64,000 nucleotides of DNA from Gracilinanus agilis. Taxonomy: Eukaryota. Below the pieces are notes generated by a model. The model did not search any database, was not told the origin of the DNA, and saw only the letters and a list, made by a program, of their open reading frames with translations. Made by a program: the position numbers and the translations under genes. The stretch's first letter is position 1. Every line of letters starts with the position of its first letter. Location: positions 321,912,732 through 321,976,731 of the forward strand of contig NC_058131.1 in NCBI RefSeq assembly GCF_016433145.1. Reading direction: 5' to 3'. Of this stretch, positions 1 to 64,000 are shown piece after piece.

Positions 1-762
1 GATAAAGTTTAGAGCTACAGGGACCTTAGAATATAGAATACTAGACTTGGAAAGGTTCTTAGAAGTCCCTGGTCTAATCACATAATTTTGCAGATGGGAA
101 GTGAAGTGGATTAACTAAGGGCAATCAGCTAGTCTCTAGAAAAGCTAGAACTGGAACTCAAGCTTGTCAGCTCCTGTTCAGTGGTTTTTCCACAATTCCT
201 TATTTCCCTTGAGGCTTGATCTTATAAAATTTGGCTAAATTGAAGGGAGGGGGCCAGGGAAACAGTTTGCTAAAGGGAATTCATTAAGTTCAATTCAACA
301 GTCATTTATTGTACATCTGCTATTTGCTAGGCCCTATACTAGGCATAGTCATGGAATAATAGAAATAGATGGGACCTCAGACTATTATACATTAATGCTA
401 GAAGGGATCTTAGGAGGCTGAACGTCAGATCTTTTGGTACTATGGGAAAAGTGTTAGAATTGAAGTCAGATATTCTATATCCTATTCTCCTACTTATGGA
501 TTGTGCAACCTTGGGCAAGTCACTTGCCCCCTTAGGTCTCAGTTTCCTCCTCTGGAATTGGAAGGAACCTTAGAAAACAGAATGTTAGAAAGAGAAGGAC
601 CTTTAATATAGTTTATCCAAGATAGGGAGTCTACTCCATTTTACAGAGGAGGAAACTGAGGCTCAGAGTAGTCAAATGATTTGTCCAAGGTCATAGCAAT
701 AGTGGCAGTGCTGTGGAAAACCTAGAATTTGAACCAAAATGTACTTGAGTCAAGTCTTACTA

Positions 763-965
763 NNNNNNNNNNNNNNNNNNNNNNNNNNNNNNNNNNNNNN
801 NNNNNNNNNNNNNNNNNNNNNNNNNNNNNNNNNNNNNNNNNNNNNNNNNNNNNNNNNNNNNNNNNNNNNNNNNNNNNNNNNNNNNNNNNNNNNNNNNNNN
901 NNNNNNNNNNNNNNNNNNNNNNNNNNNNNNNNNNNNNNNNNNNNNNNNNNNNNNNNNNNNNNNNN
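763..965. other. Assembly gap (203 N)
   Basis: Run of N. Confidence 1.
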
Positions 966-974
966 ATAAGAGAC

Positions 975-976
<2 letters not shown>
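966..976 (+). other. Tn5/Nextera mosaic-end adapter remnant
   Basis: ATAAGAGACAG equals the 3' 11 nt of the mosaic end AGATGTGTATAAGAGACAG and sits right at the gap edge. Confidence 0.85.

Positions 977-1027
<51 letters not shown>
977..1027. repeat. (CT)n microsatellite
   Basis: Direct reading. Confidence 0.98.
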
Positions 1028-1029
<2 letters not shown>

Positions 1030-1899
1030 CACATACACCTTTCCCTTTATATTATAAGATCCCTCTAGCTTTAGGATTCTTATTTAAACATTGTACCTCT
1101 CCCTGTCTCTCAGTCTCTCTTTCAACAATAGGTCTTTGGTAGAGAAAAGAACTATATCAGGAAGAGAGAAGCAGGGAAGCATTTGACTCCTGAGGAGAAT
1201 ACCAAGACCTGGTCTCTTGGGGGTAGGAAAATTCAGGGCAGGGGACAGCCTCTTCTGGTTTTCCTAATGGTGTTATTGTTTGAGACCAATTCATGGATGG
1301 CCAGGAAATAGGTGAAATTGCTATCTACAAAGGAAAGGAAACTGTTTGGAGTTTCCAGTGGGGGCCCCATTCATTCCAGACTAGAGGTCCATGGGGGTGG
1401 CAAGTGGGGCAAGCCCTAGCCACATAAACTGGGCTACTTCTCACCTCCATATATTCTGCTCATCCTTCTACCTCAGAATGTGCTCCCCACCCTTCTGTTT
1501 ATCTAATCTTAAATGGCCCTCAAAACCCTCTTCCATTCTCACCTCTGCCATGAAACATCTGATCCCAACCCCCTCAGTCCCAGTTCATAGGGATTTCTCT
1601 TCTTCCTCATTACTAATTAAATTTCCAGTCTAGGGCTTAATTTTTAAGTGCAAGACCTTACTGGCACTGTGTAAGCAGCACCGGATTTGAAACCAGAGGA
1701 ACTGGGTTCCTTGAATGCTTACATTTTACTAATGAGGAAATAGGCCAAAATAATGGAAATGACTAACTCAAAGTCATACAGTGACAGCCCCGGGCCCAGA
1801 ACCCAGGTCTAATGATTCCCAGTTAAGTCTTAGAATCACATGTTCAGTTTACTCTAAACAGAGATCTTCTCTACAACTTTCCTGACAGGTAGTCATCCA

Positions 1900-2660
1900 T
1901 TCTCTGAATACATAAATTAGATTCCATTTAACAAACTTTTATTAGATTTCTACTATGTGCAAAGCATTGTTGGTGAGAGCTAAGCTAAAAGTAGTCCCTG
2001 CCTTCAAAGAACTAGTCTTATACTAGGAGGTATAGCAAGGAATCAGATAAGTAAGTACTAGATAATTTAAGGAAAGAGGGGGCACTGACAAACAAATAGG
2101 AAGATCAGGAAAGGCTTCTTGGAGGAGGTGGAACACAAGTTGAGCCTTGAAAGAAGCAAGGGGATTCTATGAGGCTGAGATGTGTTCAAGTATGCAGGAC
2201 AGTCTGTACAAAGGAGATGGAATGCCAAATCTAACAATAGAAGTCAGAGTAAAGTTGAACTGGGTAGCTACAGAGCCAAGACTGAGAAGGGGGGAAAGTC
2301 GGGTTAGACTAGTTAGTTAAGCAAATAAACTTATTTACCAGGCTTGTGGCTAAGCCGTGCGTTATGGAGAAAGGCCATTTAAGATTAGATAAAGAGAATG
2401 GTCCCTTTTATTAAGGAGTGTATGTTCTAATGGAAAGTCAATGTGTAGATAGCTAGCTACATATGAGACATATACAGAGTAAGTAGGTGAAAAGCCAAAG
2501 GCATTAGAAGTGGGGGTAGGGTTGGGTCAGGTAAGCCCTCCTTTAGAAGGTAGGATTTGAGCTGAGTCTTGAAGAAAGCCAGAGGAGGAGTGGAATGCTT
2601 GGAAGTCATCTTTAGGTCAAAGAATAAATTAAGTAGGAATAAGGCTGGGTGAAAGATAAT
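1900..2660 (-). mobile_element. Degenerate L2 LINE 3' fragment(s)
   Basis: L2-type motifs such as tttattagatttctactatgtgcaaagcattg, aggaaaggcttcttggaggagg and gagctgagtcttgaag; boundaries approximate. Confidence 0.6.
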
Positions 2661-3889
2661 ATGGAAAGTTGTGACTACAGGAATTTCAGAACTCCAGATC
2701 CTAGAAACAGAAGAAGGGTGAGAACAGGGATATGCCCAACCCTGTGGTCCCATATCCGTGGCTGAGATGAAGTAAATAAAGGTGTAGGTGAGGTTGATAA
2801 AGTAGGGGCTAGAGTATCTGAAGGGATGCCCAAGACTCACACATCTGTAAAAGCAAAGACATAGTGGGGCAGAGCCAAGATGGTGGAGAAGATACATGGG
2901 CCCATCTGATCTCTACCAAATTACCCTCCAAAAAACCTGTTATAACACTTCAGAATGAATTCTGGAGCAGCATAACCCACAAAAAGCCAAAGTTAAGTAA
3001 TTTTTCAGCCAAAAACAACTTAGAAGGCTAGTATGAGGGCTCTAGGACACTGGGGTAGAGGTAAAGAGCCAAGCAGCCCCCAGGGGCAGGCCCTAATGCC
3101 ACAATGGGCTCTGAGTGCAACTGAAGCACTAGTAAAGGCTTCCAGAGCTCTTATCCATAGATGGTAAGGTGGGGTTGGTCAACTGCTCAGAAAGATATTA
3201 TAGGAGTCCCTTTGCTGGTTCTAGGTGCAAGATTTTTGTTGCACTGCCTACATGTAGATCCAGAAAACAGTTCTGGGGAGAACTCTCAGGGAGAGTGGGA
3301 ACACTAACACATACCAGTGCTTGGGACCCCAGGGGAGCAGGGGACCCTAGTCACAATTGCAAAGTAGAAAAGAATGCATGAGGCCTAAACACACCTCTCC
3401 TTACATCACACCATCTTGAAAGAACTGAAAGCCTAGAGATTTTCAGAACCAGCTCTGAAGGCAGCTGCACAAAGAATCTGAAACTTGGAACAGTGTTCTC
3501 TTCATTTCAGTTACAGAGCCCAACTTTAACAGTTTTTTTTTAAATAATAGAAAAGAAAAAGACTAGAAATTGAGCACACACAAAAAGAAGCTCAATTAAG
3601 AAAGTTATTTTTTGGTGACAGGATAGACTAAAACACAAACTCAGAAGCAGATGATAAAGTTAATACTGCTGCCTCCAAAGCCTCCAAGAAAAATATGGAT
3701 TTCTTTCAAGCCCCAAAAGAATTAGTAGAGGAACTCAAAAAAAGATTTTAAAAATCAAATAAGAAAGGTAGAAGAATTGGGAAAAGAAATGAGAGTGATA
3801 CAGAAAAGTCATGAAAAAAGAGTCAACAACTTGGTAAAGAAGACACAAAAAATACTGAAGAAATTAATACCTTCAAAAACAGAAGAAGC

Positions 3890-4108
3890 GGGGGGCAGCT
3901 GGGTAGCTCAGTGGATTGAGAGCCAGGCCTAGAGATGGGAGGTCCTAGGTTCAAATCCGGCCTCAGACACTTCCCAGCTGTGTGACCCTGGACAAGTCAC
4001 TTGACCCCCATTGCCTACCCTTACCACTCTTCCACCTAGAAGTCAATACACAGAAGTTAAAGGTTTAAAAAAAACAAAACAAAACAAAACAAAAAAAAAA
4101 AAAAAAGA
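3890..4108 (+). mobile_element. Young opossum-type CORE-SINE (SINE1_Mdo-like) with 9-bp TSD
   Basis: A/B-box head gggggcagctgggtagctcagtgg..ggttcaaatcc; (AAAAC)n/poly-A tail; TSD agaagaagc at 3881-3889 and 4109-4117. Confidence 0.93.
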
Positions 4109-5385
4109 AGAAGAAGCCAATTGGTAAAAGAAGCACAAAAATTGAATGAAAAGAAGAACTTTTTAAAAAGCAGAATTGATCAAATGGAAAAAGATATACA
4201 AAAATGCTCTGAAGAGAAGAACTTCTTGAAAGACAGAATTGGCCCTTTGGAAAAAGAAGTACAAAAATTCACTGAGGAAAAGAATTCTTTACAAAATAGA
4301 ATTGGCTAAATGGAAATGGAGGTTCAAAAACTCACTCAAGAAAATCATGCTTTAAAAATGAGAATTGAGCAAGTGGAAGCTAATGACTCTATGCAATGTC
4401 AAGAAACAGTCAAAAGAATGGCTGAAATATTTGTCACAGAGGTGGGGAGGTAATATGTGAACCTCATTCTCATCAAAAATAGCTCAATGAAGGAAGAAAA
4501 GTAATTTAAATTCTCTATAATCATGCAAAAATGCTCTAAATCACTATTAATTAGAGAAATGCAAATTAAAGCAACTTTGAGGTACCACCTCACACCTATC
4601 AGATTGGTCATTATGACAGAAAAAGAAAATGACAAAACTTGGAAGGGATGTGGGAAAATTGAGATGCTAATGCAATGTTGGGGGAACTATGAAATGATTC
4701 AATCCTTCTGGAGAGCAATTTGGACCTATGGCCAAAGGACTATAAAAGAGTATAAACCCTTTGACCTAGCAATACTTTCACTAGGTTTGTATCCCAAAAA
4801 GATAAAAAATACAAAAAGGAGAAGGACTCATATCCACAAAAATATTTCAAGCAGCATTTTTGGAGGGGCAAATAATTGGAAAGTGAGGGATACCTATCCC
4901 TTGGAGAATGACTAAGTTATAGTATTTGATTGTAATAGAATAATATTGTAGTGTAAGAAATGACAAGCAGGAGGAGCTCAGAAAAACCTGGAAAGACTTA
5001 AATGAACTGAAGCAGAGTGAAACAAACAGAACCAGGAGAACATTGTACAGCGTAACAGGAATATTGTACAATAAACAACTGTGAATAACTTAGCTACTCT
5101 TAACCATACAATGATCTAAAACTATCCCAAAAGACTCATGATGAAAAATGCCATCTGTTTCAAGAGAAAAATAACTGATAAAGGCTGAATCCAGACCAAT
5201 GAAAACTTTTTTCACTTTCTTAATTTTTTAATTCAAGTTTCCTTCTACGAAAGGATCAATATGGAAAAATGATTTACATGATTGTACATGTAATATCTAT
5301 ATAAGATTGCTTACTGCTTCAATGCGGGCAGGGGGATTGGAGGGAGAGAATTCGAGATTCAGTATTCTTTGAAAAATGTTGGAAA

Positions 5386-5587
5386 TGGCAGGGAGGGCAG
5401 CTAGGTGTCTCAGTGGACTGAGATCTAGGCCTGGAAACAAGAGGTACCGGCTTCAAATTTGGCCCAAGATACATCAAGGGCAAATCACTTAACCCCCATT
5501 GCCTAGCCCTTACTACTCTTCTGCCTTGGAACCAATACACATTCTAAGATGAAAGGAAAGGGTTTAAACATAAAAGAAAAGAAAAGA
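5386..5587 (+). mobile_element. CORE-SINE inserted in the L1 3'UTR
   Basis: SINE head and tail; TSD aaaaatgttggaaa (5372-5385) / aaaaatattggaaa (5588-5601). Confidence 0.88.
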
Positions 5588-5699
5588 AAAAATATTGGAA
5601 ACTGTTTTTAGATGTAATTGGGGAAAAAAAATAAAATAAAATTATAGATAAAACAATATATTTCACATGGCCCTATCATCCCCTCAAGGAAGCTTTCTA

Positions 5700-6070
5700 T
5701 ATTTCTCCTCTATTTAATAGTGAAACTCCTAACAATAACAGCAAGAAAACTGTCAATGTTGATTGCCTCCAATTCCTTGCCTCTCACTCCTTAGGGCCTA
5801 AAAACCTTGCTTTTCATTGTATCACTCAGCTGAAACTATTTTCTCCAAAAATTATCAATGATTTCTTAATTGTCAAATTCAATTTCCTTTGCTCAGTTCT
5901 CATTCTTTTTTATCTCCACAGCATTTAGTCCTATTGACTGCTTTCCTTTCTTGAATGTTCTCTCCTTTTTGAGTTTTTGTGATACTGCTCTCTTGATTCT
6001 TCTCCTAACCTATTTGGGTTATCATTCAAACTCAACACATCCAAAACTAACTATGTCTTTCCCCACACAC
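5700..6070 (+). mobile_element. L2 ORF2 fragment
   Basis: Degenerate L2 RT-adjacent sequence (ctgaaactattttctccaaa..gatttcttaattgtcaaattc..gatactgctctc). Confidence 0.6.
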
Positions 6071-9000
6071 CAACCTCTCTTTCTGTCATTGAGGGTATCA
6101 CCATCCTTCCTATATACAACAGGGGCATCCATGACTCCAACTTATAGACAGAATGTAGATTACTATACTTAGAATAAATGCAATAGATTAGTATAGACAG
6201 AGTAAATGCAAAATAAATAGTCACTAAATACAGGATGGATAGGGAGGGTACTAGCTGCTAAGAAGTTGAGAAAAGGCTATGCATAGAAGGTACTGTTTGA
6301 GCCAAGTCTTGAAAGGAAAGAGGGATTCTAAAGGAGACAGAAAAGGGTTGGATTTGGTGGGGAGATTTCCTTATTGTCAGACACTGGGGGAAAAGAGGAG
6401 AAAATGCAGAATGATGTCATGAAATTTGCAGATAAATTGAAGGGAAAGCAAGAGAGTTCATATTGAGTGCCCTCAGTGTTTTCAGTAATGTAAGAGACAA
6501 GGTCCTATTAATAGTAATAATAGCTAGCATTTATATAGGATTTTAAAGTTTACAAAGTTCTTTACAAATATTTTATCCAACAATCCTGGATAATATATAT
6601 TATTATTCTTGTTTTACAAATGAGGAAACTCTTTGGCTTTCCCAGAGTAACTTAACTAGTAAGTGTATTTGAACTTAAAACTTCCTCACTCAGGACCAGT
6701 GCTCTATTGATAATGGGAAGCTCTCTTATCTATAAAAGTAACCCATTCCATTGTTAGGCAACTGTAACTCTTGGGAACTTAATCTTTTTACTGAAGTGAA
6801 ATCTGGCTCCTTACAACTTCTCTTCCTATTTCCCATTTCTCCTAGTTTTGGCCTCTGGGACTAAGCAGAACAAGTCTTGCCATTCTTCCCCTTTTCTAAT
6901 ATTTGAAGTCATTCAGCACAGAGATGACAGAGGTATAGTGGAAAGAAGGCTAGATTTGGAATTAAAGAAGTTCACTTAGAATTTTGGCTCTTCTGTTACC
7001 TTACTGGGTGACTTTAGTGTAACAGTGGTAGATACTATTCACTGAGCTGGTGAGTAGGCAGGTAGGTGCCTTTCACCCTTACTCTACCCAGACTTTTTGT
7101 GCATAGAGCTACTTTTCCTCTAGAGCAGGACTCCTCTAGCCAATTCTTTGATCCCACTTCTGCCTCCTCTGAGAAGTGGTTTTCCTTTCAAGTCAACCCT
7201 TCCACTGTTGCATTTGCCCACTTCAATAATTTTGCCCTCTTGACTCTCAGTTTTGTCCTTCTTTCCATAAATCCATAGAATGAGAGAAGCTAGCTTTTTA
7301 AACTAAATTAGTCCCAATTCCAGGCCTAAGGTCAGGGGAAACAGATGAGATGAAGTTGGATTAAGGAGGACCCAGTCATTTCTAACCCAGGTACCTGTCT
7401 CTAGCATTATGATCTCCTAGCTGGCACTAGAGTAGGCATAGTCAAAACAGAGCTACATTGAGCAAATGACTTCTCTCTGAATGCCAGTTTTCTCTTCTGA
7501 AACACAAAGGGGTTGAACTAGATGATCTTTGAGATCCCTTTTAACTCTAAATCCTATGATGCTTGTTCTTTCTCCCTTCTCCCCTCCAAAAAAAAAAAAA
7601 AAGAAAGAAAGGAAAGGAAAACCCTCTAGGACAGTGTTGGTGAACCTTTCAGAGACTGTGTGCCCAAACTGCTCCCTCAAGCTACCTGTGAGCCCCCTGT
7701 ATTACCACAGACAGAGGAGGGAGGAAGGGCTTGCATTAGGCTGCTGGGCAGAGGGGCAGGGAATGTGGAAAATGTCTTTGGGCTTTGTGGAAAGGGTAAA
7801 TGGAGCAGCCTCCTCCAACATTCAGGGGCACACATACTATTGGTTCGCCAGCACAACTCTAGGCTCAATTTTTGAAACATAACTCAAAGCAACTACCAGG
7901 GATAACATTCTCTTCCCTAGAATCATGCCTCTCAGTGACTGTCTTTATTGTTTTATGAACACCGATTCTTAGGAAGTCCCAGACTATCCTAATCTTAGGC
8001 TAGGGCTAAGGGGAAAAGGATATAGCTTAAAGTGGAGCTTGAAGTGACTGCTGGCTTCCAAGGGTGACTGAGGGAAGTGAGAGTTACCTTCTTTGAGTTC
8101 TCTTTCAACAGGAGGCACCTTCTGGCAAAGGAAAGATACAGGACACATAACAGGAACATAACCATTAAAGAGAAGAGAATAGGCTAGTCCCCCTATCCAG
8201 CTCACAGGCCTTGCTTTCCTCTTTCTTTTTGTTTTTTTAATAAGAACTCACATTTATTGTGGGACCTTGATTCCAAGACTCTTCGTATGAGTTGAAAATC
8301 ATGCATAATAGCAAACCCCTTTATTTAATAAGTATTTCTTATATGAACATATCTAGGCCCTTTGTGAATTTTCTTAGGCTTATTAGAGCTACCAGCATCA
8401 CTACTCTTGTACATGAAACCATTATTAATAACTAAATAATGTTAATGAAATGAAGAGAAGCACTGCTCTGACATGGACATACTCTATACAAGAGAGACCT
8501 CTGGACAAAGATGGATTCAGGAGTTAATGTTTGGAGCAAAACAATGTAATGACTTACACATATGCTTCTCAAAGTGAATGAATTTAGTGTGTAATTAAAC
8601 ATTTTTATTTTCTGTATTTTTGTCTTAATTTTTTCAGTTGCTAATCCATGTACCTAAATTCATGTGTGTTACCTCTGTGTAAAACAAGGTTCTACTGCAT
8701 ATATAATTTTTAAGGATTATAGAACATTTTCCCCACAACAATCATATGAGATAGCTCCTACAAGTTTTATTATTTTCATTTTACAGGTGAAAAAACTGAG
8801 CCTCAGAGACATCATATGATGCCTAGTAAAGGTCAACTGGGCTTTGAACCCAAGTCTCTTGATTACAAGTTCAGTTAGCGCTCTTTCTACTACATTATAC
8901 TGCCTCTCAGAATCAAAGAATCATAAGCTAAAGAGTTTGAAGGGATCACAGAAGTTATCTAGTTCAAGGCATTTTATTCCTGTCCCCTTTTTTGGAACAA

Positions 9001-9180
9001 GTGCCCATAATGGCAATGGAATTATTTTTTCATCTTTTCTTTCCAGAGAATTAGAAAACCCAGATCAGAATCCTGGCTCCATGACTATCTGATTGTGTGA
9101 CTTTGGGCAAACTGTTTCCCTTTTCTCATTCAACAATTAAATTCAACAAACATTTGTTGATAGGTTTCAGTTTGTGCAAG

Positions 9181-9361
9181 NNNNNNNNNNNNNNNNNNNN
9201 NNNNNNNNNNNNNNNNNNNNNNNNNNNNNNNNNNNNNNNNNNNNNNNNNNNNNNNNNNNNNNNNNNNNNNNNNNNNNNNNNNNNNNNNNNNNNNNNNNNN
9301 NNNNNNNNNNNNNNNNNNNNNNNNNNNNNNNNNNNNNNNNNNNNNNNNNNNNNNNNNNNNN
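9181..9361. other. Assembly gap (181 N)
   Basis: Run of N. Confidence 1.
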
Positions 9362-9419
9362 GAGCTAAATTATAGTGGAGAGATACAGCATATATACAAG
9401 TAAGTAAATGCAAAGCATA

Positions 9420-10900
9420 TACAAAGTAGTCTAAAGTAATTTAAAGAGGGAAAGAGAGTGCTAATAACTTGGCCATTAGGAAAAGCTTCTTATAGGATGA
9501 GGTACCTGAACATGAAAGATGCTAGGGATTCCATGAAGCAGGAGAAAAGAAAGATTGTATTCCAGGTAAATGATAAAATGAGGGATTTATATTTTCTTTT
9601 AGTAGCAATAGAGAGTCATTGGAGAATTTTGAGTAAGAGGATGACATGGTCAGGTATGTATTTTAGGAATAGCAATCTGGCAGCTAAAAGAAATGGAGTG
9701 GGGGAAGATGGAAGGCCAGGAGACCAGTTAAAAGACCATTGAAATTGTTCAGGAAAGAAATTATTAAATGAACTTGGTTATAGTCTATGTGAATGTGAGA
9801 GTTATTACTGAGGTAGAATTGATATGACATGGGGCAGCTAGGTGGCATAGTGGAGAGAACACCAGGTCTGAAGTCAGAAGGACCTGGTTTCAAATCAGAC
9901 TGTAGACACTTTCTAGGTATATGACCCTGGGCAAGTCACTTAACTCCATTTACCTAGTCTTGCCCTTCTATTTTAGAGATATTTCTAAAACAGAAAGAAA
10001 AAAGATTTTAAAAAACTGATATGAAATGGCAACTGACAGGGCTCAACAATTGAGAGAAAGGGAAGAATAATCAAGAATGACTTCAAAAGGTCTTGGGCCT
10101 GAATGACTGGAATAATGGTTGTACCATCAAAAGAAATGAAGAAAGTTGGAGGATAGTTGTTTTTTTTTTGTTTGTTTTTGTTTTTGTTTTTTTAAGTTGG
10201 GATAGGGAGCAAGATAATAAGCTCAATTTTTGGACATATTCAAGCTGAGATGCCTGTGGGACATCCAGGTGAAGAGGTTTGTCAGGTAGAGGTAATATGG
10301 GACTAGAGTTTAGGAAAGAGACTAGGGCTGAATATATAGATTTTAGTCACCTGCCTAGAGGTGCTAATTGAACACTTGGAAGTTGATGATACAGTATCAC
10401 CAAGTGAGGATGTAAAGACAGAAGAGAAAAGTGCCCAGGACAGGGCCTTGGAAGACATCCACACTTGATGGTTAGAAGAGAAAAGCAGCAAAGGAAACCA
10501 AGGAGTGTATCATATTAGTAGGAACTAAGAGAGATCAGTGTCATAGAAACCAAGAGAGGAGACTGACAGTATTAGAACCTGTAAAGAAGTTAAATAGAAA
10601 GAAAAGGTCATAGAATTTAGCAGCTAAGATACTATTGGGATCCTTTGAGAAAACAGTTGCCAAAGGTGGTATGGTCAGAATCCAGAACAAAAAGGGTTGC
10701 GAAATGAGTGGGAGGTTAGAAAATAGAGGCCCTAAATATAGATAATACTTTCTAGGATATTTGGCTGTGAGTGGGGGAAGAGATATAGGATGACAATTTA
10801 ATATAATAATAGACTTAAATTAAGTTTTTCTTAATGAACAGTTAGGAGGACCTAAATGTGTTTGTAGCTATCAGGGAAGGAGCTAGTAAATAAGGACATA
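9420..10900 (-). mobile_element. Long degenerate L2 fragment
   Basis: Purine-rich antisense L2 motifs (ttggacatattcaagctgagatgcctgtgggacatccagg); boundaries approximate. Confidence 0.65.
9831..10013 (+). mobile_element. CORE-SINE inserted into L2
   Basis: Head ggggcagctaggtggcatagtgg; 14-bp TSD aattgatatgacat / aactgatatgaaat. Confidence 0.85.
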
Positions 10901-11239
10901 CTAGAGATTATAGAAAGGAAAGGAATGGATGAAGGGCAAGCTATGAGAAGAGGAAGGAAGGAAAAGAATCAACAGTCCAAGTGGAGTTTGCCTTGGTAGG
11001 AGAAAGCTGACCCCTTTATAAGATACCAAAACAAAGGAAAGAGAATGGAGAATAAGAAGAAGTTTGAAGTTTGAAAGAAGGCCTTCAGCACAGTTAGCCT
11101 TTTTTTCTCATCTGCAAAATGGAAATACCGATACTTACCTTGATTACCTCACAGGGTATTATGAAAAGCAGGTATACATGTACCCCTCTAGTTGCTATCT
11201 CAATTAGATTTTCAGCATTTATTAAGCATCTGAAAGGCA

Positions 11240-11465
11240 AGGTGAACTAGTGCATAGAGAGCTGGCCTCAAACTCAGGAAGATCTAGGTTCAAACCCTGA
11301 TTCTGACATAGATTACCTGTGTTACCCTGGACAAATCACCTAGTCTATCAATGCCCCAGTCAACTCTCTAAGACTAAGAATTGCAGAGAAGGTGCTGGAC
11401 CTACACTGAAAGAGAAATTCCTCATAGGAGAGGCTCCCTACCCTGAAGAGATAATAGGTTATCAG
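11240..11465 (+). mobile_element. Marsupial CORE-SINE with a ctctaagactaagaattgcagagaaggtgc-type tail
   Basis: SINE head plus distinctive tail; a related copy lies at 61695-62130. Confidence 0.7.
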
Positions 11466-12269
11466 AAAAAAAAAAAAAACACTACCTTTTATGTAGAAGA
11501 CACTGAGGAATATGAAAATCTTGTTCCTATGTTCACAGAGCTCACAATCTAGCAGGAGAGGGGATAAGACAAGTAGACAATTAACTCTAATGCAAAATAG
11601 GTGTGAAAAATTTGAAATATGAACAAAGAACTTAAGAATTCTGAACAGGGAGACATCTATTCTCCTAGGTACAAGTGGATGAGGGAAGGGCATTCATGAA
11701 TAGGATGAATTGGAGGGGGAAAGACTGGCAGCAAAGAGACCAATTAAGTGGAAATTACTTTAGGCAAGAATTTTTCTTTTTTTTTCCGTTTGAGGATGTC
11801 TTTCAGGATATACCGTATGGTTTCCTTTTCCATCTCCATTGCTTCTGTTACCCTGCTAATTCAGTTATTCCAAGAGTAAGTAGATGGGGGGGGGGGTGAA
11901 CACAGTGTTAGTGCTCCGTTGCTTTCTTAATTTATAATTTTTGTTGATTTGTTTTTTGGTGGATTTTTTTGTGGAGGAGTGGAATCTAATTACTTTTAAC
12001 CTCTTCCTTTGACATATTGGATCAAATTTCAAAGAAATAATCAGGATCTTGCCTAGGGTATGTAGGGGGTATGTAGAGAAGTGGACAGGTTTGAGAGCTA
12101 TTGTGAAGACAATGAAGACATATTTTATAGAAGTTGGAGACTGATTGGATATGAGTGGGGCAAAGGAGAAGGAAAAGTCAAGGATGACTAAGATATTGAG
12201 CCTAGATGGTTGGGAGAATGGTGTATCATCAACAGAAATAGGAAAGTAAGGATAGGTAGTGGGTTGAAA

Positions 12270-12960
12270 GAAAAATTGACTCCATCATTAGACATATGTC
12301 TAATCGAGGTACTTGCCAAGTTTTTTGCTGCTGTCATGGAGGATGTCTAGCATAGATTCCAAATGGAAAAGAGATTCCTCAAAATGATGAGGTTCTCTAA
12401 ATGATTCTATTTGTGGTTGACATTGTGCTGATTGAATAAAGCCCTGGAGCAATGTAGAGCCACTTAAATGGAATCCATAATCACTCAAAAGGATTAGGCC
12501 TAATTATCCACCAGGAAAAATTAAGTGGCTAGAGAATGCCTTTTGTCCAGACTATGACAGGCATTTGGATGGATGACCCATAAAGCTGGCCCATCAGTTC
12601 ATATATTTTGAACAGATGCTACAGATGGACAATGACTTTTGTCCAGAAATGGAAAGAAGAGGGAGTAGATTCTGTCTTTGGAAAATTGTATGTTGCTTTT
12701 AATGGCCCCTAAATTTATCCCTAAAGCATTAACTTTATCTTTTTTAACATCAATATTTTTTTGGTGAGGTTGTATGGCTGCAAGTCATGTTATATCTCAA
12801 TCTTTGAAGAATCAAAATTATGACTCTCCAAAAAGAAACACAAGATGGACATAAATAGATTTAAGTATGTTATCTCTGAATAGCACACAAGGAGCAAAGT
12901 AAAAGATATCATTAAAAAGATATAGTGACCAGAAGAGGAGTGAGTTGGTCATTTGTCAAG
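12270..12960 (+). mobile_element. RTE-clade LINE reverse-transcriptase fragment
   Basis: Degenerate frames resemble RTE RT (FAAVMED, DIVLI, GLIIH.GK.KW, YG) and end in a RWAGHV-like region. Confidence 0.65.
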
Positions 12961-12989
12961 AGCTGGGCTTGGTATTCCATTGGTGCCCA

Positions 12990-13860
12990 TGTAATGGTCT
13001 TTTTTGTTGGATCTTCATCCGGGTCATGCTGGTTAATCATAGGTGTCCCTCAAGGCTCTGTCTTGGACTTTTTTCTCTTTTCCCTCTGTACTATTTCACT
13101 TGGTGAGTTCATCAGTTCCTATGGATTCAATTATTATCTCTTTGTAGATGACTCACAAATCTATCCAGCTCTAAATTCTCCCCTCACTTCTAGTCTCACA
13201 TCTCCAATATTGAACATCTCAAATTGAATGTTCTATAGACATCTTAAATTCAATGTGTCCAAAATTGAATTCATTATCTATCTAAATTCTTTCCTCTTCC
13301 ATGCTTCCTTATTACCACCATCCTTCCAATTATTTGGGCTTGAAACCTGGGTATTACCCTCAAGTTTTCATTCTCTCAATTCCCATTTCCAATCTGTTAC
13401 CAGGTTCTTTTGAGTCTACCTTCAAAACATCTCTCCTCTGTATTTCCTTCTTTCTGCTTCGGGCAAGCCCATATCATTTCATGACTGGACTATTGCAATA
13501 GCTTTCTGGTGTGGTCTCCTTGCCTCAAGTCTCTCCTCACTTTAGTCCTTCCATTCAGCTATCAAAATGATCTGCCTAATGTGTGGGTCTGACCATGTCA
13601 TTCCCTTTGCGCCCCCCCCAAGCTGCAGTGGCTCCCTATTACTTCCAGCATCAAATATAAAATCCTCATTTTGATTTGTAAAACCCTTTACAACCTCTAC
13701 TCTTAGATTTTCAGTCTCTTCTATTACTCAAGTTTCCAGGGAACCTGGTCTTCTTGCAGTAGCTTGCTGTCATCTCCTGATTTTGTGCCTTTTCCCTGTC
13801 TGGCTGTCAAGTCTGGAATGTTCTTCTTCCTTGTCTCTGTCTCCTGGCTTTCTTTAAGTC
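12990..13860 (+). mobile_element. L2 LINE RT and 3' region
   Basis: ORF 12925-13227 contains GVPQGSVL...FVDDSQIY (L2/CR1 RT motifs GVPQGS and YADD). Confidence 0.85.
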
Positions 13861-14305
13861 AATTAGATATTGCAATGGATAAAGTTGATTCAGCTGCTGG
13901 ACCTGGAATAAGGAAGACTAGAGTTCCAATTTGACTTCTTATACTTACTAGTTGTGTGACTGGGGTAAGTCACTAAACTTCTGGCTACTTTGGTTTCCTC
14001 AGCTATAGAATGCAGTTAATAATAGCATCTTATTTCCTATGGTTGTTGTGAGGTTAAAATGATATAATACATGTAAAATGCTTTCCAAACCTTAAAGTGT
14101 TATATAAATATTAGTTGTTGTTGTTGTTATTATTATATCAGCTGAAATTCTAACTTCTTCAAGAAGCCTTTCCTGTAAGGTCAAGGATTCAACCCCCAGG
14201 TGCTCTGATATCAAGTCCAGTGCTTTTTTTTTTTTTTTTTTTTTTTTTTTGGCTACATCACGCTATATGGAGATGATAGAATATTCCCTCTATGAGAATT
14301 ACCAG

Positions 14306-14308
<3 letters not shown>

Positions 14309-14379
<71 letters not shown>
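14309..14379. repeat. (CT)n(CA)n compound microsatellite
   Basis: Direct reading. Confidence 0.97.
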
Positions 14380-14899
14380 AAGAGAAATGGGAGAAATAAA
14401 AGGGGTGCAGCTGGTTGGCTCATTGGATTGAGAGACAGAAGGTCCCAGGTTCAAATGTGACCTCAAGGGTTAAAAAAAAAGAAACAGAAGAAGAGAAAAG
14501 GAAAATAAAGGAAAGAAGAGAAGAAAAAAGAAAGAAATATTAGTTTAAGGTTTGGCTGACTTAATCTGAGTCAAGTTTAAAGAGCTAGGAAATGAAATAC
14601 TGAAAAACATTAAGTAAGAAACTAAGCTTGGGTTGAGTTAGAAAAAAAGGCACCATTCCCTCTTCAATTATTCTGAGTTTGTAAGGAATAAAACTAGCTG
14701 ATTATAAATCCTTGCCTTAAGAGCTTATTGTATCATACCGAAGAGATATGGTAGGTAAACAGCTAAGTATAATACAAGGCAGAGTGGGATGTGGGCAAAG
14801 GGAAGAATCAGACTAATGAAAACTGGTGTTTCTATAATGTTTTATGTACATTATCTCATTTGATGCTCACAGCTATCATGGAAAGTGTTATATTTTGAC

Positions 14900-15560
14900 A
14901 TTGGGACCTGAGTTTTCTTCCAGCTCTGACATTTTGTTTTAGGTTCTGTATATCACATTTTCTAAAGTCAGGGTCCCACAAGCACCTCAAATACAATTTA
15001 CCCCAGAGAGAATTTGTTAACTTCCCTCTAAAATCTGCCCCTATGTTCTCATTTCTGTTGATAGTGTCACCAACTTCCCAATTACCCTGGCTCAAATGGT
15101 ATCTCCTTGGACTCTTTCTTCTTCCTTAGATCCCAATATCCAATCAGGTGCCAACTCTTGTTGAGTCTACCTCTACAATAGCTTGTATATTCATCACCAT
15201 CCTCTCTCCAACCATCCCAGCTCAGGTTCTCCTCACCTCTCATCTAGATTATTGTAAGAGCCTTCTAGCAGTCTCCTCCTAAAGTCCAAGGTACCCTGGA
15301 TCCAATCAGCCTTGTTTCATACTCTCCCCTAGCCTTTACAATCTAATTCCAGTTGACCCTTCATGCTAACTGAACTACTCAAGCATGTTATCTTCTACCT
15401 CTGAGGATTTGCACAGGCTATTCCCTGTGTCTCGAATGTATTCTCTCCTCATCTCTACCTTTCAGTCTGCTCCTCTTCCTCTAAAGCTCAGCGTAGTTGT
15501 CATTCTATGAAGCCTTCCCTAATTCCTCCAGCTCAGCATATTATCTTTGTCCTTAAATTT
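14900..15560 (+). mobile_element. Degenerate L2 3' fragment
   Basis: L2 motifs (ctcctcacctctcatctagattattgtaagagcc; gaagccttccctaattcc). Confidence 0.6.
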
Positions 15561-15989
15561 TCCTGAAAAACCCATAGAAAATGCATCCAAATAGATAGAA
15601 TGCTGGCCTTGGAGTCAGGAAACCTCAGGTTTGAATTTTACCTCAGCTATGTGTTCATGGGTAAATCATTTAATCTTACTGTCTCAGTTTCCACATCTGT
15701 AAAATGGGGATAATAATAAATGTAACACCTTACATAAATGTTTTGAGCAGAAAATGAGATAGCGTAGGTAAAATATTATGTAAATAGCAGCTATTAGTTT
15801 AAATCTCTACCTTGCCCATGTCACCCTCTCTTGTATTATATATTTATCTGTGCATATACCATATCCCTTAGATATGATATAGTAAGATCCTTGAAGGCAG
15901 GGATTTGTAATTTTTTTTTTTTTTTTTTGCTTACTCAGTGCCTATAATGCAAGGCTTTGCTCATAATAGGTTCTTTAAAAAAAACAAAC

Positions 15990-16176
15990 AAGCAAACCTT
16001 TAGGTCTGCCTTAGAAGCAGACTTAGTATTGGTTTCAAGGCAGAAGAGCTATAAGGGCTAGGCCATGGGGGTTAAGTGTCTTGCCCAGGGTCACACAGCT
16101 AGGAAGTATCTAAGGCCAGAACTGTACCCAGGATCTCTTGTCTCCAGGTCTGGCTCTGCATCCCCTGAGCTGCCCC
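15990..16176 (-). mobile_element. CORE-SINE
   Basis: Reverse-complement SINE ending ..tgagctgcccc. Confidence 0.85.
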
Positions 16177-17863
16177 TGGGTTCTTACTGATACTCAAATT
16201 GAAATTGAGTTCTATGCTCCCTCTAGTTATCAGTGAGCTCTCTCTCTCTCTTCTTACATTATCATGTATTGGATCAGTTTCCATGTTGCTTTTCCCTCCC
16301 TCTCCCCTCACCAGAACTCAAGCCCCTTCGGGGCAGTGGCAGTTTTTTCCATTTTCTTCTTCCATTACTAGAACCTGACCCAATGACAGGTACTTAATAA
16401 CTGCTTGTTTTAGATTGCCCTAGATTGTTCTGAGGTCTTTTCTGATTCTAACATTCTATTTTCTAACCTTCCATGTTCTAGGATACTGCCTAGAATTCCA
16501 GGGACCCGAGAAAAGAATGAATGCAGGGACCTGTCCTGAGAGAACAGTGGGACTGTACCTCGTTACAGATCGGGGGCTGGGATTTGAGAGAGCAGCCCCA
16601 CCATTGCGTGGGGTCTGCCCCCACCCCCTACACTCTGTGGGGTCCGCAGGCCAGTTTAAGTCCCAGGGCTCATTAACCCCATGTGGGGCCAACAGGCAGT
16701 GGAAGAGAGGGTGTGGGCTGGTGGGCAGGAGACTGTAGGCAAAACACATTTATGAACAAGAATGGATTCAAGCTATTATTTCTTCTTTCCTCCCCCCCAA
16801 CCCCCCCCCCCAGATTTTTTTTTTCCCATGGACTCTTAACTGGGCCTTCTTGATCCTGCTAAAGTGTTCTCCATACTCTAAATAAACAGCCGTGGAGCTC
16901 GGCCCAGGAGAGCAGAGAAGAATGCAGGGGGCTTTGAGCAACAAGCAGACACACATGTCAGCAATTTGGCCGCCTTGTGTATTTTGGCTTTTAGCAAAGC
17001 ATTTTGGAATAAACGGATGGACGCAGGAAAACCTTATCCTGCTGGCAGCTGGGGTTCAGAGTAAATTGCTTTCAGCTGATATGCCCTGCGCTCCAGCCGA
17101 GCTGGTCCCTGGTGGGCTCACCTTCCAGCTGTGGGGGGAAGTGGCCCCCTGGGAAAGAAGGCCCTGAAGACATGGTGCCTGGATTTCCCATCTTCTGAGC
17201 CCTTCTTTCAAGACACCTATGTGAAGATATGTTTCCTGAAGGTTCCTGCCTAGAATTCCACCAACTAGTTTCTCTTTGGAGGATCTCCAAGCACATCTTC
17301 CAATCCACCTGGCCTGACCAGATGAGAAGGGAGCCTGCAATACTAGCTGAGGACAGAAAAGCTGAGGACCAGAGAATGAGTGACTTGTAGGATTAAAGGA
17401 GCAATATCACATAGAGGAAAAAACATAGTTCTCTTTAATCTAGAAGGAGAGCACTAGATCTAGAGTCAAACAATATGCCCTTGAATCCTGGTTCTGCCAC
17501 TATACTAGCTGTATAGATTCTCTCCTTGCCTCAGTTTCTTTGATATGTAAAATGGATGGCAATATCTCACAGTTATTGTGAGGAAACATTTACAGGAAGG
17601 GGCAGTTATGTTGAGTCAGTGTTGGGCCTGAAGTCAGGAAGACCTGAGTCAAATTTGTCTTTGGATACTTACTAGCTAGGATTTTGGGCAAGTCATTTAA
17701 CTTCCTTCAGCCTGTTTCCTAAACTATAAAGTGGGGATAATAATAGTATATACCTCCCAAGATTTTTAGGAGGATCAAATGAGATGATATGTTATCATAG
17801 ATATAAAAAATAATTCTAAAATATGAATGTGAGCTTATTTTATAATCCACCTGTCTTCACCCA

Positions 17864-18330
17864 ATGAGGATAGTTCTTCCTCTTCCTCCTCTTCCATTTC
17901 CTATTCCCCTTCCTCTTTTTCTTCCTCTTCCTCCTTCACCTTCTCCTCTTTCTCCTTCTTCTCCTCCCCCTCCTCCTCCTCCTCCTCTAATTTCCTCTCC
18001 CCCTATTCTGTTTTCCCTTTCATTCTCCTTCCTCCAGTCTTTATTCCCCTCTTTCCCCTGTTTTCTCTTTCTTCCTGCTCCTTTTTCTTCCTCCTTTGCC
18101 TTTTCTTCCTTTTCCTTTCCCTTCTCTTTCATTTCTCCTTTTCCTGTTCCTTCTTCCTCTCCTACTATTTCTATTTTTTCCATCCTTCTCCTTTTCTTCC
18201 TTCTCTCCTTTCCCTCTACTTTTTGTGGTCTTTCTTCTCCTCCCCATTTTGGTTCCTGTTTTCCTGCCTCTTCCATTCTCTATCCTTCATTTGCCTTTCT
18301 CTTCTCCTTCCCTTCTTCCCTCCGTCATCT
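17864..18330. repeat. About 470-bp polypyrimidine (CT-rich) low-complexity tract
   Basis: Almost entirely C/T on the + strand. Confidence 0.95.
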
Positions 18331-19302
18331 TGCCCCACAGAGATGGTAGAAAAAGAGAACCATACCAAAGGAAAGAAACAAAGTGTTTCTGAACAAAAGT
18401 TCAGAGAAGAGAGAATAATTTTGGCTATCAATTCTAGAACACCTTTTTTACACATTGCTTTTCAGAGAAGACTTCTTAGAGTATCTAGCAAGTAGCAATA
18501 GAGTACTAACTTTGGAGTTAGAACAACCCGAACTCGAATTCTGCCTCAGACACTTACAGGCTATATGAGAAACTAAATTACTTACTCACTCTACACCTCA
18601 CTTTCCTCATCTGTAGAATGAGTTATAGACTTGATGGACTTTAAAATTTGTTCTAGTTCTAAGTCAGTGCTCCTATACATGTCATTAGAACTAAAGCATT
18701 AAAGCATGAATAGATGGATATAATTTGGGAGGATATCTCAGGTGTAGAGAAAGACTTAGGGAAAAAGTAGGGAGGTCACAGGCAGTCCAGCGTATGGTCC
18801 AGAAATGGTAAGCCTTCTTCTTTGGCTATGTATATAGAGAGTGGCTAGAATTCTCTCCCTCCCCACCCACCACATACTCTTCTCTGGAGACTTTCTCTCC
18901 AGCCTTAGTGTCCTCCTATTCTCTCCCCCATTTGAGAAGGCAGCAAAGTATAACAGAAAATCATAAATTCAGTTTTCAAATCTTACTTCTCTAACTCCCA
19001 TACCATTTGGCTTTGAGGAAATCATCTTATCTCTCTTGAACTCAGTTTCTTCATGTGTAAAATGGGACAGTAATATTTACCCTGCTTTTCTCACAAGGTT
19101 GTAATAAAGACTAAAAGAAAAAAAAAGCATTATAAGCCATAAAATACTACTGGAATGTCACCGTTTATTGTTCATGTTATAAGGTGATACAAAAATGGTT
19201 CTATATTGGTCCAAATATAGATCATATGAGATGTCCCAAATGGGATATTTTTTGAGAGGAAAATAATTATGTAGTTAAACTCTGAAAAGAAAACCCAATC
19301 AT

Positions 19303-19497
19303 TGCGGGCAGCTGGGTGACTCAGTGGACTGAGAGCCAGATCCAGAGATGCGAAGTCCTGGGTTCAAATTTGACCTCAGATGTATGACCCTGGGCAAGTC
19401 ACTTAACCCGCATTGCCTAGCTCTTACCACTCTTCTGTCTTGGAACCAATACTTAGTATTGATTCTAAGACGGAAGGTAAAGGTTTTAAAAAAACAC
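19303..19497 (+). mobile_element. CORE-SINE with 11-bp TSD
   Basis: TSD aacccaatcat at 19292-19302 and 19498-19508. Confidence 0.92.
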
Positions 19498-20509
19498 AAC
19501 CCAATCATAGGGTACATTCAAGTTTTATACAAATTAGATAATCTGAGTCCAGCACTATTCCCCAGGCAACACTGGAGTCCTCAGTATGCTGTGCAAATCC
19601 TTTAGGTAGAGTTTAGGACGGGACACAGACAAAGTATAGGTGGGTTGTAATCAGTATTTCAAGGGAGTAACAACATTAGATGAGATGGCAGATTTATGGA
19701 AATACTAAAGACCAGATTGAAAAGACAATTGAGGGCAACCACCTCATTTTATGGATTAGGAAACTGAGGCCCAGAGAGGTTAAATTCAAGGTCACACAGG
19801 TAGGAAGTAACAGATAGATTTAGAACCCAAATTTCCCAAACCCAAATCCAGTACTCTTTTCAGCACTCTGCCTTACTTTACATCCTCTGATTTGGGTCTT
19901 GCATCCCATTCTTGCAGCTGGACTGCTATGAATTAGTGATTTATTGGGAATTAAACCCCTGTTCTGTGCTAGACTACTGGAGGTTGGGAGTTGGTGAGGC
20001 TATATAAATGGACCAGTGGCCTTTAAACAGGGACTCCGGCATTTTGAGAACAGGACTATTCTGGTTCCTGGTGATGATAGAACTGGCCGGGATCTTGTCA
20101 TTCTGGTAATTGATAGAGCTTCCCAGTCAAAGCTGAAGAGATCTCATGTGTATCCACTTTTGATTATCTATCACCAAAATGGTCTCATATTTCTGTAATC
20201 TCATTTCTGAGATGTGGCAAATGAATGAGAGGGGGACCAAGAGTCAGGAGATCCAGGTTCAAGTCCTCATCTCTAAGATGAGAGCACTGGCCTCAAAAAT
20301 CCCTAATGGCCCCTCTGCAGTTCCAAGGATTCCTTTAAGCCTTGACATCCTATGACTATTATCTGTCTCTGTGTCCCCTTGGGAAGGGTGGATGGCAAGC
20401 GAGAGGGAATGGAAAAGGGAAGGAACCAGTGGGGGGAAGTTTATGAAGTTCAGCTCGGAGGAGAAGAGAGGAGAGAAGGGAGGTGGGAGCCCCCTCCTCT
20501 AGTTCTATT

Positions 20510-20910
20510 TCGCTCCCTCCCGCTCCTTCTTGGGGGAGGAGCTGAGGATTCCAATTAGAGAGCCGCTGGGAGCCAGCCCCGGGGAGATAATGACAGTAGG
20601 AAGCAGTCCGGAATTAGGGCTCTTGTTTAGCAAACTAAACAAAGAATTATGTACAAGGCGGGCTGAGAGTCGGCGGCGCTGTCCCTGCTGCTGATTACGG
20701 GAAGAGAAATATGTAAATGCAGCTCCGGCCGTTGCCATGGTAACCCCATGAATTGCTGCTCCTGTTACATCGGATTCGAAAAGGCAAAACATACCTGGGG
20801 TCAGCGTGTGCTGCTTTCCCACTCCAGCCACCTCGGGCTGCAAGGGACAGCTTTCTCGTGATGTCCTGTCAGGGGCACGTGTCCGAGCTTGTCCCCGGGG
20901 GCACCGCATG
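20510..20910. promoter_or_regulatory. CpG-enriched candidate enhancer/promoter with an RFX X-box
   Basis: About 20 CpGs in 400 bp in a CpG-poor window; X-box GTTGCCATGGTAAC at 20731-20744; inverted TTGTTTAG-N4-CTAAACAA at 20623-20642; no recognisable repeat. Confidence 0.65.
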
Positions 20911-21429
20911 CACAGACAGGCATGGGCTAGAGCCTGTATGTGACCACCACACAGATATGTATGGGAAGGCATGCATTCTGTGTGGGCATAATATGGGCAC
21001 ACACCAGTGACTGGGTATAGCCGCTTGTGTGTGTGTGTGTGTGGGGGGTGCACAAACATTACAGCACCACATGTATATATTAATCCTCCAGCACGGAGCA
21101 GTGCAGTGGGAAAAGCTCAGGATTTGGAGTCAGAAAACAGAGTGGAAGCTTGCCTTTGCCCCTTACTACCTGTGTGACCTGGGACAAATTGTTTAAGCTC
21201 TCTGGAGCTCAGTTCCTTAGCTGTAGAATCTGCAGTTGGGCCACGTGGCTTCTGGGGTCCCTTCAGCTTCTAATCTATGATCCCAGCCTCTCCTTCTATC
21301 ACCCTATGCTTGAAAATGTGACTACACTGAATCTAGGAGTGGATGTATGTACATCGTGCTCATAACCCAAGTGTATAAGCCATTTGGGTTCATATGTGGA
21401 AATGGCCCCACATCTGTGGATATAGATAA

Positions 21430-21830
21430 TGGATGCAGAGAATATATATAGATATAGATAAATGGATGTAGATCTAGATGATAGATATAGATAAATAGAT
21501 CTAGATAATATATAGATATAGATAAGTGAGTGTAGATAATATATAGATAAGTGGATGTAGATAATATATAGAGACATAGGTAATATATAGATATAGATAA
21601 ATGGATGTAGATCTAGATGATAGATCTAGATAAATAGATATAGATAATATATAGATATAGATAAGTGGGTGTAGATAATATATAGATAAGTGGATGTAGA
21701 TAATATATAGAGATATAAGTAATATATAGACATAGATAAATGGATGTAGATCTAGATAATATATATCTATGTATAGATCTAGATAATAGATCTAGATAAT
21801 ATATAGATATAGATAAGTGGACATATCTAA
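21430..21830. repeat. AT-rich (ATAG-derived) compound tandem repeat with a 139-bp higher-order unit
   Basis: Anchor gatatagataaatggatgtag recurs at 21451, 21590 and 21729. Confidence 0.9.
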
Positions 21831-22700
21831 TAACCAGATAAGAAAATAGCTAACATTTATATGACATGTTCAAGTTTGCATATATTTTCTCATTTTATTC
21901 TGGGAGGCGGGTACTATTAGCCCTATTTTACAGATAAGGAGGCTGTGTCAGAGAAAAGGTTAAGAGGCTTAGTGTGGCTCCTTTAGTAAATATCTGAGGC
22001 AGGATTTGAATATGAGTGGCATTCTATCTCCTATGTCAACTAGCTGAATAGAGTGGAGGAGGGGTTGTGTGGATTTGATTATATATGTCATGAGAATTTT
22101 GGGTTGGAGGTTAGGTGCATATGTGAGTATATGCATCATGTGCGCATGGTGAGAATATTATATCTGTCCAGGCATAGAATCATAGGACATAAAATATTTG
22201 ACCCAGAAAGGATCTCAGTAGGCATCTAGTCCTGTCTCTTTATTTCACAAATAAGGTTATTGAGTCCCGGAGAGGGGAAATGACTTTTCCAAGTTGGTGA
22301 AAATATGTGTATTTAGGGTAGGCATGTATCAGTTGTATATGTACATACAAGGAGAGAAGACAGTGTGTCTCAAAATATAGACGTAGGTGCATGTGTGTCT
22401 GTGTACATATTTGCAGTGGTGTATATATCTGCATAGTAACCTGGCATACATTATGGAGATATTCATATGGCACTAGAAAGAACATTGGATTGAAATCAGA
22501 AGACCTTGGTTCAAACCCTAACTTGAATACTCATTAACTGGTGACCTTAGGCAAGTCACTTCACCATTGTGAACTTAGTTTCCTCACCTGTAAGATGGGT
22601 GGATTGGATTAGATCATTTCTAAAGTCTCTTTTGGATCTAGGCTCTATGATCATAAATCATTTTATTTCTCCAAACTTCATGCTTTTTAAAAGTATATGT

Positions 22701-22900
22701 GGGGGGCAGCTGGGTAGCTCAGTGGATTGAGAGTCAGGCCTAGAGATAGGAGGTCCTAGGTTCAAATCTGGCTTCAGACACTTCCTGGCTGTGTGACCCT
22801 GGGCAAGTCACTTGACCTCCATTGCCTACCCTTACTACTCTTCCACCAAGGAGCCAATACACAGAAGTTAAGGGTTTAAAAAAAAAAAAAAGAAAGAAAG
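22701..22900 (+). mobile_element. Young CORE-SINE (SINE1_Mdo-like)
   Basis: Near-identical to the 3890-4108 copy; poly-A tail. Confidence 0.92.
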
Positions 22901-22914
22901 AGCTAGAAAGGCCT

Positions 22915-23360
22915 ACATGAAATGATGCAGAGTGAAATAAGCAGAACCATGAGAACTTTGTACACAATAACGGCAATACTGTGGGATGTTCAATGGTCAA
23001 AGACTTAGTTACTCTTGACAAAAAAATGATCCAGGATAATTCTGAAGGACTTATGACAAAAATGCTATCCACCTCCAGAGAAAGAACTGCTAGAATTATA
23101 ATGTAGATCAGAGCACATTATTTTTCACTTTAGATTATTTAGGTTTTTATTTTGGAGTTTTGGTTTCATATGAGTATTCTCTCATAACAACGAATAATAT
23201 GGAGATAGGTTTTGCATGACAGTACATGTGTAATCCAGATCAAATTGCTTACCATCTCTGGGAAGGGGAAGGAAAACAATTTGGATCTTAAAATTTCAGA
23301 AAACTTATGTGGAAAATTGTTATTACATGTAATTAGTAATAAAATATCTTTAAAAATGTG
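22915..23360 (+). mobile_element. L1 3' fragment
   Basis: aaatgatgcagagtgaaataagcagaacc..aaaatgctatccacctccagagaaagaactg matches the L1 3' region also seen at 4980-5300. Confidence 0.8.
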
Positions 23361-24009
23361 TGTATATGTGTATTGGCATGGGAATAGGAAAATATGTATT
23401 TCACGAAAGCACTGGTATAACCCATATCAAACTATTTACCACCTCAGGGAGTGGGGAAGGAGAGAAGGAAAGAATCTATATTGCAAAATGTCAGAAAGCA
23501 ACATAGACAATGCAATTGCTGCCTTTTCCAACCTCCTAGGGTTGACCTTATGAATAGAATGTCTATATGGTATGAATTGAAGGGTTATGGGGGGCCTGCT
23601 TGCCCCTTTAATCTTCACCATCTTCTTTTCCTCTAACTGAATGATCACATACCTCTCGAGGTCAAGCCAGAACCCATTAGAGCCAATCCATGGCCCCTAC
23701 TTTAGAGTCCACTGATATAGGCAATGGGGAGTCAGTGATGACTTTTAAGTAAGGGGCTGAAAATGTCAGACCTGGGCAGAAAAATGTGATTTGGGCACCT
23801 TTGATGAGGAGGGCTTATTAAGTGGAGAGACTAGGAAAGCAGTCCAAAAGTAGCATGCTAGTCCAGGCAAGGGATAATGAGGGTCTGAGTGAGGGTGAAG
23901 GACAGATGTAAGAAATGCTGTAAAGGCAGATTTGAATTAGTCTGGGCAACTGTGGTAGTTTAGAAATTGGACATTTTTTCTGGATCTGCTTATTTTTGTA
24001 AAAAGTCAT

Positions 24010-24710
24010 ATGGAACCAGACTCAAAGAGCTATAAAACTATGCATATCATTTGACCTAGCAGTACTACTTTTGGTCTATAATCCAAAGAGATCATAGAAA
24101 AGAGAAAAGGACCTACTATCAACATATTTTTAGTAGCTCTTTTTGTAGTGGGTTATCTATTACTTGGGGAATGGATGACCAAGTTGTGGTATATAGTTAT
24201 AATGGCATACTATTTCACCATAAGAAATTATGAATAGGTTGAGTTCAGAAAAACCTGGAAGACTTATATGAATGGATGAAAAGTGAAGAGAGCAGAACCA
24301 GAAGAACAATGTATACAGTAACAGAAATATTATATGATGATCAACTTTAAAGTATTAAACTGTTAAAAAGTAAGTTTCCAAGATAACCACAGGGGACTCA
24401 TGATGAAAAATGCTATCCACAGTCAAAGAAGAAATTGTTGAAGTCTGATTGTAGATCAAAACATGCCATCTTTCTTTCATGAGTCTTTTTACTGTATGTG
24501 TGATATGTGTTTTTTATCATGGCATGAGCAATATGGAAATATGTATAAATATGTATTGCATGAGAACACTGGTATAATCTATATCAGACTACTTACTGCC
24601 TTGAGTGGTGAGGTGTGGAGGTAAAGAGAAAATCTGAATCATAAAATGTCATAAAACAATTGTCAAAAATTGTTTCTACATGTAACTGAAAAAATAAATA
24701 ATTTTTTAAA
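24010..24710 (+). mobile_element. L1 ORF2 C-terminus/3'UTR fragment
   Basis: aaactatgcatatcatttgacctagcagtac..gaaaaatgctatccac, A-rich end. Confidence 0.8.
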
Positions 24711-25559
24711 AGTTCCCCTGCTCTTGCACCTAGCTTGTATCTCTTTCTTTTCCTAGAATTTCCTATGTCTAGAGCCTTCCATACTAAAAACTGTCATACC
24801 CCACGCAACTTTGTCAGTTAGCATTTTCCTGACTGTGAAGTGTGAAGATTGATTTCCAGATCAGATGCAACTGAATAAGACCCCGCTGCTTCCTAAAAAG
24901 ACCCTGGATCTCATCTACATTCTTTGGCTGCTCTATTGTTCAAGGTAGAGCCATAGTGTACCACACCAACTGAGAAAGGGTGATTGAGAAATTGGCATAA
25001 TCTAGGGGTCATATCAGAATGATACTTCTTGTAGGATCTTTAGCCTTCTTGTTCCTCTTGCTGTGACTGAATGGGCATCTCACATTTGGACTAGATGCTC
25101 TTTGTTGAATCATAGATTGTCTTTTGCTCTCCAGAGATTTTCTTGTACCTTGGTCCCTCCAGTGTTTGGGATCTGGATGTAGCCTTTTTCTTTCTTCTCA
25201 TCCCCCTTTACCCCCTATGCCTCTGAGTGTTTCAATTTGGGTCCTATACCTTGCCTTTTGTGAATTAAAACAGGGGTTATGAGCCTTTTCTTGTGAGATG
25301 GTACTCTTTGACAATCTGATGAAGCTTGTGGATTCCTTCTCAGAATGTTTTTAGATGCATAAAATAAAATACAAAGGATTTCAAAGGAAATCAATTATGT
25401 TGAAATAGTTATCTATTTATCTATCTACCGCTTTATTTTTTAAAACCAAGTTTACAGTTTAGAACCCCTTCCCTAAATAAAGATCTATTGCTTTTAACAT
25501 GATTTCCAGTCTGCTTCTTCTGTGGAAAACTCTAAATTTTATAAAAGTAGCTATAATAG

Positions 25560-26500
25560 ACGGGGGGAATAAGTGATTAGATACAGGGTCTGGGGGAAAG
25601 GAAGAGTCAAAGATGACTCTTAAGTTAGGAACTTAGGTGACTGGGTATCCTCAGCAGAATTAAGGAGGTTTGGAGGAAGATCCACTTAGGGGAAAAGATC
25701 ATGAATTCCATTTTGGATGTGTTGAGTTCAAGATGCCTTTGGGACATCTAAGAGATATTCCGTAGACAACTAATAGCATACTGGAATTCAGGAGCGTGTA
25801 ATTAGAATGAATACAGAGATGGTTTGGTTTTTGTGCACAGAATGTGCCCCTAATAAATTTTTTGACAAATTTGTGGTTGAATTGGGAAAAATTAGGACTG
25901 AAAAAATAGATCTGGGAATCATCTGTGTAGAAATCATACTTGAATCTATGGGAGCTAATGAAATATTCACCAGAGGTTACGGAAAGGTAAAAGGGTCTAA
26001 GACAGAACTTTGGGATCATCCATACTGAAAGGGCATGAAATGGATTCTGATACCATAATGCAGACTAAAGGGGGTGAGGTTGCATAGGTTGCAGAATCAG
26101 GAGAGAAGTGGCATGGAAATCAGTGTAGAGAGTTTGTCCAAGCTAGGGCTCATCAAAAATATGAAAAACTGCTGAAGGAGTGCTGAAGGAAAATGAAGGC
26201 TGGGAAAAGGCCATGGGATCCAGCAGTTAAGATGTCATTAGTAACTCCAGATGACCAGTGATGAAGAATGCTACATATCTTCTGCCAGAGAGGTAGTAGA
26301 CTCAAGGTACAGAATGGGACATACATTTTTAATGCAAAAAGTGAAGAAATAATTCATAACTTTTTAGAGAGCAGTTTCAATTGAGTGATATGTTCATAAG
26401 CCGGCTTATAAAGGAATTAGAAGTGACTAGGTGAGGAAGTAAGAGGAGCAAGTTTCAACGACTCTAGGAGTCTGGCAATGAAAGGGAGGAAAAAGATAAA
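25560..26500 (-). mobile_element. L2 fragment
   Basis: Minus-strand ORF contains FKYDFYTDDSQIY (degenerate YADD motif). Confidence 0.75.
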
Positions 26501-26536
26501 TGATAGCTTGAGGTGATGGCAAGGTTAAATGAAATT

Positions 26537-26538
26537 TT

Positions 26539-26598
<60 letters not shown>

Positions 26599-26615
26599 TT
26601 TCTTTCTTTCTTTCT
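26537..26615. repeat. (TTTC)n microsatellite
   Basis: Direct reading. Confidence 0.97.
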
Positions 26616-27201
26616 CCCAGTAATGATCTTTCCCCATGGACTTCACATGTTGCTTTTTTTTCCCTACTTCTCTGATGCATTAATCATGAAATATTATGTA
26701 TTACAGCATCTGGTCCTATTTTCCTATTAGCCTGTAATTTCAAGGGATTAGGGTCTATCTTTTATTTGAACTATCTCTTTCCCAATCCCAGTACCTGTTG
26801 AAGAAATCTTCACACAGTAGGCACTCAGAAAATATTCTGGAGGAAATGAATGGGATGTTAAATCCAGAAGGGTCCTTAGAATGTCTGAACACAGAACATT
26901 AGAGCCAGAAGGAAAGCAACAAGCATTTATTAAGCACCTACTGTGTGTCAAGCATTTTGCAAATATTATTTCATTTGATCTTTGCAACAATCCTGGAAGG
27001 TAGGTGTTATTATTAGTGCCATTTTACAATTAAGAAAACTCAAGTAGATAGTTAAATGACTTGTTCAGAGTCATAGTAAATATCAGAATCTGAATTTGAA
27101 CCAAGGTCTTCCTGACTCCATGCCTAGCATTCTTTCTACTTTGCCACCCAGCTGGTTCAGAAGAGAATAAAGGATTTGGATTGTTAGAATCTTAGAGCAT
27201 T

Positions 27202-27297
27202 AAAGCTAGAAGAGATGTTAGAATATGAACTGATATTAACTACACAGAAAGCTGGAAGAGATGTTAGAATATGAACTGATATTAACTACACAGAAAG
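27202..27297. repeat. 46-bp tandem duplication
   Basis: aaagct(a/g)gaagagatgttagaatatgaactgatattaactacacag occurs twice (27202, 27248). Confidence 0.95.
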
Positions 27298-27677
27298 GAA
27301 GGTCATAAGAGAACACAAAACAAAGGTGATGTGGGTGCTGTTATGTTAAAGTCAATAATACACATTTGGGGGTGGCATTAAGAGTTGGTAAATAATAGAA
27401 ATTTACAGGCATTTACAATCTCTTGGGGTTTTACAATATTTCATTGTATACATTCATTCTTCTTATTTTCTTTTCTTATGCTTTTGATCTATTTTTGAAT
27501 ACCTGCATTTGTTCAATGGGAGTTTAAATCATATATATAAATTGTTTGGTAGAATTGGAAGAAGCCATCATATAAAGAATATTAGACTATGCTACAGAGA
27601 ATGTCAGAGCTTAGAGAGACCTTAAAAGACTAATTAGACTAATTAGTCTAACTATACCTAAGAAGGGAAAGTGACTT

Positions 27678-27679
<2 letters not shown>

Positions 27680-27717
<38 letters not shown>

Positions 27718-27718
27718 G

Positions 27719-27757
<39 letters not shown>
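27680..27757. repeat. (CA)n(CG)6(CA)n alternating purine-pyrimidine tract
   Basis: 78 bp of uninterrupted alternation; CG run at 27715-27726. Confidence 0.97.
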
Positions 27758-27760
<3 letters not shown>

Positions 27761-29394
27761 GACTGAGCCAGAATTAGAATCTGTCTCCTGACTTGCAAGC
27801 CTGAGCTCTTTCCTACCGCCCTTCCCATTTCTACCGACACCCCATCTCCTTATGAAAATATCTCCTATGAGTATGAGTGATCATTTTGCACTAAAACAAA
27901 TATTTCATGATTAACCTGCAATTAGGCTGCCTCAGTCTCTGTATTATCCAAACAATAAGTTTTGCAACACTGCAAAACGGGCCATTTATTCATTAACTAC
28001 TGTGTGGGGCTGGAGGGCCCTTAGAGGCAGGCAGGAGCCCCGGGAAGGGGAGGTGTGTGTGCTGATGAATAGCAGATCTAGGGTAGAAAAAGAAACCCAG
28101 CGGGGGTTTCCCAGACCCAGAATGGGATATTGAATGAAAGACCAGCTCTTATTTATTCAGGCAGCAGGTAGGTGACTATCTGCCTGGTGAGATTTCAGTG
28201 GTGATAGTGATGCAGGTTATTATTATTAATAGATTCACATTTGTGAAGGTTTTTAAGGTTAGCAGAGTGCCTTCTTCAGAACGACTTAGTTAGTGTTAGT
28301 GTAATTATCACCATTTGACCGATTCAATGCAGTTTCTTTCCAGTGAGCTCTAATTGAACACCTACTATGTTTAAGGTACTCTGCTGGGCACCGGGGAGAC
28401 AAAGACAAAATGAAAAAAACCACCCCTGCCTTCAAAAGGCTAACGTTCTTCTGGAAGAGAACGGAAAATTGTCTGCTCACGAATAGTTGTTGTTCAGTTG
28501 GTCAGTCATGTCCTATGCTTTGGGACCCCATGGAGCATAGTTGGTTATCCATGGGATTTTCTCCACAAGGATGCTGGAGTGGTTTGCCATTTTCTTCTCC
28601 GCTGGCTCCTTTGGTCAGCCTTGCTCAAAGTTGCATGACTAATAAGTGTCTGAGGTCCAGTTTGAATTCAGGTCTTCCTGATTCTAGGTCCAGCATTCTA
28701 TCCAGTGTGTCGCTTAGCTGGCTCATTTACAAAGAGTAACTGATATTTATATACATTGGAGTGCTGTAGAGTTTGCAAAAAATTTTCAATATGTCATCTC
28801 ACTTTCTTCTCACAATAACCTGAGGTAGGTAAGTCCAAGACTCATCGAATATTATATTCCTCCTCAGGTGAGCAAAGAAGAAACACAGGAAGTGGCAAAG
28901 CCTGCCTTTGAACCCCGATCTCCTGGTTCTAAATCCAGGGATCCTTTGGATAGATATACCATGTGGGAAAAACTGTTCCCCTACGTGTGGTGAATAAATC
29001 CTGTGGATGTATTCTGTCTTGTATAGAAGATATTTCTCCAAAATGTGACACCCCGCCCCCCTCCCCCAAGAACTGGCCACAATATTTGAGGTGGGATTTT
29101 GACTGGATTAAAGAAGTTGCAAGTGTACAGCTTGGAGAAGAGAAGAGGAGGATCTGGCTGCTTTCTTCAAGTCAATGAAAGGTGATCTGGCAGGAATGTA
29201 GCAGAGAAGAAGATACTGTTGGAGCTGGCAAGTGACTTCTGAGGACCTTTCAACATGGTGATTCTGTGGCCTGTGATTCTAAGGGTCTTTCCCTTTCTTC
29301 TTCTTGTTCTTTTCAGGACGTGACAGTCTGCTGGAAGAATAGGCTTAGCTTTAAAAATCGGAGATTTGAGTTAGAGAAAATAAATTATTTTTTT

Positions 29395-29808
29395 TATTCT
29401 TAACCCTTACTGTAAACCTTAAGGGTAAGGACAGAAATCCCTTCTGTCTTAGAATCAATGCTGAGTATCTGTTCCAAGACAGACGACCAGTAAAGGCTAG
29501 GTAATATTGGAATCAAGTGATTTGTCCAGGGTCAAACATCGAGGAAGCATCTGAGGCCAGAATTGAACCAGGCGCTCTATCCAGAGCCACCTAGCTGCCC
29601 CAAAAGAATAAGTTCTTTTTTTTTTTTTTTTTAAACCCTTATCTTCTGTGTATTGGCTCCTAGGTGGAAGAGTGGTAAGGGTAGGCAATGGGGGTCAAGT
29701 GACTTGCCCAGGGTCACACAGCTGAAAAGTGTCTGAGGTTGGATTTGAACCAAGGACCTCCCGTCTCTAGGCCTGGCTCTCAATCCACTGAGCTACCCAG
29801 CTGCCCCC
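29395..29808 (-). mobile_element. Two adjacent CORE-SINEs (older 29395-29600, younger about 29618-29808)
   Basis: Two minus-strand heads; the younger copy is flanked by aataagttctt / aataatttctt. Confidence 0.85.
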
Positions 29809-29954
29809 ATAATAATTTCTTAATCATTGGTTGGATCAAAAACAGAGGTAGGAGATTTCTGGAGAATGTTAGGGCCTGGACTCTGATGATCTCCCGGTCA
29901 CCCGGAGGATTCTGCCTCTCTGTGTTTGACCACCTTCAATGCTCTTAAGAGAGG

Positions 29955-30002
<48 letters not shown>

Positions 30003-31206
30003 ACAGAGTCCTCAACTATCAGGGTTGAATTAGAAGCTATGCTATCCAGAGGCAAGGGAGACATATGGATTACCTTTGGGCAGGCTGGTATGGTGAAAAG
30101 AGCACTGGATATAAAATCAGGAGTCTTGGTTCAAATCCTGGATCTGCTCTTTACCACGTGTGACTCTGAGCAAGTCACATCTCCTTGGCCTTAGTGTCTT
30201 CATTTCTAAAGTGAGTAGTCTGGCCGAAATGATTTCTAAGAGCCTTTCTAGCTGAAAGTCTTGCAGGCCCGTGAGGGCCCCATCTAATTTTGTGTCTTCA
30301 GCTCTGGTAGGCCTTGGAGCATTGTCTGGAGCAGAAGGATTTGCTACGGGGCTTGATGCCTTTTCCAAAGAAAAGGAGAGACCAAACTTCAGTGAGGAAC
30401 TGTGAGTCTCTGGGCTATAAAGCGCCTTTCTTCTTCTCTAGCTCACATTGTATTTTACTACATTAAAAAAAAAAATTCTTCTTGTTATCAGCACCTCTTC
30501 CTCAGGCCCCCTCCCTTCCTGACTGAGGGCACTGGGGGGTAATCAGTGGGCGGTTGGGCATCCGGGCAGGGAAGCGAGTTGTGAAGTGGGTGTCCGGGAG
30601 AAGATTGATAGCTGCTGGGGAGAGTGGAAAGGAGGGCCGGCTGGCCTGAGGACAGGAGGCCAGAGCTCCCGGAACATCCACATATTCTTTGTCTCTTCTC
30701 GCCAGGCCTCCAGGGACCCCGCTGGGGAAGTTAATGGGACATGGGACACACGTTTAACGAGCCTCCGGCCTTTATCTCCTCATCGCTAAGGCCTTCCTGC
30801 CACGTTTAACAGCTGAGTGGGTTTGTGGAGTCCAGGGGTGGGGATCAGTCATTCAAAGTTTGGCTGGGCAGGAGCCAAGGTCAGGGACCTCCTAGGCAAG
30901 GAGGCCAGGCCCCTGGTTTCTAGCCTCAGCTGCCCAGGCTTCAGGACTGAGGATCCCTGGGAAATGGAGAGCCCCTCTTTTCCCCCGGCGGTGCAGGAGG
31001 CAGAGTTTCCATCTTCTAGGTCATTTATCCCCCTTTTATTTCCTCATGATGTACACTAGGAGGACCTGGTTTTAAGGTCTGACTTAACTAGATCTTAAAT
31101 GTGTATGTCACTTAACCTCTATGAGTTTTTATTGTCATTGCAATTACTGGCAATTTTTTCCTGTGTGGGGTTTTAATTCCTTTGCACGTGCGTGTGACAA
31201 TTTTTA

Positions 31207-31400
31207 GGGGCAGCTAGGTAGCTCAGTGGATAGAGAGCCAGGAGATGGGAGATCCTGGGTTCAAATTTGGCCTCCGACACTTCTTAACTGTGTGATCCTG
31301 GGCCAGTCACTTAACTCCAACTACTTAGCCTTTACCACTCTTCTGGTTCTTTTGGAACCGATACTTAATATCATTTCTAAGATGGATGATAAGCATTTAA
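31207..31400 (+). mobile_element. CORE-SINE
   Basis: SINE head and tail. Confidence 0.85.
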
Positions 31401-32031
31401 ATAAATAATATGGACATATAATTTGGAGTCTGGGTTTTAAAAGATTATTACAAAAATGAATAATATGGAAATAGGTTTTGAGTGATAATACATGTATAAC
31501 CCAGTGGAATGGCTCATCAAGTCCAGGAGCTGGGAGGGAAAAGGGGAGGGAGATAATAAGAATTATGTAACCATGGAAAAAATTAAAAAATTAATAAACA
31601 AAAAAACTTCTTTTAAACATCAGTTTAATAGAATAAGCAGAGTAAACATTGGCTAGAAGTCAGAGGGCTTGGGTTCAAATCCCAACTCTAGTGTTTACTA
31701 TCCATGTAACTAACCTTGGGTGAATTATCAAAGTAAGGAAGAACTATGGTCCACCTTTAGGCAGTGTGACCTCCTTAGGCCCCAGTTTGCCCGTCTGTAA
31801 AGCGAATGGGTTAGCATAGACAGCCTTGGAGGTTCTTTCCAGTTCTATGATCCTGTTATTGCTATGTCTGTGATTCTATGGGACACCATGACCTCCAGAA
31901 ATGAAGATTTTTTTGTCAATGAAAGTCCAATGGAGTCATTGATGATGGCTTTAATTTAGGTTATGGCATACTCCCATTGAGATATTATCTGGGAAATACA
32001 TGATTGGAAAAGGTACCTGGGCAGGTACCAA

Positions 32032-32285
32032 GAGGCTGTGAGGTGCCATAGTAGATAGAACACAGAACCCAGAGTCAGGAAGACTCATCTATCTTCCTGA
32101 GTTCAAATCCAGCCTCATACTTTTCCTAGCTGTGTGACCCTAAGCAAGTCACTGTTTGCTTCAGTTTCCTCATCTATAAAAATGAACTGGGGAAGGAAAT
32201 GGCAAATTCCTCCAGAGTCTCTGCCAAGAAAACCCCAAATGGAGTCACCGAGTCGGACACAACTGAAATGACTGAACAACAACGT
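32032..32285 (+). mobile_element. MAR1-type SINE (CORE plus RTE-derived tail)
   Basis: Tail gaaggaaatggcaaa..gccaagaaaaccccaaatggagtcaccgagtcggacacaactgaaatgactgaacaac. Confidence 0.88.
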
Positions 32286-32539
32286 GTACCAAGAATAAAA
32301 GATAACTTCAAAGCTAGGAAAGTGAAGCACTAGCCCCCACCGAGTGTTAAGAGAGCTTGAGGAAGGCTTTCTGGGAGTTGAAGGGATCTTGGATGGAGCA
32401 TCTGTAGAGAGGTATGGATAAGAATGACTCAGGTTGAGAAAGTGTGGATGTGAGGCCATCTTCCCCAGGACGAATGCCCACATAGATGAGTTCATGATGT
32501 CATTCATGCGCTGAAATAGGAAGTGTCTGAAACACTGTG

Positions 32540-32880
32540 GAACAATCCAGTGTAATGGACTTTGCTACTACAAGACAATCCCAAGAGACTTATGAGAAAG
32601 AATGCCATCCACATGGAGAGAAAGAACTGTGGGAGTAGAAACACAGAAGAAAAACACATGACTTATCATTTATTTATATGGATCTGTGATTCAGAGGTTT
32701 TGGTTTTAAAAGATTGCTCTATTGCAAAAATGAATAATATGGAAATAGGTATAAGTGATAACATTTGTATAACCCAGTGGAAATGCTTATTGGATCTGGG
32801 AGGGGGGAGGGAAAGAAAATGAAATATGTAAACTTGGCAAAATATCTAATAAACAAACAAACAAATAAATAAATAAATAA
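32540..32880 (+). mobile_element. L1 3' end fragment
   Basis: gaaagaatgccatccacatggagagaaagaactg..aatatggaaatagg, (AAAT)n tail. Confidence 0.8.
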
Positions 32881-33454
32881 AGGAAAGTGTCTTCCCCCAG
32901 AGTCAGAGAATATGGGTTGGAATTATGCCTGTGCCAGTTACACTTTTGGGATATCAGACAAGTCGTTTAAACTTGCTAAGCTGTCTATACAATGGGGATA
33001 ATTGGCACCACCTTTCCTCATAGTATTGTTGTGATAAAGTATTTTGTAAACTATAGGATTATTATAAACATAAGCTTATTATTATTATTACTATTCAGCA
33101 TGGGATGGTGGAAATAAGGCTGGACTTAAGCCCAGGAAATACATTGAGTTCAAAGTCTAGTTCTAGGGGAGCTGAGTGGCACAGTGGATAGAGTACCAGG
33201 GTTGGGCTCAGGAGAACCTGGGTTCAAATTTAGCCTTCAAATCTCAAAACTTCATAACTGGGTGACCCAGGGCAAGTCACAACTCCAATTGCCTAATCCT
33301 TATCTCTCTATCTTTCCCAGTTGTAACTAAAACAGAAAGTAAGGGCTTATTTGCTTTTTAAAGCATAATTCTGTACTTGTGACCCAAGTCAGTCACTTGA
33401 TCTCTCAGGGTCTTAGTTTTCTTATTTCCCAAGTGAAGAGATTTGATTAGATTA

Positions 33455-33686
33455 TCTAGGTAGAGTAATAGATAGAGCTCTGGGCCTGGTATCAGGAAGG
33501 TCTGGCCTCAACTATTTACTACTTGGATAACCCTGGGTAAGTCACTTAAATCCTGTTTGCCTCAGTTTCCTCATCTGTAAAATGAGCTGGGGAAGGAAAT
33601 GGCAAACCATCCCAGGATGTTTACTATGAAAACTCCAAACGAGATCAAGAAGAGTTGGACACACCAAAAACAACTCAACAACAAAA
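33455..33686 (+). mobile_element. MAR1-type SINE
   Basis: CORE plus RTE-type tail. Confidence 0.82.
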
Positions 33687-34264
33687 ACAAAGGTTCCTTC
33701 TAGCTCAGAATCTCTTTATCTTTATAATTAAACTTATAGGGTGTGGGGAGGAAGGTACTCAGTAAACTCCAAAATGCTATCAAAGTAGCAGCTATTGGTA
33801 TTGATTCTTACTTGTGCCATGGAGACCTCTTCTCTAGAACCCCCAGTCACACTTCCCTTGGACTTAAAAGGTGATGAAGTGCCCTCCCCACAACCGTGGG
33901 AGGTAGGTTGTATAATTATTTTTTATCTCAAATTTAATCATGAGGAAATGGGACTTGACATGTTGTGACTTATTTATAGTCATATGGCTTATTAAAAAAA
34001 AAAAGTGTAAGACTTGAACCCTGTACTTGGGCCTTAAAGCCCAGTGCGATTTTCTCTCTTATTCTCTGTTGCCTCCTCTGACATTCAATATCAAGGCTTG
34101 GCTGGCTTTGGTTGTCAGTAAATGGGTGCCCTTCTGTGACAAGTACTCAATTCTTCAGTAGCCTAGAGACAACAGAGCTTAGCATTTAGCAAGAAAAACT
34201 GAGGAAGCTACCAGGTGGTTGGAGATGGCAAACTCCATCCTTACCTTATTTTTTCCAGCAGTGT

Positions 34265-34600
34265 TGTTGTTCAGTCATTTCAATTGTGTCTAACTCTTTA
34301 TGAACCCATTTGTGGTTTTCTTGGCAAATACACTGAAATGGTTTGCCATTTCCTTCTCTGGCTCATTTTACAAATGAGGAAACTGAGGCAAACAGGGCAA
34401 AGTGACTTGTTCAGTCAGAGAGATAATTTGCCATTTCCTTCTCTGGCTCATTTTACAGGTGAGGAAACTGAGGCAAACAGGGTTAAGTGGCTTGCACAGG
34501 ATCACATAGCTCCTAGGGGTCTGAAGCCAGATTTGAACCTAATAAGACAAGTCTTCCTAATTCTAGGACCAGCACTCTATCTACTGCCCCATCTAGTAGC
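34265..34600 (-). mobile_element. MAR1-type SINE with an internal 85-bp duplication
   Basis: gccatttccttctctggctcattttaca..gaggaaactgaggcaaacagg at 34345 and 34430. Confidence 0.85.
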
Positions 34601-35700
34601 CTTGTACCAGTTTTCTGTGGGGCAATGCTCCCTCATCCCAAATGAAGGCATGTATCCTGATACACTTACCCTGGACATGGTTTGAGGTACTTGCCCTGGG
34701 CACAAAAATTCCTAGTGACAGCTCTGGTGTTACTTCCTTAACTACAACAGCCCCTTGATTGGGATACTGTTAAGTAGAGTTATTGGCCCCATTGCAGCAC
34801 TGGATTGCCCCATTCAGCTAAGTTTTGTCCTGGAGCCCCAGAAGGCTCCCTCAGGATGGCCTGGGAGGGCACCTCTGCTCAGAGGGCCCCTGCTCAGGCC
34901 GAGCCCTGTGCACTCACCCTGTGGGTGGCCCAGGCAGTCAAGCAGGAAATAATTAAGCTGAGGACTGTTTGCTGGCCAGCTGCAGGCTGGAGCTGTCTGG
35001 GGAGTGTCTTATTCAGCCCAGAGGAGGCTCTAGTCCCTAAAGTGACTACCCCTGTCTGAACTGGACTCATTATTAGAGTCTGATCACTAGAGTGCCAAGG
35101 CCTCACACCAAGTAGGCTTAACCTCAGTTTCCCCATGTGTAAAATGAAGACTTTGGGATAGATGATCTCTAAAATCCCTTTCAGAGAACTAAAAAATAGA
35201 TCACTGGGCCTTTTTTGCTATGGTCCCATATTGAGGATGGAGCTGAACTTTTCATCTTTGGGAGTTTGCAGATTGGGGGGAAAGGACCCAGGACTATGCG
35301 AGCTGGAGACAATTATATACCAAAAATTTGGAGGCTGGGGGGGGACTTGCCTTCAGTTACCACCATTGCTGAAAAAAGGTGTCTGTTATTTTTGGAAAGG
35401 AAACCATTTCTAGGGACCTTCATTTGTTAGAATTGGATTATGCTTTTAAAATCATTTAGTCCTACTCTCTTTTATGGACAAAAAAACAGGTGCAAAGAAG
35501 GGAAAAATCATAAATGTAGCAAGTGGCAGAACTGGGAATTGAAAGCAGGTTTTGGATTACAAATCTAATATTGTTTCCACTCCACCAGAGGTGTCTCACT
35601 TAACTTGTTGCAGCAAATCTCTAACATAGATAATGTTAATTTGTGGTTTTCTAAACAACATGGTCTTCAGGGAGGAATTCATTTTAATTTCAGTTTTTAA

Positions 35701-35893
35701 TTTTTTTTTAACCCTTACCTTCTGTCTTGGAATCAATATTGGTTCCAAGGCAGAAGAGTGCTAAGGGCTGGGCAATTGTTATTAAGTGACTTGCCCAGGG
35801 TCACCCAGCTGGGAAGTGTCTGAGGCCAGACTGAACCCAGGACTTCTCATCTCTGGGCCTGGCTCTCAATCCACTGAACCACCCAGCTGCCCT
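35701..35893 (-). mobile_element. CORE-SINE
   Basis: Poly-T then reverse SINE ending cagctgccct. Confidence 0.9.
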
Positions 35894-36418
35894 TCTATTT
35901 GCATTTGACACAATGGCCATTATACCAATTTCAGATTAGGCTACTGGGATTTGGCCCTTTGGGAGTCTTACATTCTCCTCTAGGCTGTGAGCTCTTAGAC
36001 CAACCAGCACCTGCTTTCTGTCTCTCACTGAAGCTTGCTCATACATGTTCAGGCACATAATCAATACTCCATAAAGACAGCTTAGTTCTAGCTGGGTGGC
36101 CCTGGGTAAGTCACTTAACCCCTGACTGCCTAGCCCTCACTCTTCTTCAATCTTAGAACGGATACTAAAATAGAAGGTAAAGTTTAAAAAGAAAAAAAAG
36201 ACAGCTTGGAAGCTAAAAGGACACGAAGGCAATCAATCAATAAACATTTATTAAGTGCCTATTCTGTGCCAGATCCATGCTAAGGGCTAGGAGCACAAAG
36301 AGAGGTAAGAGTCCAGGAGTGTACAGTCTAAAAGGGAGAGACCATATGCAAATCAATATGGACAAAGCAAGCTATTTAGCAGAGAAATAGGAAATAATGA
36401 ACAGAGAAGGCACTAGAG

Positions 36419-36627
36419 CAGGGGTCGGCAACGTATGGCTCTCGAGCCATATCTGGCTCTTTTGAGGGCCAGATATGGCTCTTTCTGCAGGAGCCATAAA
36501 GTCAATTTTTTTTTTCAGGCGCTGTTACAGGAGCGCGCACTGTGAGCACTGTATGGCTCTCACGAAATTACATTTTAAAAAACGTGGCTTTTATGACTCT
36601 CATGGCCAAAAAGTTTGCCGAACCCTG
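36419..36627. mobile_element. hAT (Charlie-type) MITE, 209 bp, perfect 8-bp TSD
   Basis: TIRs CAGGGGTCGGCAA / TTGCCGAACCCTG; TSD cactagag at 36411-36418 and 36628-36635. Confidence 0.95.
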
Positions 36628-36961
36628 CACTAGAGGGTAAGAGGGATTGGGAAAGCCTTCTGGTAGAAAACGGGATTTTGGTTGGGACTGAAAGCAAAGA
36701 GTGTATCATACCAGATAAGAACCCTAGGTCTGGAGTTAGGAAGAACTCCATCCAAAAACTGCTTCTAACACTTCTTAGCTATGTGACTATGGCAAGTCAA
36801 CCTCCCTGAACCTCAGTTTCTTCCTCTATAGACTGAGGCCATTAATGCCTGTACTCCCTATCTCTCAGTTTTTGGGGTTTTTGTTGTTGTTGTTGTTTTT
36901 GAGGACATGAGATAATTAGTAAATGAAATATTTTACAAATTTCAAAGTGTCTTATAAAAAG

Positions 36962-37152
36962 GTTAGGCAGCTAGGTAACACAGTAGATAGAGGGCCAAGC
37001 CTGAAGCTGAGAGGTCTTAGGTTCAAATCTAAACTCAGACATTTTTTAAACTGTGTGACCGTGGATAAGTCCCTTAACCTCAAATGCCTAGTCTTTGCTG
37101 CTCTTTTGTCTTAGAATTGATACAGAGACAAAAGGTAAGGTTTTTTTTTAAT
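36962..37152 (+). mobile_element. CORE-SINE
   Basis: SINE head and tail. Confidence 0.82.
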
Positions 37153-37445
37153 TAAAAATTAAAAAGTCAGTTATTGTTAGAAAATATCCTGGTCTGGTGG
37201 TCAGAACTGTGTTCAAGTTCTAGTGAAGCCATTAACTTGCTGTGTGACTTTGGGCAAATCACTATACTTCTTTGGCCTCTGGATCCTCCACTGTAAAATA
37301 AGAGAGGTCGAATTAGCTCATCTCTAGGGTCCCTAGGAAGGCAGCTAGGTGGTTCTTTAAATCCCAGCCAAAATTGCATTTTCTAACAAAAGCCCTTTCC
37401 AATCCCACTTATGCTCTAGTGCCTTCTTTGTTAATTAGTTCCTAT

Positions 37446-37672
37446 TTACCTGCTAGGTGCTAGAGTACAGGGCTTGGAGTCAGGGAGATCTGAGTTTAAA
37501 TGAGGCCTCAGACACTTACTGGCTGTGTAACCGGAGGCAAGTCACTTAACCCTTTTTGCCTCAGTTTCCTTATCTATAAATGAGCTGGAGATGGAAAAGG
37601 CAAACCACTCCAGGATCTTTGTCCAGAAAACTCCAAATGGGCTCATGAAGCATTAGACATGACTGAAAAACA
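37446..37672 (+). mobile_element. MAR1-type SINE
   Basis: CORE plus RTE-type tail. Confidence 0.85.
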
Positions 37673-38864
37673 AGAGTCCCTGGGATTATAAGATTTAAAT
37701 ATGGTAGAGACCATAGAGATCACCTCATTTAATCTTCTCATTTTACAGAGAAGAAAACTGAGACCCAAGGAGATTTGTTGGCTTGACTAAGGTTATATAA
37801 AAAGTACTCTGAAGCAGGATTCAAATTTAGGTCTTTTGACTCTAAATCTAATGTCCTTTATATTCTACGTTGAATGTTCTTTGTTCTAAGGGCCCTTCCA
37901 GCTCTGGCATCCTTTGTTCTAAGGTTTTATATTCTAAAGTCCTTCCCAGGGCTAACATGTTATGGTCTATGTTATAACAAGATCCTTTCCAATTCTAATA
38001 TTCTGCGGTAGTTTCATTCACCTGAAGGTTTGGCTCATGTTATTGCCCCATTCACTGATGGGGCCCACCTGGAGAGATACAAAGAAAGCAACAGACAGGA
38101 AGGGCCATGGGGAGTCAGAATACTGGACTGGAGACTAGCTGGCCTTTCAGACCGTTCCCCACACCTTTGGGGGAGAGGCAGTGGGATCCGAGGAGGAATA
38201 GGGCTGGTGGTCCAGGATAGCTGGATAGGGCTTGGGCTAGACCCTGCCTAGTGGTCACTTTCCCTTGTGGGGAACAAGATTGGTTCTCTGCAGGCAGCCA
38301 GAATCCTCTCCCTAGGGCCATTGCAGTCCCCTTGTCTCCTCTTTCCTTCCTACGGCCTCCTGGATTGGTCTCTGTGGAAGCACAGACAGGGAGGTACCAG
38401 CAGGTGCTAAATATACAGCACTAGCCACAGGTGCTCTCCAGCCTTCCCCACCCTGCATGAGCATCTGTGACTGCACATGCTATCCATGGACTATTTTCTC
38501 CCTCTCCAGTCTGTCTCACAAGGCTGAGTCATTCTAGGATCATACGTATGACTTAAAGCTCGATGAGATCTTAGAAATGGTCTCATCCTGTTTGGTCATT
38601 GTATAGATGAGGAAAATGTGGAAGAGAGAGATTGTAACTGGCACAAGGTCAGTATCAATAATATTAAGTAGTGAAACTGAAATCGAACTCAGGGCTTCCG
38701 ATTCTGAATCTGTATAGACCCAACAGCAGTACTTCTCAGCTCAATAATCTTCAGCCATTTCAGGGCCCTAGAAAACAAAATGCTAACTCCTTAGCTTGGC
38801 ATTCAAGGTTTTTAGAATTTGGCTTCAACCTCTCTTTATAACTTAATCCTCTTTTACAATGTTC

Positions 38865-39102
38865 AGTCATTTTTAGTTATGTCTTACTCGTTGTGTCCAA
38901 ATTTGGAGTTTTCTTGAAAAGATGTTGGAGTGGTTTGTCATTTCCTTCTCCAGCTCATTTTACAGATGAGGAAACTGAGGCAAACAGAGTTAAGTGACTT
39001 GCCCAGGGTTACCTAGCTAGTAAGCAAGGTGAGGTCAGATTTCAACTCAAGAAGATGAGTCTTCAGGCCCAGCCCTCTATCTACTGTGCCATCCAGCTGC
39101 CC
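38865..39102 (-). mobile_element. MAR1-type SINE
   Basis: Reverse complement of the MAR1 pattern. Confidence 0.85.
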
Positions 39103-39720
39103 AGTTCCCTTTCACACACACACTCTATCGTCCATTAAAACAAGCTATTCCTGGAAATCTGGGCCTTGATTTCTTCATTTGTAAGATGAAGGGTTTAGAC
39201 CCTATGAACTCAAGAGTTTCCTTCTAACACTCCATCTATCTCCTTCCTTTGCTTTGGCTTGTGACCTCTCCCTTGCCTGGAATGGGTGACCCCAGACATC
39301 AATTCTTGGTAACAATCCATCCCTTTCCTTCAAGGCCCAGCTGAATGACTCCCATCAAAGCCTTCTCTGGTCCCCCAGCCCCACCTGGCCCCAGCTCTTC
39401 ATGATCTTTTCTTTCTCTAGGCTCTCATGCCACGATGGTTTGGCCTTTTCCTGTGCACTTACGTCCTAACTTGTAGCATAATATTTCTGTCAACTCAATC
39501 CAACAAACATTTATCAAGCATCTCTTATGGACTTTGCACCAGGTACACTGTTTGCTTTACAAAAATAAAAGATTTAGCTCCTGTCTTCAATGAGCTTATA
39601 TTCTGCCAGGAGGCCTATGGCAAGGTACCAGATAAGTATAATACAAAGAAGAATATAAGCAGAGAAAAGGAGAAAAATAGATAAAATATTCTGAGTAAAT
39701 ATGCACAGAGAGGACACTTT

Positions 39721-39919
39721 TTAAAAAATCTCATACTTTCCCTCTTAGAATCAATACTGTGTATTGGCTCCAAGGCAGAAGAGTGATAAGGGTAGGCAAT
39801 GGGCGTTAAGTGACCTGCCCAGGGTCACAACAGCTAGGAAGTGTCTGAGGCCAGATTTGAACCTAGGACCTCCCATCTCTAGGCCTGACTCTTAATCCAC
39901 TGAGCCATCCAGGTGCCCC
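39721..39919 (-). mobile_element. CORE-SINE with 15-bp TSD
   Basis: TSD cagagaggacacttt (39706-39720) / cagagagaacacttt (39920-39934). Confidence 0.92.
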
Positions 39920-40599
39920 CAGAGAGAACACTTTCAACTGGGTTTGGGTATGGGTATAGAGTGTAGGGTGGGTGTAGAGAGCTTTCGGGGTGGGTGGGGT
40001 CCCTGAACCAGATCTTAAATAAAAGGAAGGATTTTGGCAGGAAGTGATCCATGGGGAATCCATTTCAGGTCCTCTGTGTTTGATACTCTAAGCAAAGAAT
40101 GAGCTCTAGGACAGGGAGGGATGAGACCTTAGAAATTATAATAACCTGGTTTGACTGTAACACAGAGTGTGTTCTGCCTGGGTAGGACAAGACAAGGTGT
40201 CAAGAAGACCTAGTTAGGCTCAGGTCTCTCCCTGAGACCCTTTCCCTCTCCCCTTCCCTCTCTCCCAGCCCTAGGAATAGAAGAGACTTTAATGTCTAAT
40301 CCCTTCATTCTATGAATCCAGAAAATGAAACTCAGTAGAACAGAAGCTCTTTGAGGGCAGGAGCTATTTTTTTGTTGTGGTATCTCCAGCACCTGGTAGC
40401 AGTGCCTCGGATATAATGGTCAATCGATCAATTGCTGACTGAATCCAATTAGGGGACTTGCCATTTGAAGACCAGTTTGCCACTTTACTTCATGCCATAT
40501 GAGGCTAGATTGAAGGAAAGGATGCTTATCAGGGAGAAGAGAAGAATGGTTGGGGTGGGTCGAGGCCAGGGAGAGGACATGATAGCAGTCACCTAAAGG

Positions 40600-40870
40600 A
40601 CCAGCACTTACCCAGAGGCATTAGCTTTGTTCTGCTTGACACCAGAGGAAAGAACTAAAATCAGTCTATACAAGCTGTATAAAGGCAAACTTAGGTGTGA
40701 AATTAGAGAGAACGTCCTACCCCAAAGTGGAATGGGTCCCCTCCGGAACTGGTTCATTCCCTCCTCACTGGAGGTCTTCCAGTAAAAGCCAGCTGACCAT
40801 TTGTTGTGTATATTTCAGAGAGGATCCTTGTTTAGGGGCCTTCAAGGTTCTTTTCAACTCCCAGATTTTG
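40600..40870 (+). mobile_element. CR1/L3 LINE 3' fragment
   Basis: CR1-type motifs (ttgttctgcttgacaccagagg; caaagtggaatggg; cactggaggtcttc). Confidence 0.6.
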
Positions 40871-40944
40871 TCAGTGGTTACCCAGGTAGGAAGGAGGAAA
40901 AGATGGAATGTAAACCCTCATCCTTTCCCTCTAAAACCAGCACT

Positions 40945-41148
40945 TTTATTTTTTAAACCCTTAACCTTCCATCTTAGAATCAATACTATGCATTGACTCC
41001 AAGGCAGAAGAGCAGTAAGGGTTAGGCAATAGGGGTTAAGTGACTTGCCCAGGGTCACACAGCTAGGAAATGTCTGAGGCCAGATTTGAACTGAAGACCT
41101 CCCATCTCGAGGCCTGGCTTTCTCTCCACTGAGCCACTCAGCTGCCCT
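40945..41148 (-). mobile_element. CORE-SINE
   Basis: Reverse SINE with poly-T. Confidence 0.9.
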
Positions 41149-42309
41149 CTGAACAAATTCAGCATTCTTTCTGCTCTATGTGACCCCGGGGAAGTCATTT
41201 ACCCATCTAGACCTCAGTTTCCTCTCTTATAAAGTGGAGATAATGTCTGTACCTGACCAGAATGGCTTTGTAACCCATGAAGTGTTTTAGAAAAGTGAGC
41301 TGTTATTATTATGACCAGACATTAAGCTCCTCGAGGGTAGGAGCTATGTTATTATTTTTTTTTCATTCGAGTTCACTTCATGTTAAGTACAAGATCCTGA
41401 ATACAGAAAAAGATTAATGGATATCTTTGAATCAAATGCGTTCAGATACCATATCACCCCCCACACAGAGAGGGTTTACACATGTATGCAGGCAGGCACA
41501 GACAATCATGGACCACATACAAAGGAGAGACACAGGGATTTCATCTTCTTTATCTTTGCCTCCTGCCCCCTTCCCCTTTGATGCTGACTGTCAGACCTAG
41601 AACCTAACAAACCTAACAGGCACTTAATAATGTTTTCTGAACAAATGAATATACAGACACACACACTCACTGAGACTGCTGTTCTAAGGCCCCTTCTAGT
41701 TAGGCTGACATAATCATTCCCACACATTTAGGCACAGAGAAAACAAAAATACACATACAGACACACAAGACCCACACCCCTCTTTGTAACTGAGTAAATA
41801 AGGCACAGAAAATACGCCTATGTGGCAGTGGATTGGGGTGAGAGGTTGAGTTCCTGGAGACAAGTGTGGTGACCCCAAAACTCACCAAAAAAGGAGCTCT
41901 GTTTTTAGTCTGAAGATGGACAAAGCCCCTCTAACCTAGTAGCCTAATTTCCCACCCATGATCAGAACCTCCCAGATTTCTCTTCCTTTAGTGCCTAGCT
42001 GAGGTCCTCCTGGCATAGCATCCCTTATTTCCCCTAGGGGAGTCCAGATTTTAATTCCATCCCCCCAAAGTTCCCCAGTGATGAGGGCTCCATAATCTTC
42101 CCTCCAGGGAAATCCAGCCTGTGGTAGGCTTGAATCAGCTGGGGGTAATGAAAGTACAATGGGCCCTGGCCCCTGAGATGGAGGGCCCAAAGACCCCTGG
42201 GCCTTTGGGATCCCACACCACCCACAAGGGCCCAAAGTCCACACAAGTTCCCCCACCAACTTTCCACCACCGCCCGCACAAAAGAAACTTTGTGGTAGAT
42301 ATTTTTTTT

Positions 42310-42720
42310 TTTTTTTGGTCAAAGATGTTCCCTCTCGGGAAAATGATTGGCAAGTTGAAGAGCCGAGAAACAAAATTGTTTATACACTAATGAATAGAGG
42401 CCTGATTGCAAGATCCTGTTTGGAAAATTATAGTGCTGCATTGAAGCGGTACAATTACAGGCCCAAAGTTGCATATTCATTTCATCTCCTTTGCATAGAG
42501 ATGAACAGGCAAGCCCAACGCAGACTCTAAATTAAAACGAACACCAAATTTAGTCACAGGTTACAAACTGCACTGCATTGTTTGACGGATAGAGATCTTT
42601 ACCACCTGCGTCCAGCCTGATTACCAGACATCCAAGGGGAAGAAAAGAAAAGTTGTTTTTTTCCCCCTCTCCTGAACAGTCAGCATGACAAACATGTAAA
42701 AATGCTAACTGCTTCTCCCT
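42310..42720. promoter_or_regulatory. Candidate conserved enhancer with POU and SOX motifs
   Basis: Repeat-free. TTGCATATTCAT at 42469-42480, CTTTGCAT at 42489-42496, CATTGTT at 42576-42582, AAACAAAATTGTTT at 42368-42381, several CpGs. Conservation not tested. Confidence 0.5.
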
Positions 42721-42979
42721 CCCTCCCTCCACAGCCCCCCCACTGCCAGGCTTCTCCAGGCCCCTGATTCCACACTGGCACCAGGGCCCAGGCCCTGTGG
42801 GTGAGGGGCAGTGGGAGCCGGCATTGCTAAGGGACCTGGAACTGGCCAACGTTTCCTCTTAGCTTTCAGGGTGGGTTGGCACCAGATGGTGGAGGAATAC
42901 CAGGATGAGCCTGGACCTAGCCTCCTCACAGCTTAGAGCTAGAAGGACCCTTACAATAGAAAATGTTCCATTCAATTCA

Positions 42980-43545
42980 ACAAGGAACTTTTGAATATAA
43001 CATGTTAGAATTTCATTTAACAAAGGGACCTTTGAACATGGAATGTTAGAGCCAGGAAGGAACCTACAACACAGAATGTCAGGGCTGGATGGGACCTTAG
43101 GACATAGACCAAGGGAGCTAGAAGGGTCTTTAGGACATAGAATATGGGAGTTGGAAGGGACCTTAGGACATAGAATATGGGAGCTAGAAGGGACCTTAGG
43201 ACACAGAATATTGGAGCTAGAAGGGACCTTAGGACATAGAATATTGGCATTGGAAGGGACCTTAGGACATAGACTATGAGAGCCAAAATGGACTTTAGGA
43301 CATAGGATATTGGAGCTAGAAGGGACCTTAGGGCATAGAATATTGGAGCTAGAAGGGACCTTAGGGCATAGAATTTTGGAGTTGGAAGGGACTTTAGGAC
43401 ATAAAATATTGGAGATAGAAGGGGCCTTAGGACATAGACTATGAGAGCCAAAATGGACTTTAGGACATAGGATATTGGAGCTAGAAGGAACCTTAGGACA
43501 TAGAATATTGGAGCTGAAAGGAGCCTTAGGATGTAGAATGTTGGG
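42980..43545. repeat. 33-bp minisatellite (ggagctagaagggaccttaggacatagaatatt) with a 165-bp higher-order repeat
   Basis: 11-aa periodic ORFs on both strands; variant unit gactatgagagccaaaatgg at 43272 and 43437. Confidence 0.95.
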
Positions 43546-43734
43546 AAGAAAATGATTCCCCCTCTCTGTCAATTTATGTGGGAGCAAACCGAGCCCTATT
43601 GAGGGGAAGCGACTCACCCAGAATCAATTGAAGAAATATTTATTTAACTCTGTTCCAGGCACTGTGCTAAGCACAGGAGATATAAGACATAAATGAAACT
43701 GTTCTTGCCCTAGGGATATTCTAATGGTATAGAC

Positions 43735-43942
43735 CAGTGGTGTCAAACTCAATTAGAAATGGGATCTACTAAACTATATGTAAAGATCCCTGTGGGCTGC
43801 ATATTGATTTAGAAAACCACATATGAACATTATCTATGTTCTATTATGTTCTTATTTATTTTGTTAAAATATTCCCCAATTACTCTTTAATTTAGTTCTG
43901 CAGTGCTTGGGACTGTTGAGGGCTCCATGTTTGACACCTCTG
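43735..43942. mobile_element. Old hAT-Charlie MITE, 208 bp
   Basis: TIRs CAGTGGTGTCAAAC / GTTTGACACCTCTG; decayed TSD gtatagac / gcacaaat. Confidence 0.85.
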
Positions 43943-46637
43943 GCACAAATAACCTGTTCATACATAGGTATATAGAAGACATATGCAAAGTCACCTTAGA
44001 GGGGAAGGCACTAGCAGGTGTAGGCAATGGGAAAAGTCTCCTGAAGACAGTTGCATCTGAGTGAAGTCTTGAAAGAAACCAGGGGTTCCCAAGGGGTAAA
44101 GAGGGACAGCATTCTAGGCACGGGGGCAGCCAATACAAGGGCATCAAGGTGGGAAATGGGGCATCAGGTGTGAGGATTGGCAAAGAGGCCAATATGGCTT
44201 GACTGTAGAGTGTGTGGAAAGGAGGAAACTGTAAGAAGATTATAGAGACAATAAGTGACTTGTGAGGAGCTTTAAACACCAAACAGGTAACTTTACATTT
44301 GATCTTTGAGACACTGGACCTTGTTGTGTTGGGGCAGGAAATGGTCAGACTCGAGCTTTAAGAAAAATGCTGGTATTGATGCACAGCAAGTGGACTGGAC
44401 CAGGTAGTGGTGGGGCTGGGACTCAAACTCAAGTCTCTTGCTTCTCTGTCTCCAGCTCTTTCTACCATATCACAGACTTTATTCCAAAGGCAATAGGGAA
44501 TCATTGAATAAAGGGCTCCCAATAGTTGACATTTATATACTCCTTTAGAGTTGCAAAAATCCTTTGGTACCTATTATCATCTGACCTTCATAACAAAATG
44601 GAAAAGCAGGGCAACAATTGTTATTCCTACTTCATAGAAAAGGAAACAGGTTTAAAAGGGGTAAAACTGAATAGCAGAGCTGGATCCCAGAACCCCGAGT
44701 TCTATCCTAATGCTCACTCTACTTCATCTTTTCTCTGTATCTTTCTTGCTTATCTGAACCCAGAGGAATCCCTTGCATGTGTGATAGAAGGAGAGAAAAG
44801 CTTTCTTTGTGGGCTAGAATAAGAGGGTGTGTTCATATTGTGGGGTGGGGGGAAGGAATTGTTCTGAAGAGGTTGAGGGAGTCATTGAACATGGGGAGAA
44901 AATGACTTGAGTAAGGGACCTTGGGGGAAACAGGGGAGAGAAAAGAGGGTCTTGGAAGAAGGGAGGGAAAGCTGAGGCCTACCTGGGAAAGAAACAGCTT
45001 TGAGTAGAAACTAAAGAGAATCCACTCACATGTCCATAAACACAAGCATATATATAGAGAATATATATTATACATATAACATATAGCATATATTATACAT
45101 ATAATATATACACAGAATAAACACATACATATATTCTTAAGTATGCTTAAGTATAAGAAGCAGATAAAATACTACTCCTTATATATACACAGATACATTT
45201 GACATATATAATTTTCTCGTGATGACATACACGTATACATATACCTAACATACGAACACACACACAAATACTTTTACATGCATAGGCATGAATAACTCAA
45301 TAATACACTGACAAATCTATTCATACACACACGTTCACATTTCCTTTCATCACATTTCTATACATGTGCATCCACTTCCCACACAATTCGATTGACAAGC
45401 ATTTATTAAGCACCTCCTATTTGCAAGACATTATGGTAGGTGCTGGGGATAAAAAGTAGAAAGTCCCTGCTCTTGAAAAATTTACATTGTTACATATATT
45501 CTTATATACATAGGCATAAACTTATAATAAACATATATATATATACATATATACTGTCTCTTCTAGCTCTAAAAAATTATATAATTTTGCATATTCATCC
45601 CCTCCCCTTTTCTGGTCTTACCTTTGGGCCAGGCTAAAGGACAAGGGAGATGGGTAAGGAAAACTCCTTAGTAGGGAGGCCTTTATTCCCCTGTCCTTCT
45701 TCCCATCTCTTAGGCTTTCCTCTGTAATATGGAAAACCTTTGAACGGAATCAGGAAATCTGGATTCTTCTCTCAGCTCTGCCATGAATACTTTGTGACGT
45801 TTTCGGTGGGTTACTTCCCCTCTCTGAGCCTCAGTTTCACAATTCATAAAATTGAAGGAGGGTAGATTAAATGATCTTCAGTGATTTTTTCCCCCCCAAA
45901 CCTGCTGGCCTCTCTGTTCTCTATTCTAATATCCCCACCACCCTGCCATTCTGTAATTCCAGGAGGCAGTGTTAGAGGAGGGCAGCTGGGATAAGATAAG
46001 ACAGATTGAATGGATTTGGGGAAATAGACCTGGGCCTGGGAGTTCCTTAGCCCAGATGGATGTGGTAGAAAGTCTCAAAAGGGAATCCGTTTCTTTACCC
46101 CTTTATTCCTAATAGAAAGGAAAACTAATTCCCAACACAAACCTAGATAGTCAATTGCTTGGCTATAGGAACAGCAGTGAATTGGAGAGCAGTGCCCCCT
46201 GGTGCCGATGCCTAGAGTTGCAGAACCCTTCCAGAACCTGCCTGGTCCTCTTGGATTTCCTGGGGACTCCTTCCTCAGCTCCCAGGAAGATTGGGGTCTT
46301 CCTCAGGACTTCCTCTCAAGGGCCCTCTCCTCAACTCCTTGTGGAGAATTATTTCCTCCTAGGCATTGGAAATAAACTGGACAAACAGTACTGTGAGAGT
46401 ATATTTAGAGATCCGGTCCCATAGTTCATTTGTCGGAAGAAGAAAGAAAGGCATCAAGAAAGGATGAGACTTGTCCAACATCACACAGACTATTTGTTCT
46501 CTAAAGTAAAGTGGGATAATAGAAAGATTACTAGATTTCAAGTCATACCTGGGTTCTAATTGCAGCTCTGCTAATTCCTCCTGTAGCATAGGAAGTAAGT
46601 AGCATGTAGCAACTTTTGGAGTCAAAGGACATGGGTT

Positions 46638-46838
46638 GGGGGCAGCTGGGTTGATTGGCAGAGTGAGAGCCAGGCCTAGAGAAGAGAGATCCTGGGTTCA
46701 AATTTGACTTCAGACACTTCCTAACTGTGTGACTCTGGGCAAGTCACTTAACTCCTATTGCCTAGCCCTTACTCTTCTGCCTTGGAACCAATACATAGTA
46801 TTGATTCTAAAACAGAAGATAAGGGTTAAAAAAAAAAA
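46638..46838 (+). mobile_element. CORE-SINE nested in an older MIR-like SINE
   Basis: TSD aaaggacatgggtt (46624-46637) / aaaggacctgggtt (46839-46852); the host B-box ggttcaaat is split by the insertion. Confidence 0.9.
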
Positions 46839-47429
46839 AAAGGACCTGGGTTCAAATATCACCTCCAATACCTAGACATGTGACCTTAAAGTAGTCACTT
46901 GAATCTCCTTGGGCTTCTGTGGCCACATCTGTAAAAGGGAGGGGGTGGAAAAGTTGCCTAAGGCTCCCTCCAGCTCTGATCTTCTGTGTCCAGCTGGGAT
47001 CCCTACTGGGATCCTACAGTTTTAAGTCATTGGAGGGATGAGGAAAGTTTTCCCAGAGGCTATCCTAAATGAGCTAAGTCTTAGAAGATTACTTAGAGAT
47101 CACCTGGTGCAATGGTCAGCAAACAGCACCCTTAAATTCCCATATGTGGCTCTTTTAGCTAAAATAAAGTAATGGTTCAGTGTTTTGTGAGTGGAGCTCA
47201 TGATTCTCCACTCCTCAAACTAAGCCCCTACCAGTGGCCCTCCCTGGAGTCTTTCCACCCCACAATTCCAGCCCCACTCAATCTCTTCAGGCTTTTTGCT
47301 CATCATCTCTCCCTCCCACCCTATCTACTCAAGCGGGGGCAGTAGGAGAGAGTGGACTAGCAGTAAGATTGACCTCAGAGCTCTACAATTCTAGCTGTGA
47401 GAGCACTGAGAAGTCATTTAAATTCTTGG

Positions 47430-48200
47430 AGCTTCAGGTCCATTATCTGCAATAACACTTACCTCATCTTACCCTTACTGGAAAAAATATTTCACCCTTC
47501 ACTTATCCCTCCTCTAGATCAGGTTCTCCTTTTCTACTTCCCTGATATCGTTATTATCTATCCCTTTCCCTCCACCTATACAGTCCTCACCACCCTAGTG
47601 CAGACTCTCATCATCTCTTGCCTGCCTGGACTATTCACAACAGCATAACTAGTCTCCCTGCTTTCCAGTCTCTCCTCTTTCCAAGTCTTCCTGCTCAGAA
47701 GATGCCAAAATCATCTTCACAAAGCACAAGTTTAATCATATTATTCCTCTGCTGAAAAACTTTCAAAAGTTCCCCGTCATCTAGAGGACAAAATGAAACT
47801 TCTCTGCTTCAGACTTAAAGCTTTCCTATTCTAGCTCTAGACCATCTTATGGATATATTTCACATTCCCCCCTTTTTATACATTCAGTATTCCACCTCCA
47901 CTGACCTACTTGCCATTTCCCAAATTCAGTGCTCCAGACTCCAGACCTCTATGTTGGCTCTCCCAGATGCCAGGAATGTCCTCCTTCTCCAACTCTGCTT
48001 TTGAAAATCTTTGATTTTCTGCAAGATTCACCTTAGGTACCACTTCCTTTTAGCAATTCCAGATCCTTCTAATTAGTGTTTTCCCTTCTAAAATTATTTA
48101 GTAGTAATTTATCTGTTTTTCCTTAGTAGAAGGTAAGCCTCTTGAGGGCACGGGCAGTTTAATCTTTGTCCTCGTTATCTCTGGTGCACCTATAGTGTAT
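47430..48200 (+). mobile_element. L2 3' fragment
   Basis: L2 motifs (tctcatcatctcttgcctg..ggactattcacaacagc..ctagtctccctg). Confidence 0.7.
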
Positions 48201-48417
48201 ATAAATGCATTTTACAATGGGAATAATCTTCTAAGGGATCAACTCATTATACTCATCTACTCATGGAGAGATAGGCTAGTAGAGACTGGGGCACTTGCAC
48301 AAGGGCCCTGTAGAGACAATTAAAATTGATTATTTGGTATTTTTATTTTTAACTACATTAACTTATATACTGGGAGTCCTTTGTTTTCTATCTCTCTAAT
48401 GCAGTTAACTATAATCA

Positions 48418-48529
48418 AGGGGATCAAATACAAACACTAATATTCTCTAATATTAGATTTAGTGAACCTATTAGAGAATTATTAGCATTAAGAGTATTAG
48501 AGAATATTCGAGTTCATATTTGATCCCCT
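48418..48529. repeat. 112-bp foldback with 35-bp inverted arms (MITE-like)
   Basis: 48418-48452 versus the reverse complement of 48495-48529: 31/35 identical. Confidence 0.9.
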
Positions 48530-48977
48530 CCTGCTAGACTACATTCCATGAGGGTTGGGGTGACATTTTAGGTAAACCCTACATCTCCCTTAGAGCCTAA
48601 CACAGCTTTCTACACCTTGTTGTAGTTGCTTAATAAATATTTGTTGAATGAAGGGAAATAAGAAGGATATACGACCCCAGAAAAGGGAGATTGACGTCAA
48701 CTCTCTGGAATGATCAGATAGGGAAGGGGAGTGAGGATTCCGCTTGGTACAGTGGAAAGTGCACTGGATTTCAAGTCAAGGACCCAGCCTGGAATCTCAG
48801 CTCTGCCATTTACTATAACCTTACTATAACTTAGGCAAGTTGTTTCCCATCTTTGGACCTCAGTCCCTTTATCTGCAAATGGAAAGGGTTAGACTTAAGG
48901 AGTTTAAAGCTTCCTACTCTAGATTTATCATCCTATAGGACATATGGGAATAGGTAACATCTGGCATTTCTCTGGCC

Positions 48978-49181
48978 CAATGATGGGCAAACTTTTTAAA
49001 GAGGGGGCCAAAGGAAAGGAAATGCTCGTCTGTCTGTCTGTTTCTAAGGCAACTCTTTAGAAGTTTCATTGTATTGTATCCTACTCATTGATTTTGTCAG
49101 ATTAGGAATAATGTCCAACAGTGGGATAGAACATTTCAGGCAGCCGCATCTGGCCCGCAGGCTGTAGTTTGCCCATCACTG
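48978..49181. mobile_element. hAT MITE, 204 bp
   Basis: TIRs CAATGATGGGCAAACT / AGTTTGCCCATCACTG; TSD ctctggcc / atctggca (6/8). Confidence 0.9.
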
Positions 49182-50289
49182 ATCTGGCATGTCCACAGTT
49201 TAAAAAGTACATGACTTTAATTATCTCACTTCATCCACACTCTTATAGGAAGGGTGAATATTACTATCCTATTTTACAGATGAATAAACTAAGATACAGA
49301 GAGAAGAAACGTGTCCAAGGTTTCTGAGGATACTAAGGAACAGTCATAATTCATAGAATCATTAGATTGAGAGCCAGAAGGGACCTTAGCGAACATCCAA
49401 TACAACTCATTTTAGAGATGAAGAAACTGAGGCCAACAGAGAGAGTTTTGATACTGTGTTTCAGTCACAAAGTCAGTAGCAAAGATGGGATTTGAACCCA
49501 ATTTCTTGACTCCAAGATCCTCTCTGAGTTCTTTCCTCAGTTCCATAAAGTTCTTCAAAAAGCTAAAGTCTAAGAATATTGCCCTCTTCTCCCTTCACCC
49601 CTTCTCCACTCCCACAGTGGCTCTTCCCAACTTTACCCTGCCTGAAAGTCAAGATCACACAATTTCCTGAGGTTTCCCTAGCTGTCGCATAACCTCAGGC
49701 AGGATACTTGGATGGAGGACGCAGAACAGTCCAAGGCAACGGTAAAACAACGGGCACAAGTCCTTCCCTCTAGTATGGGGGCCAGCCTCCAAGAGCTCTA
49801 GAGTGGGAAACATGAGCCTTGTGATTATGGCAATCCCTCAGGTGGCCACAAGGTGGTAGCACGAGACCAGACCACTTGGACTTAACAGGCTCGTTTGACC
49901 AACCAGCCCCGGCACACACTGACTCGCTGGCCCTCATTAATTCTGGTTCACAGCTGCCTTTTACCTCCAAACTTCTGAATATGCCTTGAACTGAGAGTCA
50001 GAAGATCTGGGTTCTAGTTCTCACTACCATTGATTTGTGACTTTGAGAAAGATACATCCCTACTCCTCTCCATATTGGTGAAATGGGAATGACAACAGTT
50101 TCTGTTTTGTTTCCATCGCTGGGGCTCTTATTAGAAACAGATGAGATACTGTGTAAGGGCACGTTGTGACAATAAAGCGCCATGTAATAACAACTCTAAT
50201 GGCAGGGGTTCTTCACAGTTTTTGTACCTTGTATACCTTTGGCAGTCAGGTAAAACCTGTGGATCCCTTCTTAGAATAAGGTGGTTTTT

Positions 50290-50500
50290 GTTTTTTGTTT
50301 TTTTTAACCCTTATCACCTGTCTTAGAATCAATTCTAAATATCAGTTCCAAGGCAGAGATGTGGTAAGGACTAGGCAAATGGTATTAAGTGACTTGTCCA
50401 GTCATACAACTAGGGAGTGTTTGAGATCACTCAGATCACTGAACCAGGACCTCTCATTTCTAGGCCTAGCGCTCTATCAACTGAACCACCTAGCTGCCCC
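50290..50500 (-). mobile_element. CORE-SINE
   Basis: Reverse SINE ending ctagctgcccc. Confidence 0.85.
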
Positions 50501-50669
50501 TCAGAATAAAAATTTTAAATAAATAAAATAAAATGCATAGAATTACAAAGAAAGTCACTTATGTTGAAATAGCCATCAAAATATTTTTAAAAATTCACAG
50601 ATCCTTGATTAAGAACTCCTTTTCTCCTATATGAAGAACACTTTCAATCAGTCCATGAGCATTTATTCA

Positions 50670-50850
50670 TCTGAAACCTTTACCTTCTGTCTTAAAATCT
50701 ATGCTAATTATCAGTTCCAAGGTAGAAGAATGGTAAGGGCTGGGCAACTGGGGTTAAGCGACGGCTAAAAAATGTGAGGTCAGATTTGAACCCAGGTCCT
50801 CTTGAGTTGAGGTCTGACACTCTATCCACTGAGCCACCTAGCTGCCCCTC
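50670..50850 (-). mobile_element. CORE-SINE
   Basis: Reverse SINE ending ctagctgcccc. Confidence 0.85.
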
Positions 50851-53286
50851 TATGAGCATTTATTAAGTTCTAAGTACCAATTCCTCTGCTAAATACTGAA
50901 GACACAAAGGAAAAACAAGAGTTCTTGCCCTCCAGGAAAGGGATTATTATCTTCAATTTACTAAGACTCTGGGCTTTCTAGGGTTACACAGCTCATGAGT
51001 GTCAGAATTTAACCCATATCTTCTGTCTTCAAGCCTCTATCTACTACAGTTCAATATACTGAGCAATTATTGATGATGAACTATACAAATGTGAGGCTTG
51101 GAAGGGTTAAATGATTTGTCTAGAGTAACAGGGCCAGGAAGTGACAGAGGCAGGATTGGAACTTAGGATTCAAAAACACATCTTCTAACTCCAGGTCCAT
51201 TCAGTACATTCTTAGGCCAATCCCTAGTCTTTGTATTAGGCAAAGTAGTAAGTCAAAAGTTCTCTGAATTTCTGAAGAGGAAAGCACCATGAATATACGT
51301 TTGCTCTTCCTCTCTCTCCCTTCTGTTCTTAGATAAGTAGTTATGACTGTGGTTAAGTATGGACATGGCCTTCCAGCTTTGTGCATTGCTCTCTGATCCC
51401 TTTCTACTCTTAGAATTCCTATGGAATTATAAATTTCCCTTTATCTGCAAAATCTTCTTTTGATCCTTCCATCATCTCTTTTCATGAACAGAAAACTGGG
51501 ATCTCTCATATATCTTTTGCCACCCTTTCCGTGGGAGGCATGGCTCCCTTTCCCAAGTCCCACTCACTAAGCCAGGAGACAGAGTCAGGAAATTCACTTC
51601 TCCCCACTTCCAAACCCATTCCTCTGTCACCATTTTCCAGTAACTTTTCCTCTTGAAATGTTCATGAAATCTAATACTGCCACCCTCATTCCCCATTCTT
51701 GTTAACATCTCTTTCAGGGGAATTATGGGATCCTGTCCTGAAGGTAAGAGAAATGGGAAATCTCTCAAGTTCTTAGGGTATGTGGGACATTGGGACAGAC
51801 TCCAGGGGATGGGCAAAGGCATATATCCTCAGAGTCATCCAGCAGAGGGAGGATAAGCCACAGGAGCTCCAGGACACTGCAACTCACAGCCGAGAGTGTC
51901 CAGGCTAGGGGAATATTATTGCATTGGAGTTGGGGTGGGAAGGACCCAGGATTAAGAGGTGGAAAGAATTAAACAGTTAAAAGACCTGAATCGAATCCCA
52001 ACTCTGGAACTTTTCAGCTGTGTAAGCTTGAGCAAACCACTTCCCTTTATCTGGCATCAGTTTCCTCATCTATAAAATATGGACAATGATATTGGCATTC
52101 CTTCCCCTAGGAAAGTGCTTTAAGAACTGGGGAGGGTTATAGACATGGGAAGTCTATATTGCATATCAATTGTATCCCTGGCTTGTGGCCAAAATGTGAC
52201 AAAATATCTGTCTACAGTATCATTCTTCTCCATCCCAACCCTAATTTCAGGTGTTCAGGGTCTTTCCAGTTTCCTTGCCATTCTTACTGGCTCTCTAAGT
52301 CATAATCAATTCATTCACAAAGAAGATATCAGGAAGTGATGGAGAGGTGCTTCTGAAGGGGTTTTCTAGTTGCATAAGGGACTAGTTCCATTGTCAATCC
52401 CAGGAAGCAAGAGATCTCAAGATAATAAGTGCTCACATTTATATAGCACTTTAAGGTTTACATAATGCTTGCTGTGGGTTCTCATTTGATCAGGGTGGAG
52501 GCCCAACTAGGGGTCACAAAAGGATAACTGGGATGTGACATTCCCAGGAGAATAGAACTTCATATTCCCATCCACTTCAGACATTTACCAAGCAACATGA
52601 GGCAGTGTAGTATAACATATAGTTGTGTGATGCAGGTAAGTCACATATTCTTCAGTTTTCTCTGTGAAACGAAGGGGTTAGATTTAATGGCCTCTAAGGT
52701 CCCTTCCAAGAGCTAAAGTTATGGCTTACTCACTGCCCCAATGTGGAAAACAAATAAATAGTTCCTGCTCTATGAGAACCCATTATTGTAAAAGGAGGAA
52801 GAAGGGAGTGCCGAGTATATACATAAATATAATACAAAGAAGAGTAAAATATAAGTAGAGCAGAGCTCTCAAAATACTCTAAGAAATTTAGAGATCTTTC
52901 AGCTGGGGAGAGAAAGAGGGAAGAGATATTCAAGGAAGGATCCACAAAGGAAGTAGCAGCTGAATTGAGCTTTGAAGGATGGGAAGGACTTCACTAGAGG
53001 AAAACAAAGGAGGGGGAGAAGAGCATTCCAAGCTTGAGAAGAAAGTGGGAGCAAAGGCCATAGGCTCATAGGATTGATTTAGTCCAATAGCCTCAATTTT
53101 ATAGATGAGGAAACTAATTGTCTAGAAAGGGGAATTAGCTCAAAGAAGGCTAGCAAAAGTTCTGGGTAGGGCCAGGGAATTGATGCATTCTTTCTTGGTT
53201 CCCTCCTTCCTTTCTTTCTTTCTCTCTCTCTCTCCTTTTCTTCCTTTCTTCCTTTCTTCCTTCCTTCCTTTCTTTCTTCCTTCCTT

Positions 53287-53634
53287 NNNNNNNNNNNNNN
53301 NNNNNNNNNNNNNNNNNNNNNNNNNNNNNNNNNNNNNNNNNNNNNNNNNNNNNNNNNNNNNNNNNNNNNNNNNNNNNNNNNNNNNNNNNNNNNNNNNNNN
53401 NNNNNNNNNNNNNNNNNNNNNNNNNNNNNNNNNNNNNNNNNNNNNNNNNNNNNNNNNNNNNNNNNNNNNNNNNNNNNNNNNNNNNNNNNNNNNNNNNNNN
53501 NNNNNNNNNNNNNNNNNNNNNNNNNNNNNNNNNNNNNNNNNNNNNNNNNNNNNNNNNNNNNNNNNNNNNNNNNNNNNNNNNNNNNNNNNNNNNNNNNNNN
53601 NNNNNNNNNNNNNNNNNNNNNNNNNNNNNNNNNN
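53287..53634. other. Assembly gap (348 N) inside a (CCTT)n microsatellite
   Basis: Run of N flanked by TTCC/CCTT repeats on both sides. Confidence 1.
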
Positions 53635-53648
53635 TGTATAAGAGACAG
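53635..53648 (+). other. Tn5/Nextera mosaic-end adapter remnant
   Basis: TGTATAAGAGACAG equals the 3' 14 nt of the mosaic end and sits right at the gap edge. Confidence 0.92.
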
Positions 53649-54465
53649 CCTTCCTTCCTTCCTTCCTTCCTTCCTTCCTTCCTTCCTTCCTTCCTTCCTT
53701 CCTTCTTCTCTTTCTTCCCTTACCTTCTGCCTTAGGATCAAAATAAAGTGTTGGTCCCAAGGCAGGAGAATGGTAAGGACTAGGTAATTGGGATTAAGTA
53801 CTAGGAGTTACATCTTATATCTAAATGCTCAGCTGGTTAAGGCTATGGTTAATCCATTTAAAAAAAACCAAACAAATAAAGCAACTAAGTAGTGAGCCAG
53901 TCCCCATTGTGGCGGAGACCTCAGCCTCCAAATAACACTAATAAAAACAGCTCACTTTTCTAGAGCACTTTGGGGTTTACAAAGCTTCATAATAAGCCTG
54001 TGAGGTAGGTAGTGCAAGGATTCTATTCCCATTTTACAGAGGAGGAAGCTGAGGCTCAGAGAGGTGAAATGAATTGCCCAGGTTCATGAAACTAATAACA
54101 TTTTAGAGGTGAAATTTAAATCCTGATTTTCTGACTGTTAGACTAGGCTCTTGCCATTCCATCATGATGTTGCGGAAGCAATAATCACAGGACCAAGAGC
54201 GGGAATGGATTTTAGAGATAATCTAGTCTAACTTCATCAGATCACAGATGATGATCCTGAAGCCAGGAGAACTTTAGTGACTTGTCTCACTTCACAGAAA
54301 TGGCTAATGAATAAAATGAGGATTTGAACCCAGGTCATCTGACTCCAAGTCCAGCGCTCTTAACACTACAGTAGACTACTGCTGCCCTATGCTCAAGTTT
54401 AGGTACACTGTAGCATCCAGAGGAAGGGAAAGAAAGGAAAGAGGGAAGCTGGGGTAGGGTGGAGG

Positions 54466-54757
54466 TTACGCGGGAATGTGGGCCACAATGGCTGGATCCT
54501 CCTCATCCTCATCAGAGAAGCTGATGTGTAGGATCGTGTCGTTGGCCCCAGATGGGAAGGTTGTGGGTGAGAGGTGCCACTGAGTGGCCCCAGCTTCAGC
54601 CTCCTCCAGGGTGTCACTGCTCACTGAGTCTGGGGATCCAAAGGATGATGGTTGTCCTGGGTCAGTCTCCGAGTCCAGACTGAGGGAAGTCTTGGTCAGC
54701 CTCTTCTTGAGGGTGGGGGGTGGAGGATGAAGCTTGGGAATGGACGGTGATAGCAAC
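54466..54757 (-). CDS. NOS1AP-like: Terminal coding exon (phase 2 start, TAA stop) with a [11 protein letters not shown] motif and an acidic tail
   Basis: Acceptor ctcctgtactgttcccag|G restores AGG (Arg), then 96 open codons [19 protein letters not shown]...[20 protein letters not shown]-stop. The 292-nt length fits the phase. Confidence 0.82.
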
Positions 54758-56346
54758 CTGGGAACAGTACAGGAGATTGGGAAGGGAGGAGAGTGAAAAG
54801 GATACAGGACCTGGAGTCAGGATTATTCCTGCATTCTTTATACTATCTCTCTGAACCTGGTTCCTCCTCTAAAAAAAGGGATAATCACATCAGAGTCCTT
54901 GTGAAGAAAGGGCTCACTTGGGGGAAGACATGTCTGGAGGCAGAGGGAAGATCTAAAGCTTTCCCAGTTGTCTTGTCTTTTCTATGAGCTGCCACAGAGC
55001 CAGGACATAGGACATCAGCTGTAGGAATTCACAGGAGGGCTCCTTTGTCATTGCTCCCATTTGTTTAACTCAAACCCAACAGAGCCAGGAGGCTCACTAT
55101 TGTGGGCTCTGCTTCCCTTTCTGAAGTGTAGGGGAGGACACAGGATTCAGGGCCATCTTAGAGAAGTACAAGAATGTTGTAAAAAGGGTACTAGCTCTGG
55201 AGTCAGAGGACTTTGGTTTGAATCCCAGTTCTGAAGAGGTTAGGCAAGTCACTTTCTCTCTTCAGAGCTTCCTTTCTACATTTAAAAAATGAGAGGAGTT
55301 AGGCTATACCTACTCTAAGGTTCTTTCCAGTTCTAAATCCTATGATCCTATTAATCCTAATAACCCTTTACAATTATTTGGTGCGTTGAAAGATCTCAGA
55401 AAAGTCTTTTCATATGTATTTCATTAGATCCTCAAAAATAAATCTGTGAAAAGGATAGTCTATATTTTATGGCCCACGATTTACAGAAAGGAAAACTGAG
55501 GCTTAGAGAGGGGAGTCATTTGCCCCAAATCATATAGTGCAGTGTTGGTGAAGTATTGGCATGCCTGCCAAGCTGGCCCTGGGGGAGCTGCTCTGTTCTC
55601 CCTCTTCCCAGTGCCTGAAGACATTTTTTGCATCCCCAGCCCCTCTGTCCAGCTACCCAAAGGCAGCACTTCCTCCCTCCACTCTCTGGGGTAATGTGTG
55701 GGGCTCACAGGCATCTTGAAGTTGCAGTTTGGGCACACAAACTTGAAAACCTTCACTAATGCTGATATAGGATTGAGTTAGGGCAGAACCAGGATAGGAA
55801 TTTAGATCTCCTGACTCCTAATTTATCACTCTTTGCACTATAATATACTGCCCCCAGGATCTAAAAAAGGTCCCACACCCCAGTGGGTGTGTGTATGTTT
55901 CTGGGACTGTGAGGAAGAAGTTACTTTGTAGCTTCAGAGGAGAGGGCAGGGAGGTGGTGGGGTCACTGACCTATCCTTATTGGTTGTGAGGCTGGAGGGA
56001 CTCCCTCCTTGGTCAGTCTCCTCGGATTCGTCTTCCCTCTGACTGAGTCCAGGAAGATGCCTACTTCTCAAAGTCAGGCTAACCTTTCCCACAGTGTCCT
56101 GGCTCCTTTGGACTCTGGGACCCAGGGCAGAGGCCCGATCCAAGCTAAGGCTAAAGCTCTGCAGAGACTGGCCACCTGTTTGGGAAGAAGGGAAAGAGAC
56201 AACCATGAACTCTTTGATAAGAGACTATTGCTAAAGATTCCTAGACAGGTCCCCAGAGATTGGCAGCAGCCATCTCCTGTACCTCCTCCCCAAGTTCCAA
56301 AACTCTTTGTTCTCAGATCCCTTCTAACTCTAATATTCTACATTTT

Positions 56347-56394
<48 letters not shown>

Positions 56395-59300
56395 CTAAAA
56401 TCCTATGTCATCAATAATGACAGGTCAGCATCTTTTTGTTCTAAGCCTCCTTCCATCTCTAATATTCTGTTATTTGTTCTTTAATTCCTCAACAAGGATG
56501 GGTCAGGGTCTCCATTGTTTTCCCTAGGACTCCCTCCAGGAGATAAAACTGTAGGGCCCCCTCCTTTTGAACCTGGAGAAGAGAACTCCAGCCAGATATT
56601 ATGAAACTGTGTATCCTTAGAGCCTTTCTACATCTCATTTTCTATATTCTATGAAAGGAACAAAATTAGAGTATCAGTATTAACCAGTTCAAAATCTCAG
56701 TGTAATTTAGTACTATATATAAAACTAAAGGTATTTCACAAGATGCACTATACCAGGAGCCTAGGATGTTTCTCTAGTTGTCCTTTACCTTTAATATCTT
56801 GGATCCTTTCATCATTAGATCAATATCATCTCCTCTTCCTGTCTTCACTTGGGCCACATGAAACTCTCAGCCTTCCCCATCCCCAAACCAGTAGGTCAGT
56901 GCCAGCCCCCTTCTCTTTTTGATCCACATCTTCTCACCACCAGATCCCTATCTTGTCCTGAACCCTCCTTACCATTAGGCCGGGCCCAAGCTCTTTCCTC
57001 TAGTTCTCTTAGCTGCCGCCCCAGCAGTGCCATGTGCTGGAGCAAGTCTCTGTTGGTCAGTAGCAACTGGCGGATCCTGGCCTGGGCCTCCACTCTGGCT
57101 GCTGTCTCTGCTGCAAGCTGGTCTGTGAGGAGCTGTACCTGGAGAATTCCCATTACCACACCATTTGTGGCAATTCTTGACCTCCAATCCTACCACCTAA
57201 TTCTCATTGTGAAGGAGTTACCAAATCAGGATTACCCAATCAGAAGCAACCGTAGGGGATATTTTGATCCAAACTGGCTCTGGCAACAAAACCCCTCTCC
57301 AACATTGCTAGCAACCTCTATTTAAGACATACAGTAATAAGAAGCTCACTGCTTCTCAGGTTGTCCCATTTATGAGCATCTCTTATTGTCAAGAAGGCTT
57401 CATATCAAACCAAAATCTGCCTCTTTGTAATTTGAACCCGTTACTTCTAGTTCTTCCCTCTCAGACAGGGTGGCATAGTGGACAATGTGCTGGTCTCGGA
57501 GTCAGGAAGACTTGAATTCAAATTTGACCTCAGACTCTTACTTACTGTTTGTACCTAAGCAAGTCACTTAGTTCCTGTTTTCTATAAATTAGATAAATGA
57601 GTAAAACACTTAGCACAAAATAGGTATTACAATGCTTATTTCTTCTTTTCCCTGAAGCCAAGCTTAATAAATCTAGTCCCTCTTCTATAAGATAGCTCTT
57701 CAAATTTTTGAAAACAGTTATCATGTGTCTTTCTCTGCACGAAGTCTTTTCTAGGCTAAACTTCCCTGTGAGGTTGTTTTAATAGACAAGTTTGTACTCC
57801 CCAAATTGGTGGTTTAGCCTTTCCTCTGCCCCCTAGAACAGCATTATAATATAAGCTCTGAGAAGATAGAGACCATGTTTTTAATAAAAATATGCTTCCC
57901 CCATACCTAGCATAGGACTTTCTGCATAGCAGATACATGATAAATATTTGTCTAATGAAAAAATGAGTGCTAGTAAATAAACCTCCTTTGAAAAAAACCT
58001 ACTCTATTTGTACAATAAGAAGGGAACAGATTGAGAAAAGAATATCTGTAGTAAATATGTCAGAGAAAGGCCTGGCTTCCAGAGCCTATAAATGCTTATT
58101 GAATGACTGATCTCAAAGAATGAATACACATCTCTAAAAGTAATATGCTCCCTAGTGCATATTATGTAATGATCAAAGAAGACAAACAGAAAACCTATGA
58201 AGGATGAGATAAAAAAGTTAATAACACATGAAAAAAATGTTTAATCAACAAATTAACCAATAAGCGTTTAGTAAACATTGGCTATGTGCCAGAGGTTATG
58301 CTAAATGCAGGAAATATAAGTAAAAAAAATTTTAAAAGTCTTTATTTACTCAAATGGGAGACAACAAAAAAGATAAATATAAAGTGGAGGGAAAGTAAAT
58401 TCAGAGGGTTAAGCAGTAGCAACTGGGAGAACCAGAAAAGGTCTCCTGGAAGGGATCTTATAGGAATGTAGGCATTCTATAAGGCAGAGATAAAGAGGGA
58501 GAGCATTCCAGGTAAGGCTGGATAGTAGTGCAAAGGTATAGGTAGAAGATGGAGTATGAGAGGACTGCTCTGGTTTCATTGTAGACTAAATGGAGAACAG
58601 CAGAATGTAGGAAGACATAAGGTTGACAGGGGTCAGATTATAAAGAGTTACTGAGCAGGAGTGGATGTAGTCAGACATATACTTTAAGCATTTGAAAAAA
58701 GGATGAAATGGAGAAGAGAGAGATTTGAGGCAGGATGCCACATAGGAGATTACTGTAATTGTCCAGGACAGAGGTGATGATGCCTGACCTATGGTGCTGA
58801 TTCTGTGAGTGGAAAGAAGAGAACATATATGAAAGATGTCACAGAGAAAGAAATTACAAGGTTTGGCAATAGATTAGATTTGTGGGATGAGAGAGAGGAG
58901 TCAAGAATGATGTCCAAGGTTGTGAATCTGGGTGAAAGGAAGGATGGTGATCCCTTCAACAACAGTAGTGAAGTTCAGATGAACGGTGATTTGGAGTAAG
59001 AGAGAATGGGGGAGGAGAGACAAATTTTGGACATTTTGAGCTTAAGATGCCTTCAGGAATTCTAGTTTGAGATGAGTTCAATGAGTAGTTGATGCTGTGA
59101 GGTTAATTCAGGAGAAAGACTGAGGCTGGACAGAAATCTAGGACTTATCTGATAGAGATTCTAACCGAATCCATAAATAAGAATACCAAGTTAGAAAGTG
59201 TAGAGATAAATAAAAGAGAAAGTGTAGAGATAAATAAAAGAGGGACTGAACTTTAGTGGGCATCCAAAGTTAGTGGCTGTGCCATGGATAAAAGTCCAGT

Positions 59301-62300
59301 AAAAGAGACTGAGAAGAAATAATTGGAAAGGTAGGAGAATCAAGAAAGAGCAGTGCCACAAAAACCCAGAAAGGAGATAAATCCAGGAAGAGAAGGTAGT
59401 CAACAGTGTTAGAAGATTCAGAAAGGCCAAAAAAGATGAGAATTGAGAAAAGACCATTAGACTTTTTAAATTAAGAGATCACTGGTAACTGTGAAAAGTT
59501 GAATTGAAGGAAGGCAGATTTGGGAGCATTTGGGAAATGGGAGGAAAATAGAAGTGATCTTTTTTAGCTCTCCTGGATTGTCACCTTTATGCAAATGACT
59601 CAGACATCTAAATATTCATACCCAGTTTCTCTCAAGTGAGTTTTTCAAAGGAAGTTTCCTAGCATTCATTTTTCATGAATATAAAACAAATATTTACTAT
59701 GTATCTATTATGTAAAGAGCATTGGGCCAGACGTTGGGGAAACGCAACATTTTAATTTGACTTGGTCTCTGCCCTCATAGTGCATCCAGGATAATAATAT
59801 TTTAAGAAAATAAGCTAAACTTTCAATCCAGGGAGCACAAAAATATCAAATTACAGAGGATATTGATCTGGCGGTCAATGGAAGACTTTGGTAGGGGAAG
59901 ACATATTAGAACTGTTTTCAAATATCTGAAGAACTGTCAAATTGAAGAACATGTAGACTTGTTCTGTTTAACTTGAGTAGAATGAATGAGGAGCCGTGGG
60001 TTCAAGTTACAGGCAAATTTTGGCTTGATATGAAGACTGACTTCCTGACAATCAGAGTTGTCCATAAGTGTACTTAATAAATGCTTTTTCATTAATCCAA
60101 CCAATTTTGTTATTTCTTTCAATTCTATTCAGTAGTTTACGAGTAGGAGGGAAAGAAGGGGAATAATTCAGGATTGAAATTTGATGAGGCATGACTGATG
60201 ATCAGACAAGGACATAAGGGATCCAAGCATAAAGAATAGTACAAAAATGAGTGGGTTTACCAACTGTGAAGGAAGGAGAGTTTGGCCAGAATTGGATGTT
60301 GGCTTGTAATAGTACCAAACAATGGGAACATCAGATGTCAAGGTAGGAATGAAGAGAAGGTTTAGGAGAAATAAGGCATATGAAGAGATGAAAAAATAAA
60401 ATATTATGCTCATATAAAAAAACACCTCAGAGTTCTTGAACACAAAGGAAGAATTCTTATTGGGATGGCAAGATCAAAGGTATGATCATCCGTGTGAGAA
60501 GGTGAGGTAGAATGAAGGAGTAAGTCATGGGAATCGAAGAAACTGGAGACTTGGGGATTCAGATGTTTGAGGGGATATCTGAGGAAAGAAGATGGAGTAG
60601 AAAGGAAGATTATGAGTCAGGAACTGAACCCAAATGAGAAAGAGAGAGGTTTACTTGGGGAAGGGATCTGTCATCAAGATTTGGACTAGGTGGTAAATTT
60701 GGATAGAGTGAACTTCTAAGAAGGTTAGGATGATGGTAAAGAGAGTAGACATTTTGAAGTCCATCTAATCCAAATACTTCATTTTATAAATGAGAAAACC
60801 AAGGTTTAGAGAGTTTAAGTGAGTTGGCCATAGTCATAAACCAGTAAGAATCATAAGTAAGACCTGAACCAAGGCCTTCCTAACTCCAACTCCAACACTT
60901 TATCAAGTATACTACACTGTTTCTCCAATTCATTCATAATCAGAGAAATACAAATCAAGAACAAACTTTTAAGATACCACTTTATATTCACTAAATTAGC
61001 CAAGACAAAAAATAAATACATTATCACAAGGGCTGCTGGGAAACAGGCATTGTAATACATTGTGATAGTTGAGAGCCTTTTGGAGAATAACTGGACAGTG
61101 TACAAAAAAGAGTCACAAAACTTATGAAAATCTCTGTCCCAGTGATACCGTCATTAAGATTCCCCTAAAAGGGGAAATCTTAATCCCCTAAAAGGCAAAA
61201 AAGGTAAACAGAACCTATCTGCTTCTTTTTTTCAAATAACAAGGAAACCACTTATGTGTCCCATGATTGAAGAATGGTTAAAATATGGTATACTGCTTTA
61301 ATAAAATATTACAGCATTGTAAAAGGATAACTATAAAGGGTATAAAGACAAAAAGAACTTATCTTTATTTGTAAAGGGATTTATGGTTTGCCAGCATTTT
61401 ATATACATCATTTCACCACAACTCTTTTAGGTAGATGATGTTCTTATTTTTTATTTATAAGTAAGAAAATCAAGGAAAATGGGGCTCCTCACACTAGTAA
61501 ATGGGAATTGACTGCAGTTTTCAATCAGAAGAATCAAAATTATAAATATATTGAGTACAATGATTTTTTTTTAGGAACTTCATATAATTATATTTTTTAG
61601 GAACTTCATATAATAATACGAAGGATGCAAAGCAAGTGCATTTTTGGACAATTTGTTTAGTTTTACTTTGTCAAATGCTGATTGTTTTATGAGAAGCATC
61701 ATGGCATAGTGGATAGAGAAGCTAACTCTGAAGCCAAGAAGACCAACTTCTGACATACATAACTGCTGTGTGATCCTGAGCAAATCACTTAACCTCTCAG
61801 GGCTCTAGGCCAGTGGTGTGAACTCAGATATAAATGAGAGACACCAAAATGTACATTTTGGTGAGGACCACCTATTGATTTGTAGAACCATAAAGTAACA
61901 CTATCTATGTTTTATTTATTTTTAAAATTTTGTCAAATATTTCCCAATTATATTTAATCTGATTTCTGATTCACTGGAAGTGTTGTGGGGCTAGCTAACG
62001 TGCCTGATACCTCTGCTAGGTATAGGGCAACTCTTTAGGACTATAAGTTGTAGAACAAGTGCCAACCTGCCTTGGTAAAGGAATTTCTCAGTGACAGTTC
62101 CCTATGCCAATGAACTTATGAGTCTGATCTCAATAAAATGGTTTTATGTAGCTGTGCTTTAAAAAATTTTATGTTTACCTTATATACATATATATTTGCT
62201 TCCATTGAGTTTATGATAAACTTTCATAAGTAAACATGAATATAAAACAAATATGTGAAAATATAAGTAAATATATAAAATTATATAATAATTGTTTTTA

Positions 62301-62964
62301 CAGAAAGAAAAATATAAGTTCTGTTTCAAGTGACTTAAAAAAAAGGAATGATATTGTTTGGTGTTCTCCAAGGCAACTGAGAGTATCTCATTTGAGCCTT
62401 ACAAAAGATCTACTAAAGTCACACATAAATAGTACACCCCTTTTACAGATGGTAAATATTCTATAACTCTTATTTTCCTGAGCCTCAGAGAAATAATCAT
62501 GATTTGTTCAAGGTCATGCACCTAGTAAATGAAGAAAGCCAAGATTTGAATCCAGTTCTCTTGCCTCCGTATTCAGTTGCTTCCTTGGGAAAGGAAGGGA
62601 TGGAACTATGGTGAGACCAAAAGAATCTAAGGAAATTAATGACTTTGGGAGTACAGATATAGAATGCTGACAGTGGAACACTGTAGCCACTCTGAAAGCC
62701 ACCCAGACAAACCCTGCCCTTGGGGAGCTCTCTTTAAGGAAAAAAAGTAGGAAAAATGATTACCTGGGCAGTGGCTACCTGAGCCTGCTGCCATTGCTGG
62801 AGAAGCTGGTGATGAAGGAGCCGGGTACAATGTGGAGTCAAGAGTGGTGTTACTGGCATGACTGATGACTTGGGGGAGGATTCCAGGCTTCTTGAGGGTG
62901 ACCATGGCTGGGCACTGGCAGGGTGGGCAGAGCCAGATCCAACATCCTGGGCACAGCGGCATAC
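54466..62964 (-). CDS. NOS1AP-like: 3' part (4 coding exons) of a NOS1AP/CAPON-family adaptor gene, probably a paralog; 5' PTB exons lie outside the window
   Basis: Spliced frame reads ...[17 protein letters not shown]|[47 protein letters not shown]..., matching the recalled NOS1AP coiled coil [59 protein letters not shown]. All three introns are GT-AG with compatible phases (0, 1, 2). TAA stop at 54468-54466. Confidence 0.9.
55971..56175 (-). CDS. NOS1AP-like: NOS1AP-like exon (205 nt, phase 1 to 2)
   Basis: Strong acceptor ctctttcccttcttcccaaacag|GT, donor GATAG|GTCAGT. The frame continues from the previous exon and contains [16 protein letters not shown] and DESEETD. Confidence 0.82.
56350..56393. 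repeat. (GT)n microsatellite in the NOS1AP-like intron
   Basis: Direct reading. Confidence 0.97.
56973..57138 (-). CDS. NOS1AP-like: NOS1AP-like coiled-coil exon (166 nt, phase 0 to 1)
   Basis: Acceptor ttctccag|GTACAG, donor AATG|GTAAGG. Encodes [55 protein letters not shown]; about 32/50 identical to human NOS1AP as recalled. Confidence 0.93.
58230..59560 (-). mobile_element. Long L2 fragment (intronic)
   Basis: Minus [30 protein letters not shown] and L2 3' motifs; includes a 24-bp tandem duplication at 59193-59242. Confidence 0.7.
59900..60070 (+). mobile_element. CR1/L3 3' fragment
   Basis: ttttcaaatatctgaagaactgtc..gacttgttctgttt..ttcctgacaatcagagttgtcc. Confidence 0.65.
61811..62015. 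mobile_element. Second copy of the 43735 MITE family, nested in a CORE-SINE (61695-62130)
   Basis: Ends CAGTGGTGTGAAC / TGATACCTCTG; shared internal tatctatgtt..aatatt(t/c)cccaatta. Confidence 0.75.
62764..62964 (-). CDS. NOS1AP-like: NOS1AP-like exon: Ser/Pro-rich linker plus Gln-rich start of the coiled coil
   Basis: Donor GCCCAG|GTAATC at 62763 (phase 0). In-frame acceptor is either ccaag|GTA (62964) or cccag|GAT (62946). Encodes [29 protein letters not shown], similar to recalled [29 protein letters not shown]. Confidence 0.85.
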
Positions 62965-63559
62965 CTTGGACAATGTTGGGATTGAGAAAGGAAGTGGAGG
63001 CATAATGAATACTTTTGGGGGGCCTGGCTTAGCCACACCAGGAAAGATTGAATTTAATAGAAAAAGACAGATATAGAGGGATGGGAAAAATCATGAATCA
63101 CGTAACTATGGAAAAAGTTTCTTAATTAATTAATTAAAAAAAAAAGAGAGACAGATATAGTGAAGCAAAGAGGAGAACAAATCCAGTCATACACACACTG
63201 GCATCTTTAAGAGTGTGTGTGCTTTGGTGTAGGCAGGGACCCAAATCTGACTGTGATTCACACTTTCCTACTGTGATACATTTGGTTTCTAATAGCCCTA
63301 GATTCTTAGGGACACCTAATTCTGGTAGGGATAGCCTGATCTGGGAACTGGGCTTGTAACACTGAGATACACATATCAACTTTCATTTACTCACAAGGCT
63401 TATGAAGGTAAATTCCAGCTTGGATAATTGAAAACCACAGATAAACCTCAAAAATTGAAAACTTTTTTTGCTTGGCTTTGGGCTATAGAATAAGTAGTTC
63501 TTTTTTAAATAAAAAAAATTAGAAGAAGTAGTTCTTAGAATTAGAAGGGCCCTTAGATG

Positions 63560-63960
63560 TCATCTATTCCAAATGGTTTTGAAACAGAAATCTCTACTAT
63601 AATAGTCTTCCTCATAGGGAGTCAGCCAATCTCTACATTAACACCTTCCATGAAAAACAACTCACTAGTTATATAGACAGCCCATTCTACTGTCAGACAG
63701 CTCTGTTTAGAAGTTATTCCTCATATTGAACCAAGGTCTATTTCACTGAAAATTCTTCCTATTGGTCCTAATTCTGCTTTCTGGGGCTATGCAGAATAAG
63801 ACTAAACCCCATGCCACATGACAGTCCTTTTAAATATCTAAAGGTAGCAATAATGTTCATCTCAGGTCTTCTCTGTCCTAAACATCCTTAATTCCTTCAA
63901 CTGATCCTTACATGACATGAGGTTATGGGTCCCTTGCCCTATAGCAGGCCTTCCCACTAA
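63560..63960 (-). mobile_element. CR1/L3 3' fragment
   Basis: ctcactagttatatagacagcccattctactgtcagacagctctgtttagaagttattcctcatattgaacc. Confidence 0.65.
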
Positions 63961-64000
63961 GATAAAGGGGGGAGTCCATCTTCTCAATCAAATGAGTGCT

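What the first reader, a model, noticed from the sequence alone, without database searches (positions are those of the whole stretch)
54466..56175. Tail appears to fuse a NOS1AP last-exon-like segment with a C1orf226-like exon in one reading frame
Seen: exon 56175-55971 has [16 protein letters not shown] and REDESEETD; the final exon starts R|[19 protein letters not shown]. Recalled: the NOS1AP canonical last exon has SQDSLLEITFRSGALPVL and NTDESEERD, and the neighbouring C1orf226, which forms the NOS1APc read-through, has [23 protein letters not shown]. Inference: both motif sets lie in one spliced ORF here, suggesting NOS1AP and C1orf226 descend from one ancestral gene and that T-x-R-S-x-x-L-P, DESEE and P-[KR]-L-x-PPPP-x-x-[KR][KR]-R are ancient functional short motifs.
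Basis: partly seen in the sequence, partly recalled or inferred. Interest (0 to 1): 0.7.

Follow-up and report, generated by a model that had tools for sequence, protein, structure and literature searches.

The report
NOS1AP-like gene with built-in C1orf226 tail

Summary
On the minus strand, exon 56175-55971 and terminal exon 54757-54466 have canonical splice sites and join in frame. The junction splits an Arg codon as AG|G. A 1764-nt transcript-like contig from a close relative skips exactly this 1213-nt intron.

The gene is the already annotated 'carboxyl-terminal PDZ ligand of nNOS protein-like', found in marsupials, monotremes, sauropsids, amphibians and gar. It lies next to TTLL11 in bird and gar.

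The terminal exon is C1orf226-like (DUF4628):
- The gar orthologue passes Pfam's DUF4628 threshold (E 1.4e-7).
- The tetrapod tail profile aligns to the gar tail at 99.3% probability.
- 13 of 14 tails hit DUF4628 as the top Pfam family, in register.

TxRSxxLP occurs only in marsupials. 'DESEE' is a degenerate form of the ancestral [RK]VEGSE[VE].

The intron here is phase 2. The human NOS1AP-C1orf226 junction is phase 1, so the NOS1AP/C1orf226 boundary lies inside the penultimate exon, not at this intron.

The single-ancestral-gene idea is supported. The NOS1AP-C1orf226 read-through product itself is already published.

The parts
62779..62964 (-). Upstream coding exon (VCRCAQDVG...QQWQQAQ), 186 nt, phase 0 at both ends
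   Evidence: Read. It matches Sarcophilus P0001 and Monodelphis P0007. Donor is CAG|gtagcc.
56973..57138 (-). Coiled-coil exon ([35 protein letters not shown]...), 166 nt, ends in phase 1 like human NOS1AP exon 9 (c.1105)
   Evidence: It is conserved across the family. It is covered by spliced contigs. The human phase comes from the coordinates in PMC12660744.
55971..56175 (-). Penultimate exon, 205 nt. It is a shortened, fast-evolving version of the 117-119 aa exon of gar and bird. It contains [21 protein letters not shown] and REDESEETD, and ends AG| in phase 2.
   Evidence: No Pfam or PDB similarity. Covered by spliced contigs.
54758..55970 (-). Last intron (1213 nt, GT..AG), phase 2 inside an Arg codon. 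It holds a high-copy interspersed repeat at about 55528-55809.
   Evidence: Joint. The same position and phase occur in bird L001, bonefish L002 and gar L003.
54466..54757 (-). Terminal exon: 96 codons plus stop, the DUF4628/C1orf226-like tail
54700..54741 (-). Motif island 1: [14 protein letters not shown]
   Evidence: Invariant I, P, K, PPP and R in 19 sequences. Present in about 100 of 120 family members. Matches DUF4628 profile positions 110-126. pLDDT is about 80.
54496..54537 (-). Motif island 2: [14 protein letters not shown]
   Evidence: Invariant T, L, H, I, S, S. It corresponds to DUF4628 profile positions of about 220-250 in P0131, P0137 and P0004. pLDDT is 74.

Best explanation
This is the 3' end of the TTLL11-linked paralogue of NOS1AP, annotated by NCBI as 'carboxyl-terminal PDZ ligand of nNOS protein-like'. 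Its constitutive C-terminus is a shortened DUF4628 (C1orf226-type) tail. It lacks the EIAV-type PDZ ligand of canonical NOS1AP. The protein therefore has, built in, the architecture that the NOS1AP locus produces only by 'intergenic' splicing into C1orf226 (the NOS1APc isoform): a PTB domain, a coiled coil and a DUF4628 tail. The tail is predicted to be disordered. It most likely works as a carrier of two short docking motifs: a proline-rich and basic motif (IPKLxPPPPxxRKR) and an acidic, Ser-rich C-terminal motif (TxLHISFSEDE). This is inferred by analogy with NOS1APc, which localises to the membrane and cell junctions in complexes with Scribble and KANK1. Because both paralogous loci have the order PTB gene then DUF4628, the ancestral vertebrate gene most likely carried both parts. 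On this reading C1orf226 is the detached 3' part of NOS1AP. Shown here: the exon structure, the spliced junction, motif conservation, the DUF4628 relationship and TTLL11 synteny in bird and gar. Inferred: the motif functions, ohnology with NOS1AP and the direction of evolutionary change.
For: Splicing: one search shows a 1764-nt contig across three exons, and the joint appears in two studies. Family identity: searches return named orthologues in marsupials, monotremes, birds, turtles, crocodilians, lizards and amphibians. Their PID domain scores E 1e-29 to 1e-34. DUF4628 relationship: gar P0119 scores 31.9 bits against a cutoff of 26, E 1.4e-7, residues 445-643 on profile 87-249. Its gene is also labelled PID+DUF4628 in the collection. 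The tetrapod tail profile A1 aligns to the gar tail by hhalign at probability 99.3%, E 1.9e-20, over 161 columns. 13 of 14 tails hit DUF4628 as the top Pfam family, best E 0.0011, in register. The window tail itself scores E 0.16 on profile 110-126. Gene structure: the exon layout and the phase-2 AG|G or CG|G Arg intron are conserved in bird, bonefish and gar. Synteny: TTLL11 lies head-to-head upstream in both bird and gar. Disorder: AlphaFold gives mean pLDDT 60.5 and pTM 0.15, with no secondary structure other than one 6-residue helix and higher confidence only at the two motif islands. No PDZ ligand: the protein ends HIPA, and read-through of the donor ends CPLL after 15 codons. Literature: the NOS1AP-C1orf226 intergenic product is real, predominant in kidney and disease-relevant (PMC12660744). 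The C1orf226 part contributes to KANK1 binding, and NOS1APc sits at cell junctions (PMC11607453). The EIAV ligand is a vertebrate gain in NOS1AP (PMC3276551).
Against: The window tail alone is below Pfam's threshold (12 bits against 26). A profile word search with the tails found no protein named C1orf226. That search only sees proteins of 108-343 aa that share exact words with the query. No genuine NOS1AP or C1orf226 sequence could be fetched. The link to mammalian C1orf226 therefore rests on the Pfam model and is transitive through gar. The marsupial tail is about half the length of the other vertebrate tails (96 aa against about 150-200), so part of the domain has been lost. The ohnologue relationship to NOS1AP was not tested by a tree. 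The motif functions are untested.
Confidence: 0.8

Rival explanations
1. The penultimate exon as a whole is the counterpart of the canonical NOS1AP last exon, including its distal NTDESEERD segment. The intron at the Arg codon is the old NOS1AP|C1orf226 boundary. TxRSxxLP and DESEE are ancient functional motifs.
For: The exon follows the exon-9-like coiled-coil exon in the same phase. The recalled strings resemble each other. The acidic S/E patch sits at a constant place in all orthologues.
Against: TxRSxxLP is found only in marsupials. DESEE varies within marsupials and aligns to VEGSE[VE] elsewhere. In human and mouse the junction to C1orf226 lies 153 nt into exon 10 in phase 1. The intron here is phase 2. 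In gar the DUF4628 match starts about 22 residues before this intron, and in the caecilian tail P0123 about 5 residues before it (DER), so the C1orf226-like part begins inside the penultimate exon. There is no profile similarity for this exon.
Confidence: 0.12
2. The resemblance to C1orf226 is convergent, low-complexity similarity (a proline run plus basic residues) and not homology. On this view the paralogue's tail is unrelated to DUF4628.
For: The window tail scores only 12 bits against DUF4628. The matched stretch is 17 residues rich in P, K and R. No named C1orf226 was found.
Against: Two separate motif islands occur in the same order and at matching profile positions (110-126 and about 220-250). 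The gar orthologue matches 163 profile positions above Pfam's curated threshold. It aligns with the tetrapod tails end to end. DUF4628 is the top family for 13 of 14 tails out of 24,736 models.
Confidence: 0.04
3. The fusion is secondary. C1orf226-like and NOS1AP-like genes were originally separate neighbours, and each locus later evolved joining by splicing independently.
For: Mammalian C1orf226 has its own promoter and transcripts (PMC12660744). In bonefish the annotators called the front and the tail as two genes.
Against: In gar, bird and marsupial there is no separate tail gene. The DUF4628-like region straddles an ordinary internal intron, and its first part shares an exon with NOS1AP-like sequence. 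The bonefish split falls inside an open exon, so it looks like an annotation artefact. Independent fusion at two paralogous loci is less parsimonious than a single ancestral gene.
Confidence: 0.04

Closest known systems
NOS1APc, the NOS1AP-C1orf226 intergenic splice product (Richier et al. 2010 lineage of work, from my own knowledge; PMC12660744; PMC11607453)
   Same: It has a PTB domain, a coiled-coil exon ending in phase 1, then a tail with the DER...P[KR]LxPPPPxxRKR motif and no PDZ ligand. The tail belongs to DUF4628.
   Different: Here the arrangement is constitutive within one ordinary gene at another locus, next to TTLL11 in bird and gar. There is no alternative EIAV-ending exon. The exon before the tail is 205 nt and ends in phase 2, against 153 nt and phase 1 in human and mouse. 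Only one tail exon follows instead of two C1orf226 coding exons. The marsupial tail is only 96 aa.
C1orf226 / Gm7694 (Pfam PF15429, DUF4628)
   Same: The tail shares the two motif islands in the same order. The gar orthologue of this gene passes the family threshold.
   Different: The window's tail is below threshold. It lacks counterparts of profile positions 1-86 and most of the linker between the motifs. It is not a free-standing gene.
Canonical NOS1AP / CAPON
   Same: The orthologous proteins have the PTB domain and the coiled coil. Exon phases match at the end of the exon-9 equivalent.
   Different: There is no C-terminal PDZ ligand. Marsupials end HIPA, sauropsids RVPA or RVPS, and frogs KNGN. 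The name 'PDZ ligand of nNOS-like' is therefore probably a misnomer for this paralogue.

Membership tests
NOS1AP/CAPON family | N-terminal PTB/PID domain | tested here: met
   The PTB exons lie outside the window. The orthologous full-length models have PF00640 at E 1e-22 to 1e-30: P0001 (86% identical to the window over the terminal exon), P0006 and P0007 (99% over the terminal exon).
NOS1AP/CAPON family | Coiled-coil exon after the Q-rich region, ending in phase 1 (human exon 9, c.1105) | tested here: met
   Exon 57138-56973 ends AAT G|gt. The human phase is derived from c.1105+5 and c.1258+1 in PMC12660744. No genuine NOS1AP sequence was available for alignment.
NOS1AP/CAPON family | C-terminal PDZ ligand (EIAV) that binds nNOS | tested here: not met
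   The spliced ORF ends ...AHIPA. Read-through of the donor ends ...CPLL. Orthologues end RVPA, RVPS, KNGN or EKD.
DUF4628 / C1orf226 (PF15429) | Score above Pfam's gathering threshold (26 bits) | tested here: not met
   The window tail scores 12 bits, E 0.16. The best tetrapod tail reaches E 0.0011. The syntenic gar orthologue does pass, at 31.9 bits, E 1.4e-7.
DUF4628 / C1orf226 (PF15429) | DER...P[KR]LxPPPPxx[KR][KR]R motif at profile positions of about 102-127 | tested here: met
   Window residues 5-21 match profile 110-126. P0123 residues 4-29 match 102-127.
DUF4628 / C1orf226 (PF15429) | Second conserved block near the C-terminus (profile positions of about 220-250) | tested here: inconclusive
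   The LHISFSEDE block of P0131, P0137, P0004 and gar falls on profile positions of about 220-250. The window's own block was not reported by hmmscan.
NOS1APc-type intergenic junction | Donor 153 nt into the exon after the coiled-coil exon, phase 1 | tested here: not met
   The exon here is 205 nt and ends in phase 2. In bird it is 358 nt and in gar 346 nt, both ending in phase 2.
C1orf226 gene structure | Intron between coding exons 1 and 2 at the Arg of DER, phase 2 | not testable with these tools
   No C1orf226 locus could be fetched, and the papers give no coordinates for this boundary.

The most novel reading that the evidence does not exclude
PTB, coiled coil and DUF4628 in one gene is the ancestral vertebrate NOS1AP architecture. 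The TTLL11-linked ohnologue keeps it unchanged. On this reading the textbook CAPON form, with its nNOS-binding EIAV end, is a derived read-through isoform of one paralogue. C1orf226 is not an independent gene but the detached 3' exons of NOS1AP. The two invariant islands (IPKLxPPPPxxRKR and TxLHISFSEDE) are then the functional core of the kidney-disease-relevant NOS1APc tail.
Probability: 0.6. Interest if true: 0.5.

Novelty: new member of a known kind. Interest (0 to 1): 0.4.

Why it matters
The NOS1AP-C1orf226 'intergenic' isoform was shown in 2025 to be the predominant kidney form and to be relevant to nephrotic syndrome. Its C1orf226 part has no known functional elements. A paralogue that carries the same tail constitutively across more than 400 million years (my estimate, from gar to marsupials) gives an evolutionary filter. 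Only two short islands are invariant, and they become direct targets for mutagenesis and interaction mapping. It also argues that C1orf226 should be treated as part of NOS1AP in variant interpretation, and that the '-like' paralogue is misnamed as a PDZ ligand.

Tried and rejected
- **Word search with the terminal exon alone:** blank, as expected from the tool's length window.
- **Profile word search with the tail alignment:** it found only tail fragments of the same family and no named C1orf226.
- **Pfam and PDB searches of the penultimate exon and its family alignment:** nothing relevant.
- **PDB search with the full orthologue:** only PTB domains of other adaptors, and no NOS1AP entry from which to take a sequence.
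- **ESM Atlas look-up of the gar tail:** no usable hit.
- **Supplement of PMC12660744:** not held as text.
- **Fetching loci:** gar isoform X2 is not on record, and the Macrotis locus came without DNA. No codon-level dN/dS among marsupials could therefore be computed.
- **Read-through ORF in bonefish ending in a PDZ ligand:** none; a stop follows the donor directly.
- **Joined model:**, the spliced model was never joined. Each exon was searched separately by reference.
- **Restricted material:** no N stretch was filled, and no human contig was handled.
- **Considered and rejected readings:** that the junction is an unused prediction (rejected), and that gar P0119 is NOS1AP proper (rejected by its TTLL11 neighbour).

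Full report
**What is in the window**

The gene lies on the minus strand. I read four coding exons.
- Exon 62964-62779 is phase 0 at both ends.
- Exon 57138-56973 is the coiled-coil exon. It is 166 nt and ends AAT G|gtaagg in phase 1.
- Exon 56175-55971 is 205 nt. It follows the acceptor aaacag| and ends GAT AG|gtcagt in phase 2.
- The terminal exon is 54757-54466. It follows ttcccag|. Its first G completes the Arg codon, and 96 codons and a stop follow.

If the donor at 55971 is read through, the ORF stops after 15 codons at ...CPLL. There is therefore no alternative long terminal exon here.

**Is the junction used?**

Yes. I laid contigs of four public runs of a close relative (about 95-97% alike) on 54400-57200.
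- One 1764-nt contig lies on 54463-54755, 55969-56171 and 56969-57142.
- It skips 1213 nt. With the stated +2 shift this is 54758-55970, GT..AG on the minus strand.
- It also skips 797 nt, the length of the predicted intron 56176-56972.
- It runs on about 1.08 kb beyond the coiled-coil exon, on its upstream side.
- A second study shows both joints.

The aligner placed the 797-nt joint four bases away from the GT-AG position. The skipped length, and therefore the frame, agree with the prediction. The runs are labelled RNA only by guess, but an intron-less contig is itself the evidence.

**What gene is it?**

The exhaustive search with the terminal exon found one strong hit, P0001. It is 512 aa and 86% identical over its last 96 residues. 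A word search with P0001 returned a large family.
- NCBI names the family 'carboxyl-terminal PDZ ligand of neuronal nitric oxide synthase protein-like'.
- Members come from Sarcophilus, Macrotis, Monodelphis, platypus, echidna, many birds, turtles, crocodilians, lizards, frogs, a caecilian and spotted gar.
- The window tail is 99% identical to the Monodelphis model P0007.
- All full-length members have an N-terminal PID domain, at E 1e-22 to 1e-34.

I agree with that reading.

**Is the final exon C1orf226-like?**

On its own the window tail gives only a sub-threshold DUF4628 match: E 0.16, 12 bits, residues 5-21 on profile positions 110-126. Three further results make the relationship solid.
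- The gar protein P0119 carries PID plus DUF4628 above Pfam's curated threshold. It scores 31.9 bits against 26, E 1.4e-7, with residues 445-643 on profile 87-249.
- A profile of 14 tetrapod tails (A1) aligns with the gar tail over 161 columns, at hhalign probability 99.3% and E 1.9e-20.
- 13 of the 14 tails hit DUF4628 as their top Pfam family, always in register, with a best E of 0.0011. Fish fragments do the same.

The gar gene is the true orthologue of the tetrapod gene and not NOS1AP proper. In gar (L003) and in the parrot (L001) the gene lies head-to-head with TTLL11.

**Conserved anatomy**

In gar, parrot and the window the layout is the same.
- The coiled-coil exon ends in phase 1.
- One penultimate exon follows: 346 nt in gar, 358 nt in parrot and 205 nt here.
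- That exon ends in phase 2 inside an Arg codon (CG|G or AG|G).
- The Arg lies four to five residues before IPKL.
- Bonefish has the same acceptor.

Two islands are invariant in 19 sequences from teleosts to marsupials.
- IPKLxPPPPxx[RK][RK]R, at window 54741-54700.
- TxLHIS[FL]S[ED][ED][ED], at window 54537-54496.

AlphaFold on this alignment gives mean pLDDT 60.5 and pTM 0.15. The only secondary structure is a 6-residue helix. Confidence is raised only at the two islands. This fits a disordered tail that carries short linear motifs.

**What is not supported**

The penultimate exon of marsupials is a shortened, rapidly changing version of the 117-119 aa exon of other vertebrates.
- 'REDESEETD' aligns with the conserved [RK]VEGSE[VE]. 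It is KEDSKENE in Sarcophilus.
- '[10 protein letters not shown]' has no counterpart outside marsupials.
- The exon and its family profile match no Pfam family or PDB chain.

The published human and mouse junction to C1orf226 lies 153 nt into NOS1AP exon 10. It falls after the first base of codon 420, so it is phase 1 (c.1258+1; PMC12660744).
- The window's phase-2 intron cannot be the same intron.
- In gar the DUF4628 match starts at GSE, about 22 residues before this intron. In the caecilian tail P0123 it starts at DER. The C1orf226-like part therefore starts inside the penultimate exon.
- The most likely counterpart of the window's last intron is the intron between the two C1orf226 coding exons. 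I could not test this.

**Evolutionary reading**

Two paralogous loci both have a PTB gene followed by DUF4628.
- The NOS1AP/C1orf226 locus joins the two parts by regulated splicing (PMC12660744, PMC11607453).
- The TTLL11-linked locus joins them constitutively.

From my own knowledge, human TTLL11 is at 9q33, in a region paralogous to 1q23 where NOS1AP lies. The simplest history is one ancestral gene that carried both parts. The EIAV PDZ ligand of NOS1AP has been described as a vertebrate gain (PMC3276551), which fits a derived canonical isoform. I found no paper that discusses the paralogue or this inference. A tree and outgroup tails are still needed.

**Function (inferred)**

This inference is by analogy with NOS1APc. 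NOS1APc localises to membranes and cell junctions, and its C1orf226 part adds to KANK1 binding (PMC11607453). The tail probably provides docking sites.
- The proline-rich, basic island is a candidate ligand for a proline-recognition domain, or a basic membrane or nuclear-targeting patch.
- The acidic Ser-rich end is a candidate site for an acidophilic kinase, or a binding site.

None of this was tested.

**Limits**

The link to mammalian C1orf226 rests on the Pfam model.

Noticed in passing
window 55528-55809 (intron), and an ORF-level look-alike at about 7529-7882: An interspersed repeat with contig depth in the thousands in the laid runs and many false joints. The ORFs across both copies share a similar peptide (…CPNC..K.PVSP..Y…), so both belong to one repeat family.
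   Followed up: partly
window 43023-43544: A tandem array of a 33-nt unit, 15.8 copies, 79% matches. It gives a 252-aa repetitive ORF (ILCPKVPSSSN...) on the minus strand. It is probably a minisatellite and not a gene.
   Followed up: partly
window 56350-56394: A (GT)n/(CA)n microsatellite, 22.5 copies, in the intron upstream of the penultimate exon. Reads appear to be cut there.
   Followed up: no
window about 770-1000 and about 53290-53640: Runs of N (gaps or masked sequence), flanked at 53188-53286 and 53649-53718 by CCTT/TTCTTCCT simple repeats.
   Followed up: no
L002 1-27370 (bonefish): The annotators split the orthologous gene into a 421-aa PID gene and a 208-aa 'hypothetical protein'. 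The break falls inside an exon that is open from 9740 to 10084, so this mimics the NOS1AP/C1orf226 split and looks like an annotation artefact.
   Followed up: partly
L003 78913-78972 (gar): An optional 20-21 codon mini-exon between the coiled-coil exon and the penultimate exon distinguishes isoform X1 (667 aa) from X2 (646 aa). No counterpart was looked for in the window's 56176-56972 intron.
   Followed up: no
P0008 (Sarcophilus isoform X3, 423 aa): An annotated isoform ends ...KDRQEN instead of entering the DUF4628 exon, which suggests an alternative 3' end after the penultimate exon in at least one marsupial.
   Followed up: no

What the first reader, a model, noticed from the sequence alone, without database searches (positions are those of the whole stretch)
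54466..62964. Diverged NOS1AP/CAPON paralog in a marsupial, possibly absent from humans
Seen: four phase-consistent exons encoding a CAPON-type Gln-rich coiled coil. Recalled: this segment is very strongly conserved in NOS1AP orthologs, yet only about 32/50 residues match here, and everything downstream is far more diverged. I know of no second full-length NOS1AP gene in human. Inference: this is an old duplicate (possibly an ohnolog) retained in marsupials and perhaps lost in eutherians, giving marsupials a second PTB/coiled-coil adaptor of this family.
Basis: partly seen in the sequence, partly recalled or inferred. Interest (0 to 1): 0.75.

Follow-up and report, generated by a model that had tools for sequence, protein, structure and literature searches.

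The report
Marsupial NOS1AP-like paralog, 3' exons
The four exons are real and form the 3' end of "NOS1AP-like", an old second copy of the NOS1AP adaptor gene that databases already annotate in sharks, fish, frogs, reptiles, birds, monotremes and marsupials, and for which I found no placental-mammal protein.

Summary
On the minus strand, exons at 62964-62764, 57138-56973, 56175-55971 and 54757-54466 have canonical, phase-consistent splice sites. Exon by exon they are 92-99% identical to the RefSeq Monodelphis "NOS1AP-like" protein.

A maximum-likelihood tree splits gnathostome sequences into NOS1AP proper and a NOS1AP-like clade, each supported 100/99. Monodelphis and a caecilian have a member in both clades. 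The marsupial NOS1AP proper lies on a different chromosome-sized record. A mammal-specific profile search listed marsupials and monotremes, then sauropsids, amphibians, lungfish and sturgeon, but no eutherian.

The gene is under purifying selection (dN/dS 0.11 against Tasmanian devil), although the marsupial stem branch is very long. In birds it sits head-to-head with TTLL11.

The protein has a PTB domain, a coiled coil and a C1orf226-like tail, and it lacks the EIAV ligand for the nNOS PDZ domain. It therefore resembles the NOS1AP-C1orf226 "intergenic" isoform.

The gene is not marsupial-specific and is not new to databases. I found no paper on it. No RNA-seq evidence could be obtained. An earlier scan note on this same stretch (s1-153920) had already read the tail as a NOS1AP/C1orf226 fusion.

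The parts
62764..62964 (-). Exon A: Ser/Pro-rich linker followed by the Gln-rich run (...[19 protein letters not shown]). An alternative donor 15 nt upstream would end the exon at 62779, dropping VATAQ as in one Sarcophilus isoform.
   Evidence: Splice sites were read. The exon is 98.5% identical to Monodelphis NOS1AP-like (P0175) over 67 aa. The Sarcophilus isoform P0001 lacks VATAQ.
56973..57138 (-). Exon B: the conserved coiled coil ([51 protein letters not shown]...). The [11 protein letters not shown] signature marks the tetrapod paralog clade.
   Evidence: Splice sites were read. A phmmer search of 1.84 billion representatives gave a best hit at 96% (Sarcophilus NOS1AP-like), other paralog-clade members at 70-80%, and NOS1AP proper at about 60-68%.
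55971..56175 (-). Exon C: the counterpart of the 5' part of the last NOS1AP exon, ending at an internal-type donor (GATAG|GTCAGT). If that donor is not used, the frame stops 13 codons later, with the stop codon ending at 55934 (...[12 protein letters not shown]).
   Evidence: Sequence read. The exon is 92% identical to Monodelphis and 85% to Sarcophilus. In NOS1AP proper, the first 153 nt of exon 10 are spliced to the C1orf226 exons (PMC12660744).
54466..54757 (-). Exon D: the C1orf226/DUF4628-like tail, carrying the [14 protein letters not shown] motif and the acidic [12 protein letters not shown] motif. Stop TAA at 54468-54466.
   Evidence: Sequence read. The exon is 99% identical to Monodelphis. 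It gives a weak Pfam DUF4628 hit, E 0.16. Gar and shark members of the same clade pass the Pfam cut-off. Profile-profile comparison of the tails gives probability 93%.
52620..54465 (-). Probable 3' UTR (inferred). It contains the N run at 53287-53634, which I did not try to fill.
   Evidence: The window is colinear with the Sarcophilus locus L003, whose annotated gene ends at L003 38250, corresponding to about 52620 in the window. No RNA evidence was obtained.

Best explanation
The stretch holds the last four coding exons of the marsupial ortholog of 'NOS1AP-like'. The species is an opossum-like one, very close to but probably not Monodelphis domestica. The PTB domain exons lie beyond the window's end.

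NOS1AP-like is an ancient vertebrate paralog of NOS1AP/CAPON. It arose before jawed vertebrates diverged, is kept from sharks to birds, monotremes and marsupials, and is apparently lost in eutherians.

The encoded protein has an N-terminal PTB domain (seen in the orthologs), a Gln-rich coiled coil, and a diverged C1orf226/DUF4628-like tail. It has no EIAV C-terminus.

Inferred function: a constitutive counterpart of the NOS1AP-C1orf226 'intergenic' (NOS1APc-type) isoform. It would be a PTB and coiled-coil scaffold acting independently of the nNOS PDZ domain, not an nNOS ligand.

In marsupials the protein evolved very fast on the stem lineage and lost about 100 residues of the tail, but it has been under purifying selection since.
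For: Exon structure and identity to annotated marsupial models come.

Careful ML tree: the NOS1AP proper clade and the NOS1AP-like clade are each supported 100/99. Monodelphis and Rhinatrema have a member in both. Marsupials plus monotremes form a group (88/91) inside the amniote part of the paralog clade. The quick tree with more rows agrees.

There is a separate true NOS1AP in marsupials. Monodelphis XP_056671430 and relatives lie on a 544.7 Mb record, while the paralog lies on a 760.8 Mb record. The same holds in Sminthopsis.

No eutherian appeared among the 120 best hits of the Sarcophilus protein. None appeared with a marsupial+monotreme profile, where scores drop from 890 bits or more (marsupials, monotremes) to 734 bits (birds, turtles) and run down to 624 bits (lungfish, sturgeon).

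dN/dS is 0.11 over 285 codons against Sarcophilus, with dS 0.46 in line with about 70% identity in flanking non-coding DNA.

Of 158 sequences carrying the tetrapod paralog signature, none ends in EIAV, and 118 carry the LHISFS motif near the end. Of 169 NOS1AP-proper sequences, 38 end in EIAV and 95 in DLLSFE.

DUF4628 passes Pfam's cut-off in the gar and elasmobranch paralogs, and hhalign on the tails gives 93%. The PTB domain is intact in the marsupial proteins.
Against: The PTB exons are outside the window, so the full domain architecture is shown only in the orthologs.

A decayed or unannotated eutherian copy would not be seen.

Synteny (TTLL11) was seen only in two birds. Nothing lay within 10 kb of the Sarcophilus gene.

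The function is entirely inferred by analogy with the NOS1AP isoforms.

The marsupial stem branch is very long (1.48 substitutions per site against 0.06 for marsupial NOS1AP proper). That could mean relaxed constraint or a change of function.
Confidence: 0.88

Rival explanations
1. The locus is the marsupial NOS1AP ortholog itself, merely fast-evolving.
For: It shares the family's coiled-coil motif and the exon-10-to-C1orf226-like splicing layout.
Against: The tree places it in the other clade with 100/99 support. Monodelphis, Sminthopsis, Dromiciops, Petaurus and Notamacropus have a separate NOS1AP that is 80-83% identical to bird NOS1AP, and in Monodelphis and Sminthopsis it lies on a different chromosome-sized record.
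Confidence: 0.01
2. It is a decaying duplicate or pseudogene whose open frame is a leftover.
For: The marsupial stem branch is very long, and the tail is shortened by about 100 residues relative to monotremes and sauropsids. No RNA evidence was obtained here.
Against: dN/dS is 0.11 across roughly the opossum to Tasmanian-devil divergence, with four intact exons, canonical splice sites and conserved phases. Full-length models with an intact PTB domain exist in Monodelphis, Sarcophilus and Macrotis, and related models in Sminthopsis and Antechinus.
Confidence: 0.03
3. A eutherian ortholog exists but is unannotated, fragmentary or too diverged, so the paralog is not truly lost in placental mammals.
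For: The protein searches list only 120 rows and only proteins of 0.55-1.75 times the query length. No eutherian genome DNA could be searched here. The marsupial copy shows how fast this gene can diverge.
Against: The mammal profile search shows a clean gap with no eutherian above 624 bits, while lungfish and sturgeon are listed. Every paralog-type (LLLTNRD) hit to the coiled-coil exon among 1.84 billion representatives matches a marsupial, sauropsid or amphibian sequence type. Eutherian proteins that NCBI names 'NOS1AP-like' (Sciurus) fall in NOS1AP proper.
Confidence: 0.08

Closest known systems
NOS1AP / CAPON, canonical isoform (about 500 aa, PTB ... EIAV)
   Same: It belongs to the same family. 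The orthologs carry an N-terminal PTB domain (Pfam PID). It has a Gln-rich run followed by the LLxDQLAAExxARxEAQAR...LLQH coiled coil, 32/47 identical in exon B.
   Different: It falls in a different gnathostome clade. It has no EIAV PDZ ligand: 0 of 158 paralog sequences against 38 of 169 NOS1AP proper. The region after the coiled coil is barely alignable. EIAV is described as a vertebrate NOS1AP innovation (PMC3276551).
NOS1AP-C1orf226 intergenic splice product (NOS1APc-type isoform; PMC12660744, PMC11607453)
   Same: The architecture is the same: PTB, coiled coil, the 5' part of the last NOS1AP exon ending at an internal donor, then a DUF4628/C1orf226-type tail with a PPPP-basic motif and an acidic ...SF(S)E end.
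   Different: In this gene, this is the C-terminal arrangement of 118 of the 158 tetrapod paralog-clade sequences held, and no model with a PDZ ligand was seen. In the marsupial the tail is encoded by one short exon and is far diverged: exon D alone gives DUF4628 E 0.16. It is encoded at a different locus.
RefSeq 'carboxyl-terminal PDZ ligand of neuronal nitric oxide synthase protein-like' of Monodelphis, Sarcophilus, Macrotis, Sminthopsis, Antechinus, platypus, echidna, birds, reptiles and amphibians
   Same: It is the same gene. The window's exons are 92-99% identical to the Monodelphis model and 85-96% to Sarcophilus, with the same exon order and similar intron sizes.
   Different: The window's species differs from the Monodelphis model at 8 of 284 compared residues, so it is probably another didelphid. 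Only the 3' part of the gene is in the window.

Membership tests
NOS1AP/CAPON protein family | N-terminal PTB/PID domain | not testable with these tools
   The PTB exons lie upstream of exon A, beyond coordinate 64000. The orthologous marsupial proteins P0152 and P0175 carry Pfam PID (E 1.9e-29 and 1.2e-21).
NOS1AP/CAPON protein family | Gln-rich run followed by the conserved coiled coil ([11 protein letters not shown].EAQAR...LL.N.D.LQH) | tested here: met
   Exons A and B carry it. phmmer found 232 family hits at E 0.001 or better, and every hit whose name was looked up is a NOS1AP-family protein. Exon B is 32/47 identical to NOS1AP proper.
NOS1AP/CAPON protein family | C-terminal EIAV ligand of the nNOS PDZ domain (the feature that gives CAPON its name) | tested here: not met
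   The window's protein ends ...AIVAHIPA, and the unspliced read-through of exon C ends ...CPLL. None of 158 paralog-clade sequences ends in EIAV.
NOS1AP proper (ortholog of human NOS1AP) | Falls in the NOS1AP-proper clade of a gene tree, with no closer NOS1AP in the same genome | tested here: not met
   The Monodelphis proxy falls in the other clade (100/99). Monodelphis has a separate NOS1AP on another record.
NOS1AP-like paralog clade | Groups with sequences annotated NOS1AP-like from monotremes, sauropsids, amphibians and fishes, and carries the [11 protein letters not shown] signature and the LHISFS(D/E) tail motif | tested here: met
   Shown. The tree used the annotated Monodelphis protein as a stand-in, because the window's exons were not joined.
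DUF4628 / C1orf226 family (Pfam PF15429) | Significant match to the Pfam profile | tested here: inconclusive
   Exon D alone gives E 0.16 and 12 bits against a cut-off of 26. Full marsupial, monotreme, turtle, bird and frog paralogs give no hit. The gar (31.9 bits) and elasmobranch (28.0 bits) paralogs pass. hhalign of paralog tails against NOS1APc tails gives probability 93%, E 3e-7, over the C-terminal 37 columns only.
Ohnolog pair from the vertebrate whole-genome duplications | The duplication predates the gnathostome radiation, and the two copies lie in paralogous chromosome blocks | tested here: inconclusive
   A shark or ray sequence lies inside the paralog clade, and the lamprey sequence groups only weakly (91/80) with the paralog clade on a very long branch. 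In two birds the paralog is head-to-head with TTLL11. That human TTLL11 lies at 9q33, in a block paralogous to 1q23 where NOS1AP lies, is from my own knowledge and was not tested. Marsupial synteny was not obtained.

The most novel reading that the evidence does not exclude
Both ancient copies share the PTB, coiled-coil and DUF4628-tail layout, so that fused layout is the ancestral vertebrate NOS1AP gene. On this reading the human 'gene' C1orf226 is the detached 3' end of NOS1AP, and the EIAV nNOS-binding end is a later add-on in one copy only. The second copy would have been lost on the eutherian stem, after a burst of change in the lineage leading to marsupials. Non-eutherian vertebrates would then have a dedicated, nNOS-independent NOS1APc-type adaptor that placental mammals must supply by alternative splicing of a single gene.
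Probability: 0.55. Interest if true: 0.45.

Novelty: already known. Interest (0 to 1): 0.3.

Why it matters
The gene is ordinary in the sense that public annotation already has it, in more than a hundred species. Three things about it have modest value.

- It shows that 'NOS1AP-like' is a true old paralog that placental mammals appear to lack. NOS1AP biology worked out in mouse and human may therefore be split between two genes in opossum, chicken, frog and fish models.
- Its fixed C1orf226-like tail supports the view that the recently described disease-relevant NOS1AP-C1orf226 transcript (PMC12660744) reflects the ancestral gene structure rather than a splicing oddity.
- Its database name ('PDZ ligand of nNOS') is probably a misnomer, because the ligand motif is absent.

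Tried and rejected
- Marsupial synteny: the Sarcophilus loci show no neighbour within 10 kb. The Macrotis locus came without DNA. The Monodelphis, platypus and gar proteins were not on record for the contig look-up. The Fundulus locus showed no neighbour. tblastn of bird TTLL11 first-exon ORFs against the 10 kb upstream of the Sarcophilus gene found nothing.
- Downstream neighbour in the window: motif scans for NDUFA8-type CHCH exons and a listing of long open frames in 1-54000 showed nothing that looked coding.
- Earlier scan notes: they held nothing for TTLL11, NDUFA8, DAB2IP, LHX6, MORN5, PTGS1 or OLFML2A.
- Pfam on single exons gave only sub-threshold hits.
- Rfam found nothing in the window.
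- Literature: searches for nos1apa/b, NOS1AP-like, NOS1APL, NOS1AP2 and 'capon-like' found no paper on this paralog.
- The annotated Monodelphis protein stood in for it.
- Human sequence: none was used, and the N runs were left as they are.
Full report
**What is in the sequence**

Reading the minus strand gives four exons with canonical splice sites and consistent phases.

| Exon | Coordinates | Acceptor | Donor or stop | Phase at 3' end |
|---|---|---|---|---|
| A | 62964-62764 | ccaag\|GTATGC | CAG\|GTAATC | 0 |
| B | 57138-56973 | ctccag\|GTACAG | AATG\|GTAAGG | 1 |
| C | 56175-55971 | aaacag\|GT | GATAG\|GTCAGT | 2 |
| D | 54757-54466 | ttcccag\|G | TAA at 54468-54466 | - |

- A second possible donor 15 nt upstream in exon A would drop VATAQ, as one Sarcophilus isoform does.
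- Exon A ends in the Gln-rich run and exon B is the coiled coil.
- Exon C is a Ser-rich and acidic stretch.
- Exon D carries an [14 protein letters not shown] motif and an acidic [12 protein letters not shown] end.

**Is it real**

- Each exon was searched on its own, by reference.
- phmmer with exon B against 1.84 billion representative proteins gave 232 hits at E 0.001 or better. The best was 96% identical, in a 512-aa protein that NCBI names 'carboxyl-terminal PDZ ligand of neuronal nitric oxide synthase protein-like' of Sarcophilus. Members from Sminthopsis and Antechinus sit in the same cluster.
- Exon by exon, the window is 98.5%, 98%, 92% and 99% identical to the RefSeq Monodelphis domestica NOS1AP-like protein. 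It is 85-96% identical to Sarcophilus and Macrotis.
- There are 8 differences in 284 compared residues against Monodelphis. The window is therefore probably another didelphid, not M. domestica itself.
- The locus is colinear with the Sarcophilus locus over 20 kb. Non-coding DNA is about 70% identical, and the four exons come in the same order with similar introns.
- Summing Nei-Gojobori counts over the four exons against Sarcophilus gives dS 0.46, dN 0.052 and dN/dS 0.11.
- This is a conserved coding gene, not a chance frame and not a pseudogene.

**Paralog or ortholog**

- Exon B is 32/47 identical to NOS1AP proper of marsupials (Dromiciops, Notamacropus) and of a eutherian (Camelus). It is 38-42 of 47-53 identical to NOS1AP-like of platypus, turtle, guineafowl and Xenopus.
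- A search with a bird NOS1AP returned true NOS1AP proteins of Petaurus, Dromiciops and Notamacropus.
- The Dromiciops cluster also holds Monodelphis, Vombatus and Sminthopsis proteins.
- In Monodelphis the true NOS1AP lies on a 544.7 Mb record and the paralog on a 760.8 Mb record. In Sminthopsis the figures are 478.7 Mb and 684.6 Mb.
- A careful maximum-likelihood tree of 34 proteins, rooted on amphioxus, splits jawed-vertebrate sequences into two clades, each supported 100/99.
- The first clade is NOS1AP proper: bichir, teleosts, caecilian, turtle, birds, marsupials and eutherians.
- The second clade is NOS1AP-like: an elasmobranch, sturgeon, gar, teleosts, lungfish, frog, caecilian, lizards, crocodilian, turtle, birds, monotremes and marsupials.
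- Monodelphis and the caecilian Rhinatrema each have one protein in each clade.
- A quick tree with 55 rows agrees.
- The duplication is therefore older than the split of cartilaginous and bony vertebrates. The lamprey sequence groups only weakly with the paralog clade (91/80), on a very long branch.

**Absence from eutherians**

- The 120 best hits of the Sarcophilus protein are marsupials, then turtles, birds, crocodilians, squamates, monotremes, amphibians and gar. None is a eutherian.
- The marsupial protein is fast-evolving, so I repeated the search with a profile of two monotreme and two marsupial sequences. That profile should favour any mammalian relative.
- In the profile search, marsupials and monotremes score 890-1080 bits. 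There is then a gap to 734 bits for birds and turtles, and the list runs down to 624 bits with lungfish and sturgeon. Again no eutherian is listed.
- Eutherian proteins that NCBI calls 'NOS1AP-like' (Sciurus) carry DUF4628 and fall in NOS1AP proper.
- Every paralog-type (LLLTNRD) hit to exon B among the representatives matches a marsupial, sauropsid or amphibian sequence type.
- This is good but indirect evidence of loss. Eutherian genomes themselves could not be searched here, and no human sequence was used.

**Synteny**

- In guineafowl and in a tit the paralog lies head-to-head with TTLL11, about 7 kb away.
- From my own knowledge, human TTLL11 lies at 9q33. That block shares many paralog pairs with 1q23-q31, where NOS1AP lies (for example OLFML2A/OLFML2B, LMX1B/LMX1A, PBX3/PBX1, PTGS1/PTGS2). 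This fits an ohnolog origin, but I did not test it.
- For marsupials I obtained no neighbour.
- The 54 kb downstream of the gene in the window shows no evident gene.

**Anatomy and likely mechanism**

- The marsupial orthologs have an intact PTB domain.
- Past the coiled coil, the paralog tails align across tetrapods around three islands: RRVEGSE, IPKLNPPPP..(K/R)KR..K and NDTCLHISFSEDE.
- The marsupial tail lacks about 100 residues that monotremes and sauropsids keep.
- Exon D on its own touches Pfam DUF4628, the C1orf226 family, only weakly (E 0.16).
- The gar and elasmobranch paralogs pass Pfam's cut-off (31.9 and 28.0 bits against 26).
- A profile-profile comparison of paralog tails with NOS1AP-C1orf226 tails gives 93% probability over the C-terminal motif.
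[quoted passage not shown] This gives an isoform that lacks the PDZ-binding end and predominates in kidney (PMC12660744). It binds KANK1 (PMC11607453).
- The window's exon C to exon D junction has the same layout.
- Of 158 sequences with the tetrapod paralog signature, none ends in EIAV and 118 have the LHISFS motif near the end. Of 169 NOS1AP-proper sequences, 38 end in EIAV and 95 in DLLSFE.
- EIAV has been described as a vertebrate NOS1AP innovation (PMC3276551).
- My inference is that the paralog is a constitutive NOS1APc-type scaffold, with PTB-mediated and coiled-coil-mediated interactions and no binding to the nNOS PDZ domain through its C-terminus. The steps shown are the architecture and the absence of the motif. 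The interaction partners are inferred.

**Rate**

- The marsupial stem branch of the paralog is 1.48 substitutions per site. The monotreme stem is 0.72, and the marsupial stem of NOS1AP proper is 0.06.
- Present-day constraint is nevertheless strong (dN/dS 0.11).
- There was a burst of change, adaptive or relaxed, on the lineage leading to marsupials.

**Novelty**

- The gene is annotated in RefSeq in well over a hundred species, so it is already known to databases.
- I found no paper about it under several names.
- The earlier scan note s1-153920 on this same stretch, which read the tail as a NOS1AP-last-exon-like segment fused to a C1orf226-like exon, agrees with what I found.

**Limits**

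It was also covered by whole-window tandem-repeat and Rfam scans.
- The N runs (763-965, 9181-9361, 53287-53634) were left alone.

Noticed in passing
window 43023-43544 (open frames 42862-43623, minus strand): A minisatellite of about 16 copies of a 33-bp unit, 79% matches. It keeps long open frames in several phases (repeating ...ILCPKVPSSSN...). It looks like a tandem repeat rather than a gene.
   Followed up: partly
window 21419-21821: A complex AT-rich array built on (ATAGAT)n, with higher-order periods of 25-139 bp.
   Followed up: no
window 4061-4912: An open frame resembling a LINE-1 ORF2 fragment (…LLIREMQIKATLRYHLTPIRL…), preceded by a 63-bp tandem repeat that encodes a coiled-coil-like stretch. 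It is probably a decayed retrotransposon.
   Followed up: no
window 763-965, 9181-9361, 53287-53634: Three runs of N. The first and third are flanked by CT/TC and CCTT/TTCTTCCT simple repeats. The third lies inside the probable 3' UTR of the gene.
   Followed up: no
L001 1-2984 and L004 1-2953 (bird loci): In guineafowl and a tit, TTLL11 lies head-to-head about 7 kb from the start of NOS1AP-like, which suggests a shared bidirectional promoter region.
   Followed up: partly
proteins P0031, P0037, P0166 (teleost paralog isoforms): Some teleost isoforms of the paralog end in a short hydrophobic run (…CE(D/E)P(P)LLL(I/F)L.L.) instead of the DUF4628-like tail. This may be an alternative membrane-associated C-terminus. 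The marsupial read-through of exon C ends …PPPPCPLL.
   Followed up: no
protein P0374 (Haemorhous): One bird RefSeq model fuses the kinase UHMK1 (Kist) with NOS1AP proper. It is probably a read-through or mis-joined annotation of neighbouring genes, and it incidentally shows UHMK1-NOS1AP linkage in birds.
   Followed up: no
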